Positions 1 to 64,000 of a stretch of DNA of 64,000 nt are shown here, piece after piece (the first letter of the stretch is position 1; each line of letters opens with the position of its first letter). The stretch is taken from IMG/VR virus record IMGVR_UViG_3300023707_000001. One strand, written 5' to 3'. The notes under the pieces are model-generated. The model did not search any database and had not been told where the DNA came from. It worked only from the letters and a program-made list of their open reading frames with translations. The stretch comes from a virus. Its lineage: Duplodnaviria > Heunggongvirae > Uroviricota > Caudoviricetes. Made by a program: the position numbers and the translations under genes.

Positions 1-525
1 TCTCTCGAAACAGAAGCGAAGGCTCTGAAGGGTGACGCTGTAGTTCTTCAGGAAAAAGTTGATGCTTTGAATAAGGACAAGGTTTCCCTGCAGGAATCTA
101 TTACCAAAATGAAGGCTGCCGCCGAAGAGAAAGAACTCGAACTTTCTCAGGAAAAGCAGCTGCGCGAAGCCGCTGAGGGCAAGGTTGAAGGCCTCGAAAA
201 AGAAGTCAAAATGAGCCTTGCAGAATCCCTTGCAACGCTGCGCGAAAAGGCTGGTAAGCCGGCTATCGAAAAACTTGCAGAGCGTTCTATTGACTCTTTG
301 CGTGATGCTATTTCGGACATCAAGGCTGAGCTGAAAGAAGCTGAAGCTAAGGCTGCCGAAGAAGCTAAGGCCGCAGAAGAGGCAAAGGCTGCTGAAAAAG
401 TAAAAGCAGCTAAGGGCTCTGTTGAAAATACCACTTTGAAAGAATCGGAAGAGACTCCGGGAGCAAATGCTGCTGAGAAGAAAGCCGCTGAAGTCCCCGC
501 TGCTGCCGAAGATTTTGATCTTTAA
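1..525 (+). CDS. C-terminal part of head scaffold/prohead protease-scaffold protein (5' truncated by window)
   Basis: Frame open from base 1; highly charged coiled-coil with AEEAKA repeats; lies immediately upstream of head genes. Confidence 0.55.
   Translation, partial: SLETEAKALKGDAVVLQEKVDALNKDKVSLQESITKMKAAAEEKELELSQEKQLREAAEGKVEGLEKEVKMSLAESLATLREKAGKPAIEKLAERSIDSLRDAISDIKAELKEAEAKAAEEAKAAEEAKAAEKVKAAKGSVENTTLKESEETPGANAAEKKAAEVPAAAEDFDL
340..411 (+). repeat. ~4 degenerate 18-bp tandem repeats encoding (A/E)EAKAA
   Basis: gctgaagctaaggctgccgaagaagctaaggccgcagaagaggcaaaggctgctgaa... Confidence 0.7.
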
Positions 526-544
526 TCAGGAGGACATTTAAGAA

Positions 545-2194
545 ATGGCTTTATTCCCAACTTCTAATACAACTCGCTTTAAGCTCCAGCCGGGTGGCCG
601 TGGTGAAGCATTCGTTGCTGACCAGCCGGGTTACCGCGATGGCGCAACGCGAATCAATCGTACAAACAATGGCCTGAGCGAAGCACCGCATGAATCGCTC
701 ACTGGTAAATACATTCTGGACAAGCGTCTGCCGGCACAGTTCAAATACGGTTACGCTGTTGGCTACAACAACATGGTTATCACCAAGGGCCGTATCGTAG
801 CAGCAGACCCGCACATGACTCGTCCGGACTGGACTACGGACCGTTACTTCAACGTTCTGACGCTGGCAAACGGTGGCGCAGTAGTTCGTCTCCGCAAAGA
901 TGGCGATGTTTATCCGACAAAAGAAACCCTGATTTCCGAAGAATCCCGTGGCGGCAAGGTTGCAGGCATTGGCCTGAACTGGGTTCCCGTTGAAGGTATG
1001 GACAAGGCTTGGGGCGAAGGCGTATATCGTGCTTGTAAGAACTCCGGCTCCATGCAGCTCGAAGAAGCTGGTATGGGTATCGACTCTGAACATACCGGTA
1101 AGGTTGTAGAAAACGCTGAAAAGGCTACCGACGGAACGGTTGTTGGCGGCAAGGTTACGGATGATGTTCGTCCTGCTAACGTTCCTCTGGGCATGATGGG
1201 CAAGAACCAGTTCACGCAGTTCAATGATGACAGCATGGATGGTATGATTCCTGCTCCGATTCTCACGGACAAGATTGTTGAACTTCCTTACTTCCAGTTC
1301 AAGGATAAGGCAGAAAAGCAGCCCTGGGGTGCTATCTATGGCGCACTGAAAGTCGGCGACCTGGTTAAGGCTGACGAAAACGGCCGTCTGGTTGTTTCTC
1401 CTCTGTCCTATGATGTAGTTCTCGACACGATGAGCTCTGCCGAAATCGAACGTGAACGCCAGCAGGTTGTTGGCCAGGTTATTTCCCTGACGCATGACAT
1501 GGTTCCCGAAGGTGGATATGAACTCGCGCAGTGGGCCCTGTCCGACCGTCTGAAATATGAAGGCTTGAACCCTGAAATCTACACGCAGAACAACCGTCCG
1601 GGTGAAGATGCAGTATCTGCTTCTGTATACCAGAGCACGGGCCGTTATCCGGGCTACCCGTATGACAAGGCATATAAAGAGCATGATTTGCATATGCTTT
1701 CAGTAGGCAATAACAACAACTACAGCAAGTTTATGCCGCTCGAATATCAGCTCGACAATGCTATTCCGGGTATTTCCGATGGTCACAATGCTGTTGTTCG
1801 CGACTTTGAAAACAACCATGCAGCCATTATCCTCGGCCGCAAGGACAAAACCCAGCCGTACGTTCGTCACATTATCAAGGTTTGCCAGAACGGTAACTTT
1901 GAAGATGGTTCCTTGAAGGTACAGCTCGGTGACGGTGATTTCATCGATGTTAACAGCCAGACTGTTAAGGGTGAACCCCAGAAACTGAACGACGCTTTCG
2001 CAGTTACCTTCTATAATCCGGTTATGGGCCTCGTTGCTATCGAAGTAATCGACGAAGCTAAAGCCGATGAAATGCTGAAGGATAAAGAACTCGTTGTTAA
2101 CCTGAAATATAAGAAGCGCGGTCTGAACGGCGTTCCGACGTTTATGGACTGGGATGGCTGCGTAGGCTCTGCGAAGATTCTCCTGCAGCGCTAA
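545..2194 (+). CDS. Phage head structural/decoration-type protein
   Basis: 549-aa ORF, AGGAGG RBS, strongly biased codons, between scaffold and capsid genes. Confidence 0.55.
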   Translation: MALFPTSNTTRFKLQPGGRGEAFVADQPGYRDGATRINRTNNGLSEAPHESLTGKYILDKRLPAQFKYGYAVGYNNMVITKGRIVAADPHMTRPDWTTDRYFNVLTLANGGAVVRLRKDGDVYPTKETLISEESRGGKVAGIGLNWVPVEGMDKAWGEGVYRACKNSGSMQLEEAGMGIDSEHTGKVVENAEKATDGTVVGGKVTDDVRPANVPLGMMGKNQFTQFNDDSMDGMIPAPILTDKIVELPYFQFKDKAEKQPWGAIYGALKVGDLVKADENGRLVVSPLSYDVVLDTMSSAEIERERQQVVGQVISLTHDMVPEGGYELAQWALSDRLKYEGLNPEIYTQNNRPGEDAVSASVYQSTGRYPGYPYDKAYKEHDLHMLSVGNNNNYSKFMPLEYQLDNAIPGISDGHNAVVRDFENNHAAIILGRKDKTQPYVRHIIKVCQNGNFEDGSLKVQLGDGDFIDVNSQTVKGEPQKLNDAFAVTFYNPVMGLVAIEVIDEAKADEMLKDKELVVNLKYKKRGLNGVPTFMDWDGCVGSAKILLQR

Positions 2195-2218
2195 TAAGTA
2201 CGGAGGTAAATAATACTA

Positions 2219-3463
2219 ATGATTTCTCTTAACGAACGCCTTACAAAGGCTGAAAATAGAATTAAGGCTTTGAAAGAAAATGAAGCTGCACGCGTAGCCG
2301 GTAAGCCGGCTGTGCACCAGCTGAAGGGTGATGCTTCCCTGAAGGAAATGGAAGCATATCGCACCTTCCTGCAGCAGCTCGGTGGCAAGGACACGACGGG
2401 TAAAACCGCTCGTGTTACCTTGAACGAAATGCTGACTTCCACGGATATCATCGATATGATTCCGAAAGTTATCTCTGGTGAAATGATTGAAGCCGCTGAG
2501 CCGGAACTGCTCGCAGCAAATCTCTTCACCAAGATTCAGGCTCCGGGCAATGGCGTAACCATTGTTGTTCCGGTTGTCGGTGAGGTTTATGTCCGTGAAG
2601 TCGGCGAAGGACAGCCCTTCGAAGAAAGCACGCCGGACCAGACCACGCTGGAAAACAATCGTTTGACCATCGATATCAAGAAGTATGGCGCCAAGGTTTC
2701 CATTACGGAAGAAGCTATGACCGACTATACTTGGGATATCCACGCTCTGACGATCCGCCAGATGGGCCGCGCATTCGCGAGGAACAAAGAAGAGAAGTGC
2801 TTCAAGGAATTCACGAAGCATGGTCATATCGTATTCGATAACGCTTTGAGAGACCAGCGCCCCGAAGTTGGTACGCACGGTCTGGACAAGCATGGCGAAG
2901 AAAACAATACGCTGTCCGTTGAAGACTTCCTGGAAATGATGCTGACGGCTATCACCAACAATCATACGCCGACCGACTTCTTCGCTCATCCCTTGGTATG
3001 GACGATCTTTGCCGCAAATGGAATGTCCGGCATTAGCGGTTCCTTCGGTGCTCTTGGTGGTATGGATGTTAACCCGAGCGGCGGTTCTCAGGGCAGCCCA
3101 AACTTCTCTGGCCTGCAGAATAACATTGGCAACCATCGCTTCATCCTCCGTCCGGAAGATGTACAGAACCGTCTGCCGATTCCTCTGACGGTTAACCTCA
3201 CCCCGCAGGTTAACTTCAATAAGGAACGCAAGGCATTTGACTGCTACATTGTTGACCGCAACAATATCGGTATCATTGCTCAGCGTCAGGAAGTTACCAT
3301 GGATAACTGGTCGAATCCGGAACTGGATGTCCAGTTTATCAAGGCCAAGGAACGTTTTGGAGTGGGGATCTGTGACCATGGTCGCGGCATCATGGTTGCC
3401 CGCAACATTGCTGCCGAGAAATCCTATCCGGAAAGCCTCCCGGTTCGCGTTATCGCAGAATAA
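2219..3463 (+). CDS. Major capsid protein (HK97-like fold)
   Basis: 414 aa; capsid-like segments (VREVGEGQPF, IKKYGAKVSITEEAMTD, KERFGVGI); GGAGG RBS; followed by terminator. Confidence 0.85.
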   Translation: MISLNERLTKAENRIKALKENEAARVAGKPAVHQLKGDASLKEMEAYRTFLQQLGGKDTTGKTARVTLNEMLTSTDIIDMIPKVISGEMIEAAEPELLAANLFTKIQAPGNGVTIVVPVVGEVYVREVGEGQPFEESTPDQTTLENNRLTIDIKKYGAKVSITEEAMTDYTWDIHALTIRQMGRAFARNKEEKCFKEFTKHGHIVFDNALRDQRPEVGTHGLDKHGEENNTLSVEDFLEMMLTAITNNHTPTDFFAHPLVWTIFAANGMSGISGSFGALGGMDVNPSGGSQGSPNFSGLQNNIGNHRFILRPEDVQNRLPIPLTVNLTPQVNFNKERKAFDCYIVDRNNIGIIAQRQEVTMDNWSNPELDVQFIKAKERFGVGICDHGRGIMVARNIAAEKSYPESLPVRVIAE

Positions 3464-3493
3464 TATCTGCTTTAATTTCCGGGTTATACATAT

Positions 3494-3522
3494 AAAGAGG
3501 CAGTTTATACTGCCTCTTTTTT
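3494..3522 (+). terminator. Intrinsic terminator after capsid gene
   Basis: aaagaggcagt-ttat-actgcctcttt plus T-run. Confidence 0.8.
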
Positions 3523-3525
3523 AAT

Positions 3526-3546
3526 TAAAGAAAATCCTCTGGTAAT
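3526..3546 (+). promoter_or_regulatory. Candidate phage late promoter (TAAA-N12-GTAAT)
   Basis: Same spaced motif recurs at 12261, 22195 and 57575, all intergenic. Confidence 0.4.
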
Positions 3547-3590
3547 AGCGGCACTGTAGAGAATGTATAAGTAGTAAACCGGAGGATGAA

Positions 3591-3974
3591 ATGAGTAAAA
3601 AATACACCGAAACAGAAATCGCGCAAATTCAAAACGAGTTACTTCAGCAAGTCGATAAGGAAAATGATTTCCTGACCGAAATTGAACAGCTCGCACAGTC
3701 CATTGCGCACAGGCTCCTTCTTAAGAATAATACAAAAGAGGACTTTATGGATACGGAGTTCATCTTCACCTGGAGGTATGACGACATCCGCAAAATACTC
3801 TATGTAATGAGAACGGATACCCTGAAGCTGAAGCTCGGAATGGGCAGATATAGGCCTGGTATTTTTGCAGAAGAGTATAACGAAAATCTGACCATGGAAG
3901 AAAATCTTTACATCGCTGTTAAAGCGGCGCTTTGTTCCAAGGCTGGAATTATCAATATCGACGACGAAGACTAA
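3591..3974 (+). CDS. Hypothetical protein
   Basis: 127-aa ORF with GGAGG RBS. Confidence 0.6.
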   Translation: MSKKYTETEIAQIQNELLQQVDKENDFLTEIEQLAQSIAHRLLLKNNTKEDFMDTEFIFTWRYDDIRKILYVMRTDTLKLKLGMGRYRPGIFAEEYNENLTMEENLYIAVKAALCSKAGIINIDDED

Positions 3975-3991
3975 ATGGAGGTCATTATATA

Positions 3992-4738
3992 ATGGCAAAT
4001 GTAATTGCACGCGTAAAACTTGCTCCTGGTGAGACAGGTTTCTTTGATAGGGAAGCGAATGTCTATCTGAATTGGGGACATCCGGTAGCCGATGTAATAA
4101 AGGGTGCTCCCCTGAAGAAGCTCCGCAGGGCTGTTAAAGATAAGAAAATTGTGGTAGTGGCAGGAACTCTTGGCCAGGGCAAAACTTTTAAGCAGATTCT
4201 TATGGAAGCAAAGAGCAAACGCACCGGCATTCCCCTGGAAGAACTGATGGGTAATACTCCGCTTGCTTTCGAACCGACTGAGGTTATTAGCGATATTCCT
4301 GGTGAAAAAGTACCTCCGGTTGATGTTCCGAAACCGGCTGAAGAAGTACCGGTTGAACCCGGGAAGGCCCCCGAAGGAAAAAATCCTTACGACCCTAATA
4401 ATCAGCAAAAGGAATGGATGATGTGGGAAAATGAACATCATCCAAAAGTTATGCCGCTCAAAGAAGCCCCTAAGGCTGACACCCCTGTTGAGCTCGAAGA
4501 GGTAGTGGCAGAAACCAAGGTTTCCAAGGAAAAGGCAACTGTAAAAGCAGAGCTTAAGGAAGAACCTGCCGCTGAAGAGCCGGCTCCTGAGGAAGCATCC
4601 GCCGAAGAGGCACCTGTGGAAGAAGCATCCGCCGAAGAAGCTCCGGTAGAGGAAGCACCTATAGAAGAGGCTCCGAAAAAGAAAACCACCCGTAAGAAGT
4701 CTACCAAGAAAGCTGACGCAGAAGCAGAAAAGAAATAA
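3992..4738 (+). CDS. Virion-associated protein with acidic Pro/Glu-rich repeats and Lys-rich tail
   Basis: ATG at 3992 follows GGAGG (better than 3932); EEAPV/EEASA repeats; position in head-completion region. Confidence 0.6.
   Translation: MANVIARVKLAPGETGFFDREANVYLNWGHPVADVIKGAPLKKLRRAVKDKKIVVVAGTLGQGKTFKQILMEAKSKRTGIPLEELMGNTPLAFEPTEVISDIPGEKVPPVDVPKPAEEVPVEPGKAPEGKNPYDPNNQQKEWMMWENEHHPKVMPLKEAPKADTPVELEEVVAETKVSKEKATVKAELKEEPAAEEPAPEEASAEEAPVEEASAEEAPVEEAPIEEAPKKKTTRKKSTKKADAEAEKK
4559..4678 (+). repeat. Eight 15-bp in-frame repeats (EEPAA, EEPAP, EEASA, EEAPV...)
   Basis: Visible in DNA and translation. Confidence 0.8.
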
Positions 4739-4753
4739 GGATAGGTGTGAGCC

Positions 4754-5581
4754 TTGTATCAAAAGTTTACCGTTGAGTCAGTCCGCGTAGTTGAGGCTGA
4801 CCATGCAATAAACATCGGTTTTACATTTGATGTTGACGAAGACTCGGTAACAGACGCTTCTGTTTATGTAACGCAAAAGGGTACACTAAAACCTATAATC
4901 ATGTCGAAAGTAACCGTGGATGGCCCCACGGTTACTCTTGAATATGAGTCTTTGAATGTAAATACCGATTATGAAGTCGTTGTTACAAAAGATGTAAAGT
5001 CGATTATGGATGACGAGCTGGCTATCGAATTCAAGAAAAAGATTCGCATCATTTCCAGAGTGGATAGCACAGTAAACATCACCACGCCAATCGACTACGA
5101 AGAACTTGAGCAGCCAAAATTTGTATACGTTGAAGTTCCTGGGAAAAGCGGTAAAAAATTTGACCGCTTCCGGCTGCAGGTTGCATCCGACTATGGTTTC
5201 CTGAATGTAATTTACGATACGGTCATTGAAGGCCGCAACGAAGTAACGATTACCGGCTTAAAACCATCCCCGCAATATTTTGCACGAGTACGTGTGGAGG
5301 CCGGAACTAACGAACGCGGAAACTGGTCGGAACCTCGTACATTTATATTAAAGGGCGAGCCGGAGCCGGACTACACGGAACATGATGAGCCGAAACAGGA
5401 CAGCGAGAAAGAAAAACCTGCCGCAGAAGATGAGGCGTTTTTTGAAGATGATTTTGAGATAGTCGGATATCCCGAAAATGGTGTGACGCCAAACGGCAGC
5501 TTTATTATCGAGTTTGATGGAGACATTGATACATCATCCATCGATATTTCAAATATTGTACTGACAAGAAAGCAGGTGTGA
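4754..5581 (+). CDS. Ig-like/fibronectin type III domain structural protein
   Basis: Beta-rich; FN3-like TGLKPSPQYFARVRV...GNWSEP; TTG start after AGGTG. Confidence 0.6.
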   Translation: MYQKFTVESVRVVEADHAINIGFTFDVDEDSVTDASVYVTQKGTLKPIIMSKVTVDGPTVTLEYESLNVNTDYEVVVTKDVKSIMDDELAIEFKKKIRIISRVDSTVNITTPIDYEELEQPKFVYVEVPGKSGKKFDRFRLQVASDYGFLNVIYDTVIEGRNEVTITGLKPSPQYFARVRVEAGTNERGNWSEPRTFILKGEPEPDYTEHDEPKQDSEKEKPAAEDEAFFEDDFEIVGYPENGVTPNGSFIIEFDGDIDTSSIDISNIVLTRKQV

Positions 5582-5582
5582 A

Positions 5583-6257
5583 GTGGAGCGCGTAAATTTT
5601 TCCTATAGAGTTTTTGATAACTGCCTGGAGATTATCCCAGACGAAGGTATTAAAAACAACAGCGTCTACAAGCTAACTCTGCGTGATATTCGGTCTGCAG
5701 AAGGCCATAAAGTACTGGATAAAAAGACTTTTGAAATCACGACAGCAATGACACCTGCTTATTGCTCTGTGGATGCTATTCGTACACTTGTGGATGTGTT
5801 TGACGTATCAGAATCCACGATACTGTTTCAAATTAGGCAGGCCAGTAAAGAAGCGGACTTCATCTGGCGTTCTGTTTACGATAAGCCGATTGTGCGCGAT
5901 GCGGATGGGAATTATCCGTTCCCTATTGAGCGCTTTACAGAAGTCCGTGCGAGCCAGCTTGCCTTAACAAAAGCATACATTACAGGTACGTCCGAAAGCG
6001 GCCTGGAGGGCACACTTGGTAAAATTTCCTTCAAGAATGGAGAGGAACTGGGAAATATCCGTAAACTTATCGATGACCTCAAGAAGGAAGCAGATAAGTG
6101 GCAGGATGCTATTCGTGGCTATGTATTTGGCGGCAGAAATACTCCGGCATACGCTTTGCGTGGCAATCGTTCGTGGCGTGCTACGCCGGCTGCAGCAATT
6201 CTCAACAATTACAACCGCAATGGCAATATGGGCCTTAAAGGAGGCTACATTATCTAA
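5583..6257 (+). CDS. Head-tail adaptor/neck-type protein
   Basis: Ig-like N-terminus then helical domain starting PAYCSVDAIR; gene position. Confidence 0.5.
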   Translation: MERVNFSYRVFDNCLEIIPDEGIKNNSVYKLTLRDIRSAEGHKVLDKKTFEITTAMTPAYCSVDAIRTLVDVFDVSESTILFQIRQASKEADFIWRSVYDKPIVRDADGNYPFPIERFTEVRASQLALTKAYITGTSESGLEGTLGKISFKNGEELGNIRKLIDDLKKEADKWQDAIRGYVFGGRNTPAYALRGNRSWRATPAAAILNNYNRNGNMGLKGGYII

Positions 6258-6718
6258 TGTTAGACCCAAGCTTTAATAAAAAGATACGCAAGATAATTCA
6301 CAAACTGGAATATAAGATGTATGTGGTTATTCTCGATAAAAAAATGGCCTGCACTTGTCGTGACGTAAATGACACGCCAAACCCGGACTGCCCTAAATGC
6401 TTGGGTACAGGCCACCGTGTTAAGGTAAAACGTATAACCGGCGTTATGGAGCCAGATGAGGTATCACTCCGTCTGGAAGGGCAGCAGCAGGCAGCTCCAT
6501 CCAACTATTATTATTTCGACGCAGATAAGGTGCCCAAGGAAGCGGTAGCTGCGGGAAATATTATTGTGCGGGAAGATGAGGCGGATATTTTACAGGGCGC
6601 AAAGAAATATCGCTCCGATTCAAACAGGGTTATCTACTATTATACCGAAGCCGTCCCGATGAAATCTAACATTAAGCTTTTTCTGAAAAACTTTTACAAT
6701 CTGGTGAGAGTAAAATGA
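6257..6718 (+). CDS. Head closure/neck protein with Zn-binding motif
   Basis: CTC...CPKCLGTG motif; overlapping stop/start; neck position. Confidence 0.55.
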   Translation: MLDPSFNKKIRKIIHKLEYKMYVVILDKKMACTCRDVNDTPNPDCPKCLGTGHRVKVKRITGVMEPDEVSLRLEGQQQAAPSNYYYFDADKVPKEAVAAGNIIVREDEADILQGAKKYRSDSNRVIYYYTEAVPMKSNIKLFLKNFYNLVRVK

Positions 6719-7734
6719 TTACAAACATTAAACAGATTGATAAACATAAGTCGGTACTGCTCATTGGTATCGGAGAGACAAATAAATACCTGCACGATAT
6801 TGTACGGCCGGAACGCATATCAGAGGCCAGAGAAGTCTTTGGGGAATGTGACTTGGTTAGCTCCTATGAGCTTCTTGCACAAGACAATGAGGATAAAGAC
6901 ATCTTTATGATGAATATCGAGTTAATGACAGATTATCTCGATATTGCCCAGCTGGTGTCCAGCTATGACTTTGCCTATGTAGTTCCTATCGATGTAGGTA
7001 TCTCCAATTTCTTCTACGATCCGCACAATGACGGCAGGAAGACGTTTTATATTCAGTATCTTATCGAGGCACTGAAAGAAGAAAGTGATACAGTTTTTCT
7101 TGTCACAGATACACACGCAACCCTTTATCAGGATATTGACCAGTTTTTGCAAAGCATGCGTTATCGTGAAAAAGAGTTTCGGGCGGCAATAAAACTGCAG
7201 CACACGAAGCGACAGATTGTATTTGTTGCTAACAACCTGAATGAGGTTAATTACGGAAATGTTGAGCTTGCTCGCATGATTTTATTGTCAGAAGTAAATG
7301 AATATCCGATTGATAATAGGAGAGTAAGCGCCGTTTTTAATATCGACTTTACTGACGATATTGGAAGTATGGCTTATTTTAAGACGCATGCAAACGGGGT
7401 AACAACGGTTGAAAACCTCTTAAACTTTGATGATGAGGAGGAGCCGACAAAGATATTTTTCATTTACCGTATTTGCCTCTATATTGCAAAAGAGCTGGAC
7501 TTTACGGAATATATTGGCTCTAAATATATTCCCTACAAGAAGCAACGGGTTGAAAGTATCGTATCACAGTACCTTGATACCCTGGTCGGTTTTATTATAA
7601 CAGGTTATGAGATTAACGAAGTGTTTGCAAAAGAGGACCCGCTGCACCCCGGCACGGTTAATATCATTCTCCGATATTCCATACAGCCGGTAGGTTGCTC
7701 GGAGCGCTTTATTACAAGAACGCTAAAGATTTGA
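6715..7734 (+). CDS. Short tail-sheath-like protein
   Basis: C-terminus (EYIGSK...IVSQYLDTL..FIITGYEI...VNIILRYSIQP) parallels the sheath C-terminus at 8445-11489. Confidence 0.5.
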   Translation: MITNIKQIDKHKSVLLIGIGETNKYLHDIVRPERISEAREVFGECDLVSSYELLAQDNEDKDIFMMNIELMTDYLDIAQLVSSYDFAYVVPIDVGISNFFYDPHNDGRKTFYIQYLIEALKEESDTVFLVTDTHATLYQDIDQFLQSMRYREKEFRAAIKLQHTKRQIVFVANNLNEVNYGNVELARMILLSEVNEYPIDNRRVSAVFNIDFTDDIGSMAYFKTHANGVTTVENLLNFDDEEEPTKIFFIYRICLYIAKELDFTEYIGSKYIPYKKQRVESIVSQYLDTLVGFIITGYEINEVFAKEDPLHPGTVNIILRYSIQPVGCSERFITRTLKI

Positions 7735-7744
7735 GGCACGCATA

Positions 7745-8422
7745 ATGGAAACATATGACAGTCAGGTTCATAGCACAGATGCTTTTGAGGAGCTATTGAA
7801 CCGAAGGCAGGGCGGAAGGCAGCAAGCGGGACAGGCATCTGCCCCTAAAAGAGTAAAACGGGATACAGACTATTCCAGGGCTGAAAAAGGCGCCTCAATG
7901 GCTGATTTTTTCGAACTGGTAAAACAAATGGTTATTAAGGCACTTAAGAAAGAAAAAGTAGAAATCGTTCCCAATGATGGCCCGCGAAGAGTGCTTGACC
8001 CGGCCGAAAAAATCGACCACCCGCTCATTTATTATAAAGTCGTATCAAGAGTCCCTCGGGATAAAAACTATAAGCCAAGATTTCGAGAGGACATTTATGA
8101 TAGAAACCCTGATGGCAGTGAAGTAAGACAAGGAGCAATTTATGGTCAGTTTTTTGATTGCGAAATTCAGTTTGATATTATTGCCAGTGATTACAGTACT
8201 GCAGACCGGGTAATGAATGCTTTTGAAGATGCAATGCAAAAGTATGCTGGTTTCTTTAAAAGAAACGGTGTAAGTGAAGTTTTATTCGCAAAACAGTTTA
8301 CAGATGAAAATCTTGATATTTACCGACAGAAAATGTCAGTAAGGTCTTTGGTTTATGACGTAGCTATTGAGCGTATTCGGCTTGCTTATGACACGACAAT
8401 AACAGAAATCACTCAATCTTAA
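7745..8422 (+). CDS. Tail completion/terminator-type protein
   Basis: 225 aa directly before the sheath gene; positional inference. Confidence 0.45.
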   Translation: METYDSQVHSTDAFEELLNRRQGGRQQAGQASAPKRVKRDTDYSRAEKGASMADFFELVKQMVIKALKKEKVEIVPNDGPRRVLDPAEKIDHPLIYYKVVSRVPRDKNYKPRFREDIYDRNPDGSEVRQGAIYGQFFDCEIQFDIIASDYSTADRVMNAFEDAMQKYAGFFKRNGVSEVLFAKQFTDENLDIYRQKMSVRSLVYDVAIERIRLAYDTTITEITQS

Positions 8423-8444
8423 TCTAAACATGGAGGTACTCTAA

Positions 8445-11400
8445 ATGAGTGTACTTAACGAGGGGAACAATCTCGCTGGTGTCCTGATTGACATCGAAAG
8501 TGAAGTCAGCAGAGATTATGACCCGTCTCTGTGGGGAACTACAGAGTCCGTAGTAGTGATTGGTACAGCATTCCAGGGTCCCGTTGGCGTTCCGACTCAG
8601 ATCTACAACGTAGATATGGCTCGTTACTTCTTCGGTGCAACCTACGATAGTGCAACCCATCGCTCTGCTTCTCTGGTTTCTGGCATTCAGGCCTGCTTTG
8701 AACGCGGCTGCCGTACAATCTACGGTATGCGTGTTGGCGGCAAGGATATTTACAAGGATTTCCGCCTCTGCGAAGCTTCTGAGAAGTATCGCCTGCGTAT
8801 TTCCGGCCAGACCCCGACGAACATTACGAAGCAGTGCTACCTGCGTATTAACGTAGCTTCTGGCTTTGAGCAGATTACGCTCTATAAGCCCGCAACGAAA
8901 GCCACGATTGCTGAAAGAAAACAGGCTCTCGTGGAAGATATGAACTCCGTTCTCGTGTCTCATATCAACCTGAATGCAGACATCGGCCTTACCCGCAACG
9001 ATAAGCTGGTAGACCTCGTAACGCATTTTAACCGCAATGAGCATAACAACGTGTTTGTTATGAGCATTGTTGATGCTGATGGCAACGATGTCACGAACGC
9101 TCCTGAAGCCCAGGACCTGCGTATCGGCTCCCTGTTCTCCGGCGTATATTTCGTAGGCCGTGACAAGAACAGCGCTGCTGCTCCGGCATACTCTGTTGTT
9201 ACGGCTCGCGCTATTATTAGCGAATCCGACCCGAAACCGTATAGCTCTTACAAAGAGAAGTTCTACCGTGTTGTAGAATTCAACTCTGATGTATCCAGCG
9301 AATATCCGATTACCGCTCGTCGTTATGACGAACTGAAGAATCTCCTGCAGGGCGCATCCGTTGCTGCCGGCAGCGATTACAAGTTCCTCGAAACGCCGGG
9401 TGTTGCAGACCGTGTATGGGTTCCGGATGCAGTGGATTACGAAGAGGCAGGCCTGACGGGCTTTGAGCTTTACAAGCGTCTTGGCTCTGGTTTTGCTGTT
9501 ACCGCCCAGGCTATCGAGCGTAAGGGTAAGGACAGCAAGGGTCGTGAACGTCGTCCTCGCATTATTGAAACTCCAGCAGATGACGCTAACCATATCGTCG
9601 GCATTAACGATGGTATCTATGCTCTGCTTGAAAATACGGAATGCCAGTGGCGTGTATTGGTTGCTGCAAACGCTGATGACAAGGCTGATGGCAAGCTGCC
9701 CAAGGCAGAAGCTTTCAAAATTGCATCCCCCAACCAGGTAAAACTGTTTGGTAACCCTGTTAGCGGCAACGGTGCTCTCATCACGGCTACGCCGAAAGTT
9801 GATGAGACTGACCTGACGGCTCCGAAAGAATACGAATTCCATTTCGTAAAGGTTGACGAAGAGGAAACCGAATACGACAACATCGGTGACATTTACACAG
9901 ACCATGTCGCTAAGATTATCGGCCGCGTAGATGGCGGTGTTGCTGAACTGAAGGCAATGCTGAAGAACGACAAGTACCCCAACGGTACGATGTTCCTCGT
10001 ATTTGAACCGGATAATGCTGCAGAAGGACACCTGTACCGCATCCTTGATGGTAAGGCTGGCCTCCTGAATATCTCCCGTCTGGAAAACGAACTGCTGAGC
10101 GTAAACCGCGAACTGTACGTTGGTCAGATTGCAGGCGATAATCTCGTTTTCGTTCCGGCTGATGTAGTTGTAAACACCGATGCTCCTACGACTTATCTCT
10201 CCAAAGAGTATGTTCTCGTAGACAACGGTACGTCCCTGTTTGTTGCTGCTGTTGGTGAATCCAAGGTTAACCCCGGCAAATGCAAGCTCCGTCCTCTGGG
10301 GACGCTTGAAACCATGCTGGGCGACAACGACAACAAGACGCTCATTTACGTTGAAAACTCCTACGGCCAGAAGAACCTTGTCAATATCACGACCGGTGCA
10401 GCGGACTTCATTCCCCTGGAAGAGTTCATGGAACTCATGCAGGAAGATACCTCCCTCAACAAACTGTTCAGCTTCGAGCTGACGGAAGAGGGCGCAGACC
10501 TCCGTTCTGAATACCCCGAGGATATTGAAACGAGTTATGTTACCACGACTGGTGGCAACCCCTACTTCGAGCAGGCACTGCCTGATGGCACGGTAGCTCC
10601 GGGTGAAACGTATGTTCTCGCTGAGGAAAAATCCATCGGATATGACTACAGCAAGTACATTCCGTTCCGTACGAGCGATAACTTCGTTCGTCAGCTCGCA
10701 CAGCACTGCGCAAAGACCTCTCTCGGCACTTCCATGACGCACGGTGTAATTGGTTACAGCCCGCTCCGTAACTACTCCCTTAAGGGTATCGCAGAGCGTG
10801 TAAACGAACTGCTTAGCGCAGATTACTCCCTGTATGCGAAGAAGTGGAACGGCCGCGAAATGCTCGGCCTTGACGGCAACCCGTATGAGGTTGGCGGCAA
10901 TGTAACGGTAACGGCATTCCAGTATCCGATTACGTCCTCAAACGATGGCGTTGTCACTACTGTTAACGGTGCCGCTGGTTATGCCGGCATGGTATCCGTA
11001 CTGCCTGTTGACCAGAGCACAACGCTGCAGCCGACTGGCCTTCCGACGGTTGACTTTATCTTCTCCAACAACCAGCTGAAGCAGTTGATTGGTAAGGGAT
11101 ATGTTACCACGAAGATGTCCAGCACAAAAGGCATCTGCATTGCTGATGGTGTAACGATGGCTCCGGCTTCTGAATTCAGAAACCGCCTCTCCATTGTTCG
11201 TACCATGAACGCTTGCGGCGATTCCATCCGCCAGGCTGCTGAACCTTACATTGGTAAGAAGAACAACCTGCAGAATCGCAGTGCCCTGAAGACGGCTGTT
11301 GATGGCGCTCTTAACAGCCTGAAGGATACGCTCATCTGGGATTACAAGTTCGAGATTGATAACCTGAGCACGTATACAAGCGATGCTGAGATTAACATCA

Positions 11401-11489
11401 CTTACGAAATCTTCCCGATGAACGAAATCAGAAGCGTAACCAACAGCATTACCATTTCCCACCAGTCTACTGGCGGAAACAATGCCTAA
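8445..11489 (+). CDS. Contractile tail sheath protein (large, with internal insertion domains)
   Basis: N-terminal VVVIGTAFQGPVGVP; C-terminal RLSIVRTMN..EPYIGKKN..YEIFPMNEIRSV sheath pattern; GGAGG RBS. Confidence 0.85.
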   Translation: MSVLNEGNNLAGVLIDIESEVSRDYDPSLWGTTESVVVIGTAFQGPVGVPTQIYNVDMARYFFGATYDSATHRSASLVSGIQACFERGCRTIYGMRVGGKDIYKDFRLCEASEKYRLRISGQTPTNITKQCYLRINVASGFEQITLYKPATKATIAERKQALVEDMNSVLVSHINLNADIGLTRNDKLVDLVTHFNRNEHNNVFVMSIVDADGNDVTNAPEAQDLRIGSLFSGVYFVGRDKNSAAAPAYSVVTARAIISESDPKPYSSYKEKFYRVVEFNSDVSSEYPITARRYDELKNLLQGASVAAGSDYKFLETPGVADRVWVPDAVDYEEAGLTGFELYKRLGSGFAVTAQAIERKGKDSKGRERRPRIIETPADDANHIVGINDGIYALLENTECQWRVLVAANADDKADGKLPKAEAFKIASPNQVKLFGNPVSGNGALITATPKVDETDLTAPKEYEFHFVKVDEEETEYDNIGDIYTDHVAKIIGRVDGGVAELKAMLKNDKYPNGTMFLVFEPDNAAEGHLYRILDGKAGLLNISRLENELLSVNRELYVGQIAGDNLVFVPADVVVNTDAPTTYLSKEYVLVDNGTSLFVAAVGESKVNPGKCKLRPLGTLETMLGDNDNKTLIYVENSYGQKNLVNITTGAADFIPLEEFMELMQEDTSLNKLFSFELTEEGADLRSEYPEDIETSYVTTTGGNPYFEQALPDGTVAPGETYVLAEEKSIGYDYSKYIPFRTSDNFVRQLAQHCAKTSLGTSMTHGVIGYSPLRNYSLKGIAERVNELLSADYSLYAKKWNGREMLGLDGNPYEVGGNVTVTAFQYPITSSNDGVVTTVNGAAGYAGMVSVLPVDQSTTLQPTGLPTVDFIFSNNQLKQLIGKGYVTTKMSSTKGICIADGVTMAPASEFRNRLSIVRTMNACGDSIRQAAEPYIGKKNNLQNRSALKTAVDGALNSLKDTLIWDYKFEIDNLSTYTSDAEINITYEIFPMNEIRSVTNSITISHQSTGGNNA

Positions 11490-11564
11490 TATTGTTGGTG
11501 TGAATTGAGGTTATAAGGCGGGCTTTCCCGCCCGCCTTAATTTTATATAGTGAGGTAAATGTAA

Positions 11565-12263
11565 ATGGCAAATGCAAATAGCTCCACTTACACGAATACC
11601 TACACCACTTTTTCAGGTTGCGATATCGTATGCTCCTTCGGTTCCCAGATTATTGGCGAACTGCAGGGTATTAGTTATTCGGTAACTCGTGAAAAGGCTC
11701 CGGTGTACACGATGGGTTCGGCAAATCCTCGTTCTTTCTCTCGTGGAAAGAGGGGTATCGCGGGCACTCTCGTGTTCGTGGTTTTCGATCATGACGCTCT
11801 GCTCAAAGGCTTGGCTGAACATGTCGAAAACAACAAGGTGTTCCACCGCATCGGTAAGGATATCAACTGGAAACCGATGACGATTGAAAAGTGGGATGAA
11901 GAGATGAAGAGCATCGCTTCTCAGGGTGATAACAACACCACCACAACCAAGGCTGCAGGTACGCGTACGCGCAATATTTCTCAGCAAGCTGACCCAATTA
12001 TTGCGGACGAAATACCCCCATTTGATATAACCATAAGTATGGCCAACGAATACGGGAAAGCAGCAGTCATGGTGCTGTACGGCGTAGAAATTTTGAATCA
12101 GGGCAGCCAGTTCTCGATGGATAACATCCAGAGTCAGATGGCTTGCACATTCGTGGCTTCTCGCCTGAAGTGCCTGGAAGCCGTCGACATGGCTACTGGT
12201 AAGACCATCCCGAATGGTAATGCCAGCATCGACATGGATGATTACACGACAGGCCAGAATTAA
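11565..12263 (+). CDS. Tail tube protein
   Basis: Follows sheath; TFSGCDI..GELQGISYSVTREKAPVYTMG..RGIAGTL..PPFDITISMANEYG. Confidence 0.75.
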   Translation: MANANSSTYTNTYTTFSGCDIVCSFGSQIIGELQGISYSVTREKAPVYTMGSANPRSFSRGKRGIAGTLVFVVFDHDALLKGLAEHVENNKVFHRIGKDINWKPMTIEKWDEEMKSIASQGDNNTTTTKAAGTRTRNISQQADPIIADEIPPFDITISMANEYGKAAVMVLYGVEILNQGSQFSMDNIQSQMACTFVASRLKCLEAVDMATGKTIPNGNASIDMDDYTTGQN

Positions 12264-12284
12264 ATAACCGAACGCGGTAATATC

Positions 12285-12317
12285 GGGGTAGCACTCAAAA
12301 TGGGTGCTGCCCTTTTT
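12285..12317 (+). terminator. Intrinsic terminator after tube gene
   Basis: gggtagcactca-aaa-tgggtgctgccc-ttttt. Confidence 0.7.
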
Positions 12318-12337
12318 GAGTGTAGAGGTGATTAGTT

Positions 12338-14401
12338 TTGACTAAAACAGAAAAAGAACTTTGGAATAGTTATAAAGACTTTCAAGCTCAGGATATTCAA
12401 GCCATAAGACAGGCAAATCGTGAATTTGCGAAAAGATATCCCGGGCAAAAACCAACGAAAGAAACCCTGCGTGAGTGCGGGTATGACGAAGATGCTGCAC
12501 TCATCCAGAAAGAACAGAATAAACAAAAACTCTTAAATGCCGGTTTCACTATTAGGGATAGTCATTGGTTTGCTGCAGACGGAACGGATTTAAGTAAAAA
12601 AGGTCGATTCACATATGGGGAACTTGTGAATGATATTCCCAAGCGAGTCGATGGTCGTGCGGAAATCCTGGAAGAAGAAAGGCAAGAAAGCTTAAATAGA
12701 TTTAAGCAAGCCAGAGAAAGGACAATGCGCGACATTCAGGACTTTATAGATAACTATTTTGTTGAGTCAGAAAAAACAAAGGTTATCCCTCAAATCCAAA
12801 AGGCCAAAAAAGACCTGAATGATGAAAAAGAAAAATGCTTAAATGCAAACATTAAAGAATTCTCTCTAACCGCAAATGAATCGGAACAGCTGCGGCAGGA
12901 AATTAATTCTACTTTTGATTATGAAGTAGAGTCTGCGTGGAGCACAAGTTTTGATAAAAAGCCACGTGAGACAGTTGCAAATCCCGAGCTGTACATTGAC
13001 GATTCCGAAGCATACGATATTCGGGAAAAATACAGCCAAAACCTTAAGGCGGCAAAGGAACGTATCGTAAAGACAACGGAAGCTTTGCTTGACCGGTTTG
13101 AGGAGGCCAGGGAAGTTCCAAATGAGGAAACGTTCTATAATTACGTGAAAACACAGGCGGAGCAGGTTTCCAATAAAACAGAATTCTTCCCGCTTGAAAC
13201 AACGGATAAGGAACGCAACTTCCTGAAAGAAGAAATCTACAATGACGTAATCAGTGAGCTGCTGAATAAATATCGTGCGCTTGCTGAGGGGCAATGCAGA
13301 GTTGTCGATAAGAGTCCGAGCGAAATCATTGGCGACGCCAACAAAAATAAAAAAGGCGACAATAGCCTCGGCAAGGCAGGGACTACAAAACCAAAAGTAA
13401 CCACGCAGACTGTTTCGGGCTTTGCAAAGACAAACGTATCCTTCTCTGGTTGCGACATGGTAATCACGGCAGAAATGGTTACCACAAAAGGTGTATCGGT
13501 ATCCGTTATGGTCGGTGAAGCACAGACGGTGTCGTACTCGATATACCGAAAGTTGAGCCCAATACTGAATATCGGGAACATCAATGCAAAAGATTACGTT
13601 GGCGGCCCGAGAACGATTGCAGGCTCTCTGGTTATGACTGTATTTAACCAGCACTGGGGTACACAGCTGATAGATAAGTTCAGTAAGTCGGAAGGTTATG
13701 CCTCCTCCAGAAAAGTTCTGATGGATGAGCTGGCCCCAATGAATATTACGATTTCCATGGCCAATGAATACGGCATATGCTCGCGCCTTGCAATCTACGG
13801 TGTGCGCATCTTCTCAGAAGGCCAGGTTATGTCCATAAACGACATTTTTACAGAAAACACCTTCCAGTATGTTGCCTTAAACATTGACTACCTTGCTGAT
13901 GTAAACACCAAGGAAGACCTGGCTCCGTTGTATCGAAATATACCCGCTGTGCGCAGGGAAATGACGGAAGCGGCATCCAAAACAGGTATCGACGAAAAGA
14001 ACGCCAATGGAAATACACCTCCAAACGAAGGTGGTGGCAACAGTGTGAAGAAGGGCGATAATATCGATTTTGACCCGGACAACAAGCCAGAAGAGCGAGA
14101 GAAGAGAATTCCACAGAGTACAAATACCGGCTTTGCTGGACTAAATGGGGAAATGATATCATATGATTCCTGCGGTAATAACAGACAAGGAGCGCTTCGA
14201 AAAGCAGCGAGCATGAAGCAGGAATACACAAAAGCCCTGCGTGAAAAAATCGTTGCAGAGGAAGGCTCCGATGTCAGCCAAAAGATAAACAAAGAACTGG
14301 ATAAAATAAAGCAGTGGTACATGAACAGTGTCAGAGAAGTTATTGACCATTATGAGAATATCGACCCGATGGATATTCGGACAGACAGAACGGGGGTGTA
14401 A
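12338..14401 (+). CDS. Tail tube-like domain protein with long helical N-terminal extension
   Basis: Central SFSGCDM..QTVSYS..RTIAGSL..MNITISMANEYG matches the tube protein. Confidence 0.7.
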   Translation: MTKTEKELWNSYKDFQAQDIQAIRQANREFAKRYPGQKPTKETLRECGYDEDAALIQKEQNKQKLLNAGFTIRDSHWFAADGTDLSKKGRFTYGELVNDIPKRVDGRAEILEEERQESLNRFKQARERTMRDIQDFIDNYFVESEKTKVIPQIQKAKKDLNDEKEKCLNANIKEFSLTANESEQLRQEINSTFDYEVESAWSTSFDKKPRETVANPELYIDDSEAYDIREKYSQNLKAAKERIVKTTEALLDRFEEAREVPNEETFYNYVKTQAEQVSNKTEFFPLETTDKERNFLKEEIYNDVISELLNKYRALAEGQCRVVDKSPSEIIGDANKNKKGDNSLGKAGTTKPKVTTQTVSGFAKTNVSFSGCDMVITAEMVTTKGVSVSVMVGEAQTVSYSIYRKLSPILNIGNINAKDYVGGPRTIAGSLVMTVFNQHWGTQLIDKFSKSEGYASSRKVLMDELAPMNITISMANEYGICSRLAIYGVRIFSEGQVMSINDIFTENTFQYVALNIDYLADVNTKEDLAPLYRNIPAVRREMTEAASKTGIDEKNANGNTPPNEGGGNSVKKGDNIDFDPDNKPEEREKRIPQSTNTGFAGLNGEMISYDSCGNNRQGALRKAASMKQEYTKALREKIVAEEGSDVSQKINKELDKIKQWYMNSVREVIDHYENIDPMDIRTDRTGV

Positions 14402-14404
14402 GTA

Positions 14405-16207
14405 TTGCTCGCAAGAAATACAATAATGCCGGTTGAAATCTATGGCAATACAGTAAAAGCCCTGTTCTTTGGGGACTACTACAACCATAACACCGTGGTC
14501 GTGCAGGGGATTCCCAGCGGGGATATTATCACAAAAGTGGAAAACATACCTATGACGGGCGAAGTTGACCCGGACTGGCAATATCGCTGCATTGAGATAA
14601 ACGGATTGTCCCAGGGAACCTACAGGGTTTATACGGCAACAACGGGAGAAGAAGAGTGCTCCACAGGGTATACTTTTACGATAACGGGTGATACGAAAGC
14701 CCAGATTGTACAGCAGGCTGCAGAAGCTATGGGCGTATGGGAAAACACCTATATAAAGGCCGCAGTAGCAGACATGTCCAATAAGACAAATGTTATAAAA
14801 TGGCTCCGGCAAAAGTATGACGAAGCAAAAACTGCAGGAGATAAAACAGCTGTAGCTTTGACGCTTTATACATATGTTGAGCTGTTAAATAAACGGATTC
14901 AAAAATGCGGTTTTACCTCTGAGCCGTTTACCGTAGATAACTTCCGTGGCACCTTAACCCTGGATGGAGAAGCGGCCCGTGTTTTCCGGCGCGATATTTT
15001 GACGGATAAGTTTAGCACACTTGTTCCAACGCCGCTACAGGAAGTGTGCCGCATGCCGGAGGAGGATAACCACGCTTATCTGTATGTGGAAATCGGGGAA
15101 GAGTTTCTGCCGATAAACGTGGCCCTGTCCTATAAGCCCGACGTTAAAACAATGAATATCATAAAGAACGGAATCATTGAACGAGGCGAAAAGCTTCAAC
15201 GGGCTTTGGAACGCACAATCGATTATCCTGAATCCTATATGGATTTTTCCGAACAGGAACTTACCTGGGTTTCTGTAATCGATAAGCTTCGGGACGGCAT
15301 TCCGGTATTCCGTTCTCCTCATATGCAATACGAGCACGGAGTTATTACGATAACGCCTCACGAGGAGGACATGCATCTCCTGGATTTGGTCAGCGGTAAC
15401 TTATATCTTGCAATCAATGAACTGGACTATTGCTTGGATGTTTCGGGCCGGCGCCGCATTAAAATGCAGCCGAAGGAATTTAGGATTTTCAATGATGGGT
15501 TCGGGCTTGGTACAGAGCCGTATCTGTACTGGATAGAGAACCGCGACGGCAAGATTTTATCCGACATTAAGGTATTGAATCTTTCTATCGACTCTGAGAT
15601 GGGTGGCATTGTTTACGATACGGATGATGCAAACTATATAAATGAGCGGCTGCGAAAATTGGAGCTTTATCATTACAAAAAGCACCTCATGCCAATAGCG
15701 CAGAACAATACGACATCTTCAAAAGTGTATGAAAAAATTATGGATTCTTTTGAGGTTTGTGAGTCGGATGGCGAAACACAGCCGGCAGGAGTTGCGGATA
15801 GTATTATTGACCGCAATATTTCGCGCAACAATGTTATGATTTTCTCGGAGCTTAGTCAGACTGTGATGAAAGACCAAATCACGTACAGTAAGTATGGAAC
15901 AGAAGTTGTAAAAGACCCGTTCTATTATCGAACCAAGAAGAACACGATTGTTCTTCCCATGGGGCAGGAGATTTTATACAAAATCGTAACTTATGATTTT
16001 GAAAACGGCCGGCAAGTAAAATACGTCCAAGCAATGAAACAGAGCACGCAGGAATATAGGTTCCATAATGTTGAATGGGCTTACATTACAGCGCTCGACG
16101 TGAACGACATAAGGACGTCAGGATACATCATGCTTGATTTCAGCAAACGTGGAATCTCAGCAGATGTTCACACTTATATGGCCATGAATGTGGAGGTGGG
16201 CTATTAA
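14405..16207 (+). CDS. Hypothetical virion structural protein
   Basis: 600-aa ORF coupled to neighbours in the tail module. Confidence 0.55.
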   Translation: MLARNTIMPVEIYGNTVKALFFGDYYNHNTVVVQGIPSGDIITKVENIPMTGEVDPDWQYRCIEINGLSQGTYRVYTATTGEEECSTGYTFTITGDTKAQIVQQAAEAMGVWENTYIKAAVADMSNKTNVIKWLRQKYDEAKTAGDKTAVALTLYTYVELLNKRIQKCGFTSEPFTVDNFRGTLTLDGEAARVFRRDILTDKFSTLVPTPLQEVCRMPEEDNHAYLYVEIGEEFLPINVALSYKPDVKTMNIIKNGIIERGEKLQRALERTIDYPESYMDFSEQELTWVSVIDKLRDGIPVFRSPHMQYEHGVITITPHEEDMHLLDLVSGNLYLAINELDYCLDVSGRRRIKMQPKEFRIFNDGFGLGTEPYLYWIENRDGKILSDIKVLNLSIDSEMGGIVYDTDDANYINERLRKLELYHYKKHLMPIAQNNTTSSKVYEKIMDSFEVCESDGETQPAGVADSIIDRNISRNNVMIFSELSQTVMKDQITYSKYGTEVVKDPFYYRTKKNTIVLPMGQEILYKIVTYDFENGRQVKYVQAMKQSTQEYRFHNVEWAYITALDVNDIRTSGYIMLDFSKRGISADVHTYMAMNVEVGY

Positions 16208-16822
16208 ATGGCAAAGAGCATAGTGGACACTTTTGCGACCGGCGTTAGTAATAGCCCGTATCCCGAGGCGGTTATTAACCGGCCAAATATTTACACATCA
16301 ATGGGTGGAGAACTTGGATTCCGCAATGCGTTTACCGTGTATAACCTTAACGGGCGCAGATATTATTCGTCCATTGATGCGGCCATTCTTTTTAATGGCG
16401 AAATTGTAGACGAAATTGTTCAAATACAATGGGCAATCAGCGAACAGACTATGCCGTTATTTGGTTACAACAGTTATGTATGGGATGAAATCGCAAAAGG
16501 CTCCAGAATTATTCAGGGAACTTTCGCTATAAACTTTGTTGTCCCGGACTACTTGAATATGATTTTAGAGAAGTCAATAAAAGACGGCAGCTTCAAAAAT
16601 ACCGGACGAAAAGTTGAACCAAATAAGCATTCGCCTATGTACGCCAATTCTTTTTCGATTGGCATAGGTTACGGCAGCAAGGATGATATTACTGGCGATA
16701 CGCCGTGCATCATCCTTGAGAATGTAGTTATTCAATATTGCGGGCAAGCACTTGATACACAAGGTGCAAACCTTGTGGAGATGTATCAGTTTATCGCCCG
16801 TGACCGAAGTTATTCCAGGTAA
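16208..16822 (+). CDS. Divergent tail tube-like protein (tube initiator-type)
   Basis: YSSIDA..IQWAISEQTMPLFGY..GSRIIQGTF parallels the tube motif order. Confidence 0.55.
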   Translation: MAKSIVDTFATGVSNSPYPEAVINRPNIYTSMGGELGFRNAFTVYNLNGRRYYSSIDAAILFNGEIVDEIVQIQWAISEQTMPLFGYNSYVWDEIAKGSRIIQGTFAINFVVPDYLNMILEKSIKDGSFKNTGRKVEPNKHSPMYANSFSIGIGYGSKDDITGDTPCIILENVVIQYCGQALDTQGANLVEMYQFIARDRSYSR

Positions 16823-16945
16823 AAGTTTTAACAGAAAGAAGAATTAAAAAGTTGGATTTAAAAAAGTATACCGTAAACGTTAAAGCCCCTCAACAATATT
16901 GAACTAATCAATATTGGAATCAATATCCTCAGAAAGAACAAACTT

Positions 16946-17677
16946 ATGATGGAAATTAAGAAAGAAGTGACAGCTTCTGGCTTTCCTGTTCCTTATCTTA
17001 GCTTTATCGAAGAAAATAACGAACCGTTTACTCTTAAAACAGGCGATACTTCTAAAAACTGGGATGGCACCTTAGAATACTCTACTGATACCCAGAACTG
17101 GTCTGAGTGGAACGGTGCTGAGATTAGTTCCTCTAACGATGGAAAACTTTATTTAAGGGGTACAGAGAATCACTATGTTAGTGACCATAAGAAGCAATTT
17201 GTGTTAACCGACAACAAGCGTATTCAATGTATAGGCGATATAGAAAACCTACTTGATTACAAAACAGTTAAAGCAGGCAATCATCCTGAGATGGCTGGTG
17301 GTTGCTATATGTGTATGTTCCAAAACTGTACCTCTCTTACCAAAGCCCCAGAACTTCCCGCTACGGAATTAGCTGAACATTGCTATGACTCCATGTTCAA
17401 GATTTGTAAGTCTCTTACCACAGCTCCAGAGCTTCCCGCCACTACTTTAGCTGATTATTGCTATTACGACATGTTCTCTGGTTGTACTTCTCTCACTACA
17501 GCGCCAGACCTTCCTGCCACTACTTTAACTGATAATTGCTATTACGACATGTTCTATGGCTGTACCTCTCTCACCGGCACGATTCATTGTCCAAAATCTA
17601 CGACAAATAACTCAAATAGACTTGACGTCGATGCTCATATTCCTGCTAATACTGCTACCGTAGTATACGATTTGTAA
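16946..17677 (+). CDS. BspA-like leucine-rich repeat protein
   Basis: 26-aa repeats MFxxCTSLTxAPELPATxLAxxCYxx. Confidence 0.7.
   Translation: MMEIKKEVTASGFPVPYLSFIEENNEPFTLKTGDTSKNWDGTLEYSTDTQNWSEWNGAEISSSNDGKLYLRGTENHYVSDHKKQFVLTDNKRIQCIGDIENLLDYKTVKAGNHPEMAGGCYMCMFQNCTSLTKAPELPATELAEHCYDSMFKICKSLTTAPELPATTLADYCYYDMFSGCTSLTTAPDLPATTLTDNCYYDMFYGCTSLTGTIHCPKSTTNNSNRLDVDAHIPANTATVVYDL
17315..17578 (+). repeat. 78-bp tandem repeats (3.4 units) encoding LRRs
   Basis: atgttc at 17315, 17393, 17471, 17549. Confidence 0.85.
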
Positions 17678-17700
17678 AAATCTTACTAAAACAAAATATA

Positions 17701-17772
17701 AAGTTAATAACTCCTTTCACTAACGTAATGTGTGCCTCGTAGGACAAAAGTAGTGGAAGGAGTTATTAACTT
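17701..17772 (+). promoter_or_regulatory. 22-bp stem-loop sequestering RBS and start of the RNA ligase gene
   Basis: aagttaataactcctttcacta (17701-17722) pairs with tagtggaaggagttattaactt (17751-17772), one G:U. Confidence 0.75.
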
Positions 17773-18920
17773 TGCGTAAATTAGCATCTATTCAGGTGAT
17801 TAAGAAAATTGAGCCTATTGAAGGCGCTGACCGCATCGAAAAGGCCACGGTGCTCGGTTGGCATGTAGTAATTAAGAAGGGGCTTTACAAAGAGGGCGAC
17901 CGTGTTGTTTATTTGGAAATCGATTCGATACTTCCAAAGGAACTTGCCGAGCGGGCAGAGTTCACGGATAAATATTTAAAGACTCGCCGCTTTAAGGGAA
18001 TTTATTCCCAAGGTATGTGTGTTCCGCTTACCGAGCTTTATTACACAAAGTTCCCGTATGGCAGTGGCAATGCTACAGATATTGTAGAGGCCGCAAAAGA
18101 TGGCCGTTGGGATGATACGGACGTAACAGAATATCTCGGCATCACAAAGCATGAAGCCGACCAACGCAATGATGAGCAGTGGTGGAAGAAGAATCGTGCA
18201 ACGGTAAAACCACCAAAGAAATGGTATACAAAGTTCCGTCTTGGCCGCTGGTTCTGGAAAAAGTTCCTTTACAAACCCACATCCGGCCCGTTCCCAACTG
18301 ACCTTGTGCCCAAAACGGACGAGACTCGCGTTCAGGTTCTTGGCGATATTCTGGAAAAATATAAAGGGGTTCGCTGCCAGTATACGGAAAAACTGGATGG
18401 CTCCTCTATCACATTTTGGAAAGACAAGAAAGACAAATTGCATGTATGCAGCCGTAACCGCGAAATCTTTGACGAGAAAGATTTCATGTACGCCACAATC
18501 GCAAATAAGTATGCCGATAAGTTTGGTTATGGTTTCGTATATCAGGGCGAAATCCTCGGCCCAAATATTCAGGGCAATAAGTATGGCGTAAAAGATTACG
18601 AGGTATATATTTATCAGGCATACTGCCCGGAAACAAAAGTTTATCTTGCACCGGGAGAGCTTAGTGCACATCTTCAGACTGCAGGGCTTCCGCAGGTTCC
18701 TATCCTTGGCGAATTTGACCTTACTGACGATATTGATGCACTGGTTGATATGTCTATTGGCATGAGCGTTCTGGCAAGCCGAGGCAAGGATACACAGCGA
18801 GAGGGTATTGTTATCCGCCCGCTCGAGAACATAGATGGCCTTTATGACAAGCGTTTTGTTGGTGGCCGTTTGAGCTTTAAGGCGATTAACCCGAAGTTTT
18901 TGGTTAAGTACAATCTGTAA
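17772..18920 (+). CDS. ATP-dependent RNA ligase, DRB0094/Rnl5-like
   Basis: N-terminal RKLASIQ..IEPIEGADRIE domain; motifs EKLDGSS, GEILG, EGIVIR, FKAIN. Confidence 0.85.
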   Translation: MRKLASIQVIKKIEPIEGADRIEKATVLGWHVVIKKGLYKEGDRVVYLEIDSILPKELAERAEFTDKYLKTRRFKGIYSQGMCVPLTELYYTKFPYGSGNATDIVEAAKDGRWDDTDVTEYLGITKHEADQRNDEQWWKKNRATVKPPKKWYTKFRLGRWFWKKFLYKPTSGPFPTDLVPKTDETRVQVLGDILEKYKGVRCQYTEKLDGSSITFWKDKKDKLHVCSRNREIFDEKDFMYATIANKYADKFGYGFVYQGEILGPNIQGNKYGVKDYEVYIYQAYCPETKVYLAPGELSAHLQTAGLPQVPILGEFDLTDDIDALVDMSIGMSVLASRGKDTQREGIVIRPLENIDGLYDKRFVGGRLSFKAINPKFLVKYNL

Positions 18921-18937
18921 TTTGCGAGGGACTGATT

Positions 18938-19261
18938 TTGGTAAAAATTATCGACCTCCGACAATTAATCGACGCTTCTCGTGATGTTACCTCAAAGATG
19001 TCGTTTAGTAGAGGAACGGAATTTGAAGATGCGGATAAAATTGTCTACGGGAATAAGGAATTCCAGTTGATAGGCGTACAGCGGTGCCATACTCCTCCCT
19101 ATTGTTACGGCGGAGAGAAGCTGGATGAAACCATAGGGCTTACAGTTTGTTGGTATGAAAAAACAGAAGATAAGTATTACATTATGCATCGTTATCTTAG
19201 CGGCAGATATGGAGAACTCATCCCCGTAGATAACAATAAGTCAGTTGGTAGAGGTAAGTAA
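18938..19261 (+). CDS. Hypothetical protein
   Basis: 107-aa ORF, TTG start with GAGG, coupled to the next gene. Confidence 0.5.
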   Translation: MVKIIDLRQLIDASRDVTSKMSFSRGTEFEDADKIVYGNKEFQLIGVQRCHTPPYCYGGEKLDETIGLTVCWYEKTEDKYYIMHRYLSGRYGELIPVDNNKSVGRGK

Positions 19262-19593
19262 TGCGTTTTCAGGAACTAGCAAGATGGATTATTCCTGCAA
19301 TGTGGGGCTATTTAACATACAGTGAACTATTCATTACTAATGGCGAGCACTCGCTTGTTATGGGAAATATTGAGTTCGCAGGTATAATTGCCGCAACTTT
19401 GTGGGCAGCAAGGAAAATCCCTGACTATATATTTATCGCCACAGTGGCAACAGCTGTATTATCAACAGCATCATTTTGTTTGGCCTGGGATAAACCCACA
19501 CCCTTATGGTGTATGGATTTCGTTGTAAGTATATACGGCTTTTGGCTTGCGTGGTACGAGTATAAGAGAGTCACGACTATGGAGGAAGAATAA
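19261..19593 (+). CDS. Small integral membrane protein (3-4 TM)
   Basis: Alternating hydrophobic segments. Confidence 0.6.
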   Translation: MRFQELARWIIPAMWGYLTYSELFITNGEHSLVMGNIEFAGIIAATLWAARKIPDYIFIATVATAVLSTASFCLAWDKPTPLWCMDFVVSIYGFWLAWYEYKRVTTMEEE

Positions 19594-20331
19594 ATGAATA
19601 AAAAAATAACTGGTCGTTTCGATAGTATTAAGACTGCTTTCAGGTCACTCTTTGAGGCGATTTTTCGCCCGAAGAATGGTGACACAATTGCAGAACGTAC
19701 ATACTGGGAAAAGAAAGTTCCCGAAATTGATTGGAAAGCAAAATCTGTAATGCCGGAACCCGGATACAGTTTTGACGCAAGCAACGGTTCTCTTGCTCTA
19801 CAGGAGGATTATAAAGCAACGCCAGTTTACACCAAAACATATACAAGCTTTAGCGGGGTGGACGCCGTAACCCAAATCAATGGTAGTCCCCGAGGAGAAA
19901 TCTGTAGCATTCATTACAATGTGGATGGTGAAATGAAGGGTGAAGTAGAGATTGCATCCGTACAGTTTGAAAACAACTCTATTATCCCGCATGGTGGTCT
20001 TGGAGTCACGGTCTTTGCAAACGAATATGGAAAAACAGCTTACCAGGCGTTTTGGTTAGGAGCCCTCAAAGAATATGAGACGGGCTATGATGTGGATTCT
20101 ATGATAGCTCAAGAGAGAAGCGTGTATGAGTTTAAACTGCTCGCCCCGCACCAGCCTGTTCCCGACGCGGTAACAGAAATGCCGGACGAAGTGTTCAAAG
20201 ACATGGTGAAAAAAGTGTATGAACGCTGCGAGGTGCGCGATTGTTTGCCGCCCGAGGATAAGGCTGCTGACTTGAAGCCACATATGAGCAACCGTATGTA
20301 TTTCTACTACCTGTATAAAAACTTCTGCTAA
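19594..20331 (+). CDS. Protein containing a degenerate tail-tube-like domain
   Basis: TKTYTSFSGVD and VFANEYGKTA match the tube protein TNTYTTFSGCD and MANEYGKAA. Confidence 0.6.
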   Translation: MNKKITGRFDSIKTAFRSLFEAIFRPKNGDTIAERTYWEKKVPEIDWKAKSVMPEPGYSFDASNGSLALQEDYKATPVYTKTYTSFSGVDAVTQINGSPRGEICSIHYNVDGEMKGEVEIASVQFENNSIIPHGGLGVTVFANEYGKTAYQAFWLGALKEYETGYDVDSMIAQERSVYEFKLLAPHQPVPDAVTEMPDEVFKDMVKKVYERCEVRDCLPPEDKAADLKPHMSNRMYFYYLYKNFC

Positions 20332-20370
20332 AAAAAATAAAGACACCAAGTATATGACTTGGTGTCTTTT
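20330..20370. terminator. Bidirectional terminator between convergent genes
   Basis: A-run, aaagacaccaagt-atatg-acttggtgtcttt, T-run. Confidence 0.8.
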
Positions 20371-21666
20371 CTATTTTAACCCGCCTGGTAAGTCGCCATG
20401 CTTCTCCTGCCAGTCGCGGAGGAATCCATTGTTTTCAGGGGTCTGTTGTACGGACTCTTCTTTGTGTTCGCGAATGGCCTCGGCTATTTTCAGTGGCTCA
20501 AATATGGGGTCGTAACTTGAGGCAGCATCTATGACTTCATCACGATACTGTGGCGCGCGAAGTACTATTCTCGTGGCAAGCGCCTTAAATGATTCGTCGG
20601 AAAGATTGCTTTTTAACATGGTCCGCAGATATCCGCCAGTATTAATGCTGCTGGGGGGTGTTCCCTTTTCTTGTAGCTTGCCAAGATTGATACAGGTTTC
20701 AAGGATAGCTCTCCAAACCTTAGCGGGTTGGCTCTGATATTTAACGATAGAAGTTTTACCGAACCCAAGAGACTCCATCTTCTGGGCCAGGTAATCCCAT
20801 CCAGGGACACCATATTCATCAAATAAAACGAAAGATGACTTTGCTGGAATAAGTGGTGTAGGTGCAGCATTTAATGCAACCACAAACACAAATTCCGTAA
20901 GTTTTTGGCCGGGAGAATTTGTCGATATCTCGTCAGTGTTCAGTATCTTAAACTGAGATTTGGGAGAAGAGTTGATATCATCGATGGCCTTCAGCACTAC
21001 GTTTCTCTTGTAATCATTAGGGCTGGACAGTTTGAATTTTCCGGTTTTTTTGTTAACTGGAGTAGGAACACGCTTTCTTAGCTCATTGTATGGAACGGTT
21101 ATGCGGTAAGGGTATGGTGAATCATTAAACTTTTCTTCCGCAACGCGGGCAGACAACCATTCGTAAAACGGATAGGTATAAGCGCTGGAACTTTGTTCAT
21201 GAAATTCATAGTCCATCTGAAATGCAGGATTGCAAAGAACATTCTCGATATAGAAGTCCTGATACTCCTTATTGATGGTTATTCTCACCAATCCCTTGTT
21301 TTGATTTTGTTTTACGGACGAAAGCAGCCAGTATGTAGCTTTCTTAAAACCCTGATTTTTCTCAGTACTATGTTTGTAGTTAACAGTAACATTGAGAGGG
21401 ACTTTTGTCAGGTCATCAAAGACTTTCTCAAAAGATTGGTAAAGCGAGTGCCAACTTTTAACGTTCTTAGCGACAGCCAACTGGCGAAAATCAATATCAA
21501 AAGTAATGGGGACGGTTATGTCTCCACCATTTTCCACATAGTCTTGTATACCTTTGCGAATCGCTACGATAAAGTCAGATTCGTGTTTTGTAGTTGCCCT
21601 ATTTGGGCTTCCAGAAGCCAGCTCCAGACTGGAAAATAGCGATGTTTGTTCAAAGTTTGATTCCAT
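20371..21666 (-). CDS. Plasmid-type replication initiator (Rep_3/RepB-like winged helix)
   Basis: YTYPFYEWL..YNELRKRV..NDYKRNVVLKAIDDIN pattern; ATG 21666 with GGAGG 9 nt upstream; adjacent iteron array. Confidence 0.75.
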   Translation of the reverse strand: MESNFEQTSLFSSLELASGSPNRATTKHESDFIVAIRKGIQDYVENGGDITVPITFDIDFRQLAVAKNVKSWHSLYQSFEKVFDDLTKVPLNVTVNYKHSTEKNQGFKKATYWLLSSVKQNQNKGLVRITINKEYQDFYIENVLCNPAFQMDYEFHEQSSSAYTYPFYEWLSARVAEEKFNDSPYPYRITVPYNELRKRVPTPVNKKTGKFKLSSPNDYKRNVVLKAIDDINSSPKSQFKILNTDEISTNSPGQKLTEFVFVVALNAAPTPLIPAKSSFVLFDEYGVPGWDYLAQKMESLGFGKTSIVKYQSQPAKVWRAILETCINLGKLQEKGTPPSSINTGGYLRTMLKSNLSDESFKALATRIVLRAPQYRDEVIDAASSYDPIFEPLKIAEAIREHKEESVQQTPENNGFLRDWQEKHGDLPGGLK

Positions 21667-21708
21667 CCCATGCAACCTCCGAATTTTTTCTAAGCTATTA
21701 CAAAGTTA

Positions 21709-21737
21709 ATATTAGCACCGGGAGAAAAGGATTGCAA
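21709..21737 (-). promoter_or_regulatory. sigma-A-type promoter of rep
   Basis: Minus strand TTGCAA-17 nt-TAATAT with TG extended -10; bracketed by iteron-like sites at 21674-21683 and 21747-21756. Confidence 0.65.
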
Positions 21738-21759
21738 GAACATTTTTTCGGAGGTTACA

Positions 21760-22181
21760 TAAGAATAATAATAAAAGAAATAAGAAAAACATATAAGGAC
21801 GCCCTAAAATGGGCTTAACCCGCATAAAATAAGGAGAAACCTCCGAGTTATTTATAAACCTCCGAGCTTTTCGTAGACAACCTCCGAGAAAAAAATAGAC
21901 ATCCTCCGAGTTATCTATAAAAGCCTCCGAGCTTTCCATAGAGCACCTGCGAGTTTTTCATAAAATCCACAGGCTTTTTGTGGATAACTTTGTGGATAAC
22001 CCCTGTGTTTTTGTGGATAAGACCTGCTATAACCCCATTCCAGGCAGGCATCCCCAAAAATCTTATAGAAAACTCGGAGGTGGGGAAAACTTTTTATATA
22101 AAACTCGGAGCGGCCCGATTGCTCCTTTATGTAAAACTCGGAGCTTCACGATTACCTCTATTCTTATGAAAAACTCGGAGG
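21760..22181. other. Iteron/DnaA-box replication origin
   Basis: A-rich tract 21760-21800; six CCTCCGAG direct iterons (21840, 21859, 21881, 21903, 21924, variant 21946); three TGTGGATAA boxes (21979, 21991, 22012); four inverted AAAACTCGGAG (cores 22073, 22104, 22137, 22174). Confidence 0.85.
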
Positions 22182-22247
22182 TCTATAGGTGATTTACATT
22201 ACATAGCCTAGTAATGTACGAACTAGCTAATAGAAGAGTAGTCTTTT

Positions 22248-22703
22248 ATGGAGGATATAATGAGTAAGAAAGAAACTAAAGTGGATATTGAAGAACAGAG
22301 CCAGATTGCTGCACTTGAAGCAGAGGCATTGAAAGCCGAACAGGAAAAGGAAAAGCAGGAAGCGCTTCCTGTTATCCCCGGCACAACGATTACGGCAGAT
22401 GAGCTTGACAAGTTCAAGCAGGAATACAAGAAGGTTTTCCTGACGGACTATATGGGCAACCGTTATCTGTGGCACCGCCTAAACCGTAAGACGTTTGGTG
22501 AAATCTGCGACGCTACGGAGGAAATCAAGGACGATGAAGAACTCCTGGCCGCCCGCGAAAGAGAATTCGTTAAAGCCTGCGTACTGTATCCGGACGCAGA
22601 ACAGGTCGCAAAAGATGTAGAAGATGAAATGATTTCTTCACGCATCTCCCGTGAAATTCTTTTCAAATCCGGATTCTATCAGCCGACAACCGTAGAACTT
22701 TAA
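22248..22703 (+). CDS. Putative tail assembly chaperone 1
   Basis: Acidic ORF before tape-measure region; LNRKTF..CVLYP shared with the next gene; true start may be ATG 22260. Confidence 0.55.
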   Translation: MEDIMSKKETKVDIEEQSQIAALEAEALKAEQEKEKQEALPVIPGTTITADELDKFKQEYKKVFLTDYMGNRYLWHRLNRKTFGEICDATEEIKDDEELLAAREREFVKACVLYPDAEQVAKDVEDEMISSRISREILFKSGFYQPTTVEL

Positions 22704-22721
22704 TGACGAGGTGAAGCCGAC

Positions 22722-23696
22722 ATGAAGATGAAAACGGGCGGAATGACAAAGAAGCAGCCTCACGAGATAGACTTAAAAGAGCTGTACGAGCAGTATCTGG
22801 AAAAATATGGCCAGGTCTTTATGCACGATTTTGGCGAGGCCGGCGTTTTCATATTCAAAAGCCTCGGTCGTAAAGATTTTCGCGAACTGCGGGATACAGA
22901 AGCGATTAACGACTACGCAAAAGAAGAGATTATCTGCGAGCAGTGCGTTCTCTATCCGAAAGATTTTGATTATGAAAACTGTGAGGAGGCAGGGCTTCCC
23001 ACACAGCTTGCAAATCTCATCCTGGAAAAATCGCTCCTTAAAAGCAGTGAACAGCTTGCAACGGCGGTACACTACTTCCGTGACAGGTTATGGGATACAA
23101 CCGATGAGCAGCTGACCTGTATTATTCACGAAGCATTTCCTGAATACTCCATTGAGGAGATTGCAAACTGGGATGTAATGCGGACAGCAGAATACATGGC
23201 CAAAGCAGAGTATATCCTGCATAAGTTAAGAGGTATTCCGCTTACAGATTCCCAGGGCAACGAAGTGGAATATATCCCTGCGTCTGCACGACAGGCACAG
23301 GAAGCAATTCCCGCACCACCACAGAACGCTCCTATGCAGACGATGGAAGAACGCTTTGTAAAGGTGGATAGTGTTACGCCAGCTACAAGCAAGCCGAACC
23401 GCAACGATATTCTTAAGCCGAAGAAGGCTATGCAGCAGCCGGTGCATAACGATGGCAAGGTGCTTCACAAGGACGATGTACTAACACCGCAAAAACTCAT
23501 GGAACTCCAGCGGCTCTATCCGGATATTGACTGGGCTCGCGACAGCGTATCCATGAAGGGTATCAGCGCATTGAAGAACCAGAGCTTCGATGACCGTCCA
23601 ATTGCAGAAATTCCAACAGATGATTCAGAAGAAGGAATGAATGCGATTCCGGAAGCTCTCAGAAGTAGATTCAAGGTAATAAAACAAGAGGATTAA
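22722..23696 (+). CDS. Putative tail assembly chaperone 2
   Basis: LGRKDF..CVLYP N-domain paralogous to the previous gene; directly upstream of giant tail gene. Confidence 0.55.
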   Translation: MKMKTGGMTKKQPHEIDLKELYEQYLEKYGQVFMHDFGEAGVFIFKSLGRKDFRELRDTEAINDYAKEEIICEQCVLYPKDFDYENCEEAGLPTQLANLILEKSLLKSSEQLATAVHYFRDRLWDTTDEQLTCIIHEAFPEYSIEEIANWDVMRTAEYMAKAEYILHKLRGIPLTDSQGNEVEYIPASARQAQEAIPAPPQNAPMQTMEERFVKVDSVTPATSKPNRNDILKPKKAMQQPVHNDGKVLHKDDVLTPQKLMELQRLYPDIDWARDSVSMKGISALKNQSFDDRPIAEIPTDDSEEGMNAIPEALRSRFKVIKQED

Positions 23697-23699
23697 CGC

Positions 23700-26600
23700 A
23701 TGGCCGAAGATAAGCTTTACGAAGAAGCAAATGAGGACCTTGGCGACACACTCTTAGATTATGGCACAAATATAGCCGCCGCAGGTGTAGCGGCGGCTTC
23801 TTTTTATCGTGCCGGCGGAGTGAGGGCGCTGTCGAAAAAGCTTGCAGATTATAGCCACTCCCAGCTAAAGCGGGCAGTGGACGATTTCCGCGGGCTGAAT
23901 TACGACCATATAAATTATCGCACACTGAAAGAATCATACAGAAAAATTCGCGACGGCGTAAAGGATTTTAAGGCCATGCCGCATGATAACCGCATTCGTT
24001 GGGAGGCCCGGCCCGGCACACCAATAGAGCTTATTATGGATGCGGTAAAACTGCGCGAATCCACTGCAACCATTGCGGAAGATGCGAGATGGCAGCGGGA
24101 AGTTGTTCGGCGCATCCAGAAGACGGCATACAAAAACCTGTCCTCTGCACTTAGCGCCGGCGGTGTAAAAAACCGTGACAGCATTAAGCTTGCGCAGGCT
24201 CAAATGGAAAAGTTTGTTAAGCATGTGGCAAGTGAGGCTCGAAAAGGGCGTACTGACTTTGATGCGAATGCGCTTCAAAAACGGTACAAAGTGGAGCATG
24301 CTGGCAGCGACTTTTACCAAAAAGTAATTGATACTGCAAAATCACAGGCGGAAAGATTTTCGCTAAACAAAACCAAACGGAAAGGCGCAAGTATTGAAGA
24401 GCAGCTTGCAGACCGTTTGGAAAGCATTGAAACGCTTGAGCGTGCAGCTGGAGGCAGATATATTCCGGGCAGCACTTGGCGTGACAAACTGCTTGGTGAC
24501 CGTCTGGTAACCATAAAGGATGTATTGGAGCATGCCGATAAATTCAATGATACTGACGGTACGTTGATTATTGGCGGCGACCATTCCGTTAAGGAAAAGT
24601 CTTTCCTTAGACGGGTGCAGGAACTCCACGAAAAATACAAAGAGAAAAACGACAAGGAAATGCTTGAGCGTTTTGAAAACCTTGTTGTAGACCCTCATCT
24701 CCGTAAAGGGGCAAACGGAGAAATTTTCTCACTCGACCCGCTGTATAAGGCAAGACATAAGCTGATGAAAGATGTTGCCTACACAATGCCAGGCAAAATC
24801 TTAAAGGTTAGCGACCTGATGATGTCGGAAAGCACACCAGCTTTCTATCACTTCAAGAAGGGTACATTAAACCCTGTACTTGCGGCACTGGAAGGCCATG
24901 AAGGAAAGCGCATTATGAGCGACTACTTCTATATGGCCGGCAGAGTGTATAGGTATGACGAAGAACACAATAAACTCCTTGAGGATTTCGTAAAGGAACT
25001 GGACGACGGAACATTTTTCTCTACACGCTTCGCTGGGCTTGCCAACCTCTACAAGGATATTAATGGGCTTAATGCGCAAAGGGTAAGAAAAGACGGCTCA
25101 ATCGCTAAAATCTTAGACCTGAATGCGGCCACGGGGATGAATCCGTGGGAATATATTGCAAGCTTTTTTAGCGAAGGAAAAGATAATAAGTATCTTCCGA
25201 ATGTTATCAAGAACATTCGCACAGGGAGACTTGACGCTATCGGAGACGATTTAGACGACGCGTACGAGCGGGTCTCCGACTTAAATATCTTCCTGAATAA
25301 GAGCACAAGAGGCCTCACACTTTCCATGCTCAATTCCCTGGAGGGGGTCGCACGAGCCGGCGCCGGTAAAGATGGCCGTGATGCGCTGGAAATCATTAGT
25401 CTCTTAAAGCTCAATGATGGGGAACAGATATTAGATGGCGTAAAAGGTATGGTTGGGGCGCACGGTGGTACAGATAGTGCGTTTTTGAATAACCGCCTGA
25501 ATAGACTCATCAATAAATTTGCCAGAGATGAGGGGGCCACAAGAGGTTCAGTAGAACTTCTGGAAGATATTTCAGGAGCCTGGAACGATGATGGCGTATC
25601 CGCTGCGGGCGGCCTTGATTTTTACGGCCAGCTACAAAGAGAGTTATCCAAAGAAGCATTGATGCGTCTTGCTGAAAATTCTCGTGAAGCTTCGGGCGGC
25701 CTCTATAATGCCATTAAAGGCATAATCGAAAACAGCGGAATGTCCCACGCGGAAGAGGAAGCGGCAAAACGCCTGGCTTATACCTCGTTTCTGGATAACG
25801 AGACGCAGAACGTATTCACCGGGTTTGGTAAATATCAGCGAAGCACGTTTGACCAGATTGATGGCCAGACGGGCAGAACGCTACTGGAAGGATTTTTATC
25901 CAAATATGTAGCGGTTGCAGGCGGCCAGACAACACGCGAAGGAGAACGTGATGCGGCAAGAGTTATCCAGGATATGGTCAATGATGGCCATGAGTGGCAG
26001 ATGCTGCATGGCGGTGGCCGCGGAGAAATAGATTTTCTCCCCGAGCAGTACATTGAGTCAGACTATGCCATTATCCGAAAAAGTTCTGGCCCGCTCGACA
26101 TCCTGAAGTCATTAAACGAATCTATAAAAGCAGGTTCACTCAACCCATTCAAAGAAGAAGGAATGAACTTCATCAACCAGCTTAAGGCTGGTGGTACGGA
26201 CGCAAGTAACGTGTCCATTATGACAATGATTCCGTACTTCTTCCTGAGAAGGCTTGGTGCAGATGACCTGCCCCCATTTCTGCAATTTTCCAATGAAGCC
26301 CTAAACAGCACATGGGATTTAACCAAGGGTATCGCAAAAAGGATAGCCCCGGTAGTTATCGGTGAAACATACCTTGAATGGGGCGACGATACGGTTGGTG
26401 CAGTAACCGGTATAAGGCCTAGCGCAGGACTTGTCAATGGCCTCGATTACATGGATATCGGAGCCAGAAAGATGCTGGATATGACCGGTATCGGCGGCAT
26501 GCTTGATTCACAGTCCTATGTAAACCCCGTCATGCAGTATTGGGGTGGCCGTGACGGTTATTATGATGCAGATGAAGAGCGCGACTATATTGCCAACGGA

Positions 26601-29600
26601 TATGAAGCAGTAAGACGCGGCCGCTTCTGGGCATTTGGCTCGGTAAACGAATTCCGTGGCTCGACGATTGAGTATTATCAGCCAACACTTACCAGACGGC
26701 TTAACAGTGACTACTACAATAAGTCACTGTATGACGGTTACTGGGATAAGTGGGGGCACTCGCTTTTACCTACGCCGACGGCGCCACTTTCTCCGCTCGT
26801 CTACCTGATGGACCCGTACTATCTGGAAGAAGAGCATAAGGAGGACCGTCCGTACACAGTTTCTGGTACGATGTTCGACAAGGAAACTCCTTGGGGAATT
26901 GTCTTAAATCCGACAATTGGTGAACTTGTAAAACCGGTTGTTAAGATGAACCAGGATAGGTTGACGGATGACGGACAGGATGTAAAAGCAATTATCTATG
27001 GTATCAACCAGCATATCCGCGATACGGCACAGGGCGACCATGCCTATGCTATGGTGTTTGACCGTGAGCAGATTACAGCTGGCGAATACACATCGTATGC
27101 TTCCCCCTCGCTTGGCCAATACAATATCCGTATCGGCAAAGAGCGTGGCGAACAAATGCGTCAAAAACAGCTCGACACCCTTGGCGGCCCAATGGAGCCG
27201 GAACGTCGGTCAACCCTTTACGAGCCAGGTGGTTCTGGTGACGGTTCTGGTGAGATTGGCTTCGGTTTTGGCGGTTCTGGTGGTGGCGGAGGCGGTTCGT
27301 TTGGTGGCCAGTATCCTCTTGACCTTTTAGGCCAGACAAACCGTAAGATTTTCATTGCGGCCGCCCGCAACGAAAACCGAGGCGGAATGATAACCACCGA
27401 CTATATCCATTACAGCAAACTGGATGACATTCTCGGCAGTGAGGATATGAATGACCTGATGAGCGCCGGAGCTGGCGGTGACCTTGTTCACGAAATGTCA
27501 CAGTCCTTAAGACTGATTGGCGGTATCTACGGTTACGGTGCCAATAGAGCCTTTGGTTTTGGTGAACGGGATGGCAAACAGATAGCCGACGCCGGCGACA
27601 TGGATTCCTTCAGCCGTTCCTTCTGGGATGAATCCCTTGGTGGCATCGGTGGAGGTACGGCCGAAATTGCTCGTCGTTTCATTCCGGAATACAGACGAAA
27701 TATTCGTGTCAATCCTCTCTTGAACACCATGCCGGACTGGCTCCCTGAAAAGCTAAGATTTGGTGACCCATACGCACAGCTTCCAAAAGGCGAAGCACGT
27801 CTTCCGGGTAAGGGGTATGAAGCATTAAACGAGCTGCACCCTGACCAGTACGGTGTTTATGGTGCGTATGACCGCTACAAAATTTTGGCAGACGTTGCTC
27901 CAAACTCAACCGAGTTTAAGGTTTGGAAAAAGATTGCAAACGCTACAGTTGAAGACCCTGCTCTTAAAAAGGACATGGAGAAAATCCAGGACCGCGTAAA
28001 CGAGCAGAATAAACAGCACGACTTTTACGATTATCGCATTCTGGGCAAAAATGTAGATTACCAGGATGCAATCATCCAGGAGATAAATAAAGACGGTACG
28101 TTCCGTATTCGTGGCTCCAACAGGCTTCTCACACTCGCGGGGATTGAGTTCGATAAAGAACAGACTCGTGGCGGTTTGGGTAACGACATCATGTTGGAAT
28201 ACATGCATCCGGGACAGAGCGTTACGATTGCGACAGACTCAAGCGAGTATAACCGCGACAATCCGGACGGAACCAACAATGGTGAAGGTACGGTAAATGC
28301 GGCGGTGTTTGTTGACGGTGAGAGCGTTAGCGCCCTCATGCTTGGTGACCACAAAGATGTTATCAAGCGAAAGGATGAACACTTAAACGCGGCAGATGTA
28401 TATGCTTTAACTGGCACATTCGACCGTTTTGTCGGTGGCATAACCGAAGCAATCGCTCATGCCGACCTGCCGCTTATCCACGACCGCTGGCTTCGTGTGC
28501 GTTCGCCTTTGGAATCTTACAAGGCAGAGCAGATATACGGCACACCATATCAGACATGGTCGGATGTATGGGGAACTTACGTGCAGCCTGCCATGGAACG
28601 TGCGGTATCTGACCATTGGGATGTAATCCGTGGAACGGCAGAATGGTTCGCCTTAAATAACCTGCGGGAACGGGAAGGCCTTGGTAAAACCAAAAAGATG
28701 CTTTTATCTGGTGCTGCAGCTCTGATGAACAGAGGGGCATTTATCGGAAGCAGCATCGCAACCTTCCTGCGGCCGGGTGACGGTGAACTTTTCCAGAAAG
28801 GCGGGAAGATTGGCCTTGGACTCTCACTTCTCGGCAATATGTATACAAGCGCCCAGTCCAGTCCGCTTGAAGCGGCAGCAAGTTATGCAACCGCGGGCTG
28901 GATGGCGGCAGATGTTCTGGATGAAGAAAAGGAGAAGTTCACAAAAGAGCTTAGCGGTTCCATAAAGAAATTCTTCCGCAACGAAGAATCTTGGAAGTTT
29001 AGGACAAAAGGCGCCTTTATCGGTGCGGCGGCAGGATTTGCCGTATCCGGATTATTTGGCCCATCACTTGAGGATGGCGACCGTGCACACTGGACGCCGG
29101 ACCGCATAAAGAAAAAGTGGGAACTGGAAGATTACTTCGACCGCCTGACCTACATAAAATACACAGGGCTTTATAATCGTGCGGCAGAGCTTGCAAAAAG
29201 CGAGGAAGGCATAGATGTAAAGAAAATCTTCGATGATTACGAAGAATGGAGCGACTGGCGCCGTGAAATCATGGAAGATTCGGACGTAAACAATACCGAG
29301 TTTACTCATCTTGCCAAGAAGAGAATCCAGCGCGCATTAAATGGTCTGCATGATGAAATATTCGGCGGCGACGACAAAAACAATCATCGCTTTGAATATG
29401 ATAATGGATTTTCCATTAACGACCTGCCAGGTGTAAGAAACGGTATTTTTCACTCCGAAGAAATATCGGAAGAAGAGCGGTTATATACATTAAACGCACT
29501 GGTTACACTTGGTATTCGGTATAATAAGCCTGGTTCTACTCGTACACAGGATGACCGTGACATGACCCAGCTCACGGCATTTGAGCATGTGTACGGTGAA

Positions 29601-30404
29601 AAAATACCAGACTATTATCAGGTTCACCACATCGTTGAGTTCTCGGAAAACGGTGCGGATGACCCGTCCAATATGATTGCGCTGAATCCGGATGACCACC
29701 AGTATATCACCGAACAGCAGAAAAAGATTGCAGAAGGCGACTTTGTTGCAGCTGAAATCGGTGCAAGAACCGCAATGCGTATTGGTGAGTACGGGCGGGC
29801 GGCCCTGCTTTACAAAAAAGCAGCAGAGGCCACCATGTATGGTCTGCGGGCGGATGCCAGATGGACCGATGTTGTAAAAGCGCTTCCAAAATATGAAAGA
29901 GATTACTTTACGGAGTTTATGCGGGAAAAAGACCCGGATAAGCGCGAAGAAATTCTGGAGTCAGCTTCTCCATTCCTTAGACGAGCATTAAAGCAAGTCT
30001 GGAAAATGGACTATGAAGCAGATAAAGGGCCGGACAATGAAGAGTATTTTGAAAGCCATAATCTTCCAAATTTCCAATGGGAAGGCTGGGACCCCGATTC
30101 GGACTTAAATAAGGTAAAAGCAAAAACCATCAAAAATGAAGGTATGCTTTTCTCTGATTTTGGCATATACGAATCCACATATCGTGACCAGGAAGTTATC
30201 AATGCTCCAAACCTTTCACCAAAAGGTGGTGATGACCCAATTACCGTACAGGCAAATTTACAGGCTACGCTTTCGGGCCTTGGACTAATTGGTGTAGAAG
30301 TTTCCGTCGAACCAAAGTCTACAAAGGGAATAACCTCGGTAATTAACGTCACGAAGGTAGCATCGTATAAGCTGGGAGAAACGGTAGATAACCTGTTCTC
30401 CTGA
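23700..30404 (+). CDS. Giant tail/tape-measure-like protein with HNH motif and degenerate SNase-like segment
   Basis: 2234 aa after chaperones; hydrophobic G/A-rich helices; VHHIVEFSENGADDPSNMIALNPDDH at aa ~1975-2000. Confidence 0.65.
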   Translation: MAEDKLYEEANEDLGDTLLDYGTNIAAAGVAAASFYRAGGVRALSKKLADYSHSQLKRAVDDFRGLNYDHINYRTLKESYRKIRDGVKDFKAMPHDNRIRWEARPGTPIELIMDAVKLRESTATIAEDARWQREVVRRIQKTAYKNLSSALSAGGVKNRDSIKLAQAQMEKFVKHVASEARKGRTDFDANALQKRYKVEHAGSDFYQKVIDTAKSQAERFSLNKTKRKGASIEEQLADRLESIETLERAAGGRYIPGSTWRDKLLGDRLVTIKDVLEHADKFNDTDGTLIIGGDHSVKEKSFLRRVQELHEKYKEKNDKEMLERFENLVVDPHLRKGANGEIFSLDPLYKARHKLMKDVAYTMPGKILKVSDLMMSESTPAFYHFKKGTLNPVLAALEGHEGKRIMSDYFYMAGRVYRYDEEHNKLLEDFVKELDDGTFFSTRFAGLANLYKDINGLNAQRVRKDGSIAKILDLNAATGMNPWEYIASFFSEGKDNKYLPNVIKNIRTGRLDAIGDDLDDAYERVSDLNIFLNKSTRGLTLSMLNSLEGVARAGAGKDGRDALEIISLLKLNDGEQILDGVKGMVGAHGGTDSAFLNNRLNRLINKFARDEGATRGSVELLEDISGAWNDDGVSAAGGLDFYGQLQRELSKEALMRLAENSREASGGLYNAIKGIIENSGMSHAEEEAAKRLAYTSFLDNETQNVFTGFGKYQRSTFDQIDGQTGRTLLEGFLSKYVAVAGGQTTREGERDAARVIQDMVNDGHEWQMLHGGGRGEIDFLPEQYIESDYAIIRKSSGPLDILKSLNESIKAGSLNPFKEEGMNFINQLKAGGTDASNVSIMTMIPYFFLRRLGADDLPPFLQFSNEALNSTWDLTKGIAKRIAPVVIGETYLEWGDDTVGAVTGIRPSAGLVNGLDYMDIGARKMLDMTGIGGMLDSQSYVNPVMQYWGGRDGYYDADEERDYIANGYEAVRRGRFWAFGSVNEFRGSTIEYYQPTLTRRLNSDYYNKSLYDGYWDKWGHSLLPTPTAPLSPLVYLMDPYYLEEEHKEDRPYTVSGTMFDKETPWGIVLNPTIGELVKPVVKMNQDRLTDDGQDVKAIIYGINQHIRDTAQGDHAYAMVFDREQITAGEYTSYASPSLGQYNIRIGKERGEQMRQKQLDTLGGPMEPERRSTLYEPGGSGDGSGEIGFGFGGSGGGGGGSFGGQYPLDLLGQTNRKIFIAAARNENRGGMITTDYIHYSKLDDILGSEDMNDLMSAGAGGDLVHEMSQSLRLIGGIYGYGANRAFGFGERDGKQIADAGDMDSFSRSFWDESLGGIGGGTAEIARRFIPEYRRNIRVNPLLNTMPDWLPEKLRFGDPYAQLPKGEARLPGKGYEALNELHPDQYGVYGAYDRYKILADVAPNSTEFKVWKKIANATVEDPALKKDMEKIQDRVNEQNKQHDFYDYRILGKNVDYQDAIIQEINKDGTFRIRGSNRLLTLAGIEFDKEQTRGGLGNDIMLEYMHPGQSVTIATDSSEYNRDNPDGTNNGEGTVNAAVFVDGESVSALMLGDHKDVIKRKDEHLNAADVYALTGTFDRFVGGITEAIAHADLPLIHDRWLRVRSPLESYKAEQIYGTPYQTWSDVWGTYVQPAMERAVSDHWDVIRGTAEWFALNNLREREGLGKTKKMLLSGAAALMNRGAFIGSSIATFLRPGDGELFQKGGKIGLGLSLLGNMYTSAQSSPLEAAASYATAGWMAADVLDEEKEKFTKELSGSIKKFFRNEESWKFRTKGAFIGAAAGFAVSGLFGPSLEDGDRAHWTPDRIKKKWELEDYFDRLTYIKYTGLYNRAAELAKSEEGIDVKKIFDDYEEWSDWRREIMEDSDVNNTEFTHLAKKRIQRALNGLHDEIFGGDDKNNHRFEYDNGFSINDLPGVRNGIFHSEEISEEERLYTLNALVTLGIRYNKPGSTRTQDDRDMTQLTAFEHVYGEKIPDYYQVHHIVEFSENGADDPSNMIALNPDDHQYITEQQKKIAEGDFVAAEIGARTAMRIGEYGRAALLYKKAAEATMYGLRADARWTDVVKALPKYERDYFTEFMREKDPDKREEILESASPFLRRALKQVWKMDYEADKGPDNEEYFESHNLPNFQWEGWDPDSDLNKVKAKTIKNEGMLFSDFGIYESTYRDQEVINAPNLSPKGGDDPITVQANLQATLSGLGLIGVEVSVEPKSTKGITSVINVTKVASYKLGETVDNLFS

Positions 30405-30416
30405 TGATTATTATTT

Positions 30417-30450
30417 AGGCGACTGCGTCCTGCAGCCGCCTTTTGTTTTT
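30417..30450 (+). terminator. Intrinsic terminator
   Basis: aggcgactgc-gtcct-gcagccgcct-tttgttttt. Confidence 0.6.
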
Positions 30451-30461
30451 AGGAGACATGA

Positions 30462-33400
30462 ATGGCAAATAACATTTATTCTAACCGGACGACATCCCGG
30501 ATTGCAAATAGAGACAGACAAAATCGTGCAGCGGAAGACCGCCTAATCGCAAAAAGTGTGATGGACTACCATCAGGCGGTAAGGGAATATGACGAAGATG
30601 TTCGCAAGGCGAAAAAGGCCGGCGAGAAAGCACCGAGCACAAAACCTGGATTGATCATGCCATCCATGGAAGAAATAGGCGTGGAAATGGCAAACAATCA
30701 GGCACTTATCTCGTCTATGGCAAAAATTGCAGAACATGACTGGGCCGGCACAAACGCAGTTATGAGCGTGCTCCCCAAAAGGTATAATGATATAGCAGAG
30801 GTCGGTGTAGAGGCGCAGCACATATATGAGCAGAAGGTATTGCCTGTCGTTGGCGAACTTTTGCGTAGTGTGCAAGCGCCAACTAAGCTGAAAACAATCC
30901 AGACAGGTGATGAGCTTTTAAAGAAAACCATCATTCAGGATGCCCAGCTTAACTATGCCTTTAACCAAAACGCCCTTGTCAAAGCGAATATGCAAAAACA
31001 GAAAGCCGTTGTTGAGCATATTCAAAAGACAGGTAAATTTATCGAATACGACCTTGAAGGTATTGGCAACAATATCACAGAATTCTCCTTTATTGAATTT
31101 GACGTAAACGCTAAAAATGGGAATCCTGTAAAAGGATACATGACCGGCCTTACAGGTGTTGACGATAAAACAGCAAAAGAACTGCAGGGCTTAATTGATA
31201 CATACAATAAGTTCGGGTTTAAGCATGGCAGCCAGGCAAATGGTGTAGATGAGGCCAACCGATATAAACTCGAGGCTATTGCAAAGCGCGGACATAAAAA
31301 GACCGTCGTTGAAAAACAGGATGGAATCAATATCCTGAAAAGCTATGCGGTCGATGATGATGTCAAGATTATTGACCCGGAAGATCTTAAACGCGGTCTT
31401 GCAGGACTTGTTGAAGACTACAATGTAATTCATAAGGCAAAGCAGAAAGTCTATAAGTTTGGTAACAGGGAGTACAAACTTTATAAAGACGACTACATGA
31501 TGCTGAAAATGCTTTATGATGCCAAGGTAAACAATATTGCCCTGACTGGCTTGAACGTCTTTGGGTACGATAACGCCCAGATTAATCGTCGTTTCAACTT
31601 AGCAACTGGCGACGCTTATTTGCTGTGGAAACAAATAACCGGAACCGGTGATATGAACGACAGCCACCTCATCTTCGACAAGACGGCTGTTCACCGCGAA
31701 GGCAATGACCCTGACACAATTCTTGCCAATGAAAACCGTGCTCTGGAAACGATTGCTGCAAATCCTGGCAACACCCTTAATACCTCACTTGGCCAGCAGG
31801 CAAGATATGGTAACATTAAAGACCCGGCAACTGGTAAACTGATAACAGGCCCGGAACGTTACCAACAAATGATGCACGAGCTGTTTAACGGCATAACGTA
31901 TGCTCAGCATGCGGCTTTTTCTGATACGGCTATTCAGGGCTTTACAACTATTGATATGCTCAAGCATTGGTCGTTCAGTCCGACGTTCGAGGATAAGGCT
32001 GGCAACGTAGTACCCAACCCGGATTATATTTTCTCACCGGAAAATATCGAGCCAGGAAGAATGGCCAAGGCTGGCGACATCTTCTATGTGCAAAAAGGCG
32101 TAATGAAAAACACCGCAACCGGCGGTATGAGTTTCGTCGTGGACGGAATGACCGGTGATATTCGTTTTGACGGCATACGTTTCGATAACAAGGGGAAACT
32201 GCAAACAAATAGAAACCTTGTTACGCCGGCACTTAAGAGCAATACATATGCCATGCTTGCTGGTGCAAAAGAGATTTCCATTGATAGCGCTATCGGCAGA
32301 GAATATGCAAAGCTAAAGGATACGGCCGGTACAGATAAGCTCATTGCCCTGATGTTTTATCAGTATGGCAAAGCATATCAAGGAGACGCTGACGGAAAAC
32401 TCAAAGACCTGAATGTATGGGTCGGCACACGTGCGGAAGCAGAAGAATTCTTAGGCAATAACCCATATGTTGGTTCCGTAGTTCCACAGAGCACACCCAA
32501 AACTCTGGGAGATTGGAGAAAAATATCCACTCAGAACCAATATACTGACACAACGGAAGTTTCCGATGTTGTAAAAAACAAGTTCGGTAAAGAACTTGAA
32601 GAAGGCGGTCTCGCAAGCTTTAATAAAGCAGTGGCTTCGTCCAATGCTACAAAGCAGGCAGACTCAGCAAGTAACTGGCTCCGTAATCTGGACTATGATA
32701 AGGCAATAGCGTCACTAGAATACCTGTCGCAGCTTAACTACGAGGTAAATGGGCGCAATATAACGGGCGGAATTTCTGAATATGCCGTAAACTATCTCGG
32801 AAAGGCACTGACCAGCAAAAAAGCGTTAACGGATACCTTTAAGATGTTTAAGCCTAATAAGGCTAATGAGGTATTAACGCAAACAATAGCAAATGCAACG
32901 TATTCAGCTGGATATCTGTACTCGGTCCAAGATATTCTGAAAAAGTCAACCGAGCTTGCATTGCAGCTTGCAGGTAGTGGCGACGAAAAGAAAAATGTCC
33001 GAAATTATTACTTCAGGCAGATTTACGAAAACGCACTCTCTGTACTTGCTGAAGAAGTTGGCAAAATAAACGGCGTTAACTATACACCTGCACAGGCTTA
33101 CGGACAGTTAATGAAGGGCGAGATGCGGACAGGAAAGCAAGCTCGCTCCGCACTTTTGGATATTTCCAGCATTATGCCAGCAAAAGCCAGAGCAGTGGCT
33201 GGACTTAACACGCCTACCGGCACGTTCTTTGAGATTGACCCACATGAGACGGAGCCACACTGGGTAAGCCGTCTTGATAAAATGCTGCAGACGGACAATC
33301 GCGCAACCGCTGTCCGTAAACTCGGTGGGCTGATTGCAAAGCAGTATGGAGAAGTAGGCGGGGAAGTAAGAGAACTGCCAAAGAGACTTGCTGGGATGGT

Positions 33401-36400
33401 TACTGAACCATCTGCAATGATGCTCGAAATCAATAAAACGTTGCAGCTGATTCAGAAAAAAGTTCCCGGACTTCTCAGACAACCGGAAACAAAGTACATC
33501 GATACGATAAATGGCCCCGCCCCCATTGTGGAAGCTAAAAAGCTTCTCACCAAGAAAAAACGGGAAGCCATTGAAAAAAAGATGTACGATATCAGTGGTA
33601 TCGCAAATGGGGCAAATGGTAACGCCTCACTTGAAAACCTGGTTGACCAGATAACCGAGTCGCTTTTTGCCCAGACAAGCCGTTTTGATTTGGTCGGCAA
33701 TAAAGTAAGCGACGATGCGTTAAGCGAACTGATATCGCATGGATATTCTTCCTGGGAAGCGGAAGAAATTATCCGTGACCGTGATAAGCGTAAAGGCGCA
33801 ACGAAACGATACGTCCGCAACGCCCTGACACCAATCCTTAGTGGCGGCGGTCAGGTTGCCTACCGGTTCAATCCTGACACCATGCACCTTGAGCTTGTCG
33901 ACACGGCAACGAGCACTCCGTTCGACATGTCCAATATGCTGCCGAAAGAAAGGTACGACAGCAAAACAGGACGCTTTTATACGCAGTTTGGTCAGGCACA
34001 AATCGCAACGATAAAAACCCTGGGGCGCAGCGTTGACAAAAATGGCGAAACGGGCTTTAGAATGCTTTCGCAGATTGATGTGGCAGCAAATCACCTGTTC
34101 CGTTTTGCGCAGTATGCTACAAACTCTGGCCGTACCGGCAGTGAAAATATTGGTACGCTGCAGTGGGTAATGAAGAAGGCTATTGACCTTGTTCGCCCGG
34201 ATGGCGTAACGAGGTTCGACCACCAAGACCAGCGTTTCGGGTTAATGCTCGACTTCATGCCGCTCGTAAAAGAGTTTGGGTATTTCCAGTCGCTGGGTGC
34301 ATTCAATCAGTTGAACCTTAGTCAGAAGACAAAAGATGTTCTGCTGAACATGGCCGGCCGTCTTGAATACGAAAACCAAAACGCCAAGTTTGGTGCGGTT
34401 AAGGCACTTAAAGATGTAAAACCGGATGAGCTTGAAGCCATCTATAAGGATTTTGATGTTATCTTTGGCGCACTTGCCGAAGACACAGATTTTTCCAAGG
34501 CAGTCTTTGGTGCAATAGACGGCAGCGATAAAAAATATATTCAGTCAAGGCTTGCTCACTTAAACATTGCGGATATTAAGAACCCTGCAAAAGCACTGGC
34601 TTCCTTTACCACAACCGGCCTTGGAGCAACGACATTTGCAGGAAAAGATAATCGTTCTGTCGGCATTGCTGCAGCCAGAGCTCACTCCATGGATTTGGAT
34701 AGCTTCTATGAAGAAGATGATGAGTACAGAAAACTGGTTCGTGGCGGAAAAGCGCTCCTTACGGAAATGGAAGCGGCCAACATTGACAGAAACGGTTTGT
34801 ATGGCGCAGTCCGTACCCATGGCGTAAATATCGATACATCTGTATATGAAGCCGCAATAAACGCAAATCTGGACAAGCTTGCGGATTTGGAAGATGGTTC
34901 GGCCATAATCCGATTCCTTAACGAAAACGGCTCTATCGCCAATCCGCGATTGCAGCATTTGTTCCCTAAAAATATAAACCAGAAACACCAGACGGTTGGG
35001 CTTATTGATGTTGATGAGCTTCACGGCGTAGCGGTACGAAGCGCAATCGAAGCGGAAGAAAAAATCCGTCGCTCTACCGAAGAAGTTATTGAGATTGCCA
35101 AAAACGGCGGCAAGATTAACTTCAGCTACACAAATGAGGCCGACAAGCAAAAAGGCTGGGCGTATGTCCAGAGGGACGATATTATCGCCTGGGATAAAAG
35201 CTACGTTGGTGAGCCATCCAAGGTACGGGCAGACCGTGAAGGATTCCTGTATAAACGTTACTTTAGAGACGGCCGCGAAATCGACGAGGCTGAAATCAAT
35301 GAAGTATTAAACCGGCATGCTGGTGAGTTTGCAGAATATGGCCGCGACGTTACGTCCAGAAATAATGCAGAAATCAGGCAGAAGGCAGCAGGTATTCTTG
35401 CAAACGAAGGGTATAGCCTCCGCTATATTGTTAAATCAGGCAACCTGCTCAATTATCAGAAAGTAATTGATAACGGAGAAAAATCAGTAGCCGACTTCCT
35501 GACTATGCGCCTTGGCGGGTACGATAAAGAAATCGGTGCGCTTCTTAAGCCTGCGGATGATATAGGGACTCCCAGAACGCTTCGGCCAACAATGGAAGCA
35601 CTGAAGGACATTGACCACTTCAATAGCTTCCTTGTTGCAAATGGTTACCAGGGGATAACTCAGGCCTCACTCGATGCAATAGAATCGGTTAAGGGTGACT
35701 GGAATAAGTTCAGGAAAAAGGTATTCGATGAACAATCTGTATACTTCGACCGTGTAGCGGAAATCCTTCACTCGTCAGGTTTTATTAGCGATAGCGTCTA
35801 TAAGAACGGCGCCCTTGGTATAATCAGCACCGCTATGCAGGAGCAGATGAAAGGCTCCCACCGTGAAGGCGAGCGAATCGAAGCAAGGCTTGCTGATGCC
35901 ATCGAGGCAAAAGCCTGGGAAATTTTTAATACCGACGGCCGGGTTAAAAAAATTGATACCGCCTATAAGAGAGCTTCCGATGAAATCTTTACCCAGTTAA
36001 GGGATGCTGGGGTATTCAAAGATAAAGACGGAAATAACATTCTTGCAAACTTTGACCCGAAGGGCAAGAGGAAGTTCGACGGTGTCGTCCTAAGCAATGA
36101 CCTTTACAGTATCGATGTAGAAGCACTTGATGCAGTTATTAAGCCTTACGTAGAGCGCAACAAGATTACTGCGGACCAGGTTGATAAGAGCGTGCGAGCA
36201 ACTATCGCCGAAACGCTCAGAGATAGTGCGTCCATCATGATGGACAAAAAAGAAGCCGCTTATGCCGAGGGAAAATTATCGGAAAAGGCTTACGCAAAAG
36301 CCCAAAAAGATTTTGAAGATGCTAAGGAAAAGGCTGACCGTATCGCTGCCGGTGATAAAAACGAAGTCCTTGGTTATAACAAGACTTCCGGACTTGCTCC

Positions 36401-39400
36401 TGCAGCCGATGCAGACGAAGTTGGCTTAAACAATGGCCATAACAGCAAGGGTGTAAAAATGACTCGCCGTCTCGCGCAGAACCTCAACCAGGAGGTTATG
36501 GATGAGACGGGTCTTGACGCTATTCGGGTAGCCTATGAAAAAATGCTGCAGAATGCCTCGTCTGAAAGCGAACAGAGCGAAATCGTAGACCGGTTCAATC
36601 GTCGATATAAAGATTTTGGCATCTCTGCAAAATGGAATGCCGAAAATGGTACGCTTACTGCAGATTATGGCGAACCAGGAAAACTGCGCCGCGTCAATGC
36701 AGCCATCATCAAGAACATGGAAGAAGAGATAGTCCGTGGTCAGGGTTTTGGCGCAATCTGGGGTGAAGGCCTTAATGAAAGCGGTGTTCGTGGTGTTATT
36801 ATCGATGGCCATATCCACGAAGATGATTTACGTGAATTGAAAGAGCGCGGTATCAGTGAAGAATCTATCGGCACAATGATTAAAGCCTATGAGGAAGCTC
36901 ATGGTGCTAAGATTATTGGTATGAATAACTTCCTCAGCCAGTATTCCTATCAGGCCAGCGCAGCTGCCAATGAGTTTAATGTGCAGATGGCTAAGGCTGA
37001 AACGGACGCTGAAAAGGCCGAGCTCATTGAACGCTTCACAAAACAGAACCCGGACTTCTCATTGAGGCGTATCGGCGACCTGCACACGGATAGACAATAC
37101 ATTCAAAACGACCCGTTAAATCCCACAAACCGCAACATGATTATCGATTTGGGTGAAAACACAAAACAGCGATATGTTGCAGTTCCGTTGGAAAATCTTT
37201 CCGTAATGGATGCGTCAAGTGGCGCAGGGGTAGTTTCCAGTTCTGAAATCAGAAGTTCAATTGGTTCACTGGCTCACTATTATCACGAACGAGTTCATCG
37301 TGGAGCTACCGTAAGCGAATTCTATCAAGAGGAATTTGATAAGGGCGTCGATAAGCTGTTAAAAGCAGTTGTTAACCTTTCTGTTCACAAAGAAGGTGCG
37401 GCAGCCCAGGTAACCAGTGATTATATCACAGGGTCTGGTACGTTTAAGGCGGATATTATCCGTATGACGGCTGACAATACCTTTGAGACAATAACCCGTA
37501 ATGCGGCCGGGGAAATCACGTATGGCGGCAAGAAACAAGAATTCAGCTTGATGAATACCGCAACGGTTGATGGAATGAGCCTTGCCGAACATGCAAGACT
37601 TGGCCATAACATCAATGCTACATTCCTGGGTGAGGACTTCTTCCTTAATGCACTCCAGGATGACAGTATGAATAACATCTTTGCCGAACTTGGTATAAGT
37701 GACGGCAAGGCTACAGTTCATAACTATCTGGATAACATCAATAATGGCGGCGGTCTTGGTCTCCAGATGCGTCAGCCTGCAGAGTACAACACCTCTGTTG
37801 GCGGTTCCTACTTATTCCTCGATAGAACCTTATCCCGCAACCAGGCGCGTGTCACTCAGGCAACGCTTGCTGGCCAGAACGGCGATAAGGACGGCGACTT
37901 GGTATATGCGCTCCTTGCCCGTGCAGATGCCGAGATTCGGATAACAGGAATCAACGAGGAAGGTGAAGAGGTTGTACTGAAATCTTTCAATGCCCGTATC
38001 AACAATCTCCAGAAGGGGCTTATTGAGAAAAACATTGATGCAGTAAAAGCAGGAATTTCAAATATCGATAAATACTCTGATGTTCAGCTTAGTGTAAACT
38101 TTGCTGACGGTGACCCGTTTGAAGCTTATGCTCGTTCAGCTGAAACAATCGGAACATCGTCCCTCACCGGTATCAATCGTGACGTGCTCGCGCTGAACGA
38201 TTTGGATGAGGCCATTAGAGTTCGCAATGAAACTGCGGAAATAATGGTCGGCGGCGTGGTACGGAATTCCAGTAAACTTACCATCAGCGAACGCAATAAG
38301 CTCAATGAAGCATTTGAGCAGGAGATTCAGGGCAGTGAAGAATTCCAGAAAGCTATTGAACAGTATAATAGCAAATATGACAAAGATGTAACCCTTGAAA
38401 CTTTGTCGGCAGACGACCTGGCTACAAGATTAGACAAGAATAAAAAAACCAAAGAATTTGAAAAAATTGAAGGTATCGCAGACATATACTTGGAAAACAA
38501 GTACGGCGGTAAAACTGATTCGGAAGCTTATGGCCGGGAAGCAGAAATTCTTGCCAATCATGTAAATAAGCTGAATATCGACGATGAAATTGCGGCCCAT
38601 ATGGGCAGGGAGCGGGCAGGTATCTTCAACATGAATACCTATCGTACTACTCAGGTTGCTCATATTATCCGAGACCATGGACTTGATAATGGGCTTACAG
38701 ATGAAGACCTCAATATCATCAACCAGTTCATGGTTCACGTAAAAGAAGCTGGCCAGGCTCCAAAGAACGCAACGGCGAATGCTTCTACTCTGGAAGGACT
38801 CGATACGGCCCTGAAAGACTTCTGGGGTATTGGTACTGGCAGAAACGGTACAGTATATCAGAAGCAGGCCGACGCAACAAAACTTAACGAACTGATTGAC
38901 GAGGTTTATGCGGGCGGCATTAAGGAGTTTAAAAAGCTTCCTGACCGCATGAAGGACCCGGAAACGGGTACGGTAAGCGCTGAGCGCATCAAAGAAGCGT
39001 TCAGTCACCTACTTCCGGAAGGCAGTGCCCTGAGCGGTGAGCTTTACAAGGCCCTCCGCGTTGGTTATGCCATGGATATGTCCTACACTAACGTCGGCAC
39101 GCCCGATGAAGGGGATATGCTCTACAGGGCAAACCAGATAAAGGATAAGTGGGTTGAGTCAATCGGTTTTGATGATGCAAAAACCCGCCAGCTGGATATA
39201 TTAACCAACCCTGTCGGTTCCAGTTTCACCGATACGCCATATACACCCGATGAATTTATCGGCGACCTGCCGGAAGGGGAGGTTCCGATTGGCGACCAGG
39301 TTCGAGGGCTTATGAGCTCCATAAAGAAAAACTTTAAGGGGCATGGAGCAATCGCAGCACTTGGTTTAGCAGGTGTTACTATGGCCATGGGTATGGCGGG

Positions 39401-39707
39401 CGGAGCACCGACCGCTCCTCCTGCAACACAGGGACAGGCTAAGGGAATTCAGCAGGAAAATGCGGTTTACGAAATCCCAAGTACAATGAGTATGCAGGGC
39501 GTACAAAGTGGGGCAAACCAGTCTTATATCATCAATGTAAATGCTTCTACGGACAAAGGCCGGGACTTTGCAACAAACGTAATCAACCAGGCGTTTGCCA
39601 ATATGCCGCAATCGGCAGGAGGCAACACAATGACTATGAATATTAAAGACTCGTCTAGTAATATCGGCTACAGTGATATTGCTTCGTATGTCTCAAACAT
39701 GCTTTAA
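30462..39707 (+). CDS. Giant virion protein: putative single-chain (beta+beta'-like) RNA polymerase with N-terminal DEDDh exonuclease-like domain
   Basis: MRQP(R2437)...NGDKDGD(D2475); beta-like FLNENGSI, YFRDGREID, QKVIDNGEK; Exo motifs YDLE, GLNVFGYD, HAAFSD; hydrophobic C-terminal helix. Confidence 0.65.
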   Translation: MANNIYSNRTTSRIANRDRQNRAAEDRLIAKSVMDYHQAVREYDEDVRKAKKAGEKAPSTKPGLIMPSMEEIGVEMANNQALISSMAKIAEHDWAGTNAVMSVLPKRYNDIAEVGVEAQHIYEQKVLPVVGELLRSVQAPTKLKTIQTGDELLKKTIIQDAQLNYAFNQNALVKANMQKQKAVVEHIQKTGKFIEYDLEGIGNNITEFSFIEFDVNAKNGNPVKGYMTGLTGVDDKTAKELQGLIDTYNKFGFKHGSQANGVDEANRYKLEAIAKRGHKKTVVEKQDGINILKSYAVDDDVKIIDPEDLKRGLAGLVEDYNVIHKAKQKVYKFGNREYKLYKDDYMMLKMLYDAKVNNIALTGLNVFGYDNAQINRRFNLATGDAYLLWKQITGTGDMNDSHLIFDKTAVHREGNDPDTILANENRALETIAANPGNTLNTSLGQQARYGNIKDPATGKLITGPERYQQMMHELFNGITYAQHAAFSDTAIQGFTTIDMLKHWSFSPTFEDKAGNVVPNPDYIFSPENIEPGRMAKAGDIFYVQKGVMKNTATGGMSFVVDGMTGDIRFDGIRFDNKGKLQTNRNLVTPALKSNTYAMLAGAKEISIDSAIGREYAKLKDTAGTDKLIALMFYQYGKAYQGDADGKLKDLNVWVGTRAEAEEFLGNNPYVGSVVPQSTPKTLGDWRKISTQNQYTDTTEVSDVVKNKFGKELEEGGLASFNKAVASSNATKQADSASNWLRNLDYDKAIASLEYLSQLNYEVNGRNITGGISEYAVNYLGKALTSKKALTDTFKMFKPNKANEVLTQTIANATYSAGYLYSVQDILKKSTELALQLAGSGDEKKNVRNYYFRQIYENALSVLAEEVGKINGVNYTPAQAYGQLMKGEMRTGKQARSALLDISSIMPAKARAVAGLNTPTGTFFEIDPHETEPHWVSRLDKMLQTDNRATAVRKLGGLIAKQYGEVGGEVRELPKRLAGMVTEPSAMMLEINKTLQLIQKKVPGLLRQPETKYIDTINGPAPIVEAKKLLTKKKREAIEKKMYDISGIANGANGNASLENLVDQITESLFAQTSRFDLVGNKVSDDALSELISHGYSSWEAEEIIRDRDKRKGATKRYVRNALTPILSGGGQVAYRFNPDTMHLELVDTATSTPFDMSNMLPKERYDSKTGRFYTQFGQAQIATIKTLGRSVDKNGETGFRMLSQIDVAANHLFRFAQYATNSGRTGSENIGTLQWVMKKAIDLVRPDGVTRFDHQDQRFGLMLDFMPLVKEFGYFQSLGAFNQLNLSQKTKDVLLNMAGRLEYENQNAKFGAVKALKDVKPDELEAIYKDFDVIFGALAEDTDFSKAVFGAIDGSDKKYIQSRLAHLNIADIKNPAKALASFTTTGLGATTFAGKDNRSVGIAAARAHSMDLDSFYEEDDEYRKLVRGGKALLTEMEAANIDRNGLYGAVRTHGVNIDTSVYEAAINANLDKLADLEDGSAIIRFLNENGSIANPRLQHLFPKNINQKHQTVGLIDVDELHGVAVRSAIEAEEKIRRSTEEVIEIAKNGGKINFSYTNEADKQKGWAYVQRDDIIAWDKSYVGEPSKVRADREGFLYKRYFRDGREIDEAEINEVLNRHAGEFAEYGRDVTSRNNAEIRQKAAGILANEGYSLRYIVKSGNLLNYQKVIDNGEKSVADFLTMRLGGYDKEIGALLKPADDIGTPRTLRPTMEALKDIDHFNSFLVANGYQGITQASLDAIESVKGDWNKFRKKVFDEQSVYFDRVAEILHSSGFISDSVYKNGALGIISTAMQEQMKGSHREGERIEARLADAIEAKAWEIFNTDGRVKKIDTAYKRASDEIFTQLRDAGVFKDKDGNNILANFDPKGKRKFDGVVLSNDLYSIDVEALDAVIKPYVERNKITADQVDKSVRATIAETLRDSASIMMDKKEAAYAEGKLSEKAYAKAQKDFEDAKEKADRIAAGDKNEVLGYNKTSGLAPAADADEVGLNNGHNSKGVKMTRRLAQNLNQEVMDETGLDAIRVAYEKMLQNASSESEQSEIVDRFNRRYKDFGISAKWNAENGTLTADYGEPGKLRRVNAAIIKNMEEEIVRGQGFGAIWGEGLNESGVRGVIIDGHIHEDDLRELKERGISEESIGTMIKAYEEAHGAKIIGMNNFLSQYSYQASAAANEFNVQMAKAETDAEKAELIERFTKQNPDFSLRRIGDLHTDRQYIQNDPLNPTNRNMIIDLGENTKQRYVAVPLENLSVMDASSGAGVVSSSEIRSSIGSLAHYYHERVHRGATVSEFYQEEFDKGVDKLLKAVVNLSVHKEGAAAQVTSDYITGSGTFKADIIRMTADNTFETITRNAAGEITYGGKKQEFSLMNTATVDGMSLAEHARLGHNINATFLGEDFFLNALQDDSMNNIFAELGISDGKATVHNYLDNINNGGGLGLQMRQPAEYNTSVGGSYLFLDRTLSRNQARVTQATLAGQNGDKDGDLVYALLARADAEIRITGINEEGEEVVLKSFNARINNLQKGLIEKNIDAVKAGISNIDKYSDVQLSVNFADGDPFEAYARSAETIGTSSLTGINRDVLALNDLDEAIRVRNETAEIMVGGVVRNSSKLTISERNKLNEAFEQEIQGSEEFQKAIEQYNSKYDKDVTLETLSADDLATRLDKNKKTKEFEKIEGIADIYLENKYGGKTDSEAYGREAEILANHVNKLNIDDEIAAHMGRERAGIFNMNTYRTTQVAHIIRDHGLDNGLTDEDLNIINQFMVHVKEAGQAPKNATANASTLEGLDTALKDFWGIGTGRNGTVYQKQADATKLNELIDEVYAGGIKEFKKLPDRMKDPETGTVSAERIKEAFSHLLPEGSALSGELYKALRVGYAMDMSYTNVGTPDEGDMLYRANQIKDKWVESIGFDDAKTRQLDILTNPVGSSFTDTPYTPDEFIGDLPEGEVPIGDQVRGLMSSIKKNFKGHGAIAALGLAGVTMAMGMAGGAPTAPPATQGQAKGIQQENAVYEIPSTMSMQGVQSGANQSYIINVNASTDKGRDFATNVINQAFANMPQSAGGNTMTMNIKDSSSNIGYSDIASYVSNML

Positions 39708-39714
39708 GATACAA

Positions 39715-39748
39715 GCGGACCAAAGCAATGACTTTGGTCCGTTTTTTT
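39715..39748 (+). terminator. Intrinsic terminator
   Basis: gcggaccaaag-caatga-ctttggtccgt-tttttt. Confidence 0.8.
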
Positions 39749-39769
39749 ATATAAGTCGGAGGAAAGTAA

Positions 39770-42700
39770 ATGGTAACGGATAGTCTTAATCCTGCAATCG
39801 GGCTTCCCGATATGGGAGATTTTTATTACGATGCACCTGACCAGGAATCGTATTTTGGTGAAATGGATAGAAACTTGAACTCTATACGGCGGGATCGGGC
39901 CAATACTGCAGAAGCGTATAAGTTCTACCAAGAAGACCCTCCGCAGCCGGGAGCTGACGAAAAAGGCAAAGTATTTGTCTTCGACATTGAACTTGGCGGT
40001 AAAGGTATCGGTGATGACGATGAAACAGTTGCCGGTATTAAAGTCGATGATGGTGATACGCTTGCTATTCCTGTTGGGAGCATACATGCCGCTGACGAAA
40101 AGAGCGAAAAGTATTTAAGCTACGTAAAGGGCTATGTCAGCACACATAATACCAGCGGAGAAGCTACCTCAATCAATGTTCGTTTTGCCGGCGTTGATAC
40201 CAAGGAATTGCCGCACTACAGAAAAGTAGAAATGTCGGAACTAAACAGCAAGGAAGTAGAAACGGTTAACCTTGCTGAAGCCCTCGGCAATAAAGATTAT
40301 ATGGTATCCAAGTATAAGAGCTGGATGCAGGTTAGAAAAACCATCGATGAATCTTATGATGGGTATAAAACCAAGGGCACATTCTTTGACTACTCGGAAA
40401 GCAGCGACAGCACAGTAACCGTTGTAAAACTCGATGATGGAAAATACCACCAGTACTTTTCAGACGGAACAAACGGTTATGTGTTAATCGCTAATGATAC
40501 GAACAATTACTCTCCGGAAACAATTGCCGATGCCGGCCTCGCACGCGATGTCGTAGTAAATGCGCTGAACGATGCAGAGGCTATGCGTATCGTTATAGAC
40601 GGCACGCAGATTACTCGTGACGGCGGAAACATCAAAACGATGTTCAACACCGACTTGTATGGCACAGGGCTTGAAAATGAAGCTCACCGCATGCTCGATA
40701 TGATGTTTGATTCTTATACAAAGCACCAGCGTCCGGGATTTAATACATGGGGGCAAGATGCGTACGGCCGCTGCATTAGTGCTGTATATGTAAAAATCAA
40801 AGGCAAGTGGATTAACCTCAACAAACTTGTTATCGCCGACACGAACATGACGGAGATTAACAAGTATAACAATGGCGACCAGGCTTCTACGGTTATTGAC
40901 CTGGATAGCTATGAGTATGATGCAAAAGAATATGCCGACAGTCTTTACGCAGACTCGAAAAAATTTGATGACCGCGAAAAAGTACAAAAACAGTTATTCA
41001 ATCAAACCTGGGAAGCCTTAAAGGAATGGACGGTAACGATTGGCGATGTGACACTTTTTGTGCCGCCCACAAGTATCCGTACCCTCACCCAGACGAAAGC
41101 AGAACGCACTCCTCTTATTCGCGCAAAAGGCTCCATGGCCAAAAGCGGAACAAAGAGCCAGCGTATTATTGAAATGGATTTGTACTTCAACGAAGACCGT
41201 GGCATTAACGGATATGAGTACAAGACTAATACTCGTGCAGATAATAAGGGCAAGGAAATCACCTACTGGATGAACGGCCTTCGTGCACTCTATGCACAGT
41301 TCCGTGTAGCGCCATTCCTTCCCATTGAAAACAATTATATCAATACTGTCCTTGGGGTGGATGCGGTATCTCTGCTGAGCTTTTCCTGCGAGACGGTTCC
41401 GAACTTCCCGAAACTTATCCGGGCCACAATTCAGCTCTCGGAATTTGAATATCGCGTTTATATGCCTGAAATTCCTTACGACCCGGGCGATGATGACGAA
41501 AAAGAAGTAAGAAACTATTTCAGCAAACAGATTAACTATCCTCTCTTCCGCTACTATTATCAGCGCTTAATCCGAAACGGCGAAGAACTCAAGGATGTAA
41601 AGTTCATGGACGAAAAGTACATCAAAAGTACTTTTGGCAATAAGACCTGCCTTGTCCCTGCAAAGTTTGTAGACCCGTACATTCGTTTTTACGTGCCGAA
41701 CAAGAATCAGCTCGAAAGGCTGAAAAAGGCAAAACTTGAGCGCATGGCCAGACCGAATACGGTTCGTGATATTACGAAGGCAGAGCTCGACTTTGCCGGC
41801 GAGATGGCCAAGATTAAAAATGAAATCGACTACATCAATTCATCACAGTCTCCATTGGACAAGATAAACGATTATCTGAAAAATCCAGAGCTGGACGGAT
41901 ATGTTCTGGGTGGCATCAATACCAAGATTATGATTGGTAAGGTTGATTCAACCACTAACAGTTTTGTCCCGGACCCGGAAAAGACGCGAGAATTTGAACG
42001 ACTGCTTGGGGAAGCTGTTAACAATTATGACGTTGGCCTCACCTCACTTAAGCGGGAAGATGGTATGCCACTGTGCCAAAAACAGGGCACGGTAAGTTCC
42101 GGCGCGACCAATTCTGACGGCTCTGTGTACAGTGTAGACTTTGCAATGAACGTCGAGGTTCCGAATATCTCGGAAGATTCCCTGAACAATCTGAGAACCT
42201 TGTCGACGGTATCGGGTGTCGCATCAGCAGATGAAATCTTCAAGAACCGGTGCCTGCATTTCAGACTTTCCGTGGATATGGGCGAAAGCGATATTGAATA
42301 TGCTTCAATCAAGATTAGATGTGCAAAGCTTGGCCAAAATGAAGGACTATTCTATTTCGATACGTCTGCTGACACAAGCTTTTTGAACTTCCTTGCGGAA
42401 GCGAATAATAAACAGGGCGTTGGCGGCAACGAAGATGCGAACAGCGCAAAAGCGTCTGTTGATTTTGTTAGCGCTGCAACATTACAGTTTGAGCCGTATA
42501 ATGAAGACCAGGATTTTCTGGTTGAGGCTATTCACATCAATACCAGCAACACATTCTCGCAAATCACCCTGCAGGAAACAAACGGGTATGCACCGCAGTA
42601 TATGGGCGGTACGGATGTAACAATTCAGTTAAGTCTGTATACGCAGAGCAAAAAGGCGGCGTCATCCATTAACGCCCTCCCGCAGGTTTCGGCGGAGTTT

Positions 42701-45700
42701 GCTCGTAACTATCGTTTGGTTTTGGCGGCATGGCCGTTAAAAATCGAGACAGAGTTCACCAAGCTCTTTGGTATTACGGACGTAATGGTTGAGGCCTGCC
42801 AGGTTGATACCGTACCAAACTATCCCGGCCTTTACCATATCACCATGAGCCTTGTATCTGTTGACCGCTCACTGAGAAACCGTGAAGCAATGCAACAGAA
42901 GGACATGAAGAACTTCCACAACCTGTCTGTAGAAGGCATTGCTCGTGAACGCAGATGGTCGTATGGACAGATGTCCAAGTTCCTGTCTGAGGCGGAACTT
43001 TACCCAGACCTTGAACTTCCGACATTGGAAGAACTTGGAGAACAGGGGTTCAACTTTATCCGTTATTCCAACGAAAACCGTGTTTATCCGGACCCGGACT
43101 TCTACTTCACTTACAGCTACGTCTTAATGAGCCAGCTTATTCGTGAAGCCGTCCTGAACGCATTAAACTCGGATGCTTGTCAGACCTTAATGAAGGATAC
43201 GACGGGAAAGGAAATCGGCGGCAGCCTTACAAGCCATCTGGGAACCTGGGATAGAAACTACGAAATGTCCAAAGGATGGGATAAAGACCTTCAGGACGAG
43301 TTTTCAAATGATGACTTGATTCCCGCCCGCATGCTTTGCGATTTCCAAAACGTAGCAGATGATGAGCGCGACGAAATGTGGACCATCGCGCCAAACGTAA
43401 AAGTTGCGATGATGGAAAAGCGGATGCTTAACCGCATTAATGATGCGTCCAAGCAGAGCTACAAGGAAAAGAATGGCGCAGACATTCATTCGTCCACAAC
43501 ATATGACAATGCTGATGGAATAAAACAGCCTGGCAATAGTGAGGATGGGCTCAAGAAGGACAAAGATGGCAATGTCGTAGAAATGGAAGATACGCCGAAT
43601 GATAACAACCAGCTCACGAAAGAACAGAAGGCTGAAAACGGCGAAAAGCTTAAACAGCAGCAGAAAGATATTAAGGATGGAAAGTCTGCAGGAAAATACT
43701 CTTCTATTATCCACGAGAAAAACGAAGAGATTTCCAATCGAATCAATGGAGTAATCAAGCACATTGAAAATATCCCTGTCGAAAAAACGGACGACAGTAT
43801 CAGTGACCTCATGGAGGAACTTGTTGCTGCCTTTAACACTTGCCCCAAGTATGACGCAGTGATTGGTAAGTCTGGTGAGAGTTCTGCTTCTGGTGGTATG
43901 TTTGGTAAAATCCCTGCATTCCTGGATGCGGCGGCCGACGCAATTTGCAGCAATAATGGTGTAGATTATAGTTCGCAGAATGCAAACCATCTCAACCCAG
44001 CCGCTGCGGCATTTATAGGGAGTGTAGCAACTGGAGCCGGAGCCGGAGCAATTGTGGGGACGGTTGCGACTCCTGTAGGAACAGCGGTAGGTGCTGCAAC
44101 TGGTGCTGCGGTGGGGGCAGTTGGCGGCACTGTAGCAGCTGGTGCATCATTGGTCACAGGGTCGCATTCTAAAAATGATACGGCCCCATGGAGGCATAGC
44201 ACCAAATATCGTGGACGCCTCAAAATTGACGGAATTGAACAGGTTTGGGCGTTTGACGATGATGACCCCCAGCATGAATACAAAATTAATCTCCTGGCGG
44301 AAAATGCTACAGAGTTTGGCTTCTTCAACTTCAAGTATTACACGCCAGAAGAACTGGAAGACCGTTTTGGCTACTACGGGCATATCGAGCAGGATGAAAG
44401 CGTAGAAAACAGCGAGACTGTTGTTGAAGCACATCCGCGCATGGGTAAGTATCTGGCCGACCCGTACTATCGTTACGCGAACGAAGAAACGCAAAAAGAA
44501 TACGTACGCAAGTGCGTAACGGACTACAGCTTTGCGAAAAAGGCTTTCCTCCGTATCTGTATTCTTTACATGAAGGTGCTTGTAAGCTATAACGTATTCC
44601 CATCGTTTTCTTACGATGTTATGCGCGACGCATTAACGAATGAATCCAACATGAAGAAAATACTCAAAAGTGTTGGTGAGTTGCGGGCCAAAAAAGCAGC
44701 CGAAGCAAAAACAAAATCGGAAACCCAAAAGCAGTACGGTACATCCAAAAAATACTCGGCAAAGAAAAAGCCGGGTTCACTTGACCAAAATGCTGTTGGA
44801 GCAGTTTCTTATGTTGGGGACGAAGTTCCAAAGCAGGAAGCTCAAAAGACGGAACAAGACAAGGACAAACAGAATGCGTCAGCAGAACCCGATAAGGAAA
44901 CCAAAGATGCCAGCGCAGAGCGTGTTTCAAAAGAAGAGGAGACTGTAAGCAGGTACGCACAGAAAATCAACGAAAACAAAGAAGCCATTGATAACGGAAA
45001 AATATTCCTCATGGTTGCTATGGGTGTCGTTGACGGAGATAAGAATTTCCTTAAGTTGCTGCTTGAAAGAAAATATGATGCCTTAAATGCTATTGTTAGT
45101 GGAGCGTGCTCAGGGAATGTATCTCCCAACAAAAAAGACGGGGCATACGAAACCCGCCTCCGTAGTTTTGTTCGGGCCCTGGCCGGGGAAGATGTGATTG
45201 AAGAATCGCTGATTGCATCTGGCGAAACCGAAGCACCATCTGCAGTATTCAACAAAGATGAAGCAAGAAAGAACTGTGCTGCAGCAGCAGAAGACCCGAC
45301 GCTGTACATGGTGCATAGCTTCTACGATATGGTTGTGCATGATTGTCGCGGACGGATGCTCCGTGCATTCCCGACATTCTATATGTTCTTTATTGACGAA
45401 GGGCGTAAGATTGGCAGATTCAAACTGCACGACAATTTTTATAACACCAATGCGGTTTCAAGCATAACAATATCGCAGTCCAGGAAAAACCCGACAGACG
45501 TAGCAGAGATTGTAATGACCAACTTCTTCAACACCTTCACAACGGAAGATGAAGATTTGAATATGAACTACACGGCAAACTTTACCGATGTGTTCCGGTC
45601 ACTCTGGCTTCCTACGCTGCAGTCATATGCCATGGATGAAGAAGAGCGTCGCACAAACGCACCAAAACCGGAGCGCTTCAGATTGCGGCCCGGTGCAAGA

Positions 45701-48493
45701 ATTCATATTCGCCTTGGTTACGGTGCAGACGCCTCCCATCTGCCCATCAGCTTTAACGGTATGGTTGCCGAGGTTGAAACAGGCGATGTAGTAAAACTTA
45801 TCTGCCAGAGTGATGGCAGCGAAATCTGCAAACCAATCCTTTTGGAGAAAAAAGCGTCGGCGCTTCAAGGCATTGATGGCGTTGGCTGGTCCTCTGTTGC
45901 AGAAAACGGGGATACTCCTAAGGGTATCATGCGCAGTCTCATGTGCTTAAAGGGCGGCCTGATTAACTCCTACATGCATAATAAGGGCTGGGATGATGTG
46001 GCAAATATGTGGGGCGACCCCATTAATCCCCTCGGAATTTATCATTTTGGTAATCCTGATATGGAATATGGCGGCGACGCAGAACCTGTGCAGAACATCT
46101 TTGAGATTGGGCTTGAGTCAGGTTCCGAACGTTATTTAAGCACGCCTGGTGAAGACCATAAAGAGGGCGTAGCGGCTTCTATTAAAAACTATCTGATGGA
46201 TAAGAAAGTCGAAGTGGCAACTCAGCTTCAGTTTGAAGTGTTTGGTAAGACGGTTTGGGATGTAGCTAATATCTGCCGCAGTACCGACCCGGAATACTAC
46301 ACATCGGTACGCCCCTTCCATATGCGTTCCACGCTCTTTATGGGACGCGCGCATGATTATTATGCATACGATTACGAGCAAAGAGGCGGAGCCTGGATTG
46401 AAAAGCGCAAGCCGTATCAGCAGGCCCATATTTATACGTCTCTGACAGACATTATCGATAACCGACTGGCTGTGTCGCCGAAAGACATAAAAACCTGTGC
46501 AATCGGAATGTATGAAGTCGAAGGCTTTATGAATGCCAAGGTCCAGAAAAAGACTGACCCACAGTGGGTTGATGCAGCGATTTACCCAGAATATCAGAAA
46601 ACAATGTACGTCGATACCAAACTTTTTGGTGAAGCCTCAAGAAAACTTGGGCTTATAAGCGATGTAGTTGGCTGGTTTTCAAACGGTTTATTCAACAGCT
46701 ACCTTGACCGCGGTGCAGATAAAGACGGTGACATCCGAAGCCATCATGCACTTGCCGTCAAAATGACAATAAGCGCATTGAAAGATGCTATGAAGGAAAT
46801 GTACCAGGGCAATATCGTAATCATCGGTGACCCGACAGTGCAGCCAAATGATAGGATGATTCTGAATGACACCTACAATTACATAAACGGACAATGTCTT
46901 GTTCGTGATGTGGTGCAGGTGTTCTCGTGCGAAGATGGTTATCGGACGGTGCTCACGCCAGACTTAATCACTACACAGATAGGTACTCCGGCTGCAGGAG
47001 AAGCCAAAGAACAGAGTTATACCTGTCTTATCGAAAATGCGGCAATGGCTCCGGTTATTTCATTGGTCGGGGCAAAGTTGTTCCAGGCAAGCGCAACGAA
47101 GCTTACAGAATCTCTTGGGGCAATCAAAAACAGCAGTATCGTTTCCAAAGCTGCAGATTTTGCAAAAGCAGGTTCGGAAGCAATATCCAACAATAGCATT
47201 GTGCAAAAAGGCAAGGCGATTGCAGATGTTGGTGGTAAAGCATTAAAAGGGCTGAAACAGTTCGGAGAGGCTGCCGGTAAAGCCGTCAGGATTATTCGCA
47301 CATTGGGTTCGGCTGCAGAAGCAGTAGCTGGTGCCGCCAGTACTGCGGTAGGGACAGCTAGTAGTGCGGCCGGGGCTGTTGGTTCGGCAGTTGCTGGCAT
47401 CCTGTCGTCTCCGGCTGCTCTTGCGGCAGCAGCTGTTGTGCCGGTATACTTTGCACTGGGCTCGATTGAAGATATTGTCGCATCCAAATTCAACAGCCGA
47501 AAAACACTGGTTATATTCCCCCTGCAAAAATACAATAAGCCGTATGTTGGCGGAATTGATGGGCATGTTGGCTCTGTATATGGCGCTCCGAACTTTGGTT
47601 CGGAGGATGCAATTCAGTCGATGTTTACTAAGCTGAAAAATAGTGACGTCGGTGCTGCAGTAAACTTCCTCTTTGGAAAAGGAAGCATAATGGACATTCA
47701 CAAGTCTTTTGGTATGGATGAATGCCAAAAAATTGCCAACGATGAAGGGGTTGCACAGCTCGCTTATCGTCAGATAAACAATAGCCAAATCAACCACTTC
47801 AACAAAGCGTCGTTTAACCCGTTGCAGCCACGCATGGCTGTGCGCAGTTCAGACTCGGTTAAAAAGGCTCAGGAACTTTACGGTGTGCAGGGTAAAACGC
47901 CGGACGATATTAATGCGGATACAAAGATGAAAAATATGAAGAGCGTTATCCATGACGAAACGCTGAAAAGCTATATGACGAGTGGGTTCTTCCGTGTTGC
48001 CGCCCACGAAAGAGGTTTTACGGCAGACATTAGCGATAAGATAAAGTGCATCTGCATTAAAAATCCGGAGAATGAAGAGTATTACTACATTAATGCCGTA
48101 CTCGATAGTAATGGGTGCTATGACATACCATTTGTGAACAAAGACGCATTTGGTGTGTTGCATGATATTATTGCCAGAGCATTTGTATTAATGGCTGGCA
48201 CAGAGCAGGAACGTGACGCATACAAGTGGTACGAAGACAACAAGGATTCGTTCATCACATTAACATCTGCGTTAAAATGTGGTTCGACGAAGAGTTATGA
48301 GTCAACAGGCTTTTCGTTCATTCTGACATCATCGGATGATAAATCACACCATGCACTTTCCAGTGCGATTGATTTTATCAACCGGCAGATGGCGGAAACG
48401 CATAACAAGATGGAGGCGGTTCCTGAAGCAGTAATGGAGAAAAAGGAAAGCGGGAGAGATGTATTCATCGTAGTGCATCCTCCACAGAGGTAA
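39770..48493 (+). CDS. Giant baseplate-hub-like protein with N-terminal thermonuclease (SNase)-like domain
   Basis: DDGDTL, RFAGVDTKE, DAYGRCISAVY; hub-like GARIHIRLGYG..FNGMVAEV and GNIVIIGDPTVQPND; glycine-zipper segments. Confidence 0.65.
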   Translation: MVTDSLNPAIGLPDMGDFYYDAPDQESYFGEMDRNLNSIRRDRANTAEAYKFYQEDPPQPGADEKGKVFVFDIELGGKGIGDDDETVAGIKVDDGDTLAIPVGSIHAADEKSEKYLSYVKGYVSTHNTSGEATSINVRFAGVDTKELPHYRKVEMSELNSKEVETVNLAEALGNKDYMVSKYKSWMQVRKTIDESYDGYKTKGTFFDYSESSDSTVTVVKLDDGKYHQYFSDGTNGYVLIANDTNNYSPETIADAGLARDVVVNALNDAEAMRIVIDGTQITRDGGNIKTMFNTDLYGTGLENEAHRMLDMMFDSYTKHQRPGFNTWGQDAYGRCISAVYVKIKGKWINLNKLVIADTNMTEINKYNNGDQASTVIDLDSYEYDAKEYADSLYADSKKFDDREKVQKQLFNQTWEALKEWTVTIGDVTLFVPPTSIRTLTQTKAERTPLIRAKGSMAKSGTKSQRIIEMDLYFNEDRGINGYEYKTNTRADNKGKEITYWMNGLRALYAQFRVAPFLPIENNYINTVLGVDAVSLLSFSCETVPNFPKLIRATIQLSEFEYRVYMPEIPYDPGDDDEKEVRNYFSKQINYPLFRYYYQRLIRNGEELKDVKFMDEKYIKSTFGNKTCLVPAKFVDPYIRFYVPNKNQLERLKKAKLERMARPNTVRDITKAELDFAGEMAKIKNEIDYINSSQSPLDKINDYLKNPELDGYVLGGINTKIMIGKVDSTTNSFVPDPEKTREFERLLGEAVNNYDVGLTSLKREDGMPLCQKQGTVSSGATNSDGSVYSVDFAMNVEVPNISEDSLNNLRTLSTVSGVASADEIFKNRCLHFRLSVDMGESDIEYASIKIRCAKLGQNEGLFYFDTSADTSFLNFLAEANNKQGVGGNEDANSAKASVDFVSAATLQFEPYNEDQDFLVEAIHINTSNTFSQITLQETNGYAPQYMGGTDVTIQLSLYTQSKKAASSINALPQVSAEFARNYRLVLAAWPLKIETEFTKLFGITDVMVEACQVDTVPNYPGLYHITMSLVSVDRSLRNREAMQQKDMKNFHNLSVEGIARERRWSYGQMSKFLSEAELYPDLELPTLEELGEQGFNFIRYSNENRVYPDPDFYFTYSYVLMSQLIREAVLNALNSDACQTLMKDTTGKEIGGSLTSHLGTWDRNYEMSKGWDKDLQDEFSNDDLIPARMLCDFQNVADDERDEMWTIAPNVKVAMMEKRMLNRINDASKQSYKEKNGADIHSSTTYDNADGIKQPGNSEDGLKKDKDGNVVEMEDTPNDNNQLTKEQKAENGEKLKQQQKDIKDGKSAGKYSSIIHEKNEEISNRINGVIKHIENIPVEKTDDSISDLMEELVAAFNTCPKYDAVIGKSGESSASGGMFGKIPAFLDAAADAICSNNGVDYSSQNANHLNPAAAAFIGSVATGAGAGAIVGTVATPVGTAVGAATGAAVGAVGGTVAAGASLVTGSHSKNDTAPWRHSTKYRGRLKIDGIEQVWAFDDDDPQHEYKINLLAENATEFGFFNFKYYTPEELEDRFGYYGHIEQDESVENSETVVEAHPRMGKYLADPYYRYANEETQKEYVRKCVTDYSFAKKAFLRICILYMKVLVSYNVFPSFSYDVMRDALTNESNMKKILKSVGELRAKKAAEAKTKSETQKQYGTSKKYSAKKKPGSLDQNAVGAVSYVGDEVPKQEAQKTEQDKDKQNASAEPDKETKDASAERVSKEEETVSRYAQKINENKEAIDNGKIFLMVAMGVVDGDKNFLKLLLERKYDALNAIVSGACSGNVSPNKKDGAYETRLRSFVRALAGEDVIEESLIASGETEAPSAVFNKDEARKNCAAAAEDPTLYMVHSFYDMVVHDCRGRMLRAFPTFYMFFIDEGRKIGRFKLHDNFYNTNAVSSITISQSRKNPTDVAEIVMTNFFNTFTTEDEDLNMNYTANFTDVFRSLWLPTLQSYAMDEEERRTNAPKPERFRLRPGARIHIRLGYGADASHLPISFNGMVAEVETGDVVKLICQSDGSEICKPILLEKKASALQGIDGVGWSSVAENGDTPKGIMRSLMCLKGGLINSYMHNKGWDDVANMWGDPINPLGIYHFGNPDMEYGGDAEPVQNIFEIGLESGSERYLSTPGEDHKEGVAASIKNYLMDKKVEVATQLQFEVFGKTVWDVANICRSTDPEYYTSVRPFHMRSTLFMGRAHDYYAYDYEQRGGAWIEKRKPYQQAHIYTSLTDIIDNRLAVSPKDIKTCAIGMYEVEGFMNAKVQKKTDPQWVDAAIYPEYQKTMYVDTKLFGEASRKLGLISDVVGWFSNGLFNSYLDRGADKDGDIRSHHALAVKMTISALKDAMKEMYQGNIVIIGDPTVQPNDRMILNDTYNYINGQCLVRDVVQVFSCEDGYRTVLTPDLITTQIGTPAAGEAKEQSYTCLIENAAMAPVISLVGAKLFQASATKLTESLGAIKNSSIVSKAADFAKAGSEAISNNSIVQKGKAIADVGGKALKGLKQFGEAAGKAVRIIRTLGSAAEAVAGAASTAVGTASSAAGAVGSAVAGILSSPAALAAAAVVPVYFALGSIEDIVASKFNSRKTLVIFPLQKYNKPYVGGIDGHVGSVYGAPNFGSEDAIQSMFTKLKNSDVGAAVNFLFGKGSIMDIHKSFGMDECQKIANDEGVAQLAYRQINNSQINHFNKASFNPLQPRMAVRSSDSVKKAQELYGVQGKTPDDINADTKMKNMKSVIHDETLKSYMTSGFFRVAAHERGFTADISDKIKCICIKNPENEEYYYINAVLDSNGCYDIPFVNKDAFGVLHDIIARAFVLMAGTEQERDAYKWYEDNKDSFITLTSALKCGSTKSYESTGFSFILTSSDDKSHHALSSAIDFINRQMAETHNKMEAVPEAVMEKKESGRDVFIVVHPPQR

Positions 48494-48496
48494 CAT

Positions 48497-48859
48497 ATGG
48501 GTGTCCTTGGCAATGCAATGAAAAATGGTGTTATTGGCGAAGCAATGCGCTCCGCCAATAAAGACCAACAAACTGTTGCCATGGTTATGAGTGCGGATGA
48601 GTCCAATAATCTGTGTTCTGTAGAGTACATGGATAGGGACGGCAATAAAGTAAAAATTGACAAGGCTATGGTAGACCTGCGGAATAAGGACTGGTTCCCT
48701 AAAAAAGGGGACATAGTCCTTATCCGTGTATCTGGCCGAACCGCACTGGTTGAGCAGCAGTATACAGAAGATTACAATGCGGATATCCGCAGTAAGCAGC
48801 AGTTAAGTAATGATGTCACCGCAGATGGTGACGGAACCGTTGCAGGTTCCATTTTTTGA
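48497..48859 (+). CDS. Small baseplate protein (spike/gpV N-terminal OB-fold-like)
   Basis: WFPKKGDIVLI motif; follows hub. Confidence 0.45.
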   Translation: MGVLGNAMKNGVIGEAMRSANKDQQTVAMVMSADESNNLCSVEYMDRDGNKVKIDKAMVDLRNKDWFPKKGDIVLIRVSGRTALVEQQYTEDYNADIRSKQQLSNDVTADGDGTVAGSIF

Positions 48860-48865
48860 GGAATT

Positions 48866-49945
48866 ATGGCAGAAAACAAAACCGATAAATTTGCTTTAGA
48901 GGTTGGGGCTGTAAAACCCGACCTCCGAGCAAATATCAGCAAACTGAAAAAACGGGCGACCTATCCTGAAAGAGGCGCAGATTCAGCCATGGTAAGTAAT
49001 GATGGCAATGTATCTCTGCGACTGTTTGACAAGAAGATTAACCAGGCCGCATCTCAAAATTCGTCACAAAAAATGACGGACAAACAGAATATCACAATGT
49101 CGTTTGAAGAACGCCATGTAACAAACAGGTTTAGCCTGGAAGCATATGATTATATCTTCAATGGCCATAAACTTAATCCAAACCTGTGGGAATACAGTGA
49201 CTTCAAAAAATATGTCGATATGTATGGGCAGGAACATGCAGTTGGCGGTTTTACCATGATGGGCACAGTTCTTACGCCGTCATGGGATGAGCAGCTGCAC
49301 CGGTATGTGCTTATTCGCCGGCAGGCCCGTATGCCGTTCTTCTCGCCAAAGAATAACGTACCGGAAATTTTAAAGACACTGCAAATTGACGACCCGACAA
49401 AGGTTGCTTACAAATACGGTGTAAAACAGTCCTCCGAAACGGCCCAGCAGTATTACGAGCGCATAGGTAAGAACTTCGACAACAAGAAGTACTATACAGG
49501 TGCAACGGTATCGTATTCTGGTGGTGGTGCCGGCAGGGCAACATCGGAAATCGTCGAAAAAGCTGTGCAGTGGTGTATTAAGATTGCAAACGACGAAGAT
49601 GGGCAGATTCATCATTATTCACAGGCCAATAGAACAGGCCCGGATTACGATTGCACATCGTTTGTTTGCGCAGGGCTTCAGGCCGGTGGATTGGATATCC
49701 CGTTCTTGGGCGGTCCGTCTTTTGATGACCAGATTGTGAATTATGGCTTTGAACGGCTTCCGTTCCCAGGACTTGAAGGATTGCAGCGTGGCGATATTAT
49801 GAGCAGTCCGTCTCACGTTGAGTGGTATATTGGCAATAACCAGCGGTGCGGTGCGCATACAGATAGTAAGCCGGCCGAAAAGCAAATCAGCGTAGAAGAA
49901 TATTGGGATGGTGGCTGGACAGACATCTTCCGATATAAAGGATGA
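48866..49945 (+). CDS. Tail-associated NlpC/P60 cell-wall peptidase
   Basis: YSQANRTGPDYDCTSFV..GDI..HVEWY..GAH (Cys-His-His triad). Confidence 0.8.
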   Translation: MAENKTDKFALEVGAVKPDLRANISKLKKRATYPERGADSAMVSNDGNVSLRLFDKKINQAASQNSSQKMTDKQNITMSFEERHVTNRFSLEAYDYIFNGHKLNPNLWEYSDFKKYVDMYGQEHAVGGFTMMGTVLTPSWDEQLHRYVLIRRQARMPFFSPKNNVPEILKTLQIDDPTKVAYKYGVKQSSETAQQYYERIGKNFDNKKYYTGATVSYSGGGAGRATSEIVEKAVQWCIKIANDEDGQIHHYSQANRTGPDYDCTSFVCAGLQAGGLDIPFLGGPSFDDQIVNYGFERLPFPGLEGLQRGDIMSSPSHVEWYIGNNQRCGAHTDSKPAEKQISVEEYWDGGWTDIFRYKG

Positions 49946-49949
49946 TTAG

Positions 49950-51410
49950 ATGGCTGAAATACCTGAGTATAACAGAATCGATTACAAGAATGATTCCAGA
50001 ATTGTAATATATGCAAAGTCGGAAGCAATCAAGAAAGCTGGCGGAGATGTTTATGCGGGCGGAATAAACGCGCCCGCAATTAAGCCAAACAGCAAAATTG
50101 AGACGAAAGAGAAAATTAGCGGGGCTCAAAAATCTGACGGTGTCAAAGCGGTGACTACGCAAAACACGGCGTCTGGGAAATCAAGTGTGGTTTCCAATAG
50201 AAAATCCCAAGAGGAAAAGCTAAAGGCAGCTGAGGCCCGCAAGAAAAAACGGGACAAGGAATATCAGGAAAAAACAGCGCTTGCCAAAAAGAACAGTGAC
50301 AACGCAATCGAAAATGTACAAAAGTACATTGCCGATCAAGTAAAGCAGAGTACGGAAAAGAAAGAGAAAACCGTATCTTCTGCGGAAGCCTTGAAAGATA
50401 TGCAAAGTTCCGTAAAAAATATTTGGCAAGGAATTATTTCCCCTGTAAGCGACTCACTAAACCAAGCGGTCCAAAATGTAAAATCGGATGAGGCCGCCAA
50501 GCAGTTCGTGGACGAAATCCGTAAAGGCGCACAGGGTATCGGAAAGATTGAGGATTTCCTGAAAGGGAAAGATGGTTTTTCCGAGGAAGAGCTCTTAAAG
50601 CTGAGTACAAAAGCCCTTCTTGGATTACAGCAAGATATTCTGAGTCAGAACATGACGCATCAGGCAGTCCTGGATGGTATTGCTAAGCGTATTGCTGAAC
50701 AGGCAGGAAATATCGAAAAGCTGGCCAGTAGTGTAACGGAACAATATCTCCTACAGAAAGCCTACATCAATGCTTATCTGAAAAACACGTTTGGCAATCC
50801 TGAATTCATGGGCAAAGTGTCCAAGGAAATTGAGGGCAAAGTAACAGCCTATATCGATGCCTTGTCCAATGAAAAAATCAACATGGTGAATGAAAAAATC
50901 GACAGTGCAATCGACAATACATTTAGCCGTGTCACAAATACAATAGATACAACGACCAACAGGATAAATACGAAACTGGACGACTTGCTTAAGTTGGATA
51001 TCGTGAATGATATAAACTCCAAGCTCGAAAAGAGTATTTCTCTGGAATCGTTTGAAAAGAGGCTGAATGCAAATCCATTAACGCAAATCTTTGCGCCAAG
51101 CATTATGGCTATTTGTCAGGCTGGCCAGGTATCTGTTCTCAACTCCTTCAAACAGCCGAAGATGCTCGAAGCTATTAAGAAGGTTCAGGATAAGGTCAAG
51201 ATTGTTCAGGATAATCTTAAGAAGGCAAAAGACTTCATTGCCAACAAGACGAAGATGCTTAAAGAGTATGTGGATACGCTTAAGAAGAAGGCAACGGAAG
51301 CAGTTAAACAATTTGCCAACAAGGTTATTTCTGATATTAAGAGCAAGATTTCCGTCGCACTCGGCAATGCCATAAGTGGAGCGGTTTCAGGACTTGCTGC
51401 AGGTTTTTAG
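49950..51410 (+). CDS. Coiled-coil hypothetical protein
   Basis: 486 aa, helical, K/E rich. Confidence 0.55.
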   Translation: MAEIPEYNRIDYKNDSRIVIYAKSEAIKKAGGDVYAGGINAPAIKPNSKIETKEKISGAQKSDGVKAVTTQNTASGKSSVVSNRKSQEEKLKAAEARKKKRDKEYQEKTALAKKNSDNAIENVQKYIADQVKQSTEKKEKTVSSAEALKDMQSSVKNIWQGIISPVSDSLNQAVQNVKSDEAAKQFVDEIRKGAQGIGKIEDFLKGKDGFSEEELLKLSTKALLGLQQDILSQNMTHQAVLDGIAKRIAEQAGNIEKLASSVTEQYLLQKAYINAYLKNTFGNPEFMGKVSKEIEGKVTAYIDALSNEKINMVNEKIDSAIDNTFSRVTNTIDTTTNRINTKLDDLLKLDIVNDINSKLEKSISLESFEKRLNANPLTQIFAPSIMAICQAGQVSVLNSFKQPKMLEAIKKVQDKVKIVQDNLKKAKDFIANKTKMLKEYVDTLKKKATEAVKQFANKVISDIKSKISVALGNAISGAVSGLAAGF

Positions 51411-51413
51411 GGG

Positions 51414-51953
51414 GTGGTGATAAAAGTGATAGATTTAGAAATGACAGAGAACGGCGATATTAACTGGTCCTCCGAACCCAGCATATCGACTTTCCGCTTG
51501 CGCTTTGCGCTGTCAGACTACAAAACGCAGCATATTCATTTCTTGTGTATGCCGACAAGCCGGAGGCAAAATGTTCCGCCAAAGAAAGGGCAGCATATTC
51601 AGTTCCGCTATGTAGAGCATGGTGATGAACTGAAACTGCAGACAGGACTTGTGCAGGAGCAGAAGGAAACACTTCAATCCTTATATATTGCCTTAAGAAC
51701 AGAACTTGGCGACGTAAATGACGATACGGTAGGTTCCGATTTTTATAAGGTGTCACATAAGATAATTACGGAAAGTAATGACCTGACCTATATTCGTGAC
51801 AGGGCGGGGGAAGTCGTGCAGAAATTCTTCCCCGGCACGCTGCTGGAGGCAGAGTATGTTATCTGCCCAGAGGCTGGCAACTTCAAATACCAGTCTGTAA
51901 AATTCACAATAAAAGATAAAAACAATGAGGTTATCGCCTCATTTGTATTCTAA
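51414..51953 (+). CDS. Baseplate wedge protein (gp25/W-like)
   Basis: IDLEMTENGDI..LRTELGD..VGS pattern; baseplate position. Confidence 0.5.
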   Translation: MVIKVIDLEMTENGDINWSSEPSISTFRLRFALSDYKTQHIHFLCMPTSRRQNVPPKKGQHIQFRYVEHGDELKLQTGLVQEQKETLQSLYIALRTELGDVNDDTVGSDFYKVSHKIITESNDLTYIRDRAGEVVQKFFPGTLLEAEYVICPEAGNFKYQSVKFTIKDKNNEVIASFVF

Positions 51954-51980
51954 GGGAGCAAAAAAGCTCCCTATTTTTTT
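51953..51980 (+). terminator. Terminator insulating the NAD island
   Basis: agggagc-aaaaaa-gctccct-attttttt. Confidence 0.75.
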
Positions 51981-52011
51981 AAAAAAAATTGTAAGTAAGG
52001 ACACAAAACCA

Positions 52012-52060
52012 TTGACAAATGTAGTAATGTGTACTATGATTAACGTAGTACAAGATACCA
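52012..52060 (+). promoter_or_regulatory. sigma-A promoter with two NrtR-type operators
   Basis: TTGACA(52012)-17 nt-TATGAT(52035); TAGT-N7-ACTA (52022-52036) and TAGT-N7-ACCA (52046-52060). Confidence 0.8.
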
Positions 52061-52078
52061 CATAGAGAGGTTAAAAAA

Positions 52079-52852
52079 ATGAAACAGTCACAGGAAGAGA
52101 AAGAATTTCTCAAGAGCTACAACGCAGCGCAGTACGAAAGGCCGTCGGTAACGGCAGACGTTGTTATCTTTACTATTGATAAGGATAATGACCTGAGTAT
52201 CCTGCTGATAAAACGCGGTGGCCATCCATACAAAGACCACTGGGCGATACCTGGCGGATTCTTGGAAGCAGGAAAAGAATCTATCGATGAAGCTGCGGCC
52301 CGCGAATTGTATGAGGAAACAGGGATAAAAGTTTCCGACGGTATTGAACTTCGGCAGCTTATCACGATGGGCGAACCGAACCGTGACCCAAGAACACATG
52401 TTGTAAGTGTAGTTTACACAGCATTGGTTCCTAAAGGGCTCTTACATATCAAAGCCGGAGACGATGCGAAAGAAGCACAGCTCTTCAAGATTCGCGATTG
52501 GTTCGACGAAGAGGGGAATATTAAGACTCGTTTTATCGGTGACAAGATTTCCCTTACCATGGACAACCTAGCGTTTGACCATGCCCGTATCGTAGAGGTT
52601 GCAATAGAAAGGCTTCGCGGCAGATTAAGTTACACGAATGATGCTTTTGCAATGCTTAAGGATAAAAAGTGCTTCAGAATTTACGAGCTTAAGAAGATTC
52701 ACGAAGCCATCCTGCAGAAAGTAATCGACCGGGCGAATTTCAGAAAGATGTTTATTCGAAACTTTGTCGATACGGGGAAGGTTCGAGAACTGGATAAAAG
52801 TGAGGTAAAGGGCGCAAAAACAGCAATGTATGCCCTGCTTGATAGTCAATAA
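52079..52852 (+). CDS. nrtR: NrtR: Nudix domain + winged-HTH regulator of NAD metabolism
   Basis: YERPSVTADVVIF, WAIPGGF..AARELYEETG, RDPRTHVVS, LAFDH; C-terminal DRANFRK wHTH. Confidence 0.9.
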   Translation: MKQSQEEKEFLKSYNAAQYERPSVTADVVIFTIDKDNDLSILLIKRGGHPYKDHWAIPGGFLEAGKESIDEAAARELYEETGIKVSDGIELRQLITMGEPNRDPRTHVVSVVYTALVPKGLLHIKAGDDAKEAQLFKIRDWFDEEGNIKTRFIGDKISLTMDNLAFDHARIVEVAIERLRGRLSYTNDAFAMLKDKKCFRIYELKKIHEAILQKVIDRANFRKMFIRNFVDTGKVRELDKSEVKGAKTAMYALLDSQ

Positions 52853-53120
52853 CCCCCGCCTAGCGGCTTTGCGCTTGAGGCGGGAGCTTGCGGAAGCAAG
52901 CTCTGATTGACTAGCCTAAGTCTTAACTGACTACGTTGCTTTCGTTATCTCACCCGTGGGTGTTTATCCTAGCTTACGGCTCTGAGCAGGCTCTGTAAAA
53001 GTTCTGAGAGGTAGGAACGGTCAACCTGAGGACGGTCTGGCGTTAATCCAGACAAGCGATTACAACATTGGCGAAGGGTAGATTACTCTAATTTGAAGCT
53101 TTTGCTTCGGAAAGGAGGTA
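52845..53120 (+). ncRNA. omegaRNA (HEARO-like) scaffold of IscB
   Basis: ~275-nt structured leader with GTCAA..GATTGACTAGCCTAAG..GACTACGTT..AACATTGGCGAAGG elements typical of IscB omegaRNAs. Confidence 0.8.
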
Positions 53121-53126
53121 CACGTT

Positions 53127-54395
53127 ATGTTCGTGTACATCATTAACAAAAACGGACAGCCGCTAATGCCCTGCAAGCCTCAAAAAGCAAGAAAGCTCCT
53201 GAAGGCTGGCAAGGCGGAGGTTGTCAAATATGAGCCATTCACTATCAAGCTGAAATTTGGCTCAGCTGGCTACAAACAGCCGATAACTTTAGGTATTGAC
53301 GCCGGCTCCAAACATATTGGGGCTTCCGTGTCAACAGAAAAACAGGAATTATATGCTTCGGAAACAGTCATGCGTTCTGATGATGGCAAGGCTACTATCG
53401 TGAATCTTATAGCAAAACGCAGAGAGCTTCGACGTAACCGCAGAAACCGTAAGACCCGTTATCGCGAAGCAAGATTCTTAAACCATGTTCATCGCAAGCA
53501 CAAAGGCTGGCTTGCTCCAAGCGTAGAGAACAAAATCCATGTCCACCTAAAGCTGGTGGCGGATATCCACAAGATACTGCCCATCACTAAAGTAGTGGTG
53601 GAAGTTGCCCAGTTCGACATTCAGAAGATTAAGAATCCTGATATTTCCGGTGTCGAATATCAACAAGGTGAACAACTTGGTTGGGCTAACGTCAGGGAAT
53701 ATGTATTATTCCGCGACAATCACGAATGTCAGTGTTGCAAAGGCAGATCTGGAGATCCGATACTGAATGTGCATCACATTGAGTCGCGAAAAACTGGCGG
53801 CAACGCACCAAACAATCTGATAACTCTCTGCGAACATTGCCATCAGAGCTATCACCAAGGCAAAATTTCTTTACCTAAGTCGATACATCGCGGCATGAGT
53901 TTCCGAGATGCAGCTTTCATGGGCATCATGCGATGGGCATTCTACAATAGAATTAAGGCGTTATATCAAGACGTCAAACTAACTTATGGTTACATCACGA
54001 AAAATACTCGCATCAAGAATAACATTGCCAAGACACATACAGCTGACGCTTACTGTATCGCCGGGAACGTCAAAGCTAGACGGCTTAAACATGAGTATTT
54101 ACGTAAGCAAGTTCGCAGGCATAATCGCAAACTACATCGAGAAGTGCCAGCTAAAGGTGGTATTCGTCGATTGGCTCAAGCAGGGCATTTCGTAAGAGGC
54201 TTTTGCTTGAACGATACTGTGATGGCCAAAAATCAGCAGTGGTTTATTCGAGGCATGCGTCAAAAGGGCAGTTTTGTTCTAAGACATCTTGATGGCACAA
54301 AACTGGAAATTGCGCTTTCAAAAATAACATTTTTGAGACATAACAATTCTTATTTAATCGAGAGGAGAGAAGTGGCGCTTACCTCCACCCTGTAG
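53127..54395 (+). CDS. iscB: RNA-guided endonuclease IscB
   Basis: PLMP N-terminus; RuvC-I GIDAGSK; Arg-rich bridge helix; RuvC-II VVEVAQFD; HNH VHHI..NLITLCEHCH; RuvC-III HTADAY. Confidence 0.95.
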   Translation: MFVYIINKNGQPLMPCKPQKARKLLKAGKAEVVKYEPFTIKLKFGSAGYKQPITLGIDAGSKHIGASVSTEKQELYASETVMRSDDGKATIVNLIAKRRELRRNRRNRKTRYREARFLNHVHRKHKGWLAPSVENKIHVHLKLVADIHKILPITKVVVEVAQFDIQKIKNPDISGVEYQQGEQLGWANVREYVLFRDNHECQCCKGRSGDPILNVHHIESRKTGGNAPNNLITLCEHCHQSYHQGKISLPKSIHRGMSFRDAAFMGIMRWAFYNRIKALYQDVKLTYGYITKNTRIKNNIAKTHTADAYCIAGNVKARRLKHEYLRKQVRRHNRKLHREVPAKGGIRRLAQAGHFVRGFCLNDTVMAKNQQWFIRGMRQKGSFVLRHLDGTKLEIALSKITFLRHNNSYLIERREVALTSTL

Positions 54396-54440
54396 AGGGT
54401 GGAGTCCCCGCGCCGCGATTTTAGATGGAGGAAAATAGTC

Positions 54441-54998
54441 ATGGAAAATAAGAAAAAAGTATTAATCGTTGTGGATATGCAGAACGACTTTATCGACGGT
54501 GCGCTTGGAACAAAAGAAGCCCAGGCTATTGTCGACAATGTAGCCAAGAAGGTTGCGGAGGCAAAAAAGAACGACGATGTCGTTGTCTTCACACAGGATA
54601 CGCATACGGAAGACTACCTCAATACGCAGGAGGGTAAGAATCTGCCGGTGCCTCATTGCATTAAAGGAACAGATGGTTGGGAGATAACCAGCAAAATTGA
54701 CATTCCTAAAGAATGCCTGATGTACGAAAAAGGTTCCTTTGGTTCTGGTGAACTTGGCAAAGACCTTTCCGATAGCGAAGGGGAAATCAGTGCAATTGAA
54801 TTCGTTGGGCTCTGCACAGATATCTGCGTACTTTCCAACGTGGTTATCGCAAAGGCTGCGCTGCCAGAAGTCCCCATCACAGTAGATGCGGCATGCTGCG
54901 CGGGCGTAACACCGAAGAGCCACGATGAAGCTCTTGGTGCATTGCAGATGATTCAGGTAAAAGTCGTAAATCAAGGACAGGAACCCTGGAGGGCATAA
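54441..54998 (+). CDS. pncA: Nicotinamidase (isochorismatase family)
   Basis: VVDMQNDF, QDTH, PHCI, K, GLCTDICV; ATG 54441 after GGAGG. Confidence 0.88.
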   Translation: MENKKKVLIVVDMQNDFIDGALGTKEAQAIVDNVAKKVAEAKKNDDVVVFTQDTHTEDYLNTQEGKNLPVPHCIKGTDGWEITSKIDIPKECLMYEKGSFGSGELGKDLSDSEGEISAIEFVGLCTDICVLSNVVIAKAALPEVPITVDAACCAGVTPKSHDEALGALQMIQVKVVNQGQEPWRA

Positions 54999-54999
54999 A

Positions 55000-55527
55000 A
55001 TGCGCGTCGGTATTTTTTTCGGGTGCTTCATCCCGTTACATAAGGGCCATGAAGAAATGATTCGCTTAGCAATGAAGGAAAATGACCACCTGATTCTTGG
55101 TATATGTGGATACGATAACGACCGAGGAAAGGGGTATCTTTCATTCAGAGAACGACTAAGGTTAATGACAAAACTTTTTGGCGACAAGGAAAATGTGACG
55201 CTTGCAGTTGTGGATGATAAGAAAGTCGGGCTCAAGGGAACATTTAGCGTGAACGCCTGGAAGCTTTGGTCGGACGAATTGTTTGAGAATGCCAAATTCA
55301 ATCCGAACGACAAGTCTCACCAGTACACCTGGTATTCTGGTGAGCCGGACTATCTGGAAAAGATACAGGAACTTTACCCGACCCACGAAATAAAACATAT
55401 ACCGAGGACGTTAATTCCTATTTCGGGAACTCAGATTAGAAACAATACAACTAAGTACAGGGAAGATGTTAATCCGCTTTTTGCAGTCTATCTTGCAGAG
55501 CGGGGATTGATGGAGGAAAAATTATGA
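55000..55527 (+). CDS. NMN/NaMN adenylyltransferase (NadM/NadR-N-like)
   Basis: GCFIPLHKGH (HxGH) and ISGTQIR motifs; no kinase domain; inside NAD operon. Confidence 0.75.
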   Translation: MRVGIFFGCFIPLHKGHEEMIRLAMKENDHLILGICGYDNDRGKGYLSFRERLRLMTKLFGDKENVTLAVVDDKKVGLKGTFSVNAWKLWSDELFENAKFNPNDKSHQYTWYSGEPDYLEKIQELYPTHEIKHIPRTLIPISGTQIRNNTTKYREDVNPLFAVYLAERGLMEEKL

Positions 55528-56741
55528 AATTCAAACAGATTATTAACTCACTTCTGGAAACCGACCTTTACAAATTCAGCATGGGGCAGGCTATCTTCCA
55601 CCAGGCCAGCGAATTTGAAACGACCTGGTCATTTAAGTGCCGTAACAAGGATGTGTTCTTCACCCCTGAAATGGTTGAAGAAATCCGCGAACAGATTCGT
55701 GCGTTCTGCAATTTGAGTTTTACAGAAGATGAACTGGATTATCTTGCCAATATCAAATGGCTGAAAAAATCCTACATCAATCACCTCCGCTTGTGGCATC
55801 CGAACTTTGACAATTTCATTATTAAAGCGGGCGGAGAAAAAGGGCTTATCCTTGAAGCAAAAGGAACGCTTCTTGATACCTCCATGTATGAAATTCCGAC
55901 TCTGGCCATTGTCAATGAGGTGTATTTCCGGTTCCGTGACGACTACGCATTGCTCGTTGAAGATTCAAAGGCACGGACAAGAGCAAAGGCAGAAAAGCTC
56001 CAGATGGGGAAATACTGGCTGCCGGTATTCTCTGAATTTGGCCTTCGCCGCCGCCTTTGCGCAGAAGCACAGGAATATGCTGTAGAAACATTCTCGAAAC
56101 TGGATTGTCACGATGTATTGCGTTCGCATTTTGTCGGTACGTCCAATGTTTATCTGGCCAAGAAATATGGTGTAACTCCTGTCGGCACGATGGCGCATGA
56201 ATGGATTATGTGCATGGGACAGGGCAATCATCTTTACAATCCGGCATATTCCAACAAGGTAGCTCTTGAAGCTTGGGTAAGAGAATATGGCGTGGATAAT
56301 GGTATCGCTCTTACTGACACGATTACTACGGACTGCTTCTTGCGTGATTTCGACAAAACACTGGCAACGCTCTTTAGCGGTGTCCGTCACGATTCTGGCG
56401 ATCCGTTTGTGTGGGGCGATAAGATGATTGACCATTACACCCGCCTTGGTATTGACCCTGCAACAAAGACCCTGCTGTTCTCAGATTCTCTTGATTTTGA
56501 GAGAGCTGATAAAATTGCGCGTTATTTCCAGGGTAAGGCAAAAGTAGCTTTTGGTATTGGTACTTATATCTCAAACGATACCTACGCAACGCCGCTAAAC
56601 ATCGTTATGAAGGTTACGGAATGCAACGGAAGCCCGGTGGCCAAAATCTCCGATACGGAAGGTAAGGGAATGTGCAAGAGTCAGGAATATGTTGACTACC
56701 TGCAGCGTTCGATTGACTGGCGTCTGAAAAACAACGATTGA
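55524..56741 (+). CDS. pncB: Nicotinate phosphoribosyltransferase
   Basis: LETDLYKFSM, EFGLRRR, GTSNV, GTMAHEW, GVRHDSGDP, FSDSL, FGIGT, KISD. Confidence 0.92.
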   Translation: MKFKQIINSLLETDLYKFSMGQAIFHQASEFETTWSFKCRNKDVFFTPEMVEEIREQIRAFCNLSFTEDELDYLANIKWLKKSYINHLRLWHPNFDNFIIKAGGEKGLILEAKGTLLDTSMYEIPTLAIVNEVYFRFRDDYALLVEDSKARTRAKAEKLQMGKYWLPVFSEFGLRRRLCAEAQEYAVETFSKLDCHDVLRSHFVGTSNVYLAKKYGVTPVGTMAHEWIMCMGQGNHLYNPAYSNKVALEAWVREYGVDNGIALTDTITTDCFLRDFDKTLATLFSGVRHDSGDPFVWGDKMIDHYTRLGIDPATKTLLFSDSLDFERADKIARYFQGKAKVAFGIGTYISNDTYATPLNIVMKVTECNGSPVAKISDTEGKGMCKSQEYVDYLQRSIDWRLKNND

Positions 56742-56752
56742 GAGGAATAAAT

Positions 56753-57523
56753 ATGTATCCAGAATTTGACGCGGAAAAAGACAAACAAAAAATTATTGAT
56801 TTTATCAGAATGTGGTTTGCGATAAATGCAAGCCTGGACACAAAAGCTGTTATCGGAATTTCAGGCGGCAAGGATTCTTCTATTGCTGCAGCGCTCTGCG
56901 TAGAGGCGCTTGGAAAGGATAGTGTCGTCGGCGTACTTATGCCAAACGGTGTACAGGCAGATATTGACGATGCTCTGGCTTTGGTAAAACACCTTGATAT
57001 CAAATACCGCATTGTAAATATTGAGGCGCCTTACAAGGCTATGCTAAAGGCCATCCAGTACACAGAAACAGCAAGTGACAATAATTTTTACTTTTCCGTG
57101 ACCAGCCAGCTCACGCAAAATCTGGCTCCGAGACTTAGAATGGCAACTCTGTATGCAGTAGCGCAGGGGGTTCATGGCGGCGGCCGTGTAATTAACACCT
57201 GTAACCGTTCGGAAGATTATGTTGGCTATAGCACAAAATTTGGCGATAGCGCCGGCGACATATCTCCTCTTGGAGCATATACGGTTGATGAAATTCTCGC
57301 TATTGGCGATACGCTCGACCTGCCTGAAAAGCTCGTACATAAGGCGCCATCTGATGGCCTTTGCGGTAAGACCGATGAAGATAACCTTGGGTTTACTTAC
57401 GCAGTGCTTGATAAATACATCAAGACGGGAGAGTGTAAAGACGAAGTCACCCAGAAAAAGATTGACGAACTGCACGATAAAAACCTGCATAAACTGAAAC
57501 CACTACCAATGGTTGAGCGGTAA
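56753..57523 (+). CDS. nadE: NH3-dependent NAD+ synthetase
   Basis: GISGGKDS, NLAPRLRM, GYSTKFGD, KAPSDGL..TDEDNLG; no glutaminase domain. Confidence 0.92.
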   Translation: MYPEFDAEKDKQKIIDFIRMWFAINASLDTKAVIGISGGKDSSIAAALCVEALGKDSVVGVLMPNGVQADIDDALALVKHLDIKYRIVNIEAPYKAMLKAIQYTETASDNNFYFSVTSQLTQNLAPRLRMATLYAVAQGVHGGGRVINTCNRSEDYVGYSTKFGDSAGDISPLGAYTVDEILAIGDTLDLPEKLVHKAPSDGLCGKTDEDNLGFTYAVLDKYIKTGECKDEVTQKKIDELHDKNLHKLKPLPMVER

Positions 57524-57526
57524 GAT

Positions 57527-57560
57527 AAAAAGCCTCTATCGAAATGATGGAGGCTTTTGT
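57527..57560 (+). terminator. Terminator closing the NAD island
   Basis: aaaagcctctatc-gaaat-gatggaggctttt. Confidence 0.8.
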
Positions 57561-57642
57561 TTTGTTTCGTGGACTAAGGCGTTATGGGTGGTAATGACTG
57601 CACTAGATTAACTTCGGAAAACAATAAACGGAGAGGAAAACA

Positions 57643-58431
57643 ATGCGCACAGCTGAAGATATAAATTTAAGTATAAGAGAAAATTTTAAGAAAATCACAG
57701 GGCACAAGTACCGGCAGGGAAGTGCGCTTGGATTCATAACCGACGCAGTATCACGCGAAATGGAAAAGGCCCATCTTGAGATTGAGCGAAATAAGAACCC
57801 GCATATCTATACCAATCTTTACGGGGAAGACCTGGATAAGATGGGAACCTTTGTAAATATACCGCGCGAAGCCGGCGAAGACGATATGACCTATCTCTAC
57901 CGGATTATGAACTGGACTTATCTAAAAGCAGGAGCAACAAACATCGCGGTTAACGACTCCTTGCTTAATCTGGAGTATTCGTCCGATGCTCAGTATTATC
58001 CACAGATTCATGGAGCAGGCACGGGTGTTATTTACATCATCCCTATAAAATACGAGGACGATATTATGGCCAAGGCGCTTGCCGAGGTAAAAGACCGTGT
58101 GAAAAATGTTCTGTCCCCAGAATCATATACAGAGTACATCATTCCCACAGCAATCCCTGTTAATCTTATCTGCCACCTTGAGGTGAATGGAGGAGACGTT
58201 GCTTATATCAGGGATAAGATTACAAGTGCCATCAAAGACTACATTAACGGTATCGCACCGAATGATTATCTTTCTGTGGGGGAAATGAACCGTATTGGAC
58301 TTGCGGTTGACAATGTAGATTTCTTCTCTATTGATGGTGTTTACCTTAATGGGGAATACAATACGAACACAAAGATACTGCAAGAGTTGGAAACTAAGAT
58401 GTTGTTCCAGGAAATTAGCTGGGAGGATTAA
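57643..58431 (+). CDS. Baseplate J-like protein
   Basis: GEDLDKMG..IPREAGEDDMTYLYRI, GAT..AV, GAGTGVIYI. Confidence 0.7.
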   Translation: MRTAEDINLSIRENFKKITGHKYRQGSALGFITDAVSREMEKAHLEIERNKNPHIYTNLYGEDLDKMGTFVNIPREAGEDDMTYLYRIMNWTYLKAGATNIAVNDSLLNLEYSSDAQYYPQIHGAGTGVIYIIPIKYEDDIMAKALAEVKDRVKNVLSPESYTEYIIPTAIPVNLICHLEVNGGDVAYIRDKITSAIKDYINGIAPNDYLSVGEMNRIGLAVDNVDFFSIDGVYLNGEYNTNTKILQELETKMLFQEISWED

Positions 58432-58437
58432 TTATAA

Positions 58438-61400
58438 ATGAGCTTGTCTTTAGAAACCGTTTTGCCCAGCATGAAGCAGAGCTTCCCCAGCTGGTCAGAC
58501 ATTCGTAAGCGCACCGACAAATCGGTTGGCGGCGCATTGATAAAATCGTATGCCTGTGAAGCAGATTATATACAGGATGCAATTAATGAGTATCGCAAAC
58601 TGTTCTTCCTGCTTAATTACAAAGACCATGAGGAAGAGTTTGCAGACTATCTCTATATCGCAACTGTGGGTAAACAAAACGAGATAAGTGTCGTTGGTTT
58701 TCCGTGCCAGGTTACGGAAGATGATGACTTGTTCTATAACAACATGGACAAGATGGCCCTGTACAAAAATGGTTATCTGATGTTCCATGAAAATATCCTT
58801 CCGAATGGCGCTGAACAGAAAACGGTTCAGTACAAAACAGAGAACAAAAATGTGTATGAAGCAGAATTGCACAAAGAGCACATCTGGAATGCATTCGATG
58901 AGTTTGCTCTATTCGCAGGACTCACCAGATATGGAAATGAAACCAATAGTGAGCTTGCAGCACGTACCGTGCAGATATTCAAAGAATTTCCCAACCCGAC
59001 CGGTGACGGGCTGAGGAATGCTGTAAAAGACGCGATTGCTCCACACGAAAAAATCGAGGATGAAGCAATTGATATATACACGTTTGGTGATAAAAAATTC
59101 ACGCTGAGCCGTGAAGACCACAGGGCCATGTACGAAGACATGGTACAATTAAACCGAGATATTTTCCGGGCCAAGGTTTGGAACAGGGATATTTGGGAAC
59201 ATGGCTTCCAGAAAACGGATTACATTCCGCATGTTTGGGATGCCCCGATGGAAGCTGTGCAAAACGGCGTAGGATATAACGACTCCCTGCGGGCGGATTA
59301 TATTAAGCGTCTTGGCCAGAGTGAAACCACAGACATTGAAGTAAATGCGTACAAAAAAGACTTTGAACGTATTCGGCAGTATATCGGCCGCACAAATGTT
59401 GAAGCGTCCATCCAGCTCACGCTCACAAAATACACGGATGAAGTCAATCCGAAAAATGTAGAGTTTTGTGTGAGAGCTTACGATGTTAAAAAGATTGACA
59501 AGCCGGAAAACATTCATGTTCTTGGAACGCGGAAGCAGAATGGTGAAAAGCGTTACTATGTAGATGACCTCGATGTGGAAACCTATGGCGTAACCCGCGT
59601 AGAGGGCAATCACCTTGAAGAGAACGCTTCGTACAAACTGAAGTTCACACCAAAAGATACGTTTGCCGGCATGTCCATTGAAAAATGCGCACTGGTTTCC
59701 GATAGTGGCGAAAAGGATTTACGTAAAGAGTATTCGTATTACAAGATGCAGAACGGAAGCATCGTAAACCAAAATGTTGCAGCGCACGTTACTTCGACCG
59801 CTCAAATCACCATCAATCACAATGTTGAAGATTGCAGCACGGGTATTACGGTTGGCCATGGTGACTCAAAAGGCCTGTTCGGCGTCGATGTCACCGGCAT
59901 GGGAAAAGAGCTTGTCAACTACAGTGTTGCTTGCCGGCGTATTGATATAACTTCTTCAAGTTATATTGAAGGGCGCAATGGCTTTGAAATCAGTGAAGAC
60001 GGAAAATCATTCGAGAGTACCCGTCCAGATTCTCTTGGCCAAATTATCATTGGTGGCCAGGGGCGTGAAATGAGTTGTAACTCATATTCGTTCACACTGG
60101 ATAAGTCAGACATTCCTGCATTGCAGGGCGCAATTACCGTCACGGAAATCGTTGATGGGCAGGTTACGCAGATGACCTATCGCCAGCCGCAGGATATTGT
60201 GCGTGAATTCAAGAAGCGCTCGACGGTTCAGGTTATCATCCAAAAGTATGGGCAGAATCCTGTAAAAATCAAAAACATTGCCATGGCAAGCTATGACGTG
60301 AATGTTGGATTGTCTGATGGTACACCGCTTACGATGTCCGGAAAAACAATCCGCTTGCCGGAAAATGTTGACGGAAAAGTTCTGAATGTGGAAATCATTC
60401 CTTACACGGCGGCATACCCGGTAGTAGAATACCTGCATATCGGCGGCAGCCTGAAAGGCGCCAGATACGAAGTCGATTTCAACACGGACGGCCTCAAGAA
60501 CCCGAAACTGGATATCGACACGGACTGCAACATAACCTTGTATAAGAAGTCTGGCGGCAGCAGTATCCTCGTAGGCGACGAATACAAATATACAACAAAA
60601 GCACGCTTTAAGAATACGACTTCCGACCCCGGCCAGATTATTCTCGACCTGAGCGATTTTGCTTCCATCTCCAGTGCTAGTCAGAAGATAAAAGACCAGT
60701 ATAAGGGTATGAACAAGAAGTATATCGAACTTGCGCCAGGAGAAGAAATCTTCGAGATGGACATAACAGGTGAGGTTATCAGGCAGGTTACAAACAAACC
60801 AATCCTGTGGCATCTGTTTGGGGACGATACGAAGAATAAAGAATTGTATGCTACCCGAGGAACGAATGGATACATTCTGGTAAAAGACACGGAAAGCGGT
60901 GAAACGAAAAAGGTAACAATCCGATACGAGGATTTGGATGGCAGAGCAGACAGCTACCAGCTGACCGGGCTTTCACATGAACTTTCCGCAGAGTTTGTAA
61001 CAGCAAACGGTGAAATTCGTGAAACGGTAAACTCTGGTACGGGCTCAATCTTTGACCATCTTGGAATAACGTACAAACAGGCATCTGAGTATGTTGCTTA
61101 CAATACGTTCTCCATGATTCGGGAAAAGCAATCGGGAGTTGAACTGGTAAACACGTTTACGCCGGTTATGTCCATGACGGAACTGAAATACTATGTAATT
61201 GCTTCAACGAAAAATGCAAGAGAAGATAAGGTATGTTTTGAAACCTCTGGTGATAACTGGAGCCTGGGCGTAGATGAGAAGGGCATTTCCATTACGACAG
61301 TGTTGGAAACCAAAAACGCAGACTCTTGGATTATCAGTATCAATAATGTAAACAACAGGTATATCCTTGCCAACGAAGTCCCGCTGGAGGAAAGATATTT

Positions 61401-63471
61401 TATCGAGCAGGATAATATGTATCACGACCTGCGCGAATACATGGTATTTACCGAGCCGGGGCTTGTTGTCAATTACGAAATAGAGCCTGGCATCGAGGAG
61501 AACATTGTTGTAAAAGAGAAGCTCGTAAACAAGCTCAAGTTCTCAAATATCAACGACCTGAAGGTTTACCAGGGCAATGCGCTCTTGACCAGCGGGTACG
61601 AAGTGATGAAAGATGAGGGCCTTATCATATGGTCCGATGAACGGTATCTCGGCATCCCGCTGCGTATCGTTTATTCCATTAGACGGGCATCCACAGTATC
61701 TTATACAAAAGAGTATGAGGATAAACTGTATAATCTGGTAAACTTCTCCGCAGAGGCTTATAAGCTTATTGGTACAAATACTTATAAGAACTGCCCGGAT
61801 GGAGCACGATACAATCTTCGATTCGATGAAGAGCCGGATAAAATCATCACGGCATGCACGAATGCGTCGTTTAGTACATCTATCCTCAATGGCGTATTAA
61901 CCGCCGCCCGCATAACGGATGAAGATAAGATAGCGGTTCATAACGGCTATATTTATGACCAGGGGCGGGAGTATTACTACTTCAGTGATATTTTCAATGA
62001 CCGGGTAGATGCATTCAGTAACATCGAACTTCACGACGTAAGCAGGATGAATGGCGAATTGCTGTTCCATATGCGCTCCACAAACTACCTGCCGTACTCA
62101 AATATGAGGACTTCGGTTATGGCAAAGCTTTGTTCTGTAGACCTCACGAAGCGTCTGCCGAAGGGAATCAGTAAGGCTGCGCACCAAACAGCATGCGAAA
62201 GCTTTAACCTCTGGCACAATATAAATATGAAGGTTGCGCTGACAGAAAACGGCATGAATAGCTACGGTCTCAATTTCAAGTCGGCTGATAAAACAGGCGG
62301 ATATGCTGCGCTGGATATTACATCGTTTTATATCGAGGGGCATGCAATCTCGCTGTACATTGTCGGCGACTTGAAAGCAAGTATCGTTAAGGAGACGCAG
62401 GTTGATGGCCTGACCATGACGAAATCCATTTTCCTGGAGACAAAAGATGGATATGAGCTGGAGCGGGAAAAAGACCTCGCTTACGGCATCTGTGGCAAAC
62501 CTGAAAAAAATTGCAGATACTTCCTCGTGCTCTCAGGAACGAGCGGAACGATTGACGATATTGTGTCTCTTCCGTACACCGACCTGAAAGGGATTAAAGA
62601 ATCACACAGGAAGAACATTAATAAGCTGAACTTTAACATTGCCGAAAAGATGCCCGAAAAATACGAATGTGATTTGGAATTCGATATTGCGGGTGCTGCT
62701 TACAAAGACTTGAATATTCACAGCCAGACAAAAGAGATTGAGACGTCGGCAAACGTTGAATATGGTCTTACCTTGGCAGAATCCATTGACCTTGAGCAGT
62801 GTCTGATATCCAGGATGCAGCTTAAGAAGGGCACACTCATAACGACACTTGACGGCGGAAGCGCAAGAACGCCAGTATTCTTTACGCATACAAAGTCGTC
62901 CATCTATGCACTCTATGTAAAAGTGAACGACATTATTGAGGGGCAGTACAAAGGATTTACAATCAAATTGTACGGCTCAAACACGAGAAGCGGCGGATAT
63001 ACTCTGCTTGCTACGGAGGAAAATGCAAATCTGCTTTCAATACCACACAACCTCGTTCGGAATTACTACTATGTCGAAGTTATTGCGAATAAAAACAAAG
63101 TAATTCATAGCATAGATGTTTATGCAAGATACGCAGAAACGGAAGATGGCGGCATGTTGGCGCCGACAAGAATTAGTCAGGGAACATTCATTAGCAAGAT
63201 TTACGATATGGGTGAAAAAGCAAATTATATTCTGAAAGATATTTGTTACAAAACAAATAATCAGGATGAATATGTAGAGTTCTATATCAGAGGTGCTCGT
63301 GAAGGAAAAAGCAATCTGGTATTTACGCCGTGGAGAAAATATGCGGCAAATAGCGATAAGCTCAAAGAGATTCGTTATGATGACTATTCTCTGTTCCAGT
63401 TTAAAATCAATGTTAATAGCCCAACGGTTACATTGACGGTTGATAAATTTAGAATGGTGGTTGCATCTTAA
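58438..63471 (+). CDS. Large baseplate wedge/tail structural protein
   Basis: 1677 aa; WNAFDEFALFAGLTRYGNETNSELAAR wedge-like motif; beta-rich remainder. Confidence 0.6.
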   Translation: MSLSLETVLPSMKQSFPSWSDIRKRTDKSVGGALIKSYACEADYIQDAINEYRKLFFLLNYKDHEEEFADYLYIATVGKQNEISVVGFPCQVTEDDDLFYNNMDKMALYKNGYLMFHENILPNGAEQKTVQYKTENKNVYEAELHKEHIWNAFDEFALFAGLTRYGNETNSELAARTVQIFKEFPNPTGDGLRNAVKDAIAPHEKIEDEAIDIYTFGDKKFTLSREDHRAMYEDMVQLNRDIFRAKVWNRDIWEHGFQKTDYIPHVWDAPMEAVQNGVGYNDSLRADYIKRLGQSETTDIEVNAYKKDFERIRQYIGRTNVEASIQLTLTKYTDEVNPKNVEFCVRAYDVKKIDKPENIHVLGTRKQNGEKRYYVDDLDVETYGVTRVEGNHLEENASYKLKFTPKDTFAGMSIEKCALVSDSGEKDLRKEYSYYKMQNGSIVNQNVAAHVTSTAQITINHNVEDCSTGITVGHGDSKGLFGVDVTGMGKELVNYSVACRRIDITSSSYIEGRNGFEISEDGKSFESTRPDSLGQIIIGGQGREMSCNSYSFTLDKSDIPALQGAITVTEIVDGQVTQMTYRQPQDIVREFKKRSTVQVIIQKYGQNPVKIKNIAMASYDVNVGLSDGTPLTMSGKTIRLPENVDGKVLNVEIIPYTAAYPVVEYLHIGGSLKGARYEVDFNTDGLKNPKLDIDTDCNITLYKKSGGSSILVGDEYKYTTKARFKNTTSDPGQIILDLSDFASISSASQKIKDQYKGMNKKYIELAPGEEIFEMDITGEVIRQVTNKPILWHLFGDDTKNKELYATRGTNGYILVKDTESGETKKVTIRYEDLDGRADSYQLTGLSHELSAEFVTANGEIRETVNSGTGSIFDHLGITYKQASEYVAYNTFSMIREKQSGVELVNTFTPVMSMTELKYYVIASTKNAREDKVCFETSGDNWSLGVDEKGISITTVLETKNADSWIISINNVNNRYILANEVPLEERYFIEQDNMYHDLREYMVFTEPGLVVNYEIEPGIEENIVVKEKLVNKLKFSNINDLKVYQGNALLTSGYEVMKDEGLIIWSDERYLGIPLRIVYSIRRASTVSYTKEYEDKLYNLVNFSAEAYKLIGTNTYKNCPDGARYNLRFDEEPDKIITACTNASFSTSILNGVLTAARITDEDKIAVHNGYIYDQGREYYYFSDIFNDRVDAFSNIELHDVSRMNGELLFHMRSTNYLPYSNMRTSVMAKLCSVDLTKRLPKGISKAAHQTACESFNLWHNINMKVALTENGMNSYGLNFKSADKTGGYAALDITSFYIEGHAISLYIVGDLKASIVKETQVDGLTMTKSIFLETKDGYELEREKDLAYGICGKPEKNCRYFLVLSGTSGTIDDIVSLPYTDLKGIKESHRKNINKLNFNIAEKMPEKYECDLEFDIAGAAYKDLNIHSQTKEIETSANVEYGLTLAESIDLEQCLISRMQLKKGTLITTLDGGSARTPVFFTHTKSSIYALYVKVNDIIEGQYKGFTIKLYGSNTRSGGYTLLATEENANLLSIPHNLVRNYYYVEVIANKNKVIHSIDVYARYAETEDGGMLAPTRISQGTFISKIYDMGEKANYILKDICYKTNNQDEYVEFYIRGAREGKSNLVFTPWRKYAANSDKLKEIRYDDYSLFQFKINVNSPTVTLTVDKFRMVVAS

Positions 63472-64000
63472 TGCAGGAAATCTTTCAGACAAATGGCCGC
63501 GTAGAAGGCTTGAATGGCATGCACTTCTATGAGCAGGACATTGTTATGCTTAACTACATATATACCGGCGATGTAGTAATTGACGCAGAGGTTGATTACT
63601 GCATGCCCGGTTTTGGCTTTGTGTTTGCTTCATACGGCATTGGATTAACCAGTGCTGATGAGGCGCGCAGTGCCATTCTGGCAAAAGTCGGCAGCCTGGA
63701 TTTCTCCGTATACAAGAAAAACCTTGGTACGCAAAGCAGGCTTTACAACAGCAGCTGTCCGCTAAAGCCAGATAAAAAGACACACAAGCTGAGATTCAGA
63801 AAAACAGGAACATATGTTTACTGCTACGAGCTTGTTGGCGATAAAGAGCAGGAGCTATCACACTGTAATACAAAAGTCGATATTGATAAATTCTTTATAG
63901 GGGTATATTCCAATAAAGGCAATACGCTTCGAGTGATGGACGTTTACGATAACCGTCCGCAGTATTGGTTCACGAGTATCCAAAACACAAATGGCGGAAG
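63471..64000 (+). CDS. Structural protein, 3' truncated by window
   Basis: TAATG overlap; frame MQEIFQTNGRVEG... open to the window end. Confidence 0.6.
   Translation, partial: MQEIFQTNGRVEGLNGMHFYEQDIVMLNYIYTGDVVIDAEVDYCMPGFGFVFASYGIGLTSADEARSAILAKVGSLDFSVYKKNLGTQSRLYNSSCPLKPDKKTHKLRFRKTGTYVYCYELVGDKEQELSHCNTKVDIDKFFIGVYSNKGNTLRVMDVYDNRPQYWFTSIQNTNGG

Follow-up and report, generated by a model that had tools for sequence, protein, structure and literature searches.

We suggest, with a probability of roughly 0.55, that a large uncultured phage carries a self-regulated and working module for the salvage of nicotinamide to NAD+, which derives from a Lachnospiraceae-type host operon, is inserted as an accessory cassette within the tail genes of a clade of large contractile-tailed phages, and has its main value in holding NAD+ up against NADase immunity and the drain by the phage ligase. 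The module is situated in a window of 64,000 nucleotides, the whole stretch of DNA analyzed here, that is part of a phage record of 235,547 bp, which was rated 96% complete by CheckV and contains head, sheath and giant virion genes. The host is probably a member of the rumen Lachnospiraceae, a call that depends on a single protein with 40-51% identity and in this regard counts against the preferred reading. All genes of the operon are encoded on the plus strand in the order nrtR, an IscB/omega-RNA insertion, pncA, an adenylyltransferase gene, pncB and nadE. Hence, the five genes and their order were predicted correctly from the sequence alone, but iscB and its HEARO/omega RNA between nrtR and pncA had been missed. 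The operon is located among late structural genes and not among early genes, which also counts against the preferred reading. Its placement between two baseplate genes, as originally predicted, is weakly supported, because the downstream 262-aa gene gave weak matches to baseplate PHROGs (E about 5e-5) and the upstream 179-aa gene gave none.

The operon is indeed bounded by terminators, with a hairpin and a T-run at both ends. The left one (51953..51972, plus strand, 7-bp GC-rich stem) is conserved in the related phage locus L004, closes the structural gene that lies upstream and delimits the module on its left side, whereas the right boundary (57528..57558, plus strand, 14-bp stem) is the strongest terminator-like site of the region. 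A promoter of the sigma-70/sigma-A type, TTGACA-17-TATGAT (52012..52040, plus strand), matches the consensus at 11 of 12 positions and is the best of the scanned region; its -35 box and spacing are common to four relatives (L003-L006) and to other phage nrtR loci. Two NrtR operators are predicted on the plus strand around this promoter. The first one (GTAGTA-N5-TACTAT, 52021..52037) overlaps the spacer and the -10 box and is conserved in the relatives, and the second one (GTAGTA-N5-TACCAC, 52045..52061) lies between promoter and ribosome-binding site with an identical sequence in all four of them. Both contain the GT-N7-AC core that was defined for NrtR sites (PMC2330246), no other site in the 235-kb genome comes within one mismatch of GTAGTA-N5-TACTAC, and the arrangement of operators over the promoter recurs at divergent phage nrtR loci.

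The regulator gene nrtR (52079..52852, plus strand) encodes a Nudix domain (PF00293, E 1e-19) and a winged helix (PF21906), both scoring over their cut-offs. Full-length alignments were obtained with the NrtR-family structure 2FML (E 3e-32) and with S. oneidensis NrtR (3GZ5), the Nudix box REx2EE of the phage protein is intact, and its last six or so residues are replaced by the IscB insertion. Since the match to the NCBIfam equivalog model NF050029 (E 8e-39) reaches 133 bits against a cut-off of 400 bits, the phage protein is classified as a family member and is not called an equivalog. The NrtR proteins of S. oneidensis and Synechocystis are released from DNA by ADP-ribose in vitro (PMC2330246), and by analogy a response of the phage NrtR to ADP-ribose is expected.

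The enzyme genes begin with pncA (54441..54998, plus strand), which encodes a 185-aa nicotinamidase of the isochorismatase fold (PF00857, E 8e-25) for the conversion of nicotinamide to nicotinate and NH3. Its start is most likely the ATG at 54441 and not the GTG at 54399, because the alignment with L004 and independent gene calls point to the former. Its best PDB match is the P. horikoshii PncA 1ILW, and the triad D26, K111 and C143 as well as the metal site D67, H69 and H86 (counted from the GTG at 54399) are invariant in 63 homologues. The next gene (55000..55527, plus strand) is translationally coupled between pncA and pncB and encodes a stand-alone adenylyltransferase of 175 aa that corresponds to the NMNAT domain of NadR (TIGR01526, E 1.7e-24, model positions 1-154 of 325). 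Its HxGH and ISGTxIR motifs do not vary among 16 homologues, and its PDB matches include the L. lactis NadR 6GYE as the best one (E 4e-22) and 9X6F, the NARP3 protein Bas30_86 (E 1.6e-8). An assignment as NadD was rejected, because the NadD models reached at most E 3e-5. The gene pncB (55524..56741, plus strand) encodes the nicotinate phosphoribosyltransferase that forms NaMN from nicotinate and PRPP; it scores 414 bits with TIGR01514 (cut-off 270) and 471 bits with NF003704, also over the cut-off, contains both Pfam domains, and its GTxAH histidine is invariant in 110 homologues. Finally, nadE (56753..57523, plus strand) encodes a single-domain, ammonia-dependent NAD+ synthetase (TIGR00552, 170 bits versus a cut-off of 64), in which a glutaminase domain was not found. 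Its SGGKDS motif comprises residues 42-47, the SGGxDS loop shows no variation among 105 homologues, and the short NadEs 3FIU, 2E18 and 3P52 were the top PDB matches. Compared with L004, the operon genes display dN values of 0.04-0.23, synonymous sites being saturated for most of them, and dN/dS of pncB is 0.03, consistent with purifying selection. Collectively, the predicted pathway from nicotinamide via nicotinate and NaMN to NAD+ appears to be covered by encoded, intact and conserved enzymes, and it is stoichiometrically possible that NadE reuses the ammonia released by PncA.

The insertion between nrtR and pncA fits an IscB/omega-RNA (OMEGA) element. The HEARO/omega RNA (52845..53086, plus strand) matches Rfam RF02033 over the full model length with 116.6 bits (gathering score 83, E 2.5e-24) and is found directly upstream of iscB (53127..54395, plus strand), which encodes an RNA-guided HNH/RuvC nuclease of 422 aa with RRXRR and HNH domains (NF040563, 376 bits versus a cut-off of 175). 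A second iscB copy with 77% identity exists elsewhere in the phage genome. At the nrtR-pncA junction of the four relatives IscB was not found, and 28 bp stand there in place of about 1.6 kb. Hence, iscB is a mobile insertion outside the NAD+ pathway. In this phage, the enzyme genes are set apart from their promoter by the 1.6 kb of this element, an observation that counts against the preferred reading.

The same cluster without IscB occupies the same slot in the four relatives, which share 73-80% nucleotide identity. In relatives that share the structural lineage but are more distant the cluster was not found, and two near-complete genomes among them are devoid of any NAPRTase-family gene; therefore, it represents an accessory module. 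The earlier proviso that the cluster might be absent from related phages thus applies only to the distant ones. All four steps are encoded at at least 55 further IMG/VR loci. Similar clusters on bacterial chromosomes, as anticipated in the original prediction, do exist: the same five-gene order is found in Lachnospiraceae, the bacterial loci L089, L092 and L096 show exactly the phage gene order, and Clostridium acetobutylicum has the order nrtR-pncA-pncB-nadD-nadE (PMC2330246). The operon looks host-derived, because Lachnospiraceae chromosomes share its order and Butyrivibrio often fuses the NMNAT to PncB. The identical gene order could also be explained by mis-assembled host DNA or a decaying passenger without function, and the former had been named as a risk from the beginning. 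Such an explanation is, however, extremely improbable. The phage and its IscB insert were recovered in independent ENA, Logan and JGI assemblies, the same phage context recurs in the four diverged relatives, and the proteins share no more than 37-69% identity with their bacterial counterparts. Moreover, all active sites are intact, dN is low, and the base composition of the operon equals that of the rest of the window.

One step in the pathway permits different interpretations. The original prediction assigned the conversion of NaMN to NaAD to the HxGH adenylyltransferase; such an enzyme is present, but it belongs to an NMN-type family, so that this step cannot be read from the family. Members of the family are known for the use of NMN and not of NaMN, which counts against the preferred reading, and we know of no documented NaMN activity among the nearest solved relatives. 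For the gene set to be complete, NaMN would have to be accepted either by the NadR-type enzyme or by NadE. That the adenylyltransferase belongs to the pathway is indicated by other loci: a 467-kb phage encodes a fusion of a NadR-type enzyme with NadE, a NadR-type NMNAT is fused to PncB at 20 of 39 Butyrivibrio/Lachnospiraceae loci, and NadD is found in the matching position at 44 other phage loci. It might be possible, though we regard it as unlikely, that the steps follow the order outlined for the NMN synthetase route of Francisella in PMC3376133, in which NadE would amidate NaMN to NMN and the NadR-type enzyme would turn NMN into NAD+ so that NaAD is never formed. As far as this route is described there, the F. 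tularensis NadE*/NadM pair likewise combines a NadE homologue with an NMN-type adenylyltransferase downstream of NaMN, whereas the phage enzyme is NadR-type and not NadM. Apart from the family assignment, the NadE sequences argue for this order, because among PDB entries the phage NadE matches the Francisella NMN synthetase 3FIU best (117 bits versus 109 bits for 2E18), a NadD-linked phage NadE ranks these two structures oppositely, and NadEs linked to NadR-type or NadM-type enzymes group together in the tree. However, a gap of 8 bits is small, the grouping may reflect plain co-inheritance, and the short NadE of archaea, which is paired with NadM, acts as a plain NAD synthetase (PMC3376133). 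Furthermore, three of five Butyrivibrio genomes that also possess NadD have no NadE besides the homologue encoded in their operon; this homologue must use NaAD there, and hence the operon NadE probably acts on NaAD as well. The frequent fusion of NMNAT to PncB joins consecutive steps in the classical order only. Host genomes and gene fusions thus favour the classical order. We consider it quite improbable that the adenylyltransferase is strictly NMN-specific and recycles NMN, for example that released by a ligase, with NaMN being converted by the NadD of the host and the phage set not being self-sufficient. Besides the assignment as NadR-type NMNAT, the true NadD in the likely hosts and the NMN-producing ligase of the phage agree with such a role, but the gene is translationally coupled inside the operon, fills the NadD slot of other phage clusters, and has homologues elsewhere that form fusions with PncB or NadE. 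No other CTP_transf_like gene was found in the phage genome. The NadR-type enzyme seems to be a stand-in for NadD, which would be new biology. As it is widespread and often PncB-fused in rumen Butyrivibrio, the question of which substrates it accepts is also relevant to the NAD+ metabolism of bacteria.

In the preferred reading of a module that holds NAD+ up, NrtR would occupy the two operators over the host-type promoter until NAD+ cleavage generates ADP-ribose, which would release the repressor and permit transcription of the operon through the IscB insert. PncA would deamidate nicotinamide, PncB would form NaMN with PRPP from the host, the NadR-type enzyme would most likely adenylylate NaMN, which is the task of NadD in most other phage clusters, and the NH3-dependent NadE would perform the final step. 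As a result, the infected cell could regenerate NAD+ faster from the nicotinamide that its breakdown yields and counter the drain by NADase effectors of Thoeris, DSR or SIR2-HerA as well as by the phage-encoded NAD+-dependent ligase (PF01653, 643-aa ORF). We infer what each enzyme does, how NrtR reacts to ADP-ribose, which substrate the adenylyltransferase takes and that the operon helps against defences. Resistance to NAD+-destroying immunity would be a credible benefit by analogy with NARP1, NARP2 and NARP3, in which the rebuilding of NAD+ defeats NADase defences (bioRxiv 10.1101/2024.02.11.579819; PMC13464706). SIR2_2 proteins were found in 8 of 61 sampled genomes of the likely host genus, and our literature search found no reported test of a phage PncA/PncB/NadE route against NADase defences. 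Some points count against the preferred reading. Since this operon is already present in the likely hosts, the phage adds dosage and not a new reaction. Over its four steps, the route consumes PRPP and as many as three ATP, and the phage has no source of PRPP, as a match to PF13793 (PRPS-like Adps) was not found in its genome. A serious rival, which we nevertheless regard as rather unlikely, is a purely metabolic cassette that tops up NAD+ in a niacin-auxotrophic host and feeds the phage ligase, with NrtR keeping its ordinary homeostatic control and no specific role in immunity. The presence of the ligase is consistent with such a role, and so is the absence of quinolinate synthase from four of five Butyrivibrio genomes, in which salvage is therefore the only route to NAD+. 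Moreover, the operon copies a housekeeping operon of the host including its regulator (PMC2330246), and such clusters were mainly read as NAD+ supply by Li et al. 2024 (PMC11662467). However, the same argument was made for phage Nampt/Nmnat until it was shown that NARP2 counteracts defences of the NADase type, and a nicotinamide-fed, ADP-ribose-switched pathway would respond to NADase attack regardless of other roles; supply and counter-defence are compatible. If it serves NAD+ supply only, the operon would be one more auxiliary metabolic cassette of jumbo phages, a phenomenon already described. It is possible rather than probable that the operon represents a fourth, deamidating reconstitution pathway that acts as an inducible and not constitutive counter-defence, in which ADP-ribose released by NADases lifts the phage NrtR off its twin operators and the stand-alone NadR-type enzyme performs the NaMN step. 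A virus-borne ADP-ribose sensor could then tie the counter-defence to the product of the defence, which would be new biology. Should the operon protect phages against NADase immunity, the deamidated route would be added to NARP1 to NARP3, and NAD+ reconstitution would be a general phage strategy that uses any salvage chemistry of the host lineage.

The operon had been proposed as the third NAD+ reconstitution system, a rank now taken by the published NARP3 (PMC13464706). It resembles NARP2 (Nampt and Nmnat; Osterman et al. 2024, bioRxiv 10.1101/2024.02.11.579819), which is also phage-encoded, includes an NMNAT-class adenylyltransferase, and leads from nicotinamide with PRPP and ATP to NAD+. 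However, NARP2 takes two amidated steps without deamidation, whereas the phage operon without Nampt proceeds via nicotinate and NaMN and needs NadE; the anti-defence effect of NARP2 was shown, whereas that of the phage operon we infer. NARP3 (PnuC and the bifunctional NadR, Bas30_86/87) shares with it an adenylyltransferase that is a distant homologue of the Bas30_86 NMNAT domain. In contrast, a PnuC gene (PF04973) was not found in the phage, its adenylyltransferase lacks the ribosylnicotinamide kinase domain, and the starting substrate of the route would be nicotinamide made inside the cell and not imported nicotinamide riboside. Like NARP1 (Adps and Namat), the operon would rebuild NAD+ from NADase cleavage products, but the phage lacks the PRPS-like Adps and the Nampt-like Namat, and ADP-ribose would be at most a signal via NrtR and not a building block. 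The sole PF04095 gene of the phage is pncB, excluding a second NAPRTase-family gene and hence Nampt or Namat, and PncB is likewise the only member in all 28 near-complete viral records with the cluster. As to whether co-occurring pncA, pncB and nadE exclude NARP1 and NARP2, the lack of Nampt from these 29 genomes is not statistically meaningful once their relatedness is considered.

Phage-borne Preiss-Handler clusters are also less novel than supposed, as Li et al. (Microbiome 2024, PMC11662467) reported complete ones in jumbo phages and suggested an increase of NAD+ in favour of the phage, and perhaps counter-defence, as their role. Their 'NAD-jumbo phages', defined by a genome >200 kb and a complete set of genes for one or more NAD+ salvage or Preiss-Handler pathways, are large uncultured phages in which clustered genes complete NAD+ synthesis via PncB and NadE, as presumably here. 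Their example cluster is pncB-nadD-nadE with Bacteroidota as likely hosts, whereas pncA is included in the present operon, the NadR-type NMNAT domain replaces NadD, and the likely host belongs to Lachnospiraceae; NrtR, which together with its operators is part of this operon, is unmentioned in PMC11662467. Close counterparts are also the bacterial NrtR-regulated operons for nicotinamide salvage (Rodionov et al. 2008, PMC2330246), with which the phage copy shares genes, order, an autoregulated promoter, operators of the GT-N7-AC type and presumably a repressor released by ADP-ribose, whereas it differs by its virus-borne position in a tail-gene module, the diverged proteins and the interruption by IscB. 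The new elements are, hence, the phage-borne NrtR circuit with its predicted response to ADP-ribose and the NadR-type enzyme in the NadD slot.

The window corresponds to the reverse strand of positions 61117-125116 in a 235,547-bp IMG/VR virus record that is 96% complete according to CheckV, and its genes, all on one strand, encode a major head protein, a 1014-aa tail sheath protein, giant virion proteins and some weakly baseplate-like proteins. The originally predicted terminator-bounded operon does exist. A hairpin with T-run (51953-51972) is followed, likewise on the + strand, by the promoter TTGACA-17-TATGAT (52012-52040) and the genes nrtR (52079-52852), pncA (best start 54441, end 54998), an adenylyltransferase gene (175 aa, 55000-55527), pncB (55524-56741) and nadE (56753-57523), and a strong terminator lies at 57528-57558. 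All named genes are thus present, but a 1.6-kb mobile element inside the operon had been overlooked. It comprises, again on the + strand, a HEARO/omega RNA (52845-53086; 116.6 bits, Rfam HEARO gathering score 83) just 5' of iscB (53127-54395), the 422-aa ORF of which reaches 376 bits with the NCBIfam IscB model (cut-off 175). The gene nrtR adjoins pncA in four contigs of related phages (L003-L006; 184-224 kb, 73-80% nucleotide identity), with 28 bp in place of the approximately 1.6 kb. The insertion rewrote the last few nrtR codons, while pncA retains its own ribosome-binding site and ATG. Between nrtR and pncA no terminator-like hairpin was found on the + strand, hence, transcriptional read-through from the nrtR promoter across the insert is plausible. 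An assembly chimera with host DNA was rejected, because base composition is even over the reported region, the cluster is present in the four related contigs, and independent assemblies of ENA, Logan and JGI samples recovered the insert-bearing phage.

This IscB element (window 52845-54395) was inserted exactly at the nrtR/pncA junction. A second IscB and HEARO/omega-RNA copy with 77% identity is situated elsewhere in the same record (L002 1503-3075; G000:C1 about 208161-209765) within an array of tRNA genes, five of them in 4.6 kb, and adjoining TnpA was seen at neither copy. In the related contig L006, pncB and nadE are separated by a further insert of some 200 bp (9222-9428), without counterpart in the window or in L003-L005.

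The encoded enzymes are intact at their active sites. PncA aligns to the Pyrococcus enzyme (1ILW), and 63 homologues from phages and bacteria all share its Asp-Lys-Cys triad and Asp/His/His metal site. PncB scores above both NCBIfam cut-offs and retains the GTxAH histidine, as do all of the 110 sequences compared (110/110). NadE contains the SGGxDS loop and is a single-domain protein, therefore probably ammonia-dependent, while the HxGH and ISGTxIR motifs of the adenylyltransferase are invariant in 16 homologues. In comparison to the relative L004, dN ranges from 0.04 to 0.23 and synonymous sites are saturated in most cluster genes, such that dN/dS could be computed for two genes only, pncB (0.03) and pncA (0.08). 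The divergence of the cluster genes is similar to that of the flanking structural genes; the cluster is under purifying selection within a phage lineage. The dS of pncA against L004 is 0.47 (window 54441-54998, L004 6922-7473) between saturated neighbours, which may point to a later exchange of pncA alone.

The adenylyltransferase is not NadD; among families it fits the NMNAT domain of NadR best (TIGR01526, E 1.7e-24). The closest solved relative is NadR of L. lactis (6GYE, E 4e-22), and a more distant one is Bas30_86 (9X6F), the NadR-like enzyme of NARP3. The phage protein lacks the kinase domain, and no second adenylyltransferase gene of this kind occurs in the phage. A word-based homologue search with it returned only 10 metagenomic proteins; the Butyrivibrio relatives were revealed by a profile-based genome scan. 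Several findings link the enzyme with the PncB-NadE pathway and not with some separate task. In 44 other viral loci a NadD gene stands between pncB and nadE, and in 20 of 39 Butyrivibrio/Lachnospiraceae loci (L094, L101-L108, L111-L115, L117, L123-L127) in-frame fusions of the NadR-type NMNAT with PncB are encoded by ORFs of about 575-620 aa, an arrangement for which no description was found in the literature searched. Moreover, a 467-kb phage with direct terminal repeats (IMGVR_UViG_3300021431_002946) encodes an NMNAT::NadE fusion as a single ORF (L033 13676-14917, protein P0011), which is a Rosetta-stone link between both enzymes in a huge phage. Two further viral contigs encode, upstream of pncA-pncB-nadE, a 484-aa protein in which a NadM-type NMNAT is joined to an NrtR-like Nudix regulator (L029 5930-7384, L032 5959-7383).

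The order of the last two steps deserves consideration. The best PDB match of the phage NadE is the Francisella NMN synthetase 3FIU, by a margin of 8 bits, hence, the order NaMN to NMN to NAD+ was considered possible. However, three of five Butyrivibrio genomes possess a true NadD and no NadE other than the operon-type one, so this NadE must amidate NaAD there. This finding and the PncB fusion speak for the classical order, in which the NadR-type enzyme would accept NaMN. A short NadE from archaea that is paired with NadM has been reported to act simply as an NAD synthetase (PMC3376133). In the NadE tree the NMNAT-linked proteins group together, but this may reflect co-inheritance and was not counted as evidence of changed function. 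The papers mentioning FtNadE give no specificity residues, and NaMN is not discussed in the L. lactis NadR paper.

As for regulation, the NrtR-family structures 2FML and 3GZ5 can be aligned with the phage NrtR from end to end. The Nudix box of the phage protein retains every catalytic residue (REx2EE), without variation among 18 homologues, hence, NrtR may also hydrolyse ADP-ribose. Two imperfect palindromes, GTAGTA-N5-TAC(T/C)A(T/C), overlap the promoter spacer, the -10 box and the leader; in both putative operators the GT-N7-AC core known from NrtR sites (PMC2330246) is present. No other site in the 235-kb genome comes within one mismatch, looser matches being at chance level (7 observed, 10.6 in shuffles), and the operator search pointed to no further NrtR targets in the phage genome, including the vicinity of the ligase gene. 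The layout of TTGACA and twin palindromes recurs in close relatives and at several nrtR loci of unrelated phages. NrtR is released from DNA by ADP-ribose in vitro (PMC2330246).

The origin of the cassette appears to be in Lachnospiraceae. The adenylyltransferase profile detected 39 bacterial loci, nearly all from rumen Butyrivibrio or other Lachnospiraceae (40-51% identity), the majority arranged as NMNAT-pncB-nadE. The caveat that similar clusters occur on bacterial chromosomes proved justified, since the exact phage order nrtR-pncA-NMNAT-pncB-nadE exists in three MAG contigs (L089, L092, L096), and in L092 the neighbouring MatE transporter and GH94 phosphorylase genes indicate a chromosomal context. 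The phage and bacterial proteins share only 37-69% identity, which argues for an old capture and not for contamination. The cluster is present in L003-L006 but missing in more distant relatives of the same structural lineage, two near-complete genomes of which have no NAPRTase-family gene at all. Hence, it represents an accessory cassette of a phage clade.

What might the phage gain from this pathway? We assign a probability of roughly 0.55 to a role that includes countering NADase immunity. The pathway would begin with nicotinamide, and ADP-ribose is its likely inducer; NADase effectors release these two compounds. NAD+ rebuilding by NARP1, NARP2 and NARP3 defeats NADase defences (bioRxiv 10.1101/2024.02.11.579819; PMC13464706), and SIR2_2 proteins were found in 8 of 61 sampled genomes of the likely host genus. 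Pure NAD+ supply is a serious rival of somewhat lower probability. Speaking against a dedicated anti-defence role, the phage has an NAD+-dependent, LigA-type DNA ligase (643-aa ORF, G000:C1:184175-184864, outside the window), and the operon, regulator included, is an ordinary homeostatic unit of the host. In the same direction, quinolinate synthase (NadA) is absent in four of five Butyrivibrio genomes (G001-G005), which depend on this salvage route; lacking NadA but possessing PncA, PncB, NadD and NadE, these four appear to be niacin auxotrophs. In practice, the anti-defence role and NAD+ supply overlap. The LigA-type ligase consumes NAD+ and yields NMN.

Membership of NARP1, NARP2 or NARP3 was rejected for this phage. 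A Nampt-family gene, and thereby a hallmark of NARP1 or NARP2, is absent in this phage and in 28/28 near-complete cluster-bearing viral genomes; as the genomes are related, the absence is statistically unpersuasive. The designation as candidate third system is outdated, because NARP3 now names the PnuC and NadR system (PMC13464706), nor is the basic observation new: Li et al. (2024) reported complete salvage or Preiss-Handler pathways in 174 of 668 gut jumbo phages, including a pncB-nadD-nadE cluster, and mentioned counter-defence as a possibility (PMC11662467). That paper does not mention NrtR, which the phage here encodes. New are the NadR-type enzyme in the position of NadD, the control of pncA and NrtR by a phage, and the origin from Lachnospiraceae. 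Tests of phage nicotinamidase, PncB or NadE against NADase defences were not reported in the literature searched. Collectively, the original observation is partly confirmed and its interpretation partly supported; the operon is a good candidate for experiment, albeit less surprising than initially held.

Among viruses, at least 135 IMG/VR contigs carry a PncB relative. The proposed search for phage co-occurrence of pncA, pncB and nadE was positive, with all four steps within 8 kb in 55 of 80 fetched loci and at least seven architectures. With the whole cluster as query, nucleotide searches yielded nothing useful among GenBank phages or PLSDB plasmids. The PncB protein search of GenBank phages returned 13 records with at most 42% identity, none a cultured phage suitable as model; Atu_ph07 has pncB and a nearby ADP-ribose pyrophosphatase without the full cluster, and the records named 'Acinetobacter phage MD-2021a' seem to be bacterial DNA. 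In a separate viral group (L009-L028, e.g. L012 7923-10649) pncB-nadE is followed by a Nudix protein closest to ADP-ribose/NudE-type hydrolases, with no pncA or adenylyltransferase gene nearby, and a GmrSD-like gene is located upstream in L012. Finally, three of the viral records of about 160 kb that carry NadD-type clusters (G089, G090 and G093, the records of L068, L073 and L076) are classed as proviruses by IMG/VR, hence, some carriers of the pathway may be temperate.

Follow-up and report, generated by a model that had tools for sequence, protein, structure and literature searches.

How a bacteriophage might govern a pathway for rebuilding NAD, and whether such control could respond to the cleavage of NAD by host defenses, are questions raised by positions 52012-52852 of a 64-kb stretch of DNA (the window, 64,000 nucleotides in full) from a 235-kb rumen phage. 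In the IMG/VR virus record from which it comes, which is 235,547 bp long with an estimated completeness of 96%, the window corresponds to positions 61117-125116 read on the reverse strand, and it was this whole genome that was scanned. The explanation that best accommodates the evidence overall, and that we consider on balance probable as a whole, is that the region holds the control sequences and the leading gene of a host-derived unit of transcription, complete in itself from terminator to terminator, and that this unit is an NAD salvage operon that is autorepressed and released by an effector. The analysis was performed in silico: it bears directly upon the family of the encoded protein, the reality and conservation of its operators, their overlap with the promoter, the content of the operon, and its origin in a bacterial host; repression, the effector, cross-talk with host NrtR and any anti-defense role are inferred.

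Layout of the operon

The NAD-recycling operon sits between structural genes of the phage, and its features, in the numbering of the window, are as follows.

51953-51972, plus strand: upstream intrinsic terminator, a 7-pair stem (5 G-C) followed by a run of T
52012-52040, plus strand: promoter TTGACA-17-TATGAT of the sigma-70/sigma-A type, an 11/12 match
52021-52037: predicted operator 1, GTAGT-N7-ACTAT, overlying the spacer and the initial -10 bases
52045-52061: predicted operator 2, GTAGT-N7-ACCAC, over the expected transcription start, 24 bp downstream of operator 1
[quoted passage not shown]
52844-54423, plus strand: IscB/omega-RNA element of the IS200/IS605 type, without tnpA (Rfam HEARO, NCBIfam guided_IscB)
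54441-54998, plus strand: pncA-like nicotinamidase gene (Pfam Isochorismatase, 8e-25)
55000-55527, plus strand: NadR/NadM-type nucleotide adenylyltransferase gene, 175 aa (Pfam CTP_transf_like, 4.6e-7)
55524-56741, plus strand: pncB, nicotinate phosphoribosyltransferase (NF003704, 471 bits; cut-off 379)
56738-57523, plus strand: nadE, NAD synthetase (TIGR00552, 169.7 bits; cut-off 63.65)
57528-57558, plus strand: intrinsic terminator at the operon end, a 14-pair stem followed by a T-rich tail

The upstream terminator, which is kept in the phage relatives L002-L005, is predicted to insulate the operon from the structural genes 5' of it, and a GAGAGG ribosome-binding site lies between operator 2 and the nrtR start codon. 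The link to NAD metabolism is provided by pncA, the adenylyltransferase gene, pncB and nadE, all of which lie 3' of nrtR inside one terminator-bounded unit. For pncA, the open reading frame was called from GTG 54399, while homology and a Shine-Dalgarno sequence favor ATG 54441 as the probable start; its product is 91% identical to that of L002. The adenylyltransferase matches TIGR01526 (nadR_NMN_Atrans) at 1.7e-24, which is under the cut-off of that model. A megablast search of GenBank phages with the operon returned no match, and hence no close relative there; the phage and cellular relatives discussed below were drawn from IMG/VR and from genome scans.

Absent from the initial annotation of this DNA is a 1.58-kb IscB/omega-RNA element lying between nrtR and the salvage genes. 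Its omega-RNA (52845-53086; Rfam HEARO, 116.6 bits against a cut-off of 83) fills the 275-bp gap that follows nrtR, and iscB comes next at 53127-54395 (NF040563 guided_IscB, 376 bits against a cut-off of 175). The boundaries of the element were taken from the NrtR allele P0002 and from a second copy in the genome. Specifically, the 98%-identical P0002 protein ends in ...ALLDDGGNNHGK while the window reads ...ALLD and then SQ-stop, and a remnant of the old nrtR tail (GATGGAGG...) resumes at 54424, which together define the element as 52844-54423; the sequence of the empty site is deduced only from the protein tails of two alleles, P0002 and P0003, that are 96-98% identical. The element went in directly after TTGAT (52839-52843). 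It took the place of no more than the 8 final residues of NrtR, which are poorly conserved, and abolished the overlap that had existed between the stop of nrtR and the start of pncA. The second full-length copy, at 208162-209762 of the genome, is 77% identical and has the same first bases and a different left flank, and relatives L002-L005 carry the same operon with the IscB element absent. No plus-strand terminator is predicted inside the element, and read-through across this structured insertion into pncA-nadE is an assumption of all that follows.

The promoter and its paired palindromes

The initial annotation described a TTGACA-17-TATGAT promoter, a GTAGT-N7-ACTAT palindrome over its spacer and -10 element, a second palindrome, GTAGT-N7-ACCAC, 24 bp further downstream, and nrtR as the first gene. 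Each of these elements can be read directly from the DNA of 51800-53000: TTGACA occupies 52012-52017 and, after a 17-nt spacer, TATGAT occupies 52035-52040; the palindromes fall at the coordinates listed above, operator 2 beginning at 52045 and not at 52046; and the nrtR ATG follows the promoter-operator block. The promoter is the best match between 48 and 60 kb in the window. Its strength was nevertheless dropped as an argument, as matches of at least 11/12 number 10 in the genome versus about 6 in random genomes, so that such a match is near chance level genome-wide. The match being unremarkable by itself, the weight of the promoter comes from its position and its conservation.

A similar caution applies to the palindromes, which could in principle be chance occurrences or ordinary promoter sequence bound by no regulator. 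In keeping with such a reading, an 11/12 promoter match is not rare in this genome, and the pattern GTAGT-N7-ACTAC with at most one mismatch, although found at only two places in 64 kb (the two operators themselves), is expected 0.77 times per window. A more discriminating measure is provided by a symmetrized weight matrix built from 16 upstream sites at other loci, none of them taken from the window or from its relatives of 87% identity. Across the whole 235.5-kb genome this matrix ranks operator 2 first (20.8 bits) and operator 1 second (17.4 bits), followed by a site of 11.6 bits, whereas sites of at least 17.4 bits are expected about 0.05 times per genome, as judged from 5 Mb of Markov-random sequence. 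Within the window the next best match after both operators scores 10.2 bits; this match, at position 21373, is at background level and was rejected. As the genome contains no further strong site, the predicted regulon consists of this operon only.

Comparative data also weigh against the chance reading. Scans based upon an alignment of homologs yielded 80 loci from genomes and 49 from viruses, among which 36 loci with an NrtR at least about 50% identical form the orthologous set. An upstream site of at least 14 bits is present in 35 of these 36 loci, with a partner exactly 24 bp away in 27. Among loci absent from the training of the matrix, which used neither the 24-bp spacing nor partner sites, a strong site is found in 20/21 and the 24-bp tandem in 14/21; of 670 control segments taken at the same loci, 1 has a strong site and 0 have the tandem. 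Overall, the pattern is approximately 70-fold enriched upstream of the orthologs (20 occurrences in 8,970 bp vs. 11 in 328,931 bp).

The arrangement is likewise conserved in its details. At the operator 1 position L002-L005 have GTGGT-N7-ACTAC, and operator 2 is identical in L002-L005 and in the Selenomonas metagenome-assembled contig L006. A TTGACA-like -35 element, a first site reaching across the spacer into the -10 element, and a second site at +24 are common to the Selenomonas loci L006-L009, and a second jumbo phage, L090, has the same layout. In comparison with L002, only 3 of 50 positions differ in the block extending from TTGACA to ACCAC, while 15 of the 23 bp immediately upstream of the -35 element differ; the block is thus conserved where its flanks and synonymous sites have been randomized. 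The consensus operator, RTRGT-N7-ACYAY (often ATGGTA-N5-TACCAT), conforms to what defines most NrtR groups, a 21-bp palindrome built on a GT-N7-AC core (PMC2330246). Taken together, these data refute the chance reading as far as sequence comparison can: both palindromes are genuine, conserved, predicted operators of the NrtR type, placed such that a bound protein would block RNA polymerase, and it is very probable that a repressor acts at both.

The predicted repressor, its pocket and its Nudix box

The product of nrtR is, by sequence and predicted fold, a two-domain NrtR. Residues 27-141 match the Pfam NUDIX domain (PF00293, 1e-19), and the winged-helix domain PF21906 (NrtR_WHD) scores 27.8 bits against a cut-off of 27. 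Near full-length phmmer matches among PDB sequences include Enterococcus faecalis EF2700 (2fml, 2.8e-32) and Shewanella oneidensis NrtR, SoNrtR (3gz5, 3.9e-23), with the alignment to 3gz5 extending to residue 235. The best-scoring NCBIfam family is NF050029, an equivalog model for the ADP-ribose (ADPR)-responsive repressor NtrR; its score of 133.5 bits, far under the cut-off of 400, marks the phage protein as a member of the family and not as an equivalog of this narrow model. Consistent with these assignments, an AF2 monomer model built with 21 homologs (pLDDT 87.1, pTM 0.85) finds 2fml, 5bs6 and 3gz6 as its top folds, and the best structural matches are all two-domain proteins of the NrtR family, namely EF2700, Bacteroides AraR, and SoNrtR both free and DNA-bound. 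The model aligns with the SoNrtR-DNA complex (3gz6) over 243 columns with a target-normalized TM of 0.72, and also matches the fold of the Nudix domain in the ADPR-containing SoNrtR structure 3gz8.

Relative to L002, whose NrtR is 87% identical, pN is 0.075 and pS 0.76, values given in place of dN/dS, which is uncomputable for this pair as synonymous sites are saturated; between L002 and L004, dN/dS is 0.09. The winged-helix domain and the operators are accordingly under clear selection. Two further matches, to Rfam snoZ6 inside nrtR and to a Thr leader at the terminator, were below gathering scores and were dismissed.

Which ligand such a protein would sense is a separate matter, as membership of the NrtR family does not fix the ligand: it is NAD for NdnR of Corynebacterium glutamicum and arabinose for AraR (AraR paper). 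For ADPR the precedents are that it suppresses DNA binding by the NrtRs of both Shewanella and Synechocystis, on which NAD, nicotinamide, ribose-5-phosphate and other compounds have no such effect (PMC2330246), and that it releases the Mycobacterium smegmatis autorepressor MsNrtR (PMC6800001). The AraR paper gives Tyr10, Phe15, Arg41, Asn43, Lys76 and Arg98 as ADPR contacts of SoNrtR, and these map to Y14, Y19, R46, G48, E80 and R105 of the phage protein, a mapping validated by the occurrence of all six residue types at the chain index minus 3 in the 3gz5 alignment. By this list, four of six contacts are kept (Y10, F15, R41 and R98 as Y14, Y19, R46 and R105) and two are changed (N43 to G48 and K76 to E80), E80 being the second Glu expected in a canonical Nudix box. 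Y14 is the conserved counterpart of an N-terminal Tyr with which EF2700 and SoNrtR reach into the pocket of the partner, a residue bearing on a domain-swapped dimer; together with R46 and R105 it is invariant in a 21-sequence alignment of the subfamily, and position 19 is always aromatic. In the arabinose sensor AraR, by comparison, the Asn43, Lys76 and Arg98 contacts are replaced and the nucleotide cleft is filled (AraR paper). The retained contacts indicate that the phage NrtR keeps a nucleotide pocket and support, without proving, ADPR or a close relative as its ligand.

The catalytic motif was likewise compared across the subfamily. The initial annotation held that the box keeps RELYEETG with one extra residue after the first Gly, and this is accurate: the sequence is GGFLEAGKES...RELYEETGI, the extra residue is K66, and the spacing usually written GX5E becomes GX6E, a Gly-Glu gap of six residues, with EX7REUXEEXGU intact (E67, R75, E76, E79, E80 and G82). 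The extra residue is not peculiar to the phage, since GX6E is common to the cellular subfamily, only one member of the 21-sequence alignment having canonical spacing. Hydrolysis of ADPR by the phage NrtR is therefore a possibility raised by its sequence, and one that sets it apart from SoNrtR and Synechocystis NrtR (SyNrtR), in which the catalytic residues are degenerate. Within the family an intact signature tracks activity, in that NuhA of Synechococcus sp., which also keeps REUXEEXGU, is a highly active ADPR pyrophosphatase, in contrast to Slr1690 (PMC2330246); the phage protein, a possible hydrolase, differs from NuhA in having GX6E instead of GX5E.

Two alternatives to an ADPR-released repressor follow from these observations. 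The repressor and operators may stand as described while the ligand is something else, such as NAD acting as a co-repressor, NaAD, NADP, or an ADPR isomer made by a defense system. The NAD response of NdnR lends itself to such a reading, as do the suppression of SoNrtR binding by NaAD, NADH, NADP and pADPR (PMC2330246) and the two of six listed ADPR contacts that differ in the phage protein. On SoNrtR, however, ADPR was the most effective of these compounds and NAD was without effect on either SoNrtR or SyNrtR (PMC2330246), and the contacts listed for adenine stacking and for phosphate and ribose (Y14, Y19, R46, R105) are kept, so that a different ligand seems unlikely, and ADPR or a close NAD-derived nucleotide is the probable inducer, by analogy and by the residues of the pocket. 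Alternatively, the protein may be mainly, or also, an active ADPR pyrophosphatase yielding AMP and ribose-5-phosphate, with DNA binding secondary or self-resetting. Its REUXEEXGU signature, intact at both E79 and E80, unlike the inactive NrtRs of Shewanella, Synechocystis and M. smegmatis, is in line with this proposal, as is the precedent of NuhA; the spacing is nonetheless GX6E, and the degenerate boxes of several close subfamily members (for example RELRTETN) imply a relaxed catalytic constraint, whereas selection upon the winged-helix domain and the operators is clear. The initial annotation had further proposed that ribose-5-phosphate might feed PRPP synthesis for PncB, a step for which the host would be needed, as the phage genome encodes no PRPP synthetase and yields no Pribosyltran_N match; this too speaks against a chiefly enzymatic protein, which we regard as improbable. 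Even so, the near-intact box leaves a point that counts against the favored explanation, in that a repressor so equipped might hydrolyze its own inducer.

Origin and possible purpose of the predicted switch

The nearest cellular homologs of the phage NrtR are those of Selenomonas ruminantium (65-70% identity), followed by those of rumen Lachnospiraceae and Clostridia (approximately 60%). In S. ruminantium HD4 (L007) the operon reads nrtR-pncA-pncB-nadE, in the order seen in the phage and behind the same tandem operators, with identities of 68.5% for NrtR, 56% for PncA, 84% for PncB and 72.5% for NadE. The L007 operon contains no counterpart of the NadR/NadM-type adenylyltransferase. The matching order and identities indicate that enzymes, repressor and cis elements were acquired by the phage as one block from a Selenomonas-like bacterium, the adenylyltransferase being an addition; bacteria of this kind probably represent its host range. 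The locus thus documents wholesale capture by a phage of a host regulon, cis elements included.

Other phages likewise have nrtR placed ahead of genes for NAD salvage. Such is the case in L002-L005; in the 253-kb contig L090, where nrtR is accompanied by a radical-SAM-like gene, an adenylyltransferase gene and pnuC; and in Bacillus phage G, which encodes an NrtR-like protein (gp273), an isochorismatase (gp275) and a nicotinate phosphoribosyltransferase (gp277). Unlike the operon described here, L090 has PnuC behind nrtR. In the very AT-rich region upstream of the phage G nrtR, no GT-N7-AC palindrome of this type was seen.

As proposed, NrtR dimers would occupy the two 17-bp RTRGT-N7-ACYAY palindromes over the spacer/-10 region and the start point and would thereby exclude host RNA polymerase, as is classic for dimers so placed, such that the operon represses itself; with nrtR as first gene, the unit would be autoregulated. 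A nucleotide effector, most likely ADPR, would enter the Nudix pocket and lower affinity for DNA, and the nicotinamide-to-NAD pathway would then be made when NAD is cleaved, whether by a defense NADase or by another NAD-consuming process. No phage NrtR is present at infection, and first-round expression would therefore depend upon host NrtR or be unregulated. As Selenomonas NrtR shares the operator motif and has an almost identical recognition helix (NFRKMF), a resident host NrtR could hold the phage promoter shut until ADPR rises; conversely, phage NrtR could act upon the host operon.

Little in this arrangement is without precedent among bacteria, in which the NrtR regulon, its operators and its response to ADPR have been known since 2008 (PMC2330246). 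As in those regulons, the phage locus combines a Nudix and winged-helix repressor, tandem GT-N7-AC palindromes, and nrtR at the head of a salvage operon, and it shares gene order and operator layout with Selenomonas L007. Functional tandem sites are present in Shewanella, where S. oneidensis NrtR has tandem operators before prs-nadV (PMC2330246). What distinguishes the phage locus is its carrier, a 235-kb phage, as well as its bracketing by terminators, its extra NadR-type adenylyltransferase and its interruption by IscB. M. smegmatis NrtR is similarly an ADPR-released autorepressor, as is predicted for the phage protein, but it recognizes the operator GTTTTCGA-N7-TCGAAAAC, controls the de novo genes nadABC, has a degenerate, inactive box, and is chromosomal (PMC6800001).

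Comparison with phage NAD-reconstitution pathways is equally instructive. Like NARP1, NARP2 and NARP3, the operon provides phage-encoded rebuilding of NAD from precursors or products of its breakdown, a plausible answer to NAD-depleting defenses (10.1101/2024.02.11.579819; PMC13464706), yet its route is the deamidating Preiss-Handler pathway (PncA, PncB, adenylyltransferase, NadE) where those of the NARPs employ Adps/Namat, Nampt/Nmnat and PnuC/NadR-like proteins, respectively. Specifically, the operon proteins belong to families other than those of NARP1 (a PRPS-like ADPR pyrophosphokinase and Namat), which agrees with the lack of a Pribosyltran_N match genome-wide; its phosphoribosyltransferase is of the nicotinate-specific PncB type and its pathway includes PncA and NadE, which separates it from NARP2 (Nampt and Nmnat); and neither PnuC nor ribosylnicotinamide kinase, the components of NARP3, is present in the operon, the 175-aa adenylyltransferase having no kinase domain. 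The text of the NARP1/2 preprint does not include NrtR (10.1101/2024.02.11.579819), the NARP3 paper names it only as a bacterial regulator (PMC13464706), and neither describes a dedicated metabolite-sensing repressor. Similarly, the pncB-nadD-nadE cluster of Kuafu_71 also joins pncB and nadE in a gut jumbo phage, but the survey reporting it nowhere mentions Nudix/NrtR regulators or operators (PMC11662467), and in the literature searched no paper describes a phage-encoded NrtR.

What selection maintains the module in the phage is less certain than how it would work. A domestic account, which overlaps with the favored explanation and differs from it only in this respect, is that the control is inherited housekeeping, topping up NAD for the needs of the phage, among them its ligase and a heavy load of replication, while NrtR limits cost by feedback. 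Such an account draws upon the identical gene order and tandem operators in S. ruminantium HD4 and upon the presence in the phage of a LigA-type NAD-dependent ligase, which gives the phage an NAD demand of its own; NMN released by the ligase could serve the added NadR-type adenylyltransferase as a substrate for re-adenylation, and the survey of gut jumbo phages reads NAD gene clusters as metabolic remodeling (PMC11662467). Set against it are the demonstrations that phage NAD reconstitution counters NAD-depleting defenses (10.1101/2024.02.11.579819; PMC13464706), and the fact that LigA turnover, yielding NMN and AMP rather than ADPR, would go unnoticed by a sensor of the ADPR type. We consider housekeeping a substantial possibility, if short of probable.

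The contrasting proposal, suggested by the initial annotation, is that selection in the phage has favored the module specifically for its capacity to sense the NADases of host immunity. Because the module was inherited whole from a host in which it has an ordinary homeostatic role, nothing marks it as an adaptation to immunity, and no macrodomain protein was found in the phage. Selection of this kind is plausible, if short of probable. Somewhat unlikely is the full chain of events in which ADPR produced by a host immune NADase lifts phage or host NrtR from the promoter and turns on the rebuilding of NAD, with Nudix activity possibly resetting the switch. Were this chain correct, giant phages would carry a metabolite-gated counter-defense in which the product of the defense triggers its own antidote.

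The autorepressed, effector-released unit that we favor is of interest whichever selection maintains it. NAD reconstitution by phages is an active topic, and the literature searched treats the pathways as constitutive enzymes and names no dedicated sensor. The locus offers a fully specified and easily cloned switch, composed of a 50-bp promoter-operator block and a 257-aa repressor, that would allow direct investigation of whether a defense, through its product, switches on the phage measure that counters it; since the promoter is of the sigma-70 consensus type, such a switch is testable in E. coli though the phage itself is uncultured. A further prediction from the locus is that host and phage repressors engage in cross-talk. 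Should the role of the locus be ordinary inherited homeostasis, it would constitute a well-characterized case in which a known regulon has found a new carrier. The phage probably rebuilds NAD only while NAD is being broken down, an on-demand step that is inferred from the predicted switch.

An IscB element inside the operon and its possible targeting

Directly after the TTGAT at the nrtR 3' end, inside the NrtR-controlled operon, the phage carries an inserted IscB/omega-RNA element that lacks tnpA and consists of the following parts:

52844-54423, same strand as nrtR: IscB/omega-RNA element, 1,580 bp
52845-53086: HEARO RNA
53127-54395: iscB
near 54384-54405: hairpin

This element is absent from the relatives whose NrtR is 87% identical and, judging from the tails of the encoded proteins, also from the 96-98% identical nrtR alleles. 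Outside the window, the same genome holds a second full-length copy, 77% identical to the first:

G000:C1:208162-209762 (locus L136): IscB/omega-RNA element

Here the HEARO RNA (83.7 bits) is followed by a 432-aa ORF. The starting bases of the two elements are identical while their left flanks differ. For the copy in the operon, the nrtR tail forms the 5' flank and would supply the guide, so that IscB would be expected to cut uninterrupted nrtR alleles in related phages, which would lead to homing or retention of the element.

An NMN-type adenylyltransferase in the operon

The operon's adenylyltransferase (55000-55527) is of the NadR/NadM (NMN) type rather than NadD, and the Selenomonas operon has no counterpart of it. 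When compared with the viral relative L002, this gene is also much more diverged (66% identity) than its neighbours (83-93%). The phage additionally encodes a ligase:

G000 184175-184864: LigA-type ligase

Together, the two enzymes might recycle the NMN released by the ligase.

Operator arrays and nrtR loci in Selenomonas and other phages

In a Selenomonas contig (L006:1773-1813) and a second jumbo phage (L090:4920-4960), sites 1 and 2 are near-perfect reverse complements of one another, including the central N7, such that the pair makes up a single larger inverted repeat of 41 bp; unlike these two loci, the window has sites whose central bases differ. Two further Selenomonas loci (L008 and L009) have a third, weaker site another 24 bp downstream, approximately 70 bp upstream of nrtR, and this array of three predicted operators in register suggests cooperative binding along a single face of the DNA.

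In Bacillus phage G (NC_023719.1 200123-204125), gp273 is annotated solely as a MutT/NUDIX hydrolase, yet its residues 1-231 align to NrtR, DNA-binding domain included. gp273 heads a cluster with gp275 (isochorismatase) and gp277 (nicotinate phosphoribosyltransferase), and no operator was recognised in the AT-rich region upstream of it. L090 (IMGVR_UViG_3300028591_000074, 253 kb; 4983-7557) encodes an NrtR that is 61% identical and has the same predicted tandem operators, behind which lie genes for a radical-SAM-like protein, an adenylyltransferase and a PnuC transporter. L090 is a different jumbo phage, and in it the same NrtR switch is joined to a different salvage route.
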